Assembly (NCBI GenBank): GCA_964016885.1 | Contig: OZ024743.1 | Coordinates: 61,380,001 to 61,444,000 of the forward strand | DNA from: Eledone cirrhosa | Lineage: Eukaryota | DNA length: 64,000 bases | Direction of reading: 5' to 3' | Shown: piece by piece, positions 1-64,000 of the stretch | How the letters are laid out: each line of letters begins with the position of its first letter | Position numbering within the stretch: position 1 is the first letter of the stretch | The notes under the pieces: generated by a model | What the model was told of the DNA's origin: nothing | Databases searched by the model: none | Seen by the model: only the letters and a program-made list of their open reading frames with translations | Program-made: the position numbers and the translations under genes

Positions 1-22
1 TTATATATATACATATATATAT

Positions 23-107
<85 letters not shown>

Positions 108-118
108 CATATATATAT

Positions 119-184
<66 letters not shown>

Positions 185-187
<3 letters not shown>

Positions 188-379
188 CGGAGGAAATGTG
201 GTAAGGAACAAGGTGGACCATAACGCACCAAAGTACTCAATACTTAGGGTAGTAGAGTGGGTAATAGGAACGAGTAGGACCCCGACGGCTGAGCTCAAGC
301 CGTTTCGACGGCTAATAAAGTCCAGAATTAGCCGTCGAAACGGCTTGAGCTCAGCCGTCGGGATCCTACTCGTTCCTAT
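185..379 (-). mobile_element. ~195-bp non-coding hairpin element in (TA)n (family H, copy 1)
   Basis: Arms 264-316 and 327-379 are reverse complements (53 bp, one mismatch) around a 10-nt loop, with a unique tail at 185-263 and (TA)n on both sides. Homologues at 2808-3002, 54363-54557 and 60549-60732. Confidence 0.85.
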
Positions 380-397
380 ATATATATATATTATATA

Positions 398-526
<129 letters not shown>

Positions 527-582
527 TATACGTAGGTCCCGGGTTGAGTCGGGGATAACCACAGTAAGTAAGGTACTCAATA

Positions 583-645
<63 letters not shown>

Positions 646-715
646 ATTATATATTATATATATATATATTATATATATATATTATATAATATATATATAT
701 ATATATTATATATTA

Positions 716-789
<74 letters not shown>

Positions 790-828
790 ATTTAATTAGA
801 AAGTAAACAACACAATATAAAACTACTC

Positions 829-885
829 CATTACCAAAGGTTTCAGGACCTAGACAATATTAATATACGTCTAGATCTTTCATCA
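829..885 (-). ncRNA. 5'-truncated hammerhead-like motif
   Basis: Minus strand: TGATGA-aa-GATCTAGAC..13 nt..GTCTAGGTC-ct-GAAAC-CTTTG-GTA. Core C3 and the 5' strand of stem I are missing. Confidence 0.45.
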
Positions 886-965
886 CTTTCTAATTAAATA
901 GCTCTCTTTTTTCCTTTGCCTTTTCTTCGGAAATACCTAACACACACACACACATACACACACAC

Positions 966-1003
<38 letters not shown>

Positions 1004-1117
1004 CACTCTCCAAAATTTTCTTTTCTCCTTAACTTGTTTTTCTAATTTTCCCCGTTTTTTCTTCTCATCACTCTTTACTTGCTATTTACATTCTATTTCT
1101 AACTGTATCTAACTCTA

Positions 1118-1153
1118 TCTTCTGATGACGGACTAGTGTCCAAAAAGTTAAGA
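1118..1153 (+). ncRNA. Degenerate minimal type-I hammerhead (also in the duplicate at ~3784-3819)
   Basis: TCTT-CTGATGA-C-GGAC-tagt-GTCC-AAAAA-GTT-AAGA, with GAAAC mutated. Homologous to 8990-9025, including the downstream CTCTTCCTGCTATTTCAAGCGTTAA. Confidence 0.55.
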
Positions 1154-2607
1154 CTCTCTTCCTGCTATTTCAAGCGTTAAACTATTATATGTTTCTATGT
1201 ACCCATGTACTGTGTCATTTTGTTAATTTTGATCTTTTTGTCTATTTAGGTAAATTTACCAATGTATCTATTTTCGGATGAAAACAAAAACAACAATAGC
1301 AGTCCAAAGATAGATAGATAGATTGTGGAACACATTTCTTTAATAACAATTAATGAGGAGCAATAAAAAAACCCCGTACAATGAGAGGTAATAGAGGAGG
1401 GTAAGACATTGTAAGACTGATTATGATCTATCACGATTGTGATTTAACAAAAACCTTATCAGGTGTTGAAAACATTTCATCCACAACAAGATAACTTCTT
1501 GTATTGAAAAAAACAAGATATAGGCATGATATAAATATGGATTATCATTTATGATATGAATATGGATTATCAAATCAAGGACCAAGAAGCTGCAGATATA
1601 CGGGGTCCATGGGGCTATAGACACATACAAATATAATATCAGTGAGGTATACAATGTAATAAAATATTTCGGTGATTATAACTTATACTTACTTATTTGT
1701 CCTTTTGGCGGCGTTCACTTCTATAGAGAAGAGCTCGAACAGGTTAACTGCATGACATCTTGAGCACGTATCTTTAACTCGAGCCCTGTGCATTAAGTTT
1801 GGTGAACGGAAATGTCGGGCAGGCGATCAGATGGACTGTATCTATAATTCAAAGTTCAGTCTCGTGCTACACTGTGTCAACTGAATTTCATTGATTATGA
1901 TGCTAAGAACACACGTGTTTGTGGAATGCTCAGTCACTTACACATTATTTTAACGAGTAAGTCGTTCCGGTGATCAAGCAAAAAGAACACTCAACGGAGA
2001 AAGAGACGAAAGTCCATTTCAATTTGTTAATTTATATATCCATACCAGTCAATCTTAGTTATGTGTGTGAGTATGTGTGTGAGTATGTAAGTATGTATAT
2101 GTGCTTGTGTGAGTGTATATATACTCAACCATCCATATACAAAAATGTATACAATGTATATTATAATATAGTTATGGTTGGTTGAGGGTTGATGTTTTAC
2201 TCTATCAACCCCGGTGTGACCTCCAGCTTTCAATAATAGTTTCTGATTTAAGCAGTCACACAAATGTCCTTTTTGTACAATGATGATCTATTTTCTGTCA
2301 CTTTTAAAAACTCAAACTTATACTACAGTTAACTCACCCTTGACCATCCAACCACATGCTTCTTCCACACAAAAACCTAACCATTTTATGCCAGATATAC
2401 TCTGAATATACCAACAGACACCTAAAGCGAAAACTATGGCAAGCTTATCTCCTTAAACAGCATATAAAAGCTCAGTCTTCAATAACACACAATTCATACG
2501 CTTAACGACATTACAAATGCGAGAGTAAAGCGTCATTCATAGCCATAACTTCGTTGTAAATGTTTGTGTTAGGCATCAACGTTAGACAATGCTTTTATAA
2601 TTAACAA

Positions 2608-2807
2608 NNNNNNNNNNNNNNNNNNNNNNNNNNNNNNNNNNNNNNNNNNNNNNNNNNNNNNNNNNNNNNNNNNNNNNNNNNNNNNNNNNNNNNNNNNNNN
2701 NNNNNNNNNNNNNNNNNNNNNNNNNNNNNNNNNNNNNNNNNNNNNNNNNNNNNNNNNNNNNNNNNNNNNNNNNNNNNNNNNNNNNNNNNNNNNNNNNNNN
2801 NNNNNNN
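2608..2807. other. Assembly gap (200 N)
   Basis: Run of N. Confidence 1.
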
Positions 2808-3002
2808 TAACGGAGGAAATGTGGTAAGGAACAAGGTGGACCATAACGCACCAAAGTACTCAATACTTAGGGTAGTAGAGTGGGTAATAGGAACGAGTAG
2901 GACCCCGACGGCTGAGCTCAAGCCGTTTCGACGGCTAATAAAGTCCAGAATTAGCCGTCGAAACGGCTTGAGCTCAGCCGTCGGGATCCTACTCGTTCCT
3001 AT
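2808..3002 (-). mobile_element. Family H hairpin element (copy inside the duplicated block)
   Basis: Identical to 185-379. Confidence 0.85.
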
Positions 3003-3037
3003 ATATATATATATATATTATATATATATATTATATA

Positions 3038-3160
<123 letters not shown>

Positions 3161-3218
3161 TATACGTAGGTCCCGGGTTGAGTCGGGGATAACCACAGTA
3201 AGTAAGGTACTCAATATA

Positions 3219-3271
<53 letters not shown>

Positions 3272-3339
3272 ATTATATATTATATATATATATATTATAT
3301 ATATATATTATATATTATATATATATATATTATATATTA

Positions 3340-3423
<84 letters not shown>

Positions 3424-3599
3424 ATTTAATTAGAAAGTAAACAACACAATATAAAACTACTCCATTACCAAAGGTTTCAGGACCTAGACAATATTAATAT
3501 ACGTCTAGATCTTTCATCACTTTCTAATTAAATAGCTCTCTTTTTTCCTTTGCCTTTTCTTCGGAAATACCTAACACACACACACACATACACACACAC

Positions 3600-3669
<70 letters not shown>

Positions 3670-5314
3670 CACTCTCCAAAATTTTCTTTTCTCCTTAACT
3701 TGTTTTTCTAATTTTCCCCGTTTTTTCTTCTCATCACTCTTTACTTGCTATTTACATTCTATTTCTAACTGTATCTAACTCTATCTTCTGATGACGGACT
3801 AGTGTCCAAAAAGTTAAGACTCTCTTCCTGCTATTTCAAGCGTTAAACTATTATATGTTTCTATGTACCCATGTACTGTGTCATTTTGTTAATTTTGATC
3901 TTTTTGTCTATTTAGGTAAATTTACCAATGTATCTATTTTCGGATGAAAACAAAAACAACAATAGCAGTCCAAAGATAGATAGATAGATTGTGGAACACA
4001 TTTCTTTAATAACAATTAATGAGGAGCAATAAAAAAAACCCGTACAATGAGAGGTAATAGAGGAGGGTAAGACATTATAAGACTGATTATGATCTATCAC
4101 GATTGTGATTTAACAAAAACCTTATCAGGTGTTGAAAACATTTCATCCACAACAAGATAACTTCTTGTATTGAAAAAAACAAGATATAGGCATGATATAA
4201 ATATGGATTATCATTTATGATATGAATATGGATTATCAAATCAAGGACCAAGAAGCTGCAGATATACGGGGTCCATGGGGCTATAGACACATACAAATAT
4301 AATATCAGTGAGGTATACAATGTAATAAAATATTTCGGTGATTATAACTTATACTTACTTATTTGTCCTTTTGGCGGCGTTCACTTCTATAGAGAAGAGC
4401 TCGAACAGGTTAACTGCATGACATCTTGAGCACGTATCTTTAACTCGAGCCCTGTGCATTAAGTTTGGTGAACGGAAATGTCGGGCAGGCGATCAGATGG
4501 ACTGTATCTATAATTCAAAGTTCAGTCTCGTGCTACACTGTGTCAACTGAATTTCATTGATTATGATGCTAAGAACACACGTGTTTGTGGAATGCTCAGT
4601 CACTTACACATTATTTTAACGAGTAAGTCGTTCCGGTGATCAAGCAAAAAGAACACTCAACGGAGAAAGAGACGAAAGTCCATTTCAATTTGTTAATTTA
4701 TATATCCATACCAGTCAATCTTAGTTATGTGTGTGAGTATGTGTGTGAGTATGTAAGTATGTATATGTGCTTGTGTGAGTGTATATATACTCAACCATCC
4801 ATATACAAAAATGTATACAATGTATATTATAATATAGTTATGGTTGGTTGAGGGTTGATGTTTTACTCTATCAACCCCGGTGTGACCTCCAGCTTTCAAT
4901 AATAGTTTCTGATTTAAGCAGTCACACAAATGTCCTTTTTGTACAATGATGATCTATTTTCTGTCACTTTTAAAAACTCAAACTTATACTACAGTTAACT
5001 CACCCTTGACCATCCAACCACATGCTTCTTCCACACAAAAACCTAACCATTTTATGCCAGATATACTCTGAATATACGAACAGACACCTAAAGCGAAAAC
5101 TATGGCAAGCTTATCTCCTTAAACAGCATATAAAAGCTCAGTCTTCAATAACACACAATTCATACGCTTAACGACATTACAAATGCGAGAGTAAAGTGTC
5201 ATTCATAGCCATAACTTCGTTGTAAATGTTTGTGTTAGGCATCAACGTTAGACAATGCTTTTATAATTAACAATAATTATAACTAACAATGGTTATTAAT
5301 CCTAGACAGTTTGC

Positions 5315-5580
5315 AGATGTCAGAATGTTTGGTGAACGCCAGGAGTGGAACAAAGTGACTTTTCTCAGGAAAGAATCGCTGGACAGATTTTATGGGCAAA
5401 ACCAACTGGCAGGAAACCCATGGGTAGACCCTGGGCAAGATGGTTGGATAACATCCATGAGTTTGGCTGGTCTCGTTTGGGGATCCAACTGGATCAGTTG
5501 GAGACGGTAGCTTCTGACTAGACCCGCTGGAAGGAATGTTTCTGGACTCTGCACCCACGACTCTCAGCGAATATAGTGAA
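5315..5580 (+). mobile_element. RTE-clade LINE 3' fragment
   Basis: Encodes GRKPMGRP..RWLDNI, the RTE C-terminal GxRxxGRP motif. Aligns by eye with 57890-58140; shorter 3' ends at ~12605-12685 and ~45460-45495. Confidence 0.65.
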
Positions 5581-6872
5581 ATATAATGCCTTACTAAAGG
5601 AGACAATATAATGCTGGGACTCAAACGCACGACCTTACAATCGTGATCTAAATACCCTAACCACTAATTTATGCATCTTCAATGGATTAGAAGGTAATCG
5701 CAGTGAATTAAAGATGAAAGCTTTGAGGAGTAGATGCAAAGAAAGATTGCTGAGAGTGTGAAAGAGAGAGAAATAGAAAGAGAGAAAAAAAGCGAGACCT
5801 GACTGGAGATATTGAAAAGGAAGTGTGACATGAGTTATGATAGTTTGAGAAGTGGAATGAATAAGGCCTAGTGGTAACTCTAGCAATATAATATGTGGAA
5901 ACCATTTTGATAACAAATCCCCTGAAATCAACCCTGGCTCTATGATACAAAACTGTTTGTTTTAAGGGGTCTTTATCTATCCAAAAACCTTCTGTGATAA
6001 TTTTTAAGATCATTTGTTATATATACTTCAAACACCAGAATGGTTTCTAATTCAGGTACAAACCAACAGTTTTGAGGTAACGGGAAAGTCGATTAGACCG
6101 AGCCTAGTACTTTATTGGTACCTTATGTTATCGATAAAAGGAACTATAAAAAGGAAAGTTTACTTCAGCGGGATTCGAAACCAGAGGTTAGAGGGCCGGA
6201 CCAAAATATTACGATGCGATCCAACCGACGTACTAACAAATTGTCATTCCAACGCCTTCAATACCACCTTTAAAATGAGAATAAATATTTACTAATTTTG
6301 TCCGTGAAGTTTAAAGAGATTAATGTATATGAAGGCCGACAATCTCGCAAAACTAACAGCTATAGTACAAACCACTGAGCCAGCAAGGCCTGTATGACAG
6401 CCATCAAAGACTATATATAAACGTCGTCATTACATTAAACGGGTTGTGTCAAAAGATAAAAGACAAAGCCTAAATATTTTCTGCTGAGACTGGAGTTAAC
6501 TGGGACATGAGCTTCCTGAAAAACTGGCAACACCCCAATCTTTTATGTGAATCACATTAAAGTAAGAAAGATCCCAAAATAGTCTTCAACAAAAGCAATA
6601 CTAAAGTATGTAAAGAAGACAAAAAATCGCCAATACAAGAAAAAATGCTGCTGGATTATAAATGTCTGAAAATTCAAAATAGAATATAAGATTTGTTGGT
6701 TAATTTAACAAAAAAAAACTTGTTGCTGGAGTACTATATTTGTAGATTTATTGTGTTGTTTATTATATATATATATTATATTTGTTATTCTTTCTTCCGG
6801 GAAATAATTGCGGAAAGTATTTTAAATAGAAAATATGTTGTTCATAATATTATAGTTGTTCTACATCTGGTT

Positions 6873-6913
<41 letters not shown>

Positions 6914-6947
6914 TGTGTGCATGTGTGAGTTTGTGTGTGTGTGTCTG

Positions 6948-7073
<126 letters not shown>

Positions 7074-7699
7074 CTGGCTAGTAATAATTACGGAACATAC
7101 TTTGTGTTACCCCACAAATACGTTTATTCACGATATAGCGTATTGTGCCCACTCTGATATGCAAATTCGTATTTACAACGTACGATTTTTGTAAAAGCCA
7201 ATGAGTAAGTGGTTAACGGCGATCCTAGACGAAAACTTATTGTCTGGTTCTTCATATATATATTTAATGGTTTGAGAGTGGTTGCGTGTGTAGATATCTA
7301 GCTTAGTGAGTGTGTATATGCATGTGTGCGTCCATGTGCGCATCCGAGTGTATCTGCCTGCTCAACTTGAGATAGAATAATCGTGGAGAGGGGGGTGGAA
7401 TTATATTTATCGAAAATATATTAGGCTGTGCGTGTGTATGTCTGCCCCCAAGCATGGTTATCTCGACCTTCAGACAACAGATCTATAGAATTGGCGTCAG
7501 ACCTAGCAGCCCATCGCCCTAATCAAAGAATTGTCGAAATTCACCGATTGGTAAATTAAATGTATCTGTCAACGACGTGACAACTTATTTATTAGTTATC
7601 AGAACTAGCGAGAAACAACCAGCCGGTTTTATTAATGTAAAATCTAGTGGATCTTTTTGGTTCAAGTTTATTTATTAGTAACCATGCTTGCACTTAAAT

Positions 7700-8470
7700 T
7701 ACCTTAAATTACGGTTAGGAGTATAGATTTGATTGACATAAAATATCCACATTTTGTGGTACTACGAGTTAGTGGTCGTGATTATATTTCATGTATTTTT
7801 AGTAGAAAAGGTAGAGTGGGTGATTACTATTTGTTATCCAATGTAATGGGCCTATGATTGTCGTGGGTACGTATATGTGTTCCAAGGGGTCATGGGGCTA
7901 TTTAGGTATTGATATTTCCGTAATGGAGTGCTAGATTGTGTGTTGTTTTAATGCCACTATAGTAAAAAATGTTATGGTGTGTACCTAATTAGGAGTAAAT
8001 ATATGTGGCTGAAGGGTTGGATGTGCAGCTTGGGTAGGTGCAAAATTAGCTGCTTATGCACTCGTTGTGTGTGCTATTAATTCTGTATTGTCAAATGTGT
8101 GTGTTGGTGTGACACTATCTGCTCAAGTGCTTCTATAAGAGCTAATCCTGTTCCTTTTTGTATTCGTGGGTGCTAGTTGGATCTGCTGGGGAAGTTTGTG
8201 TGGGGTTGTGCTCGATTATGCGTAGGTATGTATTTGCCAGTGTGGATGCATAATAGTGTGTGCAAATGATAACCTAGGACGTATGTTGCAGTGTGGGTAT
8301 GTACACTCGATGTTGGGAAAAATGTGTGAGATCGTGAGAATGTCTGAAGTTGACGTATGTTTTGTAAATCCGGTGCTTGCACAAAGTCCTTTATCATCGT
8401 TTTTATTCCTTGGCGAACAACATTTGGATTGTCTCCTCAGAGCATACATTGCACGGACGGGCGAGGTCTT
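7700..8470 (-). mobile_element. Decayed PLE 3' fragment (endonuclease C-terminus plus 3' UTR)
   Basis: Minus strand ~8460-8355 reads RPCNVCSEETIQML...CKHRIYKTY, matching RPCDLCAAEALEIL...CKHKLHKTF at 23451-23600. Left boundary is approximate. Confidence 0.5.
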
Positions 8471-8844
8471 CTAGTGACTTTAATCTGTACTAATGAAAAA
8501 TATATGTATATATATATATATCCAACAGCTTAAACTGCTGCCACCATTGTTGGTAAGGCTAAGGTCAACATTAAGAGAGAAAGAAAGAAAACTACAGACA
8601 AAAATGTGAACTTTTCTCCCTAAATATGTATGTAAAAACAATTTTTTCCCCATATTCTTATTATTCTTATTAATATGCAATTTAATTGCATTATACACTT
8701 CCGTCGTTGAAAAAGCGTATAAGCTGAAACCGGTACAATTTAATGTGGAAATCCCTATTTTGTAAATAAATGTTTTGATGTTATTCTGAGAGAAAATCCC
8801 TTTAGCATTTTCTACTGTTTTTTTTTCCTTTTTTATTACACTTT

Positions 8845-8891
<47 letters not shown>

Positions 8892-8989
8892 AAATGTCAA
8901 CATGAATAGACCTGTTATTTTTATCTAAAGATATTTTTTTTCCAATTCCACCCCGCCCGTCCCTTCAATCTATTTTATTTCTCATTCTT

Positions 8990-9025
8990 TCTTCTGATGA
9001 CAGACAAGCGTCCGAAACGTTAAGA
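8990..9025 (+). ncRNA. Minimal type-I hammerhead ribozyme motif
   Basis: TCTT (stem I)-CTGATGA-ca-GAC aagc GTC-c-GAAAC-GTT-AAGA (stem I'). Stem III is the palindrome AACGTT, as in dimer-acting minimal HHRs. It lies in a ~220-bp insert (8890-9112) between (TA)n tracts. Confidence 0.7.
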
Positions 9026-10329
9026 CCCTCTTCCTGCTATTTCAAGCGTTAACTTAATATAATCCTTCCATATACTTTATCGATTGTGTTGTTATTTCTG
9101 TTTACCTTTTACATATATATATATATAATTTGTAATGTTGGTATACGGAACGAAATGTAAATACACCGTTCTTCCATATAGATTGTGTAGTTCATCTCAT
9201 TTATAGATGCATAAGTCGTTAGAACATCGGATTAATTGACTCTGTATTTGTTCCCATCTTAATGTGTTCTGAGTTCAAATCCAGCCGAGGTCAATTTTGC
9301 ATTTTATTCTTTCTAATGAATCATGTTATTTGTATCTCATTCAGTTGTTCATACCTTCGCATGCGTTTATGTCATCATTTTCATCACCGTCGTCACCAGC
9401 ACCTCTATTGCTACCAACACCACTAACAGCACTCCACCACCACACTACCTCCACCATCATGGCAATTAACATCTCCCTCATCATAATCATCATCAGTATC
9501 ATCCTCATCCTCATCATGAACGACATTATTCCCTGCCGCCAGAATTTTAATATGGGTGTTTTTGTTGGAGTTAGATGATAATATAGGTACTTAGAAGAAA
9601 ATATACACTTGGGTTAATTAATTCTAGGATCTTTGAAAACATCGCAGGACGTAACTTGTTTGATGTTAATATTCCGGTCTAAAGATACGATCATGGATTA
9701 GAAATAAGACCCGCTTTGTTGACAAGAAATCCCTATTTATATATGCCACAGTTTGGCGCCAGTTTTTGAGACCCTAATTAGAAAGAGAGCCTCGTAGAGA
9801 ATGGAATATGATAAATGTAATTTGTCATTCACTTGGACACCTAGAAATGTTAATAATGTCGGAGAAAGACGCCACAATGTATACAGTCATGTAAGTATGT
9901 GTGTATATATGGATGTATGTATGCGTGGATGGATGGTATGCATGTATTATATATGTTTGTATGTATGTATGTATGTATGTATGTATGTATGTATGTATGT
10001 ATGTATGCATGCTTGGTTGGCTACCTGGCGAGAAATTTGTGTATGTAAGTATTCCTCTCTCTCTCTCTCCCTCTCTCTCTCTCACCCTCTCCCTCTCTCT
10101 GCGTGTGTGTTTTATTTATATATATATGTATGTATATGTATGTGTTCTTTCTGTATGTGTGTATGTATGAATGTATGTATGTATGTAAGTATATATGTAT
10201 GCATGTATGTATGCATGCATAGCTGGATGGCTGGAGAGATATTTATATGTATGTGTCTATGTGTGTATGTATCTGTCTAACTATATATCTATCTGTGTAT
10301 GTGTTTATTCATGCATGTATGTATGTATG

Positions 10330-10835
10330 TTCTTCTCGTTTTATAATTTCACAAATTTTTTCCCAATAGAGAGTCGGTTTCTAACATAGACACAATACTC
10401 TCTCATTGGAATTTACACATCAACTAGGTAGATATGTATGTATGTCTGCATGCATGTGTAGATGTGGATGTTATTGTATGTGTGGATGTGTATGTTTTGA
10501 GTTGTATGTGTGCATGTGTATGTTTTGAGTTGTATGTGTGCATGTGTATATGCTTTGTATCTGTACATGTGTATATGCAGTTATTAGATGCAAAATTTTT
10601 GGAATGTTTTACATATTTTTACTGTTTCGTTAATGGATTGTACTTGTAATTTCCTAACTAGTTGTGTTCTTTCTGTTCCTGTGAAGCCTAGCTTCTCAAG
10701 ATTTGTATTGAGGCAGTCACTAACATACCCCAGTGCCCCAATAATCACAGGCATAAATCTGAAGGTATAGTCAGGGTGGAGTATCCGCAGATTTCTCATC
10801 AGTTCTGCATAAATATTCTCCTTTTCGTATGTTTT
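10330..10835 (-). mobile_element. RLE-type (R4/Dong-like) non-LTR retrotransposon 3' fragment A
   Basis: ORF 10584-10799 plus upstream ENIYAEL (MRNLRILHPDYTF..PVIIGALG..KICKTF) is paralogous to the C-terminus of ORF 10913-11866. The putative 3' end ..AAATTATAAAACGAGAAGAA abuts (CATA)n. Confidence 0.7.
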
Positions 10836-10858
10836 CTCTTTCTCTTAATTTCGAGTAT

Positions 10859-11866
10859 ATTTTTTTGACCGGCCACCTTCCTGGTGGCAAGGTTGTAAAC
10901 GAAAAGAAATTGTCATCCCTTGAATCGCAAGAATGTTTTGCAAATTTTGAAGGTGCCAGCTATCGCAGCCATTTGTAGACTATGAATTAGGGAGCTGCGC
11001 TTTTTGTCCGCAAATCCAAGTTCAGTCATACTTTGGTCCAAGCGGGTTGGTATATAACCCGTAGCACCAATAATGAAGGGTATGAAGCTAAAGGTGTATC
11101 TTGGATACTGGATTTGTAAACTCCTCATCAATGGTCCGTAGATGTCCTTCTCCTGTATTTTTCTGACAACTTTTACATCAAGTGGGCAGCTGATCTCCAC
11201 AACAGAACACGTTTTCAATGTGTGGTCCCAAACTACAATATCAGGCCGGTTGTGCTTTAATTTGGTGGCAGTTTTTATTTTCAGGTTCCACCAGTATTCC
11301 TTAGTGCCATCTGTCTCAATATATTCTTCCTCATTTGTTGTTAATTTTGTTTTCCGAAGTGCGTTCCAGATGGTTCTAGCTATCCCATCGTGTCTCATGG
11401 GGAGGTAGTAGCGAGATGACATTCTTTCGCAGCTGGCAACAATGTGGCTTACATCCTCGATCTTTGTTTTACATAGCCTACATTTATTGTCAGCTGCTGG
11501 CCCTCCTCTTTTGTGCAGCAGATATTTGGTAGGGAGTTCTTGTTCCTGTATTGCATAGAGATATCTCTCAAGGTGTGATGTCATAAACTTGTCGGAACTC
11601 CATGCCAGGCTTTTTGAGTGGTTTATCCCCTCTATGGTCTGTGTTTTACGCCTCAAGTATCCATGCACAACTTTTTCTGTAAATTGGTCAATTTTTTTAT
11701 CTTGTTTGAACATTGAATAGGATCTTCCGATTTCTCTGGGTGAGAGATTTATATCAGGCTTTATTTCATATCGCTCCTCCAGATCAGTCGCTATTCTAAT
11801 GATATTTCTTTTTTCATGCTCATAAACCCGGGCAAGATGGTTGCCAACCTTTTTCCTCTGTTGAAG
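10859..11866 (-). mobile_element. RLE-type (R4/Dong-like) non-LTR retrotransposon, 5'-truncated, fragment B
   Basis: Open frame with a CCHC finger (CRLC..EDVSHIVASC), RHD, RPDIVV and VEISCP restriction-like endonuclease motifs. Stop at 10913, 3' hairpin GCCACC/GGTGGC and short A-tail. The 5' end joins a (TATG)n tract, which accounts for the HTYI repeat at the ORF N-terminus. Confidence 0.88.
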
Positions 11867-13170
11867 GTATGTATGTATGTGTGTATGTATGTATGTATGT
11901 ATGTATGTATGTATGTATGTATGTATGTATGTATGTATGTATGTATGTTCTTCTGGTTTTATAATTTCACAAATGTTACCAATAGAGTATGTATGTATGT
12001 ATGTATGTATGTATGTATGTATGTATGTATGTATGTATGTATGTATGTATGTATGTGTGAATGTATGTAAGTGTAGTAAGAGCGAAGCCCTGAAAGAGAG
12101 AATCCAGCTCGAGTGACTCATTATTATTTGTAGCCAACTGCCTTCCGATTTCAGTAAGTAGGAAGCTGAGACCCAGGACTCCAGATGTCTCCGCCGCTAG
12201 ATTTTTAGTTCATTTCTATTTAAATGATTGCGTTATATTGTATATCTTACAGCAGGTACAATACAAATACAACGATTGACTTACAAATTAAAATAGTTTT
12301 CATAGAAAATTGACAGTCTATAGAATATTCAAACCATGACCAACACCCTTAAATTTTTATATGCTTTGAAGATTCTCTAAATAATACATAGGGTCGTTAC
12401 ATGGCTTAGTTATTTAGGTTTTCGGCTCTTGATCATATGGTCCTGCATTCGATCCCAGCAGGGTTTGTGTCCCCAACCACGATGCTCCAGTTCACTTATA
12501 TGGCTAAAATAAGTTGTACCTGAAGTTCAAAGGACAGATCTAGTCCCACATTGTGTCACCCTGAATCTCACTTAGAATTAAATTTAGGATACATGTGTCT
12601 GTGGACAGGACCCGCTGGAAGGTGTGTTTGAGGACTATGCTCTAACAACCCTCCTAGGAATAACTGGGCGAAGAGGAGGAAGAAATGTCTGTGAAAATTT
12701 CAACCACAAGCGCGTTAATTTCAAGAGAAGGTTCTTCCATTGGTCAAAATAATGTAAGTCTCGTCGTTGGACCTACGATTTCCAACGCACGATGCATGTT
12801 AAAGTTCAGTGTAAACTACTGACGGGTGATGTAAGGTGACAGAGGTGAGATTGCACTGGTTTAAGGCATTGAGTTACCACATATCTGAATGTTCCCATAT
12901 TACATTGTGTCATTGCAATTTCATGGGGTGGGTAGTGTGTGTATGTCTGTCTGCAATTTTATGTGATCGTGTATATATATATGTGTGTGTGTTATGTGTG
13001 TGCGTGTGTGTGTGTTTACATAAACATATAAATATACATACATATATGAATGTATATTATTGTATGTGTGTGTGTGAATATACACATGTATTTTCTGTGA
13101 ATATAATTCTAAAAATTGCGGGTGTTGAACTGAAACACGCAGTGTATTGTAAACCTGATATTGTAGACGA

Positions 13171-13253
<83 letters not shown>

Positions 13254-14168
13254 CACCCATATAGACATGTATATATATGTGTGTATGAGTATGCATGTAG
13301 ACCAAGCTGGTGCTGCCGATTGGTGTTAATAGTGTTGTGCTGGGTGGTGTTGTAGCTGGCGAGAGAAAATATCACGACGTAGTATGTTTGCGTGTAAAGG
13401 TATCTGTCTGTTGTATAGTATGAACATATAGGGAAGCAGGATGATACCAGATATGATGCTTCTTTGGTCAGTATCCGTTTCTGTAGTAGGGATATTCTGT
13501 ACAAGAGAAAGGGTGGATGGTGGAGGAGAGGCTAGGGGGGGGGGGAGAAGGAGAATTAGGCGAAGAAGGAAAATAATAGAAGGGTAGTGAGTATATTCCA
13601 TCTCATGTTGATGATGTAATTGTATACATTGTCTGTGGTGAGAAGTTTAGTTCACCTATGTTCTTGACTGCTTAGTGCAAGAATGAGAGTCAGAGTACAT
13701 AGGGTGGGGACGTGATTACAGACCTTGCTAGACATGTGAGTTTAACATGTAACTTGAAATCCTGAAGTTTGATGTCCGTAATGAAGGCGTTGGTCGATAG
13801 TGATAATTCCGGAAATTATCAGTTCTAGAGAGGAAGGATTTGGCAAGGTGTGTCGTACGAGCGTTGGTGGGCTATGTGAGATACAACATGGATGATGAGA
13901 TTAAGAGTTCACATGTATCATATTGACTAACGTAGGCGCTGTAATATACAGCGTATTGGCGGAAATAACCATTGTTTACCAGTAAAAGCAACAGTAAAAG
14001 AATGCAATAAACCTGCAATAGAATTCCTTTTAAGATGCGATATAAATGGTGGTTATTTTTAAAGAAGCTGTCAACAATTGATTCATTTAAAGTTGGGATA
14101 TATGTTGTGTAAAATGTCGGCCACGCTGGAAAGAGAATGGCAACTATGTATGTGCATGTATGTCTGTG

Positions 14169-14290
<122 letters not shown>

Positions 14291-14959
14291 CGCTTGCGTG
14301 TTTTAATCCCACGCTGTAACAAGAAATAGTGAAGAAGTAGGTGGTTAGAGTGTGGAAAAGAGAGCGAGAGAAAGAGAGAGACAGAGAGAAGGGGGTGCTG
14401 AAGGTATTCTGTTAATCCAACGCTGTAACAAATATTTATTGAAAGGAGATCATAAGAGTTTGTATGTGAATTTTCTTTTATCCCAGATGATTATTTTATT
14501 GTATATGTTTATATTTAACTTGTATATAAGACATTTAAACTATTGAATTTATCTTTAATACTCGTTAGTCGTTTCCACTCAAACCGGATCAGTTAATGTA
14601 TATAAACACTTGAATCTAAGAAAATTAATGATGGATTGAGTCGGTAAATATCATATAGTAAACTTCATTGGTCGTACAGATGTAAGAATAGTAAATTGTA
14701 TCTATATCTGTCCTGCCCTTCTTATATATACCGCACATTGGCACTATAACTTTGCAGATGATGTCCAGATATCCAAAACAGTTATCCACAGGGGATAACC
14801 TGACCTTTCGTATATACTTTAGCTTACGTTTTTTGATTTCTAGTCGACATGAATAATATAGATCCTAATGAATTGGTATTTGGAAATTCTATTCTATTTT
14901 CCAACAATGAGTGTTCCATCCTTTGAATCTTTTCTTCAGTTATTCTATATCTAGTAAAG

Positions 14960-15220
14960 GTGCGTGGCTTTGTGGTTAATGTATTCGGCCTATGTTCGTA
15001 TATCCGTGATTTCGATTGCCGGTGGAGTGTTGTGTCCTTGAGCAAGACACTTTATTTCCAGTTCCTCCAGTCCATTCAGTTACAAAAAAATATTTGTACA
15101 ATTAATTCAAAAGGACGTTTTGTCAAACACTGTCACCCTGATTCTCCCTGAGAACCAAGTTAAGGATACAAGTGTTTGTGTAATTATCAACCACTTACAC
15201 ATTAGTTTCACGAGCAGGTT
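14960..15220 (+). mobile_element. tRNA-derived SINE, family 2
   Basis: A-box-like TGGCTTTGTGG, B-box-like TTCGATT, and central GTGTCCTTGAGCAAGACACTT. Related copies at ~12390-12720, ~61255-61490, ~38800-39070 (-) and a 3' part at ~1850-1980. Confidence 0.7.
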
Positions 15221-15559
15221 ACATAAAATCCTTAATGAAAGAATGTTACATGCTTCAAAGTTATAAAATAATCAAAATTATTAATTTTTTCTCTTTCTCT
15301 CCCTTTTTAAGATGATAAGGTATGATTTTAAGAAAATTTGGCAGCTATTTTTAGCAGATCGTTTACCTGAGTGAAGGTCATAAACGAGAAAGGGAGTTAG
15401 TTACATAGTTTGGTTTCACCAGATTATTGTGTGTGTGTGTGTGTGTGTGTGTGTTTATATGCAAGGGCTGGAGCAAGGAGCTGTGCCTATGATCATTGCT
15501 AGCTCTCCGAGGCCGATATGATTGATACTGTTGATGCTTAGTCTAAATTGTTGCAGGTG

Positions 15560-16160
15560 GAGCTAGCCATCCATGTATGCATACATGTAGGCTGAATCCT
15601 ACGAGAAAAACATGTGCAAAGAGAGAATTCCAGAAGGGTGACGTTCTCCAGAAAGATTGGCAATAGTGGTTAATGAGGGACCTGGGAAGTTGAACATAAT
15701 ATATGTGATGAAAGGAGGGGAAACGAGTGGGGCGTGATCGCCTGAGTGAATGTGGTACGATTTCAGCTTGGGACAACGAGCGGTGACAACTGCAGTAGCA
15801 GTGGAAAATATAGAGAGAAGTTTGGAGGTGAGAGGCAGGAAATTGTCTCTCAATGAATTTTTTTTTATATACCAATCTTCTTGTGTTCGCGTGAGGATTT
15901 GAGGCCATTGTAGCAGGGAGTCAGCCTGTACAGAGAAACAAAAGCAATTTTAAGTGCAGGTCCGTCAAATCTGAGAAGCAAAATCATTATAATAGTAGCA
16001 TGTCATCCAGTTCCGAAGAATAGAGACCATTATAGTAGCAGGTAAACCAATTCTGAGGAGCAGGGGCAATTACAGTAGTAGCGATCTAATATTATAGATT
16101 GGCCAGACCAAGTAGTGAAGAAATAGGTGTAATGAAGTAGTGAAAGAAAGAAAAGAGGTA
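15560..16160 (-). mobile_element. Decayed CR1/Jockey-like LINE 3' fragments
   Basis: SFWRTSPFWNSLFAHVF resembles the SFFxRTxxxWNxLP terminal motif; YYYNGLYSSEL at ~16000-16040. Confidence 0.55.
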
Positions 16161-16429
16161 GGTTATACATCAGTGAATATCTATGTTAAGGTATATCTGC
16201 TGATATTTTTACCTGATTCTTATACCTGTAACATGAAACAGACCGATCGATTCTCCTATTAATTCCTAGCAACACTTTATACATACAAATACATGCACAC
16301 ACACACACACACATATATATATACAAGTATATATATATATATGTATATATATATATGTGTATATATATATATGTATATATATATGTATATATATATGTAC
16401 ATATATATATGTATATATATATGTATATA

Positions 16430-16521
<92 letters not shown>

Positions 16522-16855
16522 ATACACATATATGTGTGTGTATGCATGTGTGCTTTGATGTATGTATGAATTGAATAGTGTGTCTGTCTGACACTGTGTG
16601 TGTGTCTTTGATGATGATGGTCAACATTCCATCTGTAACGTGAGAACCAGATGAATGGGAAAATATTCAAAGTAATTCTTATTTTGTCAGCTGGAGAAAT
16701 GTTTTTACATTTATTGCTTTTATTGTTTTACTATTATTTATATCAGTCAGTAGACTGCGGTCATACTGGGGCATAATGTAGTCGATCATTCCAACACCAC
16801 TATTTAATCCATCAATTCATTTCCTGACGAACCGCTTGGCTTCAGGACATAACTG

Positions 16856-16936
<81 letters not shown>

Positions 16937-17222
16937 ACACACACACACACACATACACACACACGAGCTTCTAGAAATTCCGTCTACTAAATTCCACTCA
17001 CAGGTCAAGCCGAACCGAAGCTATAGTAGAAAATACATGCTCAAAGTTCCTCTCAAGAAGACAACTTAGAACCAACTAGTTTTGAAGCGAATTCCTTAAC
17101 CACAAACGCAGGCCTGCACACAAACACACACACTAATATGCAAATCAGGCTGATCAGTCACTGTATATTTTAGAAAATATCATATATTTTCACTAGCTCT
17201 GACAGTTGGTAGGTGAACATTA

Positions 17223-17268
17223 AACTGCACTGATGAAGTGTAATCATCCAGAAACAGGGTCTGCAGTT
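17223..17268 (+). ncRNA. Type-I hammerhead ribozyme motif with intact core
   Basis: AACTGCA-CTGATGA-agtgtaatcatcca-GAAAC-agg-GTC-TGCAGTT: 7-bp stem I, perfect core and a GUC triplet. Stem II is weak. Confidence 0.7.
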
Positions 17269-17379
17269 CTATTTTACATACCAACAAAAAAGCAAGAATG
17301 AGGGGCTCATTCTACTGACATGGCGTAAAAGAAGCTGTTTGCATAATTGCAAACAAATCGACTATTATTATTAATATTC

Positions 17380-17575
17380 GGCGGTGAATTGGCAGTATTG
17401 GTAGAGTGTCAGACATGCTTTCCAGCATAGTTACGTCCCTTTACGATCTGAGTTCAAATCCCGCCGAGGTTAACTTTGCCTTTCATCCTTACGGGGTCGA
17501 TAAAATAAAGTACCAGTAATATACTGGAATGACTGCTGGCCTTGTGCCAAAAATAGAAACCATTATTAATATTCG
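17380..17575 (+). mobile_element. tRNA-derived SINE, family 1 (Deu/Nin-like central domain), with TSD
   Basis: A box TGGCAGTATTGG, B box GAGTTCAAATCC, core GCCTTTCATCCTTACGGGGTCGATAAAAT, and 14-bp TSD ATTATTAATATTCG (17367-17380, 17562-17575). Other copies at ~6040-6260 (-), ~9215-9315, ~43615-43810 (-), ~44340-44450 (-) and ~62980-63165. Confidence 0.85.
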
Positions 17576-17598
17576 AAAAACTCAGATTACACACACAG

Positions 17599-17742
<144 letters not shown>

Positions 17743-18132
17743 TTATAAATGGAAAAATGAAATTTCATTCCTCACTCTTAGTACGGCTGATACTTAAATA
17801 TAATATAATAATTCGGGCTGTTTGATTACAAATAAACCGAGCATTATAATAAATGTTCGGTAAACACATACCTAGATATATATATGTGTGCATGTAATTA
17901 TGTATATACATACTACTGTACGTCTGTATACATATATGTATGTACGTGTAATACTTATATTTAAGTAACAGCCGTACTAAGAGTGAGAAATGAAATTTCA
18001 TTTTTTCCATTTATCGTTTTCGGTACGCCCGGCCGACTAACACACTCGATATGCAAATTAGGCTGCTCAGCCGTTAATATGCATAAGGAAAGTATATACT
18101 TTCAAACGTTCAATTGACTGACAGGAAGGTAT

Positions 18133-18175
18133 ACAGTGCTGATGGCAGCTAATAAGCTAGAAACTAGTTCATCGT
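18133..18175 (+). ncRNA. Degenerate minimal hammerhead motif
   Basis: ACAGTG-CTGATGG-c-AGCT aata AGCT-a-GAAAC-TA-GTT-CATCGT, with palindromic AACTAGTT. A9 is changed to G. Confidence 0.5.
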
Positions 18176-18389
18176 TCCGTTGTCAGTGTTGAACAAAATG
18201 GCAACGATGGTTGCGGAACACTGTACAGCTAATAATTCGGGCTGTGATTACAAATAAACCGAGCATTATAATAAATGTTCGGTAAACACATACGTACATA
18301 TATATATATATGTATGTATATACATACTACTGTACGTCTGTATACATATATGTATGTACGTATACACACATAGATATATATATATATAT

Positions 18390-18513
18390 AGCGAAGATTT
18401 CATATAGAAAAAGGTTTCTACAGGTCTAGAACTGTTTTATTCGTATAAAATCATCACATCTGAATGAAACAGTTCTACTCTTGTAGAAGCCTTTTCTATA
18501 TTAAATCTTCGCT
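18390..18513. repeat. Diverged hairpin (~52-bp arms) next to (TA)n
   Basis: AGCGAAGATTT..TAGAACTGTTTTATTC pairs with GAATGAAACAGTTCTA..AAATCTTCGCT. Confidence 0.8.
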
Positions 18514-19045
18514 GTCCTCCCTCTACATGTGTATTGAGTACCTAATTTACTGTGATTTCCAGCGATTCTACACACACACACACACAACACACACACACGG
18601 CACACATATATATATATATATATCTCTCTCTATATATATATTTAAATAGGGAGAACAGACCAGGCGGTATGCTGTATATTATATGATAGTTTCAAAAAAA
18701 CATGGCATGACTAAATCTTTAGAATATAAATCCAAATAGGAATATAAAACAAACAAGATAATGACAATGGAAAAAAAATCAACAGATAAACGGACAGTCC
18801 CATCTCCCCAGTCGACTTCTGGAAATCACTACGTCTTCGGTACGTTAAAGTCGTCGTCACCGTTCATCCCAGTACACTTTGGGCATACATAACAGGTAGA
18901 GACAAGTTATGCCTATAGGCAAATTACACAAATAAAGAGTGTGCAAGAGCTTAGCCAAAGGAAAAAATATGGAGCACAGCCCGTGCGGCATAATGTCTAT
19001 TGTATGATAGTTTCAAAACAAATCCCGCATCACTCAAGTATATAC

Positions 19046-19118
<73 letters not shown>

Positions 19119-19358
19119 GAATTTAGGAGCAGTTTGGGTATGATACATTTTATTACTAATTATATCTAAATGTTTCTTCTCTCTTCATAATGTATTTTTA
19201 ACTCTGATACTGGTTCAGTCTGGTTCAAACTGAATTGGTCTGTCCCAGTCATTCATTGAGCAACATCGGTGAAGTTGGCACCCTTAACTCACAGTTGGGT
19301 GCGGATGCATTCATGTATATATGTGTGTGTCCGCATGTATCTGTGTGTTTCTAAATAT

Positions 19359-19422
<64 letters not shown>

Positions 19423-19624
19423 CAGGATGGATTCAGTTTGAAACTCTTTAGACCATTCTTCAATAGAACACACGATACGACGGCTGAGCTCTTGCCATTT
19501 CAACAGATAGTACCAGACTATATATATGTTAATTGCTCTGGTTTCTTCTTAGTCCATTGAGCGCTTGCCGGCAAATCTCGAAGATTGTGTCTCGTTTTGT
19601 TTTGACCACCGCTGAAATTAAATT

Positions 19625-19675
<51 letters not shown>

Positions 19676-19821
19676 ATACTTTGGGAGGGTCATGTTGCCA
19701 ATAAGAAACACACGCACCAGTTGCTTTCACTTCAATTTATTATAATAAATTTATAAATTTAGGAATTTATAAATTTCCGGTTGGTTGGTTGGTTCCACAA
19801 CCAGATGATTGTTTATATATT

Positions 19822-19864
19822 GTCAAAGTTCTTTCGTCACACATTCTGTGACCTCTTCAGTGAC
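19822..19864 (-). ncRNA. Hammerhead ribozyme motif in the PLE1 3' UTR
   Basis: Reverse complement of 22162-22204. Confidence 0.75.
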
Positions 19865-20064
19865 TGGGGATTCTTTTCTTTGTTTTTTGTGCCTCTCCTT
19901 TGTTCTGTCCTACGCCATCTTGTTTTTGTGTGTGTTATGTGCTTAGTTTGCACATGTGTTACATCCGGATCTCTGTGTGTGTTTATATTTGTTTATTTAT
20001 TTGTTTATTTACATGTTACTGGTTGGTTGCTTGTTCTATGTGCGTGTGTGTTTTCATTTTGTCC

Positions 20065-21585
20065 TTACTTGTAAGTTGTGATGTTGCTGTTCCATTCATG
20101 TTTTCTATTTAATTTTGGTTGGAGTTCATTTATGTTTATTGCCTCTGTGATTTGTCTAAACATTGCGTCTTTTCTGTGTGTAGATTCTATTTTTATTTCT
20201 ATGTTCTCTAATTTACCCTTTTGTTCTATTTTAGCATGTTGGTAGAGTACAGATGATTCTTTACTATCTTGAAGGTCTCGCCAGTGTTCATTTATCCGTT
20301 CCCCTATACTAAGAGCTATCTCACCTATGTACACTATATTCTTATCTCTACATTGTCCTTCAGTACATCTTATGCTATATACTACATTTCTAGTTTTACA
20401 GTTAATATTGGGGCTTAATTTACAGATTATACATTTCTTATCTATACAGGGAGGTCTTTGAAAAGGGTATGTATTGCTAATAAGTGTTTTTATGGAGGTA
20501 CCTGATCTTTCTACTATCTTAATATTGAGTTTATGTTTATCTAGGGCCCTTCTAAATTTGTAAGCTAACTCACCTCTAGGGTTGTATCGATGAACATTAC
20601 ACTCTGGTATTTATTGCTATCATACCATGAGTTTATTCTATTAACCTTATTCCTAGTTCTTTCTATTCTATTCCAAAATTTGCTCCTATACAAGTGGCAG
20701 GTCCCATTTGTGTCATTATTTACCATTTTTTCCCATTTGGTTCTGGCTCCTCTATATACTCTGATTTTATCTCTCTGATTGTAACCAGAGTACTGCATAC
20801 GGTGGATGAAGTGTTGTATGTGTCTCTCTAGTTCTTTGGGGTTGCACATGAGGGACACGTTTATAATCACCCGTACCAAATCCGCAATCAGTATGTTGAT
20901 TTTGGTATGGTCCGAAACAGCTGAGTTTCGGTGGATCAGATGTTTGGAAGTCATGGGTTTGGCATAATGGGAATGGAGGATTTGTTTTTTGTTATTAATG
21001 GTATCTAACCAGAGCTCTGTGTCTAGTACAGGTAATCGATGGTTGGGGTGTTTGCTTGGGTAGTCTATAGTAACTCTAATACTCTGGTGGATGGAGTTAG
21101 CTATTTGCTGGATGCTTTCCATGGTGTTTTTCTCTAATTCCTGACTGTTCTCTAGTGGGGGTGTTTTTACTACGATGTTTATATCATCAACGTAGCGGGA
21201 GTACATTATCAGGGTTAAGGGGTTGCTGTCTTCTAATTGTTCTTTAAGTTTAAGTTTAAGTCTATTGTCCCACCATACCATGAATAGGTTAGCTATGTCA
21301 CCTGCAATGCTAACACCAATGGCTGCTCCCTCCTCTTGGGCATATTTTTTACCATTAAATTTGAACATATGTTCTTTAAGGGTTAATTTTATGCTGGCCC
21401 CCACCGCATGTGCAATCATTTCCTTTAGTTCATCGTGGTTTTCGGGGGTCCGTATGGCCCTGGTCAACCCGTTCCATCTATCCGTGTGGGTTTTCTTGGC
21501 CATTGAGGTAATGGTAGGTGGTCTGCCTCTTGCTGGTATTGTAGGGCACAGGTTATTAAGGCCATATGTATCTAGATAATCATTA
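20065..21585 (-). pseudogene. PLE reverse transcriptase + GIY-YIG endonuclease, 5'-truncated, one frameshift near 20575
   Basis: RT motifs QEEGAAIG, YSRYVDD and LPVLD; linker CIDKKCIIC (Cx4CxxC, Neptune-like); endonuclease NVVYSIRC..VYIGE..RINEH..HAKIE..RQITEAINI..LNRKHEW. Confidence 0.93.
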
Positions 21586-21594
21586 CTATATATA

Positions 21595-21961
21595 TATAAT
21601 CTGTAAATTAAGCCCCAATATTAACTGTAAAACTAGAAATGTAGTATATAGCATAAGATGTACTGAAGGACAATGTAGAGATAAGAATATAGTGTACATA
21701 GGTGAGATAGCTCGTAGTATAGGGGAACGGATAAATGAACACTGGCGAGACCTTCAAGATAGTAAAGAATCATCTGTACTCTACCAACATGCTAAAATAG
21801 AACATAAGTGTAAATTAGAGAACATAGAAATAAAAATAGAATCTACACACAGAAAAGACGCAATGTTTAGACAAATCACAGAGGCAATAAACATAAATGA
21901 ACTCCAACCAAAATTAAATAGAAAACATGAATGGAACAGCAACATCACAACTTACAAGTAA
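21595..21961 (+). pseudogene. Inverted copy of the PLE1 GIY-YIG domain
   Basis: The ORF 21566-21961 translation matches the minus-strand endonuclease except ARS/ALS and HKC/QKG. Confidence 0.9.
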
Positions 21962-22161
21962 GGACAAAATGAAAACACACACGCACATAGAACAAGCAAC
22001 CAACCAGTAACATGTAAATAAACAAATAAATAAACAAATATAAACACACACAGAGATCCGGATGTAACACATGTGCAAACTAAGCACATAACACACACAA
22101 AAACAAGATGGCGTAGGACAGAACAAAGGAGAGGCACAAAAAACAAAGAAAAGAATCCCCA

Positions 22162-22204
22162 GTCACTGAAGAGGTCACAGAATGTGTGACGAAAGAACTT
22201 TGAC
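22162..22204 (+). ncRNA. Hammerhead ribozyme motif in the inverted PLE1 pLTR
   Basis: GTCA-CTGAAGA-g-GTCACA gaatg TGTGAC-GAAAG-aa-CTT-TGAC: 4-bp stem I, 6-bp stem II, minimal stem III and a CUU triplet, ~200 nt after the stop codon. Confidence 0.75.
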
Positions 22205-22434
22205 AATATATAAACAATCATCTGGTTGTGGAACCAACCAACCAACCGGAAATTTATAAATTCCTAAATTTATAAATTTATTATAATAAATTGAAGTGAA
22301 AGCAACTGGTGCGTGTGTTTCTTATTGGCAACATGACCCTCCCAAAGTATAACAATATCGGTTTCAACACACATTTTCAGATAAAGAATCTTGCTAAACA
22401 AATTCAGAAACGAAATATATATATATATATATAT

Positions 22435-23705
22435 ATTTACTAAAATAACAGATTAAAGTTTAAGCAAAGAATTGCTGCTTTCACCCTTAACGGGATCTTC
22501 AGAATCTAACAAAGTTAATCTGTGAACGCAGAAGTGAATATTTCAAAAAACGTTGCAACCGGAGGAAGACAGGCAGACGATACTTTGGTTCGTGGAAACG
22601 TTCCCTGGCAAAGAACGTGAAAAAACGAATATAATACGTCATTATTTGGAGCGGTGAAAAACAATTACACGCAAAGACAAAACCACGTTTGTGGTATAAA
22701 AGAAGTCGTAGACTAATATTCTCTTAGGTGGTTCATAGAGACGTTCTCTGGCAATGAACGAAAAAAACGAAGATAATACGTTATATGTGGAGCGTGGAGA
22801 ACAATTGCACGCAAAGACAAAACCACGTAAATGGTATAACTGAAGTCGTAGACTAAAATTCTAACTAGGAAACCGAATGATTCTCGGCTTCAGAGTTAAG
22901 AATAAAGTAAATAAAATACAGAGGTAATTGAAATTAAATAAATACATACACGCATCCATATACGTACATACACAAGCATACGCGAAAACACTCGCCATAG
23001 GTATACAAATACACGCACATATAAATATGTGTGTGTGTGTGAATGCGTGTGTGTGTGTGTGCGTGTATACAAATAATTAAATAAACGTATATAAATAAAT
23101 AAATACGTATATAACAAGCGCACACACATACCTACATGTAAATACATATATGTTCGGAGACGACGTCAACCAAAACACGAAGTACATATATACACACACC
23201 CTACATACGTACGAACCCGCTACTCACACAGACGCAAAACTCACGTATACACATAACCAAAAGCATATGTACCAGTATATATATAATATACGCCATAACA
23301 TATACAATCAAATATACGTACGAGAAAGTATACGTACCTTCACAAAACATACAGGTAATATATACTTACCTATGCAAATAAGTAATGGTATAAACATAAC
23401 ATATACTTAGCTACCACATCAAGACGTAAAATATCCGCGTATAGATCGTACTATCCGTTAGGGTAATACAGGAAAGTTTTGTGCAATTTATGTTTACAAG
23501 CCGAAATTGCCTCAGATTTTTTGTTTAAGATGTGGTCTGTGGCGTGGAGTATTTCCAGGGCCTCAGCGGCGCAGAGGTCACATGGTCTTTTATTTCCGTT
23601 ATACGATCTAGCCCAAGCTAGGATCTCCCAGTGTAACTTATATTGGGTGTGGTTGTCTTTTAGACTCCAGATATAAGCTGAAAGTGACGTCATATTCCTT
23701 CTTAA
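22435..23705 (-). mobile_element. PLE 3' fragment, family N copy 1 (endonuclease C-terminus + ~1-kb 3' UTR with an internal ~143-bp tandem duplication)
   Basis: TSLSAYIWSLK..WEIL..ARSY..CDLC..E..I..LNKKSE..CKH resembles a Naiad-type PLE endonuclease tail. Homologous to 46615-47750. Duplicated units at ~22587-22729 and ~22730-22869; HHR-like CTGAAGA-T-CCC gttaa GGG-T-GAAAG at ~22470-22505 (-). Confidence 0.75.
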
Positions 23706-23929
23706 CCACCAGAGCCAAAAAAGCGAACAAGCTAAACGGGTCAAACAAAATAAGATATGATATATATATATATATATATATATATACCTATAATGATCAT
23801 TTGCCCTCCTTTTTCTGATTTTGAAAGCATAAGTATCTATATTTTATAGTTTTGTTTTTGTTGCTTTTTTGCATAATCATCAAAACTACCACTATTAAGA
23901 ACATCTCCATAACCACTACCTCCCCCGGT

Positions 23930-24153
23930 ATACACCACTACCATTCCCACTACCACAACTAAGATACACCAGTGATAGTGGTGGCGATTATTGTTGTGCT
24001 GGTCGCAGTCCTGGTGATGGCTTTGGTGATGGTGGTTGTGATGGTGGTTGTGGTGGTGGTAATGGTGGGGTTGGTGGTGGTGGTGTTGGTGGTAGTGATG
24101 ATGGTGGTGGTGGTGGTGGTGGTAGTGGTGGTGGTTGTGGTAATGCTGCTGCT
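23930..24153. repeat. (GGT)n / (CAC)n trinucleotide tract
   Basis: Imperfect GGT/GTG repeat that gives the poly-His and poly-Val ORFs. Confidence 0.9.
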
Positions 24154-24576
24154 GATATTGGCCGCGTTCTTTCTGCAGTTTCCTACTACCGAATTCCATG
24201 GTCAAAACCGTTTCATCCATGAAAATCCTGCGTTTTGATTCGTTTTGTGTATGTTTTATATTTTTGAGTTTTTTTTTGTTTTTGTTTTGTTGTTACTTTT
24301 TACAAGTATCATGTATGCAGCACTTCATCATTAATGTATTACTAGATATAATCATTTTAAGATGTTAGAGTGTGATGAAAGGGAAATTTGATTGTTATTA
24401 CTTAGAAATCGGTCCGATTGATAACGTAGAGGTCATCCCTTCATTCATTCGATATAATCGTGGTTGTTGTTTAGCTCCATGTCATCTCTGATTAAGCAGT
24501 TTTATGATCAAAGTATTTTCAATCCTGCCGTACCAATTCCGTACTTTTTATTTGAGCAGGAGACTATGGACTATAA

Positions 24577-27423
24577 CAGTGGTTCCCAAATTTTTTTCGG
24601 AATGAAAATTTGCTCGTGCCTCACCAAATTTTATGTGACAAAAAGTACATATAAAAAAACAATGACTAATAATGCATTAAATATAATATATAACACAAAT
24701 ATCTTATAATATGATTAAAGAACACAAATTTACTGAAAGGTACGAGCTTGATTTTGACGAGTAATCTCCTTTATATTAGACCTAATTTGAGATAAACAAA
24801 CTCTTATTTCCTCATCAACAACAAAGAATTCTTTCCCTTTTTTTGTTTTTTGATATTTGTCAGAACTGACAATCCTTGTTCACAACAATATGTCGTGGAG
24901 AACTGTAGAAGTATAGATAATGATGTTGAAGAGGCATATGGATAGTGTTTCTGGTTGTATATAAAAAAAAGATTCAGTGGTACACTCTTGTATTTCATTT
25001 TTAAGGTGCGATCACTCGAAATATTTGCCAAGTCTTCCTCCCCATCTAAACAGATCTAAACAGCTTGAATTTGCAAAAGGATCTCTAATCCAGTCAAATT
25101 TTTCTGTAGACAACGATGTAATCATAATGTTTTTGTAAAAGTTTTGCAATATGTTCCTGTATAAGGGCATACCATTTCTTATTCATTTTAAAACTTTTTA
25201 CCGATGGGAACATTTCTAGGTTATGTTGCATCGCTTTTCCTAGCCAGAGTTGAAGCTTTCTTTTTAATGCAGTGAGTTTATCTGTAGTCGTGAGGATATT
25301 CTCATCGCGGCTTTGCATACTGGCATTGGGCATGTTTAATCTGGAAAAGATATCGGCCAAATATGCTAGTTTCGCACACCAGTCATTCTCACCCAGCTGG
25401 TGAAACAATGGGTTTCCTTCTTCTTTTAAAATTGCTTTTAATTCGTTCTTCAGTTCCAAAATCCGATTTAAAACTTTTCCCCGGGATAGCCAGCGAACAT
25501 CCGTGTGCAGAAGTAAGCAGTGGTGTTCTGATTCCATGTCTTTGCATAGTTGACAAATAATCTCGCCTTTATTGGTTTTGCTTTGAAGTTTACAATGCAC
25601 ACCGTTTGAACCAAAATCAATTTCAAATCCTTCACAAGGGTCTTGGAGACTAATGCTTCTCTGTGTATAAAACAGTGAGTTGATATTACATCTGGATTTA
25701 TCTTTCTGTTGATTGCCACCAAGCCTCTCATATTCCCTATCATTCTTGGAGCTCCATCCATGAAAATTCCAATACAAGAATTCCATGAAATCTCAAACTT
25801 TTCAAAATACTTAAACAGGGCTTGAAATATATCTTTTCCCCTAGTACGTTCTTCAAGTTCCTTGCAAAATAAAAACTGCGTTATTATTTCGTTATTATAA
25901 ATGAATCTGATATAAGCAAGCAACTGAGTATTTCCAATAATGTTGATAAATTCATCAACTTGAATGGCAAATTTAGAATTCTTAATATTTTCAGAAACAC
26001 AGTTCTCAATATTAGCTGTCATATCAACTATTCTTTTGCGAATTGTATTATCAGACATAGGAATTTTTATAACTTCTTGCTCAGCATCATAACCAAATAA
26101 AGTTTTCAATCAAGCGGATAGCAAGCTTAATTCATTTTTAGGCTATTAAATGAGGTTTTGTTTGTTGAGCAACCAATTTTGCTACTTTGTGCGATACAAT
26201 CTGCATCTTGTCTGAAATTGTTACTAATTTTTCTAATATGATCGCTGGTGTTTCTGTTGATCCAAAAGCCTTTCAAAGTATTGAACATGCTTGCCTGCCA
26301 GATGTTCATGTTTTGTCAACAGATGTCTTTTCATGTTTTCATATTGGAATTGGAAAGCTTTTCGCCACAGTTCAAACACATAAGTTGAGGTGCATTTTTA
26401 TCTCCATTCCATGAGAAACCGAAACTCAAATAGCAATCCATATGCTGTCGGCAAACTTTCTATTTTGGAATCTTGCTTGGGCCTGCTTCTTTTGTAGAAT
26501 TTGGCGAGTCTTCTTCAATACCGTTTTTCTGATGATTCTGGATTGCCAAATGGAATATGATTGTCTTCGTTATTACTTGATGCTTTCGATCTTTTTTAAA
26601 AATAATATCTGTTCTGAAAGGAATAAAATATGTTATTATTAGGGCCCACAAATTAGAGGGGAATCGTAAAATATTTTCGGCCAAAAATTGAAACTACATA
26701 ACTATTTAATCAGAGATATTTTATGACTGATCAAAATTTTTTTGTTAGTTAAGTTTTTTTAAAAGATTTATTAAAATTTACTTTGAAAAGAAAAACGAAA
26801 AGAACAAAACATCACAAAAAGGAAGAGAAAATACGAACAGAAAACAAACAAGGAGCTGAAAATAAACTAACAAAAAACAGACGTACAAACGATGCTATTG
26901 CCGGGCTAGATAGAAATGTGGATTTGAACGAAGCACGTCTGACCCTGTGTTTAGCCGTTTTGTTCAAGGGCCGTAATGCCGAAAATGAAACACCGGCTCG
27001 GAGGAAGGGAATTCCCGGTGAAATGGCGAGCAGCCCTACGGCAAAGAAGGTCCAGAGAGAGGGCTAAAAGCAGATAACCACGGATTCGAAGTCAGAACAT
27101 TATCATTGATAATTCTCTCCTCCAATTTGCGGACCCTAGTTACTATGTTCTTAATACTTGATATAATGCAAAAATATCATAATGATAAAATATCACAATG
27201 ATAAAATATTACAATGATAAAATCGGTCAATAATTATGTTTGACGATTTATACTGGGACTCATGCATGCAATTTCAAGTAATCCATAATAATATTTTAAA
27301 TTTTCAAATCATATTTATTTTTAGCATATGAATTTTTTGAAACTGTTTCTAAATCTTTGATTGTCTTTCAATCATTCAGCCTCACTTGCTATCCTAGTCC
27401 GCCGCACCATTTGGGAACCACTG
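24577..27423 (-). mobile_element. Full-length hAT DNA transposon (Buster/Charlie type)
   Basis: 15-bp TIR CAGTGGTTCCCAAAT at both ends; 8-bp TSD GACTATAA (24569-76) / GACTATAT (27424-31) with central TA; 16-bp subterminal tandem repeat at ~27171-27222. Confidence 0.93.
24740..26580 (-). pseudogene. Frameshifted hAT transposase
   Basis: Fragments IPMSDNTIRKRI, FAIQVDE, DGAPRMIG, THCFIHREAL, HTDVRWLSRGKVL, LAYLADIF and FSTTYCCEQGLS across several frames. Confidence 0.92.
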
Positions 27424-27730
27424 GACTATATTATAGTTTGAGACGTTAGAATGATAGTTGAGGGAGGTGTAGCAACTCTTTCCAGCAGATTTATCAACAT
27501 GTGAAAGACTTCCTCGTTAACTCGTCATAATTTCTATTGTTTCTAAGTGACAAGACAAATAAATATTTGATACTAGGTCAATGATTTATCTCTTTTACAT
27601 AAAATAAATGAAAATTACTTCAAGATGGTGACATCTATAGATTTCGAGTTTATTTTTGCGTTCTTTTCATAATGGCGGTGTATAAATGAAAGTTAGGAAT
27701 CCAACAGTCACTACTTGCATATAATGACAG

Positions 27731-27763
<33 letters not shown>

Positions 27764-27764
27764 G

Positions 27765-27836
<72 letters not shown>

Positions 27837-28140
27837 CCCCTCTCTCTCTATCTATTTCACTATTTGTTGAATGAGTCAGTTTGTATGTATAAGTTTGTCG
27901 TTGTCTAAAATGTATGTAGGTTCACACACATAGACACATACACACACACACACATATATATCCAGACACATATGCATACACATATACACACACACATAAA
28001 CATATCTACTGATGTCAAAACGTTTCTTTGTCTTTCTGTCTATATCTATGTCTGGATGTCGATTGGTTTGTTGTTGTGTATGTGTGTATGTTTTAGTCTG
28101 TATTTTTTTCCCTGTCCGCAAGATATGGCTCTGTTCCTGT

Positions 28141-28205
<65 letters not shown>

Positions 28206-28242
28206 ATATATACATACGCACACCCAGATATATATGTACCCC

Positions 28243-28296
<54 letters not shown>

Positions 28297-28625
28297 CACA
28301 CACACATATATATGTGTATATATATATATATGTGTGTATATATATATATATATATACATACATACGCACACACAGATATATATGTACATATATATATAGG
28401 TGGGGTGGTATGAGTGAATATAGTGTAAGGTGGGTAGGTAGATGGCTCTCTTTGAAGTAAACATTTGTTCCTCTTTAAATTGTCGGCCATGTTTAGCTTT
28501 TTGACACATCGGGATACTAATAGAGTGTTTATCTGTGAATGTATACACACATATGTAGGCTTAAATTCACATATACCCACACATATACACATACATATAA
28601 ACACATACACTTATTCAGACATACG

Positions 28626-28717
<92 letters not shown>

Positions 28718-29489
28718 TACACATACACACATATAAACATATACATATATTCAGACATACGATTATATATATATACATACACATACTCATATTCAAACAT
28801 ACGCTTATATATATATATATACACACTCATACACATACACGAACACATATATATATACATGCACATGCAAATACACACGTACATACACACACACATACAC
28901 ACACACATACACACACACAAACACACACACATATATAGAGAGAAGACAGAGATGTCGATGTGTGAGTTTGCGTATCATGATAATACACGTATCTCTGTGG
29001 GAAAATTTGGCATGTGTATGATTGTTTTTTATGTATGTGTTTACGCATGTGTATATGTATGTGTTTATAATAGTATATATATATATATATATCTATATTT
29101 ATATACACATTTATATATGTGTCTGTTTATGTAAGTGTATTTGTGTCTGTTTATGTATGTGTATATATCTATTCATGTCTATATAGAGGTATAATATATC
29201 ACCTTTGCTTTTATTTAGGTGTATGTTTTCTCAATATTTATTTATTTTCTCAACATATACATAGGCGCGGTTATGGCTAAGTGGTGAGAAGTTTGCTTCG
29301 CAAACAATTGGTACAGGGTTCAGTCCCGCTCCGTGGCTCCTCTTTGGACTAATGCATTGTGGTTGTGTGTGTGTTTATGCAAATTAACAGTTAGACAAAA
29401 CGAAATCGATAAATTAAATACCAAGGTTTAAAAAAACACTCAGTACTAGCTTAGATGCGATCGACTAAAACTAATAAAAATAAACACTA

Positions 29490-29524
<35 letters not shown>

Positions 29525-29547
29525 TATAGTATATTTATATATATATA

Positions 29548-30273
29548 TATGTCCATAGAATCATTTGATAATATATATACATCATTTCCTCTCCCAATTA
29601 GCATAGTCAACCACACAAAACATCAATTAAACCAGGCTATAAGATTAAAAGGCACCTATGAAGAAATAGTAGATAAATAAACGACACCAATTTATTCGCG
29701 ATCAACCGCTATAAAATATTTAACCAACATTTTAATAGCACGTGGAAATCGATTAAATATACCGTCAACCATACACAATTAGGTGTAAAATTAAAGTTAG
29801 AAGAAAAAATGCATATACACATACCAGGATTACGTTTCTACCCTTAGGGCTTCGTACGCTTTCGGAAATATCCTATCAAGGATAAAATCTCGAGCTTCGA
29901 ACTCATCAGGAAACAAACTCATTAGGACAAAGAATTTTCTTAAGTGATCCTCGCCAGAAACAAATTCAAAATGGCTAAGAACTGTGATGTGGCAGTGGTC
30001 AAGTCAGAAAGAATGTGATTGGTGGCTTACGGCGAGTCGGCTGGTTGCTAGAAAGCGCAGCCCAATATTGCCCAAATTGCATCTCAACCTTATGGGAGAT
30101 TATCAAATATAAAGATTTACATATACACTAACTAGACAAAGTCACAGATATATATGTTTTGGCAGCCATTCACGATGTGGCTCAATGATGAATTAATAAA
30201 TTAAATAATCAGTCAGAGCAATATACTATAAAGTATGTCCATAGAATCATTTGATAATATATATACACCATTT

Positions 30274-30274
<1 letters not shown>
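29548..30274 (-). mobile_element. Non-coding element with 41-bp direct terminal repeats and a degenerate HHR-like motif
   Basis: 29548-29588 repeats at 30234-30274 (one mismatch) with (TA)n on both flanks. Minus strand 29914-29849 reads GTTTC-CTGATGA...TATCCT tgat AGGATA..GAAAGCGTAC-GAAGC. Confidence 0.5.
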
Positions 30275-30325
<51 letters not shown>

Positions 30326-30781
30326 ATTGGGAATATATATATATAAAATAATAAGATACACATACATACAGATACCTAAGTATAGACACACACACACACA
30401 TATATATATGTCTATATAGTTATGGTGTCCTTCCTTTACCAGCTTTGCTTAATGACTGAGAGAAGTAAATAATTAATCAGAGCTATATAACAATTATAAG
30501 AGAAAACGGACAAAATATACCTGTTTCCTTCAAATTCCCGACAGTACAAGTTCATCGAGTGGTATGCAACTAGAGTGCAACTAAAGTGCACAAGGAGCGT
30601 AAGGTCCACCAGACTAAGGGACAGATAAGATAATATAAGAAGATAGCGGTCACAGAAGGGTGGTAAAGGCTGGACAGGTGAGTAATGTATTTGCTTGAAG
30701 CTGCCAGTGCTCGCCTTATTAGTTTGGTCAGAGCAAGAAGTGTTAATATCTAGTTTCCTCAGCTTACCAAGCTGTAAGTTG

Positions 30782-30840
30782 AAATTATTTATTTGAGAGA
30801 CGGGCTATAATTAATAGCCCGTCTCTCAAATAAATAATTT
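30782..30840. repeat. Perfect 27-bp-arm palindrome
   Basis: AAATTATTTATTTGAGAGACGGGCTAT-aatta-ATAGCCCGTCTCTCAAATAAATAATTT. Confidence 0.95.
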
Positions 30841-30969
30841 TTGTGGCACACACTGGAGAGATATCTCAGGACACTAAATACCCAGGTTCTGGCTCTGACC
30901 TCACCCTATACTGGTTTAAATACATGTGTAAATGGGGTGGATATTTCCTCTATCTTTCTTTCTCACTAA

Positions 30970-31064
<95 letters not shown>

Positions 31065-31099
31065 TGTATATATATATATATATATATATATATGGAAGG

Positions 31100-31760
31100 T
31101 TGGAGAAAAATTTGAGATGGCTGAGGAGGGTAGGTGGGTAATCCAGCGTGAATGAGTGGGGGCTGAGGGGGAGAGTCCAGGTGTGTCGTCCATACTGTTA
31201 CGTGTATGTAGATGGAGTGCATTTGCACTTCTCGTTCTCTTCACCCCCTTCTATTAATTTCTCTGCAAAAAATCCATTGTATTCAGATCTAGAGGAAGAT
31301 CGGCTCCGTCAGGTTTTTATACAGCGGATACCCCGAATATTAAACCAGCGCCTCCATCAAGTGTTTATGGCCAAAAGTAACTTTTTTTAAAAATCTTCCT
31401 AATTTTCTGAATCTATCTGTAAATCCAACATCACTCTGTATTCGATTTAAATCGGGTATGCTTGCAAAATTGTACCTCTTTCCCCAATGTTACTAATTGA
31501 TGATAGCGCCAGTCTATTTGATACACGAAATTCAATGCTTGATTCCATGTTCTTCCTATAAAGATAAAGACATGTCTATAATTACCATCGTTCATGACAT
31601 TTTCAAGTTCTCTAGAACTTGTATCCGAAAAATCATATTGTTCCACTGCTCACAGCAACCAACTTTCCTGACATCTACAAACATTCTTAGATTTTAATAC
31701 CATTGTTGCCGTCGTAGACCTACAACAGCGTCTTCAAATTTCGGATTCTACTCTAGATTA
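31100..31760 (-). mobile_element. Possible decayed LINE fragment with an RNase H-like region
   Basis: FSDTSS..L and LVTLGKEVQFC resemble LINE RNase H segments; heavily disrupted. Confidence 0.35.
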
Positions 31761-32359
31761 GATGGCAGTTGGTATAATTTAGAAACTGATATATAAATCT
31801 CTATTTTGACAGTGTGTTTATTGAAGTTATTTTGTCATCGCCATCACCTTAGCACAGTGTTTCTCACAGTGGGGCATAGGAATATTTTGATGGTGCGTGG
31901 GACCTCTGAATGGGGAATATATATTATATTACATATTATTCCCTACACCCACTTTGTCCGATTATGGTGGGGAACAGGTTTTTCTTTTTAATCGGAGCAA
32001 GGTGTGGGTTAAAAAAGATTGAAAAATACAAAATAAATAAATACTAATCTAAATACATCTCAGAAGTGTACTTGTTTTGAGACCGAGGGTTGAAACTGAA
32101 ACAATGAGATGATGTCAGTGACCAGATTGCAGAAATGTAACGAAATATCCCAGCGTGCAATGTCAGCTCAGAATGTCGGTGAGCTTTTCCAGCTAACCTC
32201 AGTCTTCTTTATGTCACTTTCAAGCTGACATTTGGAAGGCTCCCATACAGCTCTAAATTATTCTTCCTCAGTGCGTACTGGTTAGTGTTCAGAGCCATCC
32301 TCAATATCCCCTTGTAGCGCCCATCCCCCATTTGAGTGAGTTTCTTGGTGAGTGTCCAA

Positions 32360-33571
32360 GTCTTATATCCGTACAGTCATGCTGAAAATAGATGAGAGGA
32401 AGAGGAAGCTTATACTGAGGCCAGAGAGGAGATGCTGATAGAGAACATTAGAGATGCAGGGAGAGCAGTGGACAGGCGTGGGTGTAAAGAAAGCTGGATG
32501 GTCATCAACCAGATCACACAGAGGAAGAGAGGGAGTTCGAATCTGATCCAGGGTACAGGGCCCGAGGATTGGAAGAGGAAGTGGGCTGGACAATTTTAAG
32601 ACCCTACTAGGTGAGCCACCTTCCACCGTACAGATCACCGAGGAGATCAGGCAGCTGTTCGAGGAAATGCCTATTGAGACAGGATCCTTCGCTAGAGAGG
32701 AGCTTCAGAGAGTCAAGGAGAAGATCAAGGAAGATAAAGCCTATGGAGAAGATGGAGTGACATCAGAGGTGGTGAAGAGGTGGGATTTTGATGATATCAT
32801 CCTGGACTTCTGTATCCAGGCAATGGAGAAAGGAGTTGCCCGGGGTCAGTGGAGGATCAGTAACATTGTCCCAGTACTAACAACTACAGATGCATCTCAC
32901 TGACGTCACTTGTGGTAAAGACCCTCAAAAGGATGAGTCAACCGGATCCAGCTGAAGATGGAGAAGTTCAGGGACAACCAGTTTGACTTCAGAGAGGAAA
33001 GATTAATCAACTACCGATCAGGAGGATTCTAGATGGAGCAAGAGCAAAGAGCCTTCCTGCTGTCATCGTTTTCATTGACTTCAAGAAGACCTTTGATTAT
33101 GCGTACTGTGACTGTCTGATGAAGATCTTACAGACTAATGGAATCCTCAAGAATATATTGGACCTGGTATCTCTGCTCAACATCAACAACAGAGCACACC
33201 TGGCGGGATAACGGAGTTCTTGGAGGTAGTGGCTGGAGTGCTCCTGGTGGCTCCCTAATTTTTCATTATCGCAGCGGACTGCTGTATGCGCCTGCACTGG
33301 AGAAACACAAGAATCGGGCTTCCCTGAAATACCGACTCAGAGCAGGAGAGTTAAGGCTAAAACGATATCAGGGGCTGAATTTGCTGACAACATAGCTCTA
33401 GTGACAACACAATGAAGGAGGCAGACGAGTTGGTGCAAGGGGTGGCGACTATCGATGAGTATGGGACTGAGAATGAATGAGAGTAAGACGAAGTATCTGG
33501 TGGAGAACATCAAGGAGCCAGAAAAGATTATGAATGTGGGCGGGAAGCCACTAGAGTTGGTTGAAGACTTC

Positions 33572-33575
<4 letters not shown>
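32360..33575 (+). pseudogene. Decayed RTE-like LINE reverse transcriptase
   Basis: KAYGEDGV, WRISNIVPV, YRCISLTSLVVK, FIDFKKTFD, FADNIAL, GLRMNESKTKY and VEDFLY, with stops and frameshifts. Confidence 0.85.
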
Positions 33576-33660
<85 letters not shown>

Positions 33661-33664
<4 letters not shown>

Positions 33665-33969
33665 CTCGGGTCTCGAATAATCGCATGCCCCCCTGCTTAT
33701 TATCTTTTATCCAACACCATGCCCCGTTCATAAAATTTTGCTAATCCATCCCTGGCGAAATTTTATTTAATTAATTTCCTTTAGACATTAAAAACCATTT
33801 TACATGACAAAAAATTACATTACTAGAAATCCCATACGTTAAAGAATAGATAGAATGGGTTGGAGTCTAAACAACTAATTCTAGTTTAAAAAACAACGAC
33901 AACGGAGATAAATGACTGCTGATCCCCCCCCCCCCGTTTATCCTCCTATTATTTGGGACCCGAGAGTAT
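33661..33969. mobile_element. MITE-like element with imperfect ~20-bp TIRs
   Basis: TTCTCGGGTCTCGAATAAT at the left end vs ATTATTTGGGACCCGAGAG-TA at the right end. Confidence 0.5.
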
Positions 33970-34783
33970 GAGTGTGTGTGTTTGTGTGTGCGCGTGTGTG
34001 CGTGTGTGTGTGTGTGTGTCTGTGCGTGTGTGTGCGTGTGTGTGTGCCTAGTTTGAGATGTATCTATAAATGAAACAGAGAGCATATCTCGCTCAATATA
34101 AATAGAATATTTCCCGATTTTAACGAGGAAATGTACAGCTACTTCATGCATATTAATTAAGAAATGATGATTAAGTGAAAATGAAAATATTTTCAATACA
34201 TTTGAGCAGATAATGTTTCGTAAACATTTTTTTTTTTTACTGTGTAGTCAGGGAGGGAAAGGCAGTGCCCATGATTCTTTTGAACCCCTATGAGAGTGAT
34301 GAGAGGTGGGATTTAAACCAAATATGGCCCAAATGTACCTAAACGTCAGGTGGTGATGCTAAACCGAACGATGGATCAAGTCTACAACCCATGTAAATAC
34401 AGCGTTTAACAACACAATGCCTACGTGTTTCTTACGCGAATTGACATTTGGAAGTAATGGAATAAAGATGATGTGTCTAATGAACCTTACAATATGTAAC
34501 TGACAAATTGTATGTAAATAAACGAGTAGACGAATAAAACTTTAATAGAATGACTTAGCAGATGTCCAAGGGATGGCCCCAGTAATGAATAAATAAATAA
34601 ATAAATATAGGCATAGGCATGTTTATCTGGTTAAGGAAGCTACTTTGTAATATCATGGTTCTGGGTTCACTCTCATTCACCTTGGTTTTCTTCTATAATG
34701 TCTTCTGAGAGGAAGCCCATAATGTATATATATATATATATATATATAGTTAAAAGAATAGAGGTGTAACACACAAGTTATTA

Positions 34784-35250
34784 TATATTGGTAAACGGAA
34801 TAGAAAATGCTGACAAATTGTTCACAGTTGAAAAATGGTTTAATTAGGAATAAAACAGTATTAGTGATTGTATGGGTTAGTATTCAGTTGTGGTTTTAAG
34901 TTTTTAAGTTTTTACCAGTTGCGCATTTCTAAATGCTTTTCAAAAATAATTTTGAGATAGAGTGTCCGTGTTGTTTGCTCTGATCTGATTAGTTTTAAGA
35001 ATTCTACCTGTTTTTATGTTAAAAAAGTGGCTCCAATTTGCAAAAATTCTTGTGGTCAAAACAATTTTGATTGGTCGGTAGAGGTCATGTGAATGTAAAA
35101 AATTGATTTTGCGCCAAGACTGTTTTTATGTTAAAAAAGTGGCTCCAGCAAACATTCTTGTGGTCAAAACAATTTTGATTGGTCGGTAGAGGTCATGTGA
35201 ATAAAAAATTGGTTTTGCGCCAAGATTGAGAAATGACTCTTTCACAACAA

Positions 35251-35326
<76 letters not shown>

Positions 35327-35392
35327 TAGTAGTAGTAAGGTGTTCGATGTGATAATGGTTAGCAGCGATGTGTGTCAAATGGCTATTAAGAT

Positions 35393-35431
<39 letters not shown>

Positions 35432-35473
35432 AGTCTCTTTGTATGTTGATGTACGCGTGTGTATGTGTGTGTG

Positions 35474-35522
<49 letters not shown>

Positions 35523-35671
35523 ACCAGTATTTTTTTTCCCCCTGGTAAAATGGTGTACATTATTCGATTTTTTCAGTAAAATCGGTTCTCTTAATAGAAC
35601 ATCAAAAATCTTAACAATAAAAGGTGTGAAATGATATTCACTATATATATATACACATACATACATTCACT

Positions 35672-35702
<31 letters not shown>

Positions 35703-37328
35703 CATATATACATATATATACATATATATATATGCACATATATTTTCTTGTGTTGCACCATAGAGCATGTGTGTTTACGTATGTCATTGTGTTTATATGT
35801 GGGTAGAGATGTGTGCTGATGTAGGTATGTATGTTGACGTGTGTATGTTGTGGGTTCGTCTTAGGGAGAAGTGTTTAGACGGGGTCCGTATTTGTTAATG
35901 AAGTAAGATTCCTTGCTGATGCGCTGGGTGTGGGTGGCATTATCTTTAAATTTGTAGAGGGGAAAGATTCTGAAGTTGGGATGATTTTGGGCGGCACAGG
36001 TATCAATGTGTTCACTCAGTGGTATTTTTCTGTATTCCCGTATTTTGATTTGGGATCTATGGACAGTCATGCGTTGGCGGAGGCTGTTTTTAGTCTGGCC
36101 TATGTATTGTTCTCGACAACGTGAACAAGTTAATACATATATTAGATTTTCCGATGCACATGTGAAATTGTGTTTTACTATAAAACGTTGTCCATCTTTG
36201 AAATAGAATTCCGAACCCTCTATTAGGTTGATGCAAATGCCACAGTTGGGTCTATCGCATTTTTTTTACTGTGGGTTTCGTTGTTGTGGTTGGCAGTACT
36301 TTGGCATGTGTTAAGATGTTTTTCATTGACTTGGATTGTCTTTTGCTCTTTATGATGTCGTGTGTTCGTAGAATTTGGTTCATTCTATAGTCCTTTTTCA
36401 ATACAGGGATGTTCAGGAGGATGGTGTCAAAGGCCTCACTGTTGAGGGGGTTGTGTGTGGAGATGTATGGAAGAGCTTTTAGTTTTGGTTGATTTACTTT
36501 AGGGTGTCTAAGGTCCTGGGTACTGAGTTTTAGGGCACGTTGGATTCCATTGTCAATTAGTGATGCAGGGTAGTCCCTGCCTATGAGTGTGTCCTTTAGT
36601 TCTTGTAGCCGTAAGTAGCAGATGTTTTTATTGGAGACTATAGTACAGATTCTCTTGGCTAAGTTGTAGGGAATATTAATTTTAACGTGTCTAGGGTGGC
36701 AAGAGTTGAAGGGGAGATATTGCTTGGAGTCTGTGGGGTTGTAGTATATGTCTGTTTCTATTTTTTTGTTATGGATCTTAATGAGGATGTCGAGGAAGGG
36801 GAGTTGTTGATGGCTGTATTCCATCGTGAAGTTAATATTTGTGTTGAGCCCATTTATAAGGGTGTGAAATTCTTTAAGTTTTTCGATGTTTTCGTGCCAA
36901 AGGATGAAGCAGTCATCTAGATATCGCTTCCAGTTCCTTTCAATGTGTAAGTGGAGGGTGTTTCCAAATTTGTTTAGGACTTTAGTGTAGAGGGTGATTT
37001 CCAGGTATCCCATGACTAGGTTGGCATAAGTGGGGGCTGTTTTCGTTCCCATAGCGGTCCCAGATTTCTGCCTGTAGGGTTTGTTATTGAAAACGAAGTA
37101 ATTGTTCTCCAAGATAAATTTGAGTCCCTCTATCACGAATTCTTTTTTGATGCGTTGTGGGAGTTCATTGTGGAAATTATCCAGCCAGAATTGGATAGCT
37201 TCTATTCCTAGGTTGTGGGGGATGTTGGAGTATAGGTTGACTACATCGAACGTCACTAGTAGGGTTTGTTCAGAAAGTGGCATATTAGGAAGAAAATATA
37301 TGTGCACATATATATATGTATATATATG

Positions 37329-37361
<33 letters not shown>

Positions 37362-37511
37362 ATAGTGAATGTATGTATGTGTATATATATATAGTGAATA
37401 TCATTTCACACCTTTTATTGTTAAGATTTTTGATGTTCTATTAAGAGAACCGATTTTACTGAAAAAATAGAATAATGTACACCATTTTACCAGGGGGAAA
37501 AAAATACTGGT

Positions 37512-37556
<45 letters not shown>

Positions 37557-37750
37557 TACACACGCGTACATCAACATACAAAGAGACTTATATATACACA
37601 CACACACACACACGCACTTCTCCGTATAAGACAAAAGCTGAAAAATATCTTTTGACATGCTAAAATACCCCCCATTGCTTTCAGACACATTCTTACTGAC
37701 CATCCCTGCCACCACGAATTACTCTGCTACACACACACACACACACACAC

Positions 37751-37829
<79 letters not shown>

Positions 37830-37901
37830 ATCTTAATAGCCATTTGACACACATCGCTGCTAACCATTATCACAACATCGAACACCTTACTACTACTACT
37901 A

Positions 37902-37948
<47 letters not shown>

Positions 37949-38424
37949 CACACACATATTTGTTGTGAAAGAGTCATTTCTCAATCTTGGCGCAAAATCA
38001 ATTTTTTATTCACATGACCTCTACCGACCAATCAAAATTGTTTTGACCACAAGAATTTTTGCTGGAGCCACTTTTTTAACATAAAAACAGTCTTGGCGCA
38101 AAATCAATTTTTTACATTCACATGACCTCTACCGACCAATCAAAATTGTTCTGACCACAAGAATTTTTGCAAATTGGAGCCACTTTTTTAACATAAAAAC
38201 AGGTAGAATTCCCAAAACTAATCAGATCAGAGCAAACAGCACGGACACTCTATCTCAAAATTATTTTTGAAAAGCATTTAGAAATGCGCAACCAGTAAAA
38301 ACTTAAACTTAAAACCACAACTGAATACTAACCCATACAATCACTAATACTCTTTTATTCCTAATTAAACCATTTTTCAACTGTGAACAATGTGTCACCA
38401 TTTTCTATTCCGTTTACCAATATA
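34784..38424 (-). mobile_element. Penelope-like element 2: 5'-truncated, with a ~1-kb inverted copy of its 3' region
   Basis: 34784-35749 is the reverse complement of 37290-38424 (the right arm has an extra ~110 bp at ~37615-37730). RT and endonuclease lie between the arms. Confidence 0.9.
35861..37289 (-). pseudogene. PLE (Neptune-like) RT + GIY-YIG, 5'-truncated, one frameshift in an A-run near 36262
   Basis: FDVVNLYSNIP, QKSGTAMG, RYLDDCF, LPFLDI, SCHPRH; linker CDRPNCGIC; IYVLTCSRCREQYIGQT..RMTVH..EH..KESYFI..LN. Confidence 0.95.
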
Positions 38425-41400
38425 CATTATATATACACGGACCTTTGTGCGTGTACGTGCGTCTGTGGGGCTCTGCTTATATGCCACAGCGTAATGTTTC
38501 CTGGTGTCGATATGATCGACTAAAATCCCCAGCACTGCCAGATTTGATGAGTGAAAACATGTAATTTAGTAAATAAATAAAAAACATTATTTTTCAAACT
38601 TAATTGAAGAGATTATATTTAAAACAGTGATATATTGAACCTCCGTCGGTTGTGATGACGAGTAGTTCGGACAATGCTCATGAAATTAGCTGAGCATTCC
38701 ATACGCATTTCTCAAAGGATTTCAGCTTGACACAGTGTGTGTCAAGTAATAAAGTATATGGAACGCTGTCCGTTTCGACCATGAGTGTTCCAGTTAGTAA
38801 CTCGAACAACTGAGCAAACTACTTGTGAAGATAACGTCCAAATGACTGAGCATTCCACAGATACATGTACCATTAACGTAATTATCCGTGAGATTCAGCG
38901 CAACTGTGTTGAATTACATACGAAACTCATTTTTACCAGCTAAATAGACAGGGGCAGCATGAACTAAAGTGTCATGCTCAAAAACACAACGCAAATGCCA
39001 GACCAGGAAACGAACTTACGACTTTTCGATCATGAGCCAAGCACTCTAACCATTAAGTCACGTACCTTCACAAGTTGTGATAAATAAGCAAATTTGAAGA
39101 AGAAGCTTCATCAGTGATATGTCACAATAATTCTTAAAATATATATTTCATTTTATCTTTTCTAGAAATGTCTATGATTTCTACCTCCTACATATATGTA
39201 TGAATGTAAATGTATATACGTGTGTGTATACAGGTAGTATATGTGTTTGTGCATGTTTTGTGTATATTTGTGTATGTGCGTGGGTGTGCCTCGAATATAT
39301 TTTAGACTTAATACATACATTCACACAACACTCACACAACAGAAACTGGCATACGCACATACACACATGCATAAATATATGTTTGAAGGAGAAGGTTTAA
39401 ATCAAACAGCAGTGACCTTAACATTTTGTCGCCAAAATTTCCTGTCTAGAGATAGTCATTGTCACGTTCAGTAAGGTCTAGTAAACTTGTCTTCGTCAGC
39501 TGAGCAACAATGTAATAAGGATTTTAAGATTGAATGCAGCATTAAATAAGGGGATGAGTAGGTTTACGAAGTCATTAAACATTAGACGCGACCAGTTTCC
39601 CGTCACAATTGGAAGCCTGTCGGCCTCGATCGCGGTGACAGTAGGCGCCCAGATAGGGTTTTTTTTCCCGTTCGAGTGGAGTATGTCATTAATGTGCGGT
39701 GCCATATGTTTCAACGTGTTCTCCAGCGACAGGCTCGTCGCTTTAGTCACTGCTAGCCTTTATGCAGAGAGGCGGAGGGGAGGCAACTAATTGGCCGTTT
39801 CCTTTCTCTGTCGGTTACCATCGATATCTCGCTCGTCCTCGGTACACGAGCTGTTGTATTACACCGCAATATCGAGGGGCGATCTCACCTGAAGAAGGAG
39901 CCCTGTGAGGTGGAATGGTTGTTTCAGGGTGCATCTGTGACTGTTTTCCACGGCAATGTATTCCCTTCTCCTCTGCCCAATTCTTTCTTATTTGATTTCT
40001 TCTCTCTTTCTACCTCACCCTTTTTCTCTAGCTATGATTGTTAGACTACAGGTATGAACGTTTCGAGAACTTTTATTTAGTTTGTTACCCAACAAGACAA
40101 ACACACATACTCAAACATATATATGCAAGCTATTGCATACACGTACAAACTGTTACACACTATGCATATACACATGCATAACTGCACTCTATTCATCTAC
40201 ACCTCGGCTGCCATACTTATATACACACGTAATAGTGATAGTGATAATGACGGTGGTGAGGGGTGGATCCTTCGTTGGTTTCGGTAATACGCCTTTAGCT
40301 GTTCGATAAACTGAAATAACTACACGTTAAAATTACGTCTAAATGGATGAGTATTTCGTAGACGGACGAGCCCTTTTTTCCATTTAATTTTCAGGTCAAA
40401 CCCCCGTAACGTAATGTGTGATCAATTTCCAAATGGTTTCTTCTTATCTAATTTTATTCACAAGTCTGGTATTGATTCACAGTTCCAGTAAAATGCAATT
40501 GTCCAAGATTCCAAACAGTGGGGTTGAAACTGGAAGTTCATGACTTGGAAGAAAAGTTGTTGACTTCGATGGGATTTGAACTCAAGGCGCGCAATAAGCC
40601 GAACAAATATTGAAGCACTGATAATCAGACATCATAACGACTTTGCTACTTCACTGTGTCTTGGAGAGAGAAAAAACGCATATACCAAGAATGTTGCTTA
40701 AAAATATTTAAACAAATAGTAATAACAATGTGGAAGAGTCCTTGCAGCCATTAAAATAAATCCCCCAAAACTAACAGTTAACTTTACTTCATATTTATTA
40801 GTTATTTCTTGGGGCAACAATTTTCGTCGCATTGTCAGTGACCTTAGTACTGACACAGTTCCAGGTAGCATGACGAAAACGTTAACATCAATGACAATGA
40901 ATATATGATAAATATGTCGTAAAGTTTTGTGCTTTTTTAATGGCTGAAAAAACTCTCCCACGATGTAATTGCTTTAATTTCAACACACGGTCTCAGATCA
41001 AGTCACCTGCTTGCCAATCAAGTACAACTCCTAAATTAAAAGTTATTCATGGAAATAAATAGAGGAGGTTGATGATAGAAGTGAGGTGAGGACCAGAGAA
41101 ATATAATATACCTGTGTCTATGCGTAAGTGTTCTGTGAGTGTGTGTACATGCGGCGTGTATGTGTGTGTGCGTGTGTATGTGTGTGTGTGGTGTAAGATA
41201 AATTGGGAGATTAGAGAAAAAGAAAAGAGAAAGCGAGTCAACGCTTAAACAAGGCCAAGGAGAAGTGAGTGATAATGAGAGGGGGCGTTAAACAATAAGT
41301 ACCTAGAAACTAGGACGTCCGGCTAAAGAAAGGCACTATAGTAAGAATGGACGGACGTCGTAGACCACACGTATATGGAAACATGCTCTGACAGCAACAC

Positions 41401-41786
41401 TCATATACAATTGTACAGACACGTACAGAAACAAAAGTGTGTGGGAGTATATACACTCATATACAGTGTGAGTGGAAATATATGCATTCATTCATAGACA
41501 ATCACCCATATGTTCAGCAAAATAGATTTACGACAATGAGGCGACAAATTGGCCGTTAGAACATCGGTTAGATCCTCTAACATTCGTGATATCTCATAAA
41601 ACTAACAACATATATGAATTAAATAACACTAAACAACAACCATTTACATAAGAGCATAACGACAAAACACAAAATTGCAGACCCTACTACGATGTGGCCA
41701 AAATCTTAGTCAGTTTCCTAAATGTAGATGCAAAAACTAGAATGCTTAGCAATATACATATGTATATATTATAACGAGTCGACAAC

Positions 41787-42096
41787 AAAGGTAGAACACT
41801 GGAGGGCTATATCGGTAGTAGTAGAGCACTCAGTCCATGGGACGAGTTTGGTAGACGTAATATCACAACAGTTAGTTCACCATACTGAGAACAAATGTTT
41901 TATCTTGTGGATTTTCAGCTCGGACTATATAAGTCTGGAAGTATACAGACTTATATAGTCCGAGCTGAAGATCCGCAAGGTGGAACATTTGTTCTCAGTA
42001 TGGTGAACTAACTGTTGTGATATTACGTCTACCAAACTCGTCCCATGGACTGAGTGCTCTACTACTACCGATATAGCCCTCCAGTGTTCTACCTTT
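41787..42096. mobile_element. 310-bp palindromic element with an HHR-like motif in each arm
   Basis: Arms 41787-41937 and 41946-42096 (151 bp, 5 mismatches, 8-nt loop), TA-rich flanks. Right arm reads CCGAG-CTGAAGA-t-CC gcaa GG-t-GGAAC-attt-GTT-CTCAG. Confidence 0.9.
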
Positions 42097-42114
42097 ATAT
42101 GTATATATATATAT

Positions 42115-42480
42115 ACTTGCAGAGGTACCCGGCGTTGCTCGGGTATTAAATAGCAGTTGTGTATACCATTTATGTCAATACCCCAGTGCTACTTCGATGT
42201 GCTAATTCTGAGAGTTCACATTCATCTGTAGGACAAACGTAGCCCATGTGTCAAGTTTTGTGAAAATCGGTTGCGAACTCCAGAAGTTATGACGTTTTGT
42301 TGCATTGCACTGCAGTGCTTCAGTCGACTCTAAGGAAGTGGCTAAAGAGGGTTATCTGCCGGGAGGCCCTATAATCAATATCTATAAAAATGAAAGTGCC
42401 CATGACCATCCGGAGTACATAAGTAACCTATGTCTTAATTTTGGTGAAAATACTGTAGAAATGCATAAGGTTTATACACG
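42115..42480 (+). mobile_element. Helentron/HINE-like non-autonomous element
   Basis: 5' ACTTGC..ACCCGGCGTTGCTCGGGT hairpin and internal AAGTTTTGTGAAAATCGGTT motif, similar to 59157-60050. Confidence 0.5.
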
Positions 42481-42499
42481 CGCGCGCTCGTGTGTGTGT

Positions 42500-42554
<55 letters not shown>

Positions 42555-42639
42555 TGTGTGTGTGTGTGGAGGGGGGGTATGTATTTGTGTGTGCGTATGT
42601 ATGTGTATGTCCGTCGGGGCATACGTTTGTACTGGCCTA

Positions 42640-42960
42640 AATCTTCACTATTTACTTTTACTATTTTAATAACCTCTGTCATTTTCGTTTTCAATTTCAT
42701 TTACATCATTCTTAAACTCCGGAGCTGGAAATCATTCTGTTATGTTAAATAGAATATTAGTTTAACGACTCCATTTATACCATAAACTTGGTCTTGTCTT
42801 TGCATGAAATTGTTCTTCTCACTCCACATAACGACGTATTATCCTCGCTGTTTTTTTCGTTCATTGCCAGGGAACGTTTTCACGAACCAAAATATCGTCT
42901 TCCTGTTTTCGTTCGGTTGGAACGTTTCTCGAAATATTTACTTCTGCGTTCACAGGTTAC
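42640..42960 (+). mobile_element. Family N 3' UTR fragment
   Basis: Reverse complement of ~46695-46980; ORF 42788-42976 resembles ORF 46668-46865. Confidence 0.8.
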
Positions 42961-43182
42961 TCTCAATTCAATTTGAATGGGAAATTCCTGTTTCATCGAT
43001 TTTCTCTGTAACCATGGGAGCTTGTACCCTAAAAGTCAAGCCAACGCCTCCTCGGGTCATTCTGCATAACTGTATAAATTTTCGCTGCATTCCACCAATC
43101 CGTTTCGACGTTTATCCGACTACACTTACTTACTTAAATATACACTTAAATATACAACGTCCGACCACTTCCAATTTATATA

Positions 43183-43222
<40 letters not shown>

Positions 43223-43568
43223 AGGGAAACAAAGTTATATACAAAACAGTGGTTATAGAGAAAAAGGTGAGATTGTAACAAGGAAGATGAAAAAAACTTA
43301 CCTCAAAACTTAATTTTAAATCTTTAATTTTTAGTTTTTAATTCTAATTAATTCTCTTTAATTGTAAAACTCAACATTTGATAAGATTAATTTTACTAAT
43401 GCATCGAAACCTATTATACTTTATATACTTTATATACATTATAAAACTGTTTTTTAAAAGAATTGTCCCTCTCATTTTTTCTATAATGTCACTTTGACGA
43501 ATCAAAGAAAGGAAAAAAGAAAAAAAAGACCCTTAAATATATTTACCGTGCTATTTCCAATCTCACCT

Positions 43569-43613
<45 letters not shown>

Positions 43614-44899
43614 TGATTTCTAATTTTGGTGCAAGTATAGCACATTTTTGAGTAAGAGGAACATTTATTAAATCAACTTGACTTATATTTTATTTTATCG
43701 ATCCTGGAAGAATGAAAAGCAAATTTAACCTCAGTGAGATTTGGAACCAGAACAAATAGCACAAGGGCGTTTTATCCCATGCTCTACCAATGCCGCCAAT
43801 CCACCATTCTGTGTATTTGTTCATATTAGAAGTCAAACTTCTGACATGTGTGAATGCATATATCTTTTTATACATGTGCGTGTATGTACACTCGTGTGTG
43901 TACGTACGTCCGTGCGTGCGTGTGTGTGTGCCTGTGTGCGTCAGTGTGTGTATTTATGTGCGCGTGTGTGTGTGTATGTGTGTGTATCTGTGTATTTGTA
44001 TGTGTATGTGTGTGTAATAACGTGCTTTCAGTATCTCCACTCAAAAGGTGACTCTAGAAGTCTGTTGAAGCTGTCAGTTGAATAGTGTCAACATCGTCAC
44101 AGTTTCGCAAACAGCGGGAAGTTATTTAAATAAACAGCTTCAACATCTGCCATACCATGAGTCCTGAACAACTGAAGGTGTTGTAGTGGCTTTGTTAGGA
44201 TACACAGTGCGTATTGAGCATTTTAACCTAGCGGAATTATTCCCTCTCCAGGTTTGAACACAGCGGAGTTCTAGAGAAAGAGGAAAGAAAGTGGAACGGG
44301 ATAAAGAGGTGTGGGTCTCTCAGAATTACCTGACTCGTATATATTTTGTCGACCTCGAAAGAACGAAATGTAAAGTTGACCTCGGCGTGATTTGAAACCA
44401 CGAAGCATTCTATCTAACGTCCTAACGACTCAGCCAATTCGCCATCCTTTCAACACCTGCAAGATGTTACCGTACCATTGTCTGTATGAAGGAGAATATT
44501 CCAGTCTAGTGATAAACACTTCTGTCACCGAACGGTTTTATAATTCCCATAGTGCAGTTAATTATGTACTGCTAATATCTAAATAAAACTTCCTCAGTTA
44601 GTGACCCGATATTAACATGGTGTTACATAAAGTCTTGTAAACGCTGTTGTAGCAGCTGTCTTTCCTTCCGCTACTGCAATCAATAGACTCTTCTCCTTGT
44701 GACTGGTTGATTTTCAGCCATCCCCACTCAGACACTGCCACCTCACCTGTCTCTTCTCCTTTCCTCATCCATATTACTGTATATTCAACTACACTATGTA
44801 ACGGATATTTTACATTTTTTTGTCTTTGATCAATAAGTGTTATTTCCGGCTTTCTTCTGCCGAGACCGCACCGGAAACAACTATTATTCTCCTCTAACT

Positions 44900-45460
44900 T
44901 TGTTTTTGTGACTTAAACAGCCACTGGTTGATCCCCAGAAAGTATTGTTCCCATCATTTCACTTAAATTTGGGCCCTATGAAACAGTTTGCCACAGCCCT
45001 AGATAAGGAGTCGGCAGCCTTCAAGTACCTAAGCTGTCTGAGGCAAAAGTGAAAGCCAGTGTCTTCGACGGATCACAAGTAAGGAAGATCATGTAGTACA
45101 GGAAATTCTCCAAGAAGCTCACAATGACAGAAGAGGCAGCATGGAACAGCTTTGTTGGAGTGGTCCTGGAGAATCACAAGGCCAAAAATTATGTGGATCT
45201 TGTAAGATCATTGTGAAGAACTTCGGCAAAATGGGTTTCAGGGGGTCCCTCAAAGTACATATCCTTGACGCTCATCTTGATACATTCAAGAGAAATATGG
45301 AACCATACTTTGAAGAGCATGGCGAGCGCGTCCACCATGGTATATTTGACTTTTAATGTCGCAACCAAGGATCATATAATGAATGGAGACTATATATGGA
45401 GGCTGATTCGTGAAAGCAATTTGCAGCTTAAGCGTGAATCCCGAAAATCCACTCACTTGC
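44900..45460 (+). pseudogene. Decayed Chapaev3-like (CMC) transposase fragment
   Basis: HLNLGPMKQF, KLSEAKVKASVFDGSQVR, SLKVHILDAHLD and EEHGERVHHGI match the LHIKLG..K.F / SLKxHFLxSHLD / DEQGERFHQDI motifs. Confidence 0.75.
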
Positions 45461-46313
45461 CACTCTCAGAAATTAGTGGGCGATGAAGAAGAAAAGAGGA
45501 TGCTTTGATTAGTAGTCTTAATGTTAAAAATTTGTTCATTTAGAATTATTGTAATTTGTTACCAATAATTCAATTCCTCTGTAGGTAATTGAGATAAATC
45601 TTGCTGTTAACGCCCTTCTTATTTCACGACATGCATGAAAATTCAATATTTCTGACATGACTTTCAAGGTCATGGCATGTGAGAGGAGAGATAATGACAA
45701 CTTAACCCTTTCGTGACTATATTTCTAATGACATATACTCTAATTCAATTAGTTAATGCGCAGTTTTGAGGGATTTACTAAAATTATTAATTATTTCCTT
45801 AAGATAGTAACTTAACATATGATTCGCACATGAAACTATGTCGGAAGAATTTAATTTAAATAGAAACCCTTTAAAATGGATAGTTTTGTTTCATAGAATC
45901 AGAGTCGGATTTGATGTTGTTAGTATCTTAAGGATAAGGAACAATTAATCTAATCACGAGAACCTATTTTCTTGACCTCCGAACCTTGAACCCACAGCGA
46001 CTGATCTATATAGTTATTGATCTGCGAGAAATAACCAACAGATATTTCTGAAATCGTACCCGTATAGTCAGAATAAAAAGGAATAATATATTAGATAATG
46101 TAATTCTATTGACCATACATTACGGTATGGTCAAGACTGGAAATTCAGCCAAAGTGACCTGGGACTCAACAAAAAAAAAATTCATTGAAGCACGGAAGGA
46201 TGAAAGGTAAATTCAGAAGAGGAATTAGTGTGACATTTTGACTTGTGGTCAATATCGGATTTACAGATAAAAACTTTTGTTCAGGATTTTTCACCACTAG
46301 TACACTCACTTTC

Positions 46314-46399
<86 letters not shown>

Positions 46400-46480
46400 A
46401 CTATCTATCTCTATCTCTCTCTTTCTCTCTCATTCTCTCTCTCTCCCTTGCTGTACACACACATATATACATATATGTAA

Positions 46481-46530
<50 letters not shown>

Positions 46531-46614
46531 GTAATAATAAATTTGAAGTCTAAAATCCAAAGAGGGCTCGATAAGGAAAACTATATATCAAATATATAAG
46601 AACCATAGAGCAAA

Positions 46615-47750
46615 TATTTATTAAAATAAAAGATTAAAGTTTCAGCAAAGAATAGCTGCTTTCACCCTTAACGGGACCTTCTGAAACTAAAAAAATCAAT
46701 CTGTGAACGCAGAAGTAAATATTTCGAAAAACGTTGCAGCCGAAGGAAAACAGGAAGACGATACTTTGATTCCTGAAGACGTTCCCTGGCAATGAACGGA
46801 AAAAAGCGAAGATAATACGTCATTATGTGGTGCGTGAGAACAATTACACGCAAAGACAAAACCACGTTTATGGTATAAATGAAGTCGTAGACTAATATTC
46901 TATTTAGGAAACCGAATGATTCTCGGCTTCAAAGTTAAGAATAATGTAAATAAATTAGTAGAACGAAAATAACAGAGGGTATTGAAATCAACAATAATTA
47001 AATATATACATACACGCATCCACGCATGTGTGTATATATATAATTATATAAACATATATAAATATACACACATAAATGTGTAAATAACGCACACACACAC
47101 ATACCTACAGGTAAATACACATATGTTCACTAAACGTACGTCAACCAAAACACAAAGTACACATATACACACATTACATACGTGCAAACACGCATACACA
47201 CACAAACACAACATACACATATACACATAACCATATACACATGTACCAGTATATATAATATAATATATACACCTATAACAAATACAAGCAAATATACGTA
47301 CGAGAATGCATACGTACCTCCGCAAAAGATACGGGTAAGGTATACTTACCTATACAAATAAGTAATGGTATAAACATAAAATATACTTAGATACCACATC
47401 AAGACGTAAATTATCCGCGTATTGTTCGTACTATCCGTTAGAGTATAATGTGGGGCTGTAATACAGGAAAGTTTTATGCAATTTATATTTATAAGCCGAA
47501 ATTGCCTCAGATTTTTTTGTTTAAGATGTGGTCATTGGTCTAGAGTATTTCCAGGGCTTCAGCGGCGCAAAGATCGCATGGTCTTTTATTTCCGTTATAC
47601 GATCTAGCCTTAGGTAGGATCTCCCAATGTAACCTATATTGGGTGTGGTTGTCTTTTAGACGCCAGATATAAGCTGAAAGTGACGTCATATTCCTTCTTA
47701 AGGGGTTAAGAAAAGAATGGGTGTGCATGTAAAGACGCTGATGGCTGGGC
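46615..47750 (-). mobile_element. PLE 3' fragment, family N copy 2
   Basis: QRLYMHTHSF..TSLSAYIWRLK..RPCDLCAAEALEIL; collinear with 22435-23705 but without the tandem duplication. Confidence 0.8.
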
Positions 47751-48435
47751 CCTCGTTATCGAGTATGGCCATTGCACGATATACCATTCTTAATCATTTT
47801 TAATTAATTCTATCGTGCAATGCCTGTGCGTGAAGATATTTTTTAAAGTGACGAAAGACTGTGCACTGAGCCAATCCCACTCTCTGAGCGACAGGAGCTA
47901 TAACCCGAAAAGAAGAAAAGATCAACATCATCGGTTATTACTGAGCCGCAGGTTTTTATATCGGAGTTATCCCAGTTTCCTGAGTTGCCTTCTCCTAGAA
48001 GAATGCCCTGACAAAGGCTAGGCGTCCTTCACTCCCAGTGGTTTAACCACGCGATCGGGTGTCCAGCCCGACTATTTCTATGTCCCCGCGTATATACATA
48101 CACATGCACCCATGTATATACACATATAAATATACATACATATGTACATGTGTATATACATATTTACACACTTTTGGATGGCCGTTGACTCTGATTAGTT
48201 CTTCCGCCCTTTGTCAGGTTTTGTTTTTTGTCCCGCAGCGTGTCCAAAATCCCCTCCTCACCAAGTCTACTTGGTGGGGTTGCCGGTTTAGTCGGCGACG
48301 ACCCGACGATGCGACAGGTTGTACTGGATTACATATTACCAGTAGCACTCAAGAGTGACCCGACATACATACATACATACATATATACATATATACATAC
48401 ATATATACATACATACATATATATATATACATACA

Positions 48436-48506
<71 letters not shown>

Positions 48507-48510
<4 letters not shown>

Positions 48511-49057
48511 TACATGAATCAAAGTTCTGTTTAAATCATTTATTTGCTTACAATTGTTTCTTCCAAACCGAGGTTTGGTGTCTTTGGAGCAATTATTCAG
48601 TGATCTTTTACATACTTGACCTCCTTTTCAACACAAGAGACATATAGAAACATATGTATATATTGACCCACAGTGGGTTGACATCTAGCATGGCAATTTA
48701 CATACAAAGATTACAGTCATATTAAAGGACAACATTGAAATTAAAATTAAAATTAAAATTAAATTAAAATTAAAATTTTAATTTTAATTTAATTTTAATT
48801 TTAATTTTAACTTTAATTTTGTCCCTTAATATGACTGTAATCTTTGTATGTAAATTGCCATGCTATATTATTATAATGAATGTCAACCCACTGTGGGTCA
48901 ATATATACATATGTTTCTATATGTCTCTTGTGTTGAAAAGGAGGTCAAGTATGTAAAAAATCACTGAATAATTGCTCCGAAGACTTCAAACCTCGGTTTG
49001 GAAGAAACAATTGTAAGCAAATAAATGATTTAAACAGAACTTTGATTCATGTAATTT
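48507..49057. mobile_element. 551-bp palindromic element with a hammerhead motif in each arm
   Basis: The arms meet in (TTAAAA)n/(TTTTAA)n near 48776. HHR motifs at 48544-48592 (-) and 48972-49020 (+). (TA)n lies directly to the left and at ~49222 on the right. Confidence 0.9.
48972..49020 (+). ncRNA. Type-I hammerhead motif with one core substitution (CCGAAGA)
   Basis: TTGCT-CCGAAGA-c-TTCAAAC ctcg GTTTGGA-a-GAAAC-aatt-GTA-AGCAA: 5-bp stem I, 7-bp stem II, palindromic ACAATTGT and a GUA triplet. Confidence 0.7.
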
Positions 49058-49259
49058 CTATATAACTGCTCTGTAAAACAACTGATGTTGTTACATTGAG
49101 CTATTTATCTTACTGGTAATAAAATAGTAATAAATTATTGTCTTTCACTATTTAGGGTTTAAAATATATATAACTATAAAAGGTTTTAGTGTATACATAA
49201 CCATAAATAGTATCCTTAATACTATATATATATACATACATACATACATATATACATAC

Positions 49260-49441
<182 letters not shown>

Positions 49442-49617
49442 ATATATCCAAAATTAAGATAAATCAAAATGAATTTAATCTAAATCAAATTATGGGTGTC
49501 ATTTAACTTTAACTTTATTTAGTTACCTACCTAGCTATGTGTGCTTACACACTTGTACAAATGATCCCCTGTGATTGTTTCATATGTTTATTTATATGTT
49601 AATCAATTTCTAGTTGT

Positions 49618-49659
<42 letters not shown>

Positions 49660-50001
49660 TTCATACATATACACATACATACATATATATATTACACACA
49701 CACATATACATACATACATATACATACATATATACAAACACATACATATATATATATATACATACATACGTATATATACATACATATATATATACATACA
49801 TATATGTATACATACATATAAATATATGTGTGTATGTGTGCGCGCGCGTGTGTGTGTCTGCACGCAAATAAAACACACACGTTATATGGCTTATATGTGT
49901 ATATAAATAGTTATATTCACAAACCCACAAACACACATACACGTGCATATATGTGTAGTTGTATGTTTACGATTGTATTGTGCGTATGTAGAAGGAAGGA
50001 A

Positions 50002-50050
<49 letters not shown>

Positions 50051-50525
50051 AATATAAATTAGCAAGAATCGTATTTCGGCTATTGGAAATTAGCGAAAAA
50101 CAACTTCCGAGATGTGTGGCAAGCGCTCAATAGAATCTAACGAACCAGAGCTACAACATATGTTAAAAGGCCAAACACACTGAGACGATGGTTAAACCAT
50201 TATCCGCACAGGCATAGAAACGACCAAGTAATTCGGGTCAAACAAATAAAATATGATTGAAAAATTTACCTGGTTGGTGAAAATCCAGCATTTGGGTTTC
50301 TGCGACTCCTAGATCAAGTACTGTCCGCTTAGACAAATAATGTTAAGCTTTTGGTAAGATGATTGAACAAGGACGTCACTTTCTCAACAGGCTTTTAGTT
50401 CAAGTGCCAGGCCAAGGATTGACCGTTACCAAAACCCATATTAAATGTATATATTGAGTTAGGAACTCAAAATAGTCTCTTACAACAAAATAGCTCTAAG
50501 AAAGAGATATTTCTGAGCCGTATAT

Positions 50526-50713
50526 TATAATAGAATATAAAAGAAAAACGAACACAGATATATAGATATATGTGTTCAAATCGTAAGGGACCTGATTCGC
50601 TAAGGTGAAAAGAATACTAACTATAGACAATTGGGTTCGCTTGTCTCAATTTAAGAAAAAATTAAAAAATATCTATATATCTGTGATCGTTTTTCTTTTA
50701 TATTCTATTATAT
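50526..50713. repeat. Inverted repeat with ~43-bp arms and a ~100-bp spacer
   Basis: TATAATAGAATATAAAAGAAAAACGAACACAGATATATAGATA vs its near-perfect reverse complement at 50670-50713. Confidence 0.8.
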
Positions 50714-50770
50714 ATATATATATATATATAGATAGATAGATCGATAGATAGATAGATAGATAGATAGATA

Positions 50771-51659
50771 TGTTTCTTTTATTTGCCACTAGGGCATCAA
50801 AAGTGGGACAAGTACAAAGGGGGGAGTTTACACAAAAAGGCGTCCTCAATAAGGAGGAGGCAATAACAAAATATAAAAATAAAATAAGATATAACAAAAA
50901 ATAAAATTTTTAACAAAATCCTCAATAGAGAGGAGGCGCCTTGGGGGGTCGCACACACCCCCGAAAAAAGTGTGCAACCCTTCTCCTCAGGAGCACAGAG
51001 AAGGGGTGCTCCCTTGGTCTTTCATCTTCCTCACCTATAGTCTGATGTAGAGTGAAGGCCCATTCACACGGGCCATTCTCGCCACTTTCACCCATCTTTC
51101 ATAGAAACGGCTGGGGTGCAGCACCTCTCTCTCCATCCTGATCCTTCTTCCGAAATGATATCGGAAGAAACGGACCAGTTGTTGGCCAGAGAGAAAGGTG
51201 CCTGACCTCAGTCCTTTCAGACGCGTCCACCATACAACCTCTTTCGCCATGGCTATTACGCACAGAAACACCGCCTCTGCTTCATCTTTGAAGGGGGGAG
51301 GCGGCTTGATCATTACAATAGACTCGGTGGTCAACCGGATCGGTCCCACCCTTGACAGCAGTTGTTCGACATAGCCCCACAGATCGGCTACGCCCGAGCA
51401 GTGTACCAATGCGTGTGCAACGGTTTCCTCGTCGCACACGCATCTGGGACAGATCTTTTTGGCGGGGTCCCTACCCGGGCGCCCGTGTCTGTAGAGCCTT
51501 TCTCGAACGGGTAAAGCCCCTCGGTAGCACTGCCAGGCCAGGGACTTCTGGAAGTTGTCCATAGGTCCCGGGCTGAATGTCCTACCGAACAGGCTGGCCA
51601 GTTCGTCCTCCTCCATGTCTAGGGCTTCTCCGAGGGCGTCGTCGCACCTGCTGCGTACC
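50771..51659 (-). mobile_element. L1/Tx1-clade LINE, 5'-truncated, inserted in (GATA)n
   Basis: Open frame 51659-51035 with a zf-RVT-like region (WQCYRGALPVRERL..CPRC..ETVAHALVHC..W). The 3' UTR ends AAATAAAAGAAACA, and (GATA)n lies on both sides. Confidence 0.85.
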
Positions 51660-51690
<31 letters not shown>

Positions 51691-52603
51691 GAGTAATAGG
51701 GAGAGAGAGAGAAAGGGAGAGAGAGAGAAAGGGAGAGAGAGAGAGAGAGGTCAAAATACGTAAATGCAAGAGAGAGATGATACAGAATTGTATTAAAAGG
51801 TGTGATGCTTAGTGATGTGTATGACAATGTTATCTGTTAGACTTGTTTTAAATACCTGCCTAGTCAATTGTATAACAGTAAGTGTCAGGTGTTATAAATA
51901 TATAGAGAACCACCTGTGAGACTTTTCTGTTATTTAAGGGATGTAACACATATGTCGGAGAGAAAAAACACTGAAGCTGAATATAGAAGCGGAAAAGAAC
52001 ACTTCCGATGTTATGCACTGAAAGTATAGAATAAACTTCTAACTTAATCCCTTTGCTACTAAACTGCTTAAAACTTGCAATCACTATCACCCCGCACCTT
52101 GCAAATCAGTGAATCTAATTGTTTACAAACTTTTGTGTCCTTTTATCATTCAAGTTAAATAAAAACTTCCTAAGTAATAACAAAGGAAAGGGCAAGAATC
52201 GGTTTTCACATCGGACTAAGGAAATTATGTTTTCAGTGGTCTTTCCATTGGTATCGTGCTCAACTCTTGGCAGAAAATAGCAGCAATTTGTTTTCGTAAA
52301 AGTATATTTTCGATCAACAACCCCTAATACATAGTAGCTCAACAATTTCTCAAAAAATACAATCTAACAATTATTAGATCATTTCCAGGTTCATGGTTAA
52401 CCAGCTTGCTACCGAATCGCTTAATAATGCGTTTGTTTCTACCTCAGTGAACTGGAATTTTTGAAATGATAATATTTATCAGTGAACTTGCATGGCGCAG
52501 TGGATAGGGTGCCGGACAAGCGAATACTTATTCACGTTACTCCAGTTCACTCAGCTGCGGAAGAAGTTAAGTTGAGACGACACTGACGCCAAGTTATATC
52601 AGC

Positions 52604-52685
<82 letters not shown>

Positions 52686-52756
52686 GGTAAATAGAAATAA
52701 CAACACAATCGGTACAGTATATGGAAGGAATATATTATATATATATATATATATAT

Positions 52757-52787
<31 letters not shown>

Positions 52788-53750
52788 CAATCTATTTTTT
52801 CTTCGGTATAGAGCAAGTAAGCTATGTAGGTACTTAGCACTACCGCACAATTAAGAAATAAAATAAAAAAAGATATGCAAATAGAAAAAGAGTTTTTAAA
52901 ATCTGGGTAGTCCAACGAGAGGCGAAGGGACCATAAATCAGATTTTAAAATGTGAAAAGCAAGGACAGCTATAAAGCCGCTGAAAGTTTCTGTGTTGAAT
53001 CTTTTTGTAGCTGCCATTCTCAGGCTAGAAGTTTCTGCATTGGAACAAAGAGTGTCACAGAGTTTCTGGGCAATCACCACACAAGGACATAGTCGTGTTG
53101 CTGTTATATTACCGGATTCCTTAATTTAAGTAGTTTCGTGTTATATTCTTATTGCTCTAACGTATTGAATTACATCGTTCTGTAAAAGTCAATAATAATA
53201 AAAAAAATTTACGTGCTCATTCATCCTTCTGAAAAGAACAACCAGCACTGACACAATGTATCAGACCTGCCAAACTCTAAAAATCCAAACGGGGAGTACC
53301 ATGAAAAAGAAATGAGGCAAAATGGGAAGATTTTATATAATGAAAGCTATACCCATTTTCACAAGAGAAGACATCTTTCACTCACCCCAAATGCTATTGC
53401 AAATCTCCCCGTCAGACGGAGAGTGTTGACAGGTCTGTTGTATAATATATACCTAGGTAATCAAAACGATGGTACTGACATGAATCAAACTTCTTTTATC
53501 ATATAACGTTTCCCCCTTATAAACCAATTAGAAACAAATATGATTCATGCGGTTGATGCCAATTGCAAACCTCTATACGAAACAAAAGTGTCAGAAAGAT
53601 GTCCGAAGTCTGCTATAGATGCTTGCAGTGAATGCATCTCAGCTGAAAGCAACGACGGAGCGGGAGGTGGTGTTATACTGGGCAACATATTCATGTTACC
53701 ATGCATGTTTAGTTCATGAATTGCTGATACAGTTGTCAGGGTCGTGGTCA

Positions 53751-53783
<33 letters not shown>

Positions 53784-54265
53784 AAAAAGAGTGAGAGAGT
53801 ATAAGAATGTTTTGTGCAGTTTTTTTCTTTCTTTGCCAGCATTCTATGGATTTCTTACTGGAATTTGAATCTTAGTACTTGACTGTTAGACTCTTATGTC
53901 ATACGTCATGTGCTTATAGAGTGTGTATGCTATTTCTGTAGTTGTACTTGGCATTGGTTTTAGCACTGCATTACGATATACATATCATGTCCATAGTTAA
54001 ATCTCTATTTTGTGAGAATTTTGTGTAATACACCTATTAATGTTTTTCTATCTAGCTGTCAAAAAAAGCAATAAATGCTTGAAACTTTATAAAATACATA
54101 TTCTTATAATAAAAAAGGCAGCTAAGGTAAGCCAACATTCTTGAGAATGAGACTGTGAAAGCCAAGAAATTAAATGAAAGAAGGTTCTAGCAAAGAATAT
54201 GAAGCTCGAAAATAGTCGTGTCTTTTATAATATTTATCTAAAAGAATACCTGTTGCCAGTGTATG

Positions 54266-54557
<292 letters not shown>

Positions 54558-54574
54558 TATATATATATATATAT

Positions 54575-55712
54575 AAAAATGATATGAAACGAAAGGAGCT
54601 GTGTGGTTACTAAAAACAAGGTTTATGATGGTGGTTAGGACAGAACAAGAGGAGAAAGAAAGAAAGGAGTTTCCTTCGTCAGCTGTAAATGTTTCCCGAT
54701 CCGATGTTTCGGCGCTGAATTACAGGACATCGGTGGAGTTCGGGTGCGCCCGAGGCCTTTTACTACTCAAAAGGCCAGGAGGAAAAGGAGAGAGAAAGAG
54801 AGAAAAAAAGGGGAGAAAAAAGGAGGGAGAAAACGAAAGAGAGGGAAAGGAGGAAGAACAGAGGGGAGAAAAGATGAGGAGAGAGGAAGAAAGGGGGAAG
54901 GGAAAAGGGGGAAAATAGAAAAAGAATTGGAGAAAAAAAGTGAACAGGTCCCATCGTGGGAAGACACAGGTGAAAGAAACATGCAAAATAGTAAAAATAG
55001 GGAAAAATAGGGAAAAATAGGGAAAAATAGGGAAAGTAAGTTGTGGCCCACCTGGGAGTTTTTAACCTGGTGGTCAGCTACAACTCAGAGCTGGTATGAT
55101 CGTGCTGCCTCCCACGTAGACAGGAGAAAGTGAGAGAGAGACACGAGCAACCAAAAGTGAGGAGGAGAAGGGAAAAAGGAGATAATCCAGAAGTGTTTTT
55201 TTTATGACGGTGGTAAAAATGTGCAGCAAAGATTGCGGACAGAGAGGCCACCACGACACGTGTAAACATATCAACAATCAAAACCGAACGGATGGATAGA
55301 GAGAGAGGGAGAGAGAAAAAAACGAGAGTGAGGAGGAGATGGGAAGGGAGAAGGGAGGGCTGATGCGAAAGTGTGGAGGGAACACAGATCGACCAAAGCA
55401 AGTAGGGTTACAGCGGTAAATACAAAAAGTTATGAAACGAAAGGAGCTGTGTTGTTACCAAAAATAAGGTTTAGGGTGTCAGCTGTAAATGTTTCCCGAT
55501 CCGATGGTTCGGCACTGAATTACAGGACATCGGTGGGGTTCGGGTGCGCCCGAGGCCTTTTATTAATCAAAAGGCCAGGAGGAAAAGGAGAGAGAAAGAG
55601 AGAAAAAAAGAGGAGAAAAAAGGAAAGAGAAAACGAAATAGAGGGGGTAAAAAGATGAGGAGAAAGGAAGAAAGGGGGAAGGGAAAAGGGGGAAAATAGA
55701 AAAAGAATAGGA
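54575..55712. mobile_element. Unclassified element with ~280-350-bp direct terminal repeats between (TA)n tracts
   Basis: 54583-54930 is repeated at 55431-55711, with ~50 bp missing from the second copy. Includes a GGCCTTTT/AAAAGGCC hairpin and (GGGAAAAATA)x3. Confidence 0.65.
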
Positions 55713-55890
55713 TATATATATATATATATATATATATACACTATTATAAAGGGAGGAGTGCGGGACAGCGTCAGGTTTATATCTTTTAATCCAGTTAGTA
55801 AAATGAGTTGGATTACTTTAAATTAATAATTGTTTCTACATTTGGCAGAAGGCCAGCAATTACCCAGTGCAGTAATTTGAATTAATAATT

Positions 55891-56075
55891 GTTTCTACTT
55901 TAGGCACAAGGCCAGCAAATACCCAGTACATTACTGGTACTTTATTTTATCGACCCCGTAAGGATGAAAGGCAAAGTTAACCTCGGCGGGATTTAAACTC
56001 AGACTGTAAAGGGACGTAACTATGCTAGAAAGCATGGCATCCGACCCTCTACCGATACTGCCAATTCACCGCCCT
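55891..56075 (-). mobile_element. tRNA-derived SINE, family 1, with TSD
   Basis: Reverse complement of 17380-17575; TTTGAATTAATAAT on both sides; a partial tail duplicate at ~55820-55875. Confidence 0.85.
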
Positions 56076-56311
56076 TTTGAATTAATAATGAATGAATATT
56101 ACATAAATTATGTACTAAATTTCGTAACTCTTGATTAAATATAAATAATTTGATTTCTTATTTCAAATTGACTTCTTTTAAAAGTTTCAAATTTCTACAC
56201 TTCCGGTATATCACGCCACCACCATGACTACATCTACCATATATATAGACAGAGCGAGAAAGAGAGAGTGTGTGATGAGAGAGATACAGATAGATAGAGT
56301 GATTATGTGAC

Positions 56312-56435
<124 letters not shown>

Positions 56436-56959
56436 TGAAAGACGAAGAGATTTGGATTTTTCAACACACTGACGCGTATATGTATGTCTGTGCGCGTGTG
56501 TGTGTGCATATACATACAACTATATGTATGAGTATATAACTATAATCGCGCAAACACAGACAAACTTACAAAAATACACGCGCACGGACATACATTCACA
56601 CTAATACACATACTTTCACACAAACACATACATACATTACACATGCATTTACACAAACACACACATACAGTCATACAGTTATAATAGCAGCGTTCCAGAG
56701 TAAAATGAAGTATAACTTTTTATTTATTTATTAACAACACGGTTTAATTCTTTATTTTTAATATAGTCGTTACAGAACCAAAACACAAACAAATATGACA
56801 TATACAAAGGAAAGGGAAAGGAAAAAAAGAAAGAGAAAAAGTACACAGGCACGTCATGCACACATGTAAGACCACATAGATCAAAAATGCAGGTGAAAAG
56901 GATGGACAAACGAGCCGCTACCAGAGCAAAATACAACAATATAGCGAGGAGCACTGGGA

Positions 56960-57418
56960 AATCTCTCTAATAATATTTGAGGCAAGCCAGCACGCTCGCA
57001 GCGTTACCTAGTGTGATGGCGAGGCTGAGGTGCTCGAACAACTAAGTGCCCTCACGAGCATCAGTTACCTCTGTTTTGCGAGCCGCCAGTGAAGATAAGA
57101 ACCTCGCTGTCAGTAGCCCAACTCCCCCAAACGTCTCGAACACCACAGGCTGGATCATGTAGTTAGCTGACAGAACACGGTATTTTAGGATTTTGTTCCG
57201 TTCAGCTGCGGATGCTGTAGCTCTCGCCCTTACCGCTGCATCCAGGATGTGGGGAGAAGCAAAAGAGTCGCTAACTGTGACGGCCCAGATAAAGCACCTG
57301 CCCCTTGACCAGGAGCACAGAGTAAGACTGTCAAGTCTTTTCCCATCAATTCTGGACAACCCAGACGGTTCCAAAATTGAGGGGATGTTTGCCCTGGCCA
57401 AAGCTCTTAAGTGGTAAT
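56960..57418 (-). pseudogene. CRE-like non-LTR retrotransposon C-terminal RLE fragment
   Basis: LEPSGLSRIDGKRLDSLT..W.RGR..W..TV..AAERNK..KY..PVVFETFG..LSLAITLGNAASVL. Confidence 0.75.
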
Positions 57419-57619
57419 AGGACAGTGTGTTTTGTGCCCGCGCGTGAGTTTATCGACGTTCTTAAATTAGAGACACGTGTGTGTGTGTGTGTCACTGTTT
57501 TTAACTTAGAGACATATATATGTGTGTATCCCTTTCTTTCCTTTTACACACACATACATGCACACAAACACACACACATTGTGAGACGGACGGATGGACA
57601 GAAGTCCCTCAAATTTATA

Positions 57620-58140
57620 TACATGTGAATAGAGTTCTACTGAAGCAGGTAGAGAAGTTCAAGTATCTCGGGGCCGTGTTCGCGAGTGATGGAATGCAGG
57701 AGGCTGAATTAAGTGCAAGAATTGCAAACGCTGATGCAGTAATGCGACAGCCTCAGGATTCAGCAATCAGAAGAAGGGGGTAGGTGTAAAAGCCAAACTA
57801 GCTGTCTTCCAGGTATTCCTGCCAACTCTTACCGAGGATCATGAATCTTGGGTAATGACCAATTGAGAGATTACAACTCCGATACTATGGGCATGTGGTT
57901 AGAATGTCTCAGTAAATAATCGCTAGACAGATTTTACAGGCAAAAACCAACCGGCAAGAGATCCAGAGGTAGACCCTGAGCAAAATAGTTGGATAGCATC
58001 TATGAGCTTGGCTGGTCACGCATTGGGATCCAGCTGGATCAGTTTGAGTTGTTTCCTTCTGACAAACTCGCTGGAAGGAGTGTTTGAAAAGGACTCTTCC
58101 CCCACGACTCTCTCAGAAATAAGTGGGTGTAGAAGAAGAA
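57620..58140 (+). mobile_element. RTE-clade LINE 3' fragment
   Basis: LKQVEKFKYLG..ARI, HESWVM, YYGHVVRM, GKRSRGRP; ends in (GAA)n. Confidence 0.8.
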
Positions 58141-58267
58141 GATATTGTCAATTTACTTTTCAATTTACATATATCTATATGCATATATATTTGCGTATAA
58201 TACCAATATGCACGCTACATATGCTAGCAGAATACCCCATGAAGGGTGGTTTATTCTGGCAGTATAT

Positions 58268-59135
58268 ATAATAAGAACAAAGTGGGGGTGTTACATATGA
58301 GATTTATTGCTCAAGCCGGTTACAAATGTTTCGCAAGCTCGTGGTCTAGGATGGATCCCAGACTAGACTCCTAGTCTGCCTGATCTTCAGACCAATGTTA
58401 ACACAACAAAAATCACATCAAATCTGTGGACGAACCAGCCAGGCACAAACAAGCATATATAATGACCAATCACGGGCCTAGAGACCAACGGACACACGTA
58501 TACCGAGCATTTCAAGAAAATAAGCGTTATAAATAAAACCCAAAACCAAAATAATGGATATAAATAAAGAAATATATCCACGAATATACGATCACACATA
58601 CTCACACACATACACGCATACTTATACATACACACATCCTCACACACACATGCATATACACACACACACACATACATGCATATACACGCACATACATGCA
58701 TATGCATACATCATAAAAACACACACAAAAGGCAAGAGTCTACCCTCAAAATTTCTCCAGAAGTACATTTTGAGGGAGGTGCCTGCGGCATTTGAAGTAA
58801 TATTTTAGGTCCAAAGGGTCAGCGTCAGCTGTAACGTAGTCCGAGGTGGTGGCGTGGTCTAAATGGTAAGCACACCACCGTATCCGTTTGGTACATGTGT
58901 CCGTGTACTGTACCATCCTACACAGGTAAGTGTTGCTATCCAGTATTGGTATGTCTTTAGAAGAAGATGTGAAGGTAAACCGCTCCATGGTACTCAGCTG
59001 TAAGTGGTCTACCTAGGAGGGGGAGCATGATACGTGCAAAAAGGTTCAGTAAGTCCGAAGAAAACTGGTGAGAGTACAAGTCAGTGCTTGATGCAGAGCA
59101 GAGCGTATATAATAAGAACAAAGTGGTGTTACATA
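58268..59135 (-). mobile_element. Internally deleted PLE derivative: terminal direct repeat, ORF N-terminus and hammerhead
   Basis: TAATAAGAACAAAGTGG(GG)GTGTTACATAT at both ends. ORF 58746-58988 (SSKDIPI..Y..KRIRW..YYFK..LP..LEKF) resembles PLE N-termini of the S.KNIP..KRMRW type. HHR at 58316-58395. Confidence 0.65.
58316..58395 (-). ncRNA. Type-I hammerhead with intact core and enlarged stem II
   Basis: TTGGT-CTGAAGA-t-CAGGC[..AGACTAG gagt CTAGTCT..]GCTTG-c-GAAAC-attt-GTA-ACCGG. Confidence 0.75.
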
Positions 59136-59156
59136 TATATATATATATATATATAT

Positions 59157-60050
59157 ACTAGCAGCAGTACCCAGCGTTGCTTGAGTAAGTAAAATAATAT
59201 CTGCTTTCATGAAAAGGTGTTGATCCTAGCGACTGCTTCTCGATGACTCATCTATGGCCACACACAGGCCATGCGGGGGAGGGTGGTGATGACTTCTATC
59301 ACTGATAAACGCGGGTGACTGACGAAGGGGCATGCTGGGGGAGGGAGGTAATGACCTCTAACACTAAGCCAAATTTCTTCACGCTACTTGATTGGAAACC
59401 AAAGAATTCTTAAATACACAAAAGCTCAGACGACGTCAGTGGCCATCGTTTTGCCTTTGAGATGTGCAATGCTAGGTTCTATCGTAGTATAAAAGTTGAA
59501 CCAAATAAATTGATTTATGTGTGAAGTGGAACCGAAGTTTCGAATTTGAACGAAATCGGTTGAAAAATGTGGGAGCTAGAGCCGAAAAGGCGGAAATTTG
59601 AGCGAAAATGTGGTATTTTCGAATATTTAAGCGGCTGCCACGCCGTTCCTGAACAAAAGATCCAAAATGTAAAGCCACTTTAAGACGTGAAATAATCAGA
59701 TCTAGCGTAGTGTAAATGAACAACAAATGCAAAATATAAAGCCATTACAGGATGTGCAATGATAAATTCTATTTTTCTTTAAAATTTGAACGAAATCGGT
59801 GGCAAAATGTGGAAGCCAGAGCCAAAAATCATGTTTTTCGATACATAAAAAAAGGTGACCCCCCTATCGATTTGTAACTGCAGAATGACCCCGGAATAAA
59901 AAAAAAACGATACGCTGATATATAGAAAACACCTCCCGATGAGTAATCTATGAGCCTGTAAAGTTTCATGAAAATCGGTCGTAAGATGTAGGCCCCTATA
60001 GGTAATACACACACACACACACACACACACACTATTTTTTAATACAGATA
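59157..60050 (+). mobile_element. Helentron/HINE (DINE-1/Lep1-like) non-autonomous element
   Basis: Starts TACTAGC..ACCCAGCGTTGCTTGAGT, has repeated AATTTGAACGAAATCGGT and AAAGTTTCATGAAAATCGGT, and ends with a subterminal (CA)n. Confidence 0.6.
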
Positions 60051-60548
60051 TACATATATATAGTTCTGGAACGAAGCTGAAACGAATAGAATAGACATAG
60101 CTTTGGTCGTTTCCTCACTCACTCAATAATTTAATTAAGTCCTAATTATTAAAATTCGATTGAGTATACATTTAAACGTTAATCAGTGAGGAAAACGACT
60201 TGGTGTGGGTAGAAGATATGATTTATCTGTACCGAAGTATCAGCTTCTCTCTTTTCTATATATTTTTCTCCTTTGGCTAAGACCTTGCGCACCGGTCTCT
60301 CCCTTCTTTTTCAGTGGATGCACTTTCGATATTTTTGTTATCTTTATTTGTGTAATTCACCAAAAGCTTAACTTGTCCTGTCTTTGTCCGTACCTATTTT
60401 GTTCCGGCCAAATGTGCACTGGATTGATCAGTAATAACATTAATTAACCGTAACTGTAGTGATTTCCAAAGGTTGACTGACGAGATGCCACTCCTTTTAT
60501 CCATTGTTTTTCCGTTATCTTTGTCCTGTGAATATATATATATATATA

Positions 60549-60732
60549 TAAGGAAGTGTGGTAAGAAACCAGGTGGACCATAAGGCACCGGAGTACTCGA
60601 TACTTAGGGTAGTATAGTGGGTAATAGGAAAAGAGCCAGGATCTCGAGGGCTGAGCTCCGGTCGTTTCGACAGCGTTCGGATCTAGCTGTCGAAACAACC
60701 GGAGCTCAGCCGTTGGGGTCCTGACTCTTTTC
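60549..60732 (-). mobile_element. Family H hairpin element, divergent subfamily
   Basis: Same tail (GTGGTAAG..GGTGGACCATAA..GTACTC.ATACTTAGGGTAGTA.AGTGGGTAATAGGAA) and a hairpin at 60629-60732 with different arm and loop sequence. Confidence 0.85.
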
Positions 60733-60779
60733 ATATATATATATATATAAACATAATTACATCTTCAAGAAGATGCTTC

Positions 60780-61170
60780 ACATTCATTCATCTTTGGTGA
60801 ATATAGCCTTGGCCATGAAGTGTTGATGTCATCAAACGGTGGCCAACGTTCATGGTGTGCTCTGACCCTCAACCGTAACACACTCTAGTCACCAGTGGGG
60901 ACCAAATTACTGCCCGTTTTTGCCTCCTGGCTTCCAGCATATCTCCCCTTTCCTGCTTCAAAGCCAACAAAAGCCCTTTTCTTCTGCCTCATCTAGCGTG
61001 CGAACTGCAGCCTTGTTATTCCTGTCATTCTAATTGCAGTGACCATTATCCATACTGGGAATCCCCTGCAGCCCACCTCGACTGAAAATATCCATACCTG
61101 ACAACCTTTCTCCTTACACTCTTGCACAAATTCTTGATATTGGCACGTTTTCGCTCTTGTGAATTTGTAT
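60780..61170 (-). mobile_element. RLE-type (Hero/NeSL-like) non-LTR 3' fragment
   Basis: YQEFVQEC..GCQVWIFSVEVGCRGF motif, then a 3' UTR ending GATGAATGAATG. Confidence 0.65.
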
Positions 61171-63519
61171 ATGTTCATTTAAATAGCCACCACGAGTCTT
61201 CCGGAATGATTTTTAAAAGTTTCAAGACCTGATCTCAGCCAAATGTAAGCACATCGTATAATGGCGTTGGGTTTATACTCATAAGGTTGTGAGTTCGATT
61301 TCTGGCGGTGCGATGTGGCTTTGAGTAAGAGATTTTATTTCACGATATTCTAGTTCATTTGACAAAAATTAATTGTGCCGGTAATTTAAAGGGCTATACT
61401 TGTCACGCTGAATCTTCCTGAGAACTACGTTAAGGGTGCAGGTATTTGTGGAATCCTCAGCTACTTGCTTATTAATTTCATGAGCAGTGAAAATAAGATA
61501 TTCTAAGAACTGGAACACTCGTTGTCTGAATAAATGGGACACGAAAAAGGTAAGAATAATAGAAGTTTAAGCACACAGGGTAGTTTATTTTGCACATATA
61601 AAGCATTCCTGGAATCTAATTCGATCAACGAATTGCTGACTGGAGCAGGAATAATGTTTTGTTACTAGGCTATATACCCTTTCTTTAGATTTTTGAGTCA
61701 ACACTAGAACCTCTTTGTCCTATTGTTTTCTTTTTATTTTACTCTAGTTTTCACTTATGAATTTCTAATTTGCATTGTACCGGCTTTTCCAAACATTCAT
61801 GATCATTTATCCACAACGTTTCATATAAACTATACTGCTTTACTCGTACAATCGTTTTACTAATATTTTCATATGTCGGTTCAACGACGGCTTAATATGA
61901 AGTGAGTTTGTGTGTAAAATATGCTGCTGCTTATAATAATCTATAATAAATTGATGTCAAAGAAAACTACTAGAGGATAATTTAATGAGCAGCCGTGCGT
62001 CGATACTTTCTTTCAATATTTCTTTTTGTTTTATTTAATGCAATTAAATGTCGATGTGATAAGAAATGTTATAAATATTTATTTAACATTTAATTTGTGG
62101 AGGTCGCGGCTTTTAGCGCTCACTTTTGCCAAAGTGTTAGTAAAACAGTTTAGCAGATGCTTAAACAGATATTTGTAAATCACATTAGAGTAGAAATGGG
62201 AAGACAGAGATCAGAGTCGATGATATCTAAAAGCTGTTCTCAGTGTTAAATATATCTGAAATGTTAGTTTGATAAAAAATACCACAAGACTACAGCTTTG
62301 GAAAAATACAATTAACTTTGATAAACATCTCCCTGGAGAGACCTTTAACCATAGAATAAAAGCTTTCAGCTGCTTTATTGCGTTATCTGTCAGATCATTA
62401 CATGTTTCGGCTGACAAACCAAGTTATATAAGAGAGCTATAGGAACACCATTTACACATACAAACGTAACGTGATATCTACTATTGAATCACTAAAAGCT
62501 ACTTATACAAAACACCCAGAAAACTGACCGACGAAATATGATTCATATATATGTGCTTGTTATATTTCTTTTTTAGCTATTTGAATTCTTCTTATGAATA
62601 AGTAGCAGCATTCTCACAAAGAAGGAAAGTTACATTGCTAGAAATTGGCTGACAACGGTAAAGAATTCCATGTTGAACTTTAGGAAAGTCTTAGATATTT
62701 TTATTGTTCCGTTTATTTCTACAGTGTATGTAAGAGTCACTGATGAATTTGTTACAATATTATTTCCAGATTTTAATCATCAGTGACGCATTATAGTTAA
62801 AATCTTACACTATTAAACTATCCATACGGATGTCGAATAAACTTAAGATATCTGATTTTTCAAATATATTTAACCAGACCGAATATTTCGAATAGAAGAG
62901 AATATTTCTAGTGTGCATAATGATATATATGTTAATATAGTTTATATCGTCTTCATCATTAATGTTAATAAGGCGACAGTATTAGCAGTATCAAACAACA
63001 TGCTTTGTGGCATAGTCACGGCCCTTTGCGTTCTGAGTTCAAATACCGTCAAGGTTAACTTTGTTTTTCAGCCTTACGGGGTCGATAAAGTAGTGCGTTC
63101 GATTTATTCGACTTTCCCCTCGCCTCAAATAGTTGAATCTCTACCTAAATCAGAAACTATTATTAATGTTGTTAAAAGGACTAATGACTGTATTACTAAT
63201 ATTTCTTATGCATATGTCTTCATAAACTTATGCATATATATTTGTGGTGAATTGGTTGAATCGTTAGAGTGTTGGATCAAATGCTTCTGTAAACTTATGT
63301 ATGATAAAATATTGTATATGCTTTCACATACGCTTCTATTCGAAATCAGGCTGTGTTAGTGCTACTGATAATTATTTATTTGGTTCAACCTGGCGATAAG
63401 TTTCTTTTCCTTTTTTTATTCAGAGCAATAGATAAGAAGTATTTCTGTATTACTGAATCTCGGACTCAGAATCCGTATTGCAAATTTACCAGATGACAAT
63501 TTTGTATATTTATTTCTCC

Positions 63520-63730
63520 TAAGGTTGGCTATGTGCTACGTATGTCAACGAACAGATCGGTAAGAGCCTTCTTCGAATGGAAGCCAGAAATGGGGAGGGA
63601 ATTAGAGGGAATGCAAACTTGTCAAGACTTGGTTGAAATCTGTGGAAAAAGACCTGATAGACATAGGTCTGGCCTAGGAGCAGGCTCGTGATATGGCTTG
63701 CGACAATGTGAAATGCAGATCTCTCATCAC
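63520..63730 (+). mobile_element. Decayed RTE-like LINE 3' fragment
   Basis: Broken W.xHV.RM / G..RG / KTWLKSVEKDL motifs. Confidence 0.45.
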
Positions 63731-63878
63731 TCAATACTCAATACGGAGCAAAAACAAGTTAAAAGCGAAGATCTCTCCCACAAAAAGTTTTTGTTTTGCA
63801 TCATCTGTTCCACCATCAAATTACGACCTAACATAATAATGTTTTTTTTGTTTATTTTTAACAGCAATCTTTATCAGA

Positions 63879-63918
<40 letters not shown>

Positions 63919-64000
63919 TGTTGTTGGTGGTGGTGTTGTTGTTGTTGTTGTTGTTGTTGCTGCTGTTGCTGCTGTTGATGTTGTTGTTGTTGTTGTTGTT
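63879..64000. repeat. (GTA)n-(GTT)n compound microsatellite
   Basis: Direct reading. The window also contains dozens of (TA)n, (CA)n, (CT)n, (TATG)n and (GATA)n tracts not listed one by one. Confidence 0.95.

Follow-up and report, generated by a model that had tools for sequence, protein, structure and literature searches.

Head-to-head hairpins in (TA)n tracts of Eledone cirrhosa: probable pseudo-LTR ends of a Hydra-clade Penelope-like element, with a possible promoter inside its hammerhead ribozyme

Structure of the hairpin and its copies

The window analyzed here, a 64,000-nt stretch of the Eledone cirrhosa genome (contig OZ024743.1), contains near its left end a hairpin at positions 185–379, surrounded by (TA)n and consisting of the following parts.

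1–184, no strand: (TA)n target microsatellite, tail side
185–263, minus strand: 80-nt tail of the long arm, which in tandem parents continues into the 5′ UTR ~90 nt before the ATG
264–316, minus strand: long arm with the 3′ half of a hammerhead, element-sense on minus, cut off 7 nt upstream of GTCGAAAC
317–318, no strand: junction bases AA, absent from the parent sequence of either arm and varying between copies
319–379, plus strand: short tail-less arm, with AGT (the fixed stop point) at 319 and a CCTAT end that abuts (TA)n
380–527, no strand: (TA)n target microsatellite, short-arm side

Positions 264–316 and 327–379 pair with a single mismatch (280/363). The element is asymmetric, with a tail-less arm of 61 nt (319–379) facing an arm of 132 nt (185–316) that includes the 80-nt tail. 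The original prediction had read each arm as the 3′ half of a hammerhead, and the motifs are indeed found in both arms: GAAA, a stem III of 6 bp whose loop contains GAGCTC, and then GTC (at 337–340, 340–345/353–358 and 357–359 of the short arm). CTGANGA is missing from both strands of 185–379, as had been stated. The hairpin centre, described as sitting exactly where stem II would be, has to be placed more carefully: it is not the stem II loop itself, as stem II of the parents closes a loop of ~33 nt and the centre lies in its 3′ part. The description of the hairpin is thus partly confirmed, real but with corrections. The short arm is 98.4% and the long arm (264–316) 97.7% identical to the end of one long copy (L132), and a tail motif at 233–242 is common to a sibling family, B. 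The hairpins have neither a TATA-like box nor the downstream 5′ UTR, and they are likely dead on arrival.

Four related sequences were found elsewhere in the window.

2808–3002, minus strand: identical twin of 185–379 (100%), within a 2.4-kb duplication spanning a 200-N gap
54363–54557, plus strand: independent insertion of the same family, with long arm and tail on the plus strand, 94.9% identical to 185–379 on the opposite strand
60549–60736, minus strand: older insertion of a diverged subfamily (79%) with the same build
19478–19523, minus strand: single-arm fragment of a third, more distant subfamily, which also begins at AGT

Positions 185–2607 and 2808–5273 are duplicated at 97–99.8% identity across the gap, and the twin is probably the same insertion assembled twice through an assembly overlap. 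The copies at 54363 and 60549 had been proposed to share the architecture of 185–379. This holds for 60549, whose subfamily has long copies mostly with a TTGATAA core and a co-varied stem II. The copy at 54363 has the same build, total length and G>A arm mismatch, but it differs in its centre and at 10 positions; one variant present on both its arms is missing from 185. The G>A change is shared by 185 and 54363 on the short arm only, and is rare elsewhere (3/185 arms).

The family had been regarded as dispersed, and a 19-nt core pattern gave 73,926 exact matches in the 3.0-Gb genome against 0 for the reversed control. There are therefore ~74,000 arms genome-wide, far above chance. Within 980 kb of unselected DNA we counted 47 tailed or tail-less arms, and many copies are single arms.

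The parent element

The parent was traced by selecting copies that extended further 5′ in unselected DNA and using that extension as the next query. The upstream sequence that the traced copies have in common reaches up to 1.46 kb, and following it led us to a GIY-YIG domain. When loci were chosen by endonuclease DNA, 24 of 30 continued into the hairpin's end on the same strand, which confirms the expected link to a Penelope-like element (PLE) reading frame. Several of these loci encode reverse transcriptase (RT) and endonuclease within the same frame; for L141, L144 and L149, a single frame contains RT motifs (FDIESYY, YRDD) and a VIY..YIG domain. In the long copies, the RT-GIY-YIG ORF is followed by a 1-kb 3′ UTR, a whole three-stem hammerhead fold and the hairpin's end. 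The same end lies directly upstream of the ATG in 22 of 30 loci chosen by ORF-start DNA, and for this reason we regard it as a pseudo-LTR (pLTR) present in tandem; the ATG follows the GTCGAAAC core by 216 nt. One near full-length copy (L167) comprises, between (TA)n runs, an inverted tail-less arm, an ATG-started ORF, the 3′ UTR, the ribozyme and the tail, which is the build of the window hairpin at a scale of 3.5 kb.

The motifs DKTG, CNCPDGSIC (CxCX5C), CNLC (CxxC) and CKH (CxH) were found, together with RWR where RWK is expected (one copy read), and the (TA)n flanks correspond to a Hydra-type target. The Hydra clade is characterized by DKT, RWK, a CxCX5C linker, CxxC and CxH around E and N, the lack of CCHH, and (TA)n targets (PMC8557442). 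Pfam gave no match for two natural parent ORF pieces, and the RT and GIY-YIG identifications come from motifs. Over 151 aa, the parent RT and a Neptune-like RT of the window have 25% identity. To judge from its motifs and layout, the parent is an autonomous Hydra-clade PLE with RT plus a GIY-YIG domain at the C-terminus. The proposed origin of the hairpins in the hammerhead of a PLE is thereby upheld, with short copies devoid of the 5′ catalytic box, and the original interpretation as a whole is partly supported.

Two further features of long copies may be mentioned. An exact 8-nt complement of GTCGAAAC is present in the 3′ UTR of 7 of 10 long copies (L168–L176), ~290 nt upstream of the core; it could pair with the core or be due to chance. 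In L135 (1–6863), tandem units of ~60 nt extend over 6.8 kb beside a long hairpin copy.

The hammerhead ribozyme

In the parent, ACCCC/GGGGT after GTC forms stem I, and a 9-bp stem II around the ~33-nt loop and stem III complete the fold. The core reads UUGANAA (U3–A8) in 5,322 copies and CUGAGAA in 1,512; in the latter, represented by L101–L130 among the loci examined, C3 stands opposite A8 and the core is unpaired. A parent bearing CUGANGA had been anticipated. CTGANGA gave 111 matches 33–62 nt upstream, of which 10 among the 100 listed are collinear with the parent, and 50 matches within 32 nt; both sets are mostly chance junctions. Since the parent core is non-canonical, no CUGANGA parent was seen.

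Among 17 hand-picked natural copies from several subfamilies, stems I–III are paired in 90.9% of cells. Three pairs of stem II are changed on both sides, which represents few independent events; the 3–8 pair is U–A in 12 copies and unpaired in 4, and core position 7 varies freely. On its stems, core boxes, 3–8 pair and NUH site, the parent is predicted to be a type I hammerhead, an assignment that does not extend to the C3–A8 copies. One natural parent copy folds as a three-way junction, no better than its shuffles (z −0.14). An Rfam search of the window gave nothing at the gathering score, and three loci searched with E values of up to 5 gave no hammerhead.

No junction peak was found at the putative GTC cleavage site, either among the 47 arms of the 980 kb of unselected DNA (2/47) or among ORF-bearing copies (4/32 begin ≤16 nt after GTC). 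Several ORF-bearing or inverted copies (L181, L185, L184, L204, L192) start 0–16 nt after GTC. The 4/32 may give a faint hint of cleavage in read-through RNA. With a Poseidon element (PAc), hammerhead catalysis was not needed for insertion in vitro (PMC11167929); the subfamily with an unpaired 3–8 position multiplied anyway, in agreement with cleavage being dispensable for insertion.

The fixed stop point

Only ~9% of arms keep the 5′ core ((5,322 + 1,512)/73,926) and ~91% are without it; exact matching and uncounted variants make the former a slight underestimate. The loss is concentrated at one point. AGT, 15 nt upstream of GTCGAAAC, is reached by 21,897 arms. No more than 7,692 retain a further 7 bases of the parent, and this number comes from a less strict pattern, which one common hairpin centre also matches. 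Among the 47 arms of the unselected DNA, 3 extend past −140, 1 starts at −139 to −21, 16 start at −20 to −13 and 27 start further 3′. We inspected 98 of the first 100 AGT-reaching arms of one chromosome: 24 continue as parent and 74 stop, 61 of them no more than 3 nt beyond AGT and one 20 nt beyond it. In all 24 parents, a box of the TATT(T/C)A type is located 29–31 nt upstream of the stop point, and the TYAGT found there resembles an initiator. An extra cap-type G occurs in 13 of the 74 stopped arms, about half of which can be explained by the other arm. Runs of 13–21 T or A directly precede AGT in L345, L371, L384, L363 and L208, and are likely due to untemplated or slipped synthesis at the template end.

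The sibling family B shows a related arrangement. Its copies in the window are listed below, and others were found in L003, L010, L025, L058 and L100.

18390–18570: family B copy
528–582: family B copy, with a twin at 3162–3216

Family B also forms tailed/tail-less hairpins in (TA)n and shares the tail motif, ~42 nt after GTC, but has a canonical CTGATGA minimal hammerhead with almost no stem III. In 9 long copies, TATAAATAC or CATAAATAC lies 29–33 nt upstream of its own stop point, and 7 of 8 arms stopping there carry an extra G where the parents have C or T.

We propose that the stop point in loop II is likely the transcription start of the element, because of the TATA-like box, the TATA sequence and extra G of family B, and the location of PLE promoters in the pLTR (PMC2377424, PMC3846280). 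In the case of L1 and SVA, an untemplated G has been interpreted as a trace of the cap (PMC4859970). A start inside the hammerhead would explain why the arms carry only half of it. We give about even chances to a promoter lying within the element's own ribozyme: the TATA-like box would overlap the 5′ strand of stem II and transcription would begin in loop II, so that the copy at the mRNA 5′ end is a disarmed half and an intact 3′ copy terminates the RNA. The hairpins would then be run-off records left by two-primer reverse transcription of this mRNA, and family B would start just upstream of a whole hammerhead.

An alternative that keeps the same parent and two-primer build takes the stop point as a 3′ splice acceptor (YAG), or as a place in loop II where a structure or a protein halts reverse transcription. 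The point does read (T/C)TTAG or TTCAG and follows a stretch rich in pyrimidines, CTAAT/CTAAC lies shortly before it in the diverged subfamily, where a clear TATA box is missing, and an intron of D. virilis Penelope ends at hammerhead stem I (PMC4209133). None of the 32 ORF-bearing copies begins at the point, which also agrees with this reading; 16 begin at scattered sites further upstream. However, the 74 stopped arms have no common upstream exon, the sequence at the point is conserved among subfamilies whose local folds differ, and the TATA at −30 and the extra G of family B speak for transcription. We therefore consider splicing or a block rather unlikely. For the transcription start that we prefer, the 0/32 means that long copies need another RNA (read-through, multimeric or circular), with the added assumption that start-site RNAs would end at the 3′ ribozyme.

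Formation of the hairpins

The architecture of the insertions was determined from 129 head-to-head pairs not chosen by the original query. These comprise 94 tailed plus tail-less, 6 tailed–tailed and 3 tail-less pairs, with 26 unclassed. Tailed with tail-less therefore accounts for 94/103 classed pairs, and 5 of the 6 tailed–tailed pairs are internal tandem pLTRs. At both outer ends, a TAT adjoins (TA)n. The two arms of one copy share their subfamily and some private variants.

The original prediction had a single cDNA folding back at stem II to give a hairpin, which thereafter spread as a non-autonomous unit. In accordance with this model, short copies are of similar total length, two centres recur (4 and 3 of 67), the two arms of a copy share subfamily and private variants, the rare arm mismatch is common to 185 and 54363, and self-priming was once proposed for inverted PLE junctions (PMC3846280). 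Nevertheless, 62 of the 67 short hairpins have distinct centres, some of which hold templated repeats of nearby sequence, and the two recurring centres are simple microhomology joins. The same build is found at all sizes up to near full-length (3.5 kb), and many copies are single arms. The short arm is longer in 22, shorter in 28 and equal in 17 of the 67 hairpins; either arm can be the longer, and neither is nested in the other, which argues against fold-back. The fold-back and unit-spread model is largely refuted by the diversity of the centres, and we regard it as very unlikely. A self-propagating MITE- or SINE-like unit was rejected on the same count of centres, as internal structure shared by descent is absent. 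The arm mismatch was also considered as a lineage marker. Its excess in the first 30 loci is due to the query, and it is no such marker because only 1/85 short and 2/100 long arms not chosen by the query carry it. A DNA element, whether MITE, Helitron or Helentron, that ends in a hairpin and resembles a hammerhead only by chance would account for the fixed ends and terminal palindrome, but has practically no probability, being refuted by collinearity with the RT-GIY-YIG ORF and disfavored by the variable 5′ truncation and by stems I–III paired with double-sided changes in stem II.

The pairing of tailed with tail-less arms, the distinct centres and the TAT ends fit instead two primers, from two target strands, at two internal sites. 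We propose that the hairpin probably represents head-to-head, 5′-truncated pseudo-LTR ends of the Hydra-clade PLE, likely rebuilt at each insertion from RNA likely capped inside loop II. The element's protein would nick both (TA)n strands, and the two target 3′ ends would then serve as primers on the RNA, at two UAU sites separated by 80 nt within its 5′ pseudo-LTR. Each cDNA would extend to the 5′ end of the RNA, ~60 nt from one site and ~140 nt from the other, and run off there; the free ends would be trimmed and joined with templated or untemplated filler. The template may be one RNA or two RNAs from one locus, and the hairpins are compatible with either. If the RNA starts 3′ of the UUGA box, its 5′ end would hold a half ribozyme and would not cut off its own cap, whereas the hammerhead copy transcribed at the 3′ end would be whole. 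The protein of an anole PLE cleaves both strands in vitro and extends them, and synthesis begins at two internal positions that delimit the tail (PMC11167929).

As such, the hairpin is ordinary PLE debris. The family bears on how inverted-copy-plus-tail insertions of PLEs arise and on what their hammerheads do. Its ~74,000 natural products, in which priming sites and stop point are fixed and tailed arms pair strictly with tail-less ones, favor two primers over fold-back and give exact positions. If the proposal is correct, the DNA of tens of thousands of hairpins is enough to locate the start site and the two priming sites.

Comparison with known elements

The element resembles members of the Hydra clade such as Hydra-1_Obim in a single RT and C-terminal GIY-YIG ORF, DKT, CxCX5C, CxxC, CxH and (TA)n (Craig et al. 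2021, PMC8557442). The N-terminus and RT of this octopus element, as printed in the supplement of that paper, can plainly be aligned by eye with the parent. In contrast, the parent measures ~3.4 kb with a 1-kb 3′ UTR against <3 kb for Hydra, has RWR for RWK, and combines a U3–A8 or C3–A8 core with a long loop II and a 5–6 bp stem III where the same paper reports canonical hammerheads for Hydra. Three diagnostic motifs of the hairpin's end are absent from the text of that supplement, so the parent is a different family. Judged from its sequence, it appears to be a new Hydra family making a known kind of insertion in great numbers, and it may already be catalogued in Repbase or Dfam.

Endonuclease-bearing (EN+) PLEs form inverted pLTR-plus-tail units (PMC3846280, PMC8557442, PMC2377424). 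These also have a 5′-truncated inverted copy beside a direct one, a tail at one end, partial tandems forming the pLTR, and a promoter within it. They differ in tail length (30–40 nt versus 80 nt here); moreover, most copies here are of the minimal form, and truncation piles up at one point. With Poseidon PAc in vitro, the element shares two internal RT start sites bounding the tail and extension of both target strands. Its start sites lie in the 5′ UTR with a 3-nt TAT match to (TA)n, whereas those of PAc lie in the ORF and are reported to be non-homologous to the cut DNA (PMC11167929).

The U3–A8 variant has been described in the Cercyon PLEs of Schistosoma (PMC4209133), with U3–A8 for C3–G8, a G10.1–C11.1 pair and a palindromic loop III, all as found here. 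The present ribozyme differs in its stable stem III, its ~33-nt loop II with a likely promoter, and the 1,512 copies with C3 and A8. Non-LTR retrozymes are likewise non-coding, hammerhead-related and PLE-derived, although they are head-to-tail tandems with whole ribozymes (bioRxiv 10.64898/2026.07.22.740005), in contrast to the head-to-head half copies here. This orientation and the absent 5′ core rule out a retrozyme. The insertion architecture has thus already been described, and the putative promoter within the ribozyme would be the new element of this account; a literature search largely confined to papers outside subscription yielded no description of transcription starting within the hammerhead of a PLE.

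Other elements in the window

Further PLE sequences are present in the window. At 19668–22358, another PLE with an RT piece (20565–21620, weak RVT_1 match) and an endonuclease-like end is flanked by inverted repeats of 767 nt, with hammerhead motifs reading CTGAAGA at 19860 and 22166. A Neptune-like PLE occupies nested inverted repeats at 34903–38307, with Pfam matches to RT (36252–37400) and GIY-YIG (35861–36265). A further Hydra-like endonuclease is represented by its C-terminus, and other PLE families by hammerhead-like motifs, at 23451–23843 (minus), 22500 (minus), and 8994 and 1122 (plus). Three broken ORFs on the minus strand are presumed to derive from a restriction-like-endonuclease non-LTR element (10913–12196), a hAT-type transposase (25094–26109) and an L1/Tx1-type C-terminus (51035–51808).
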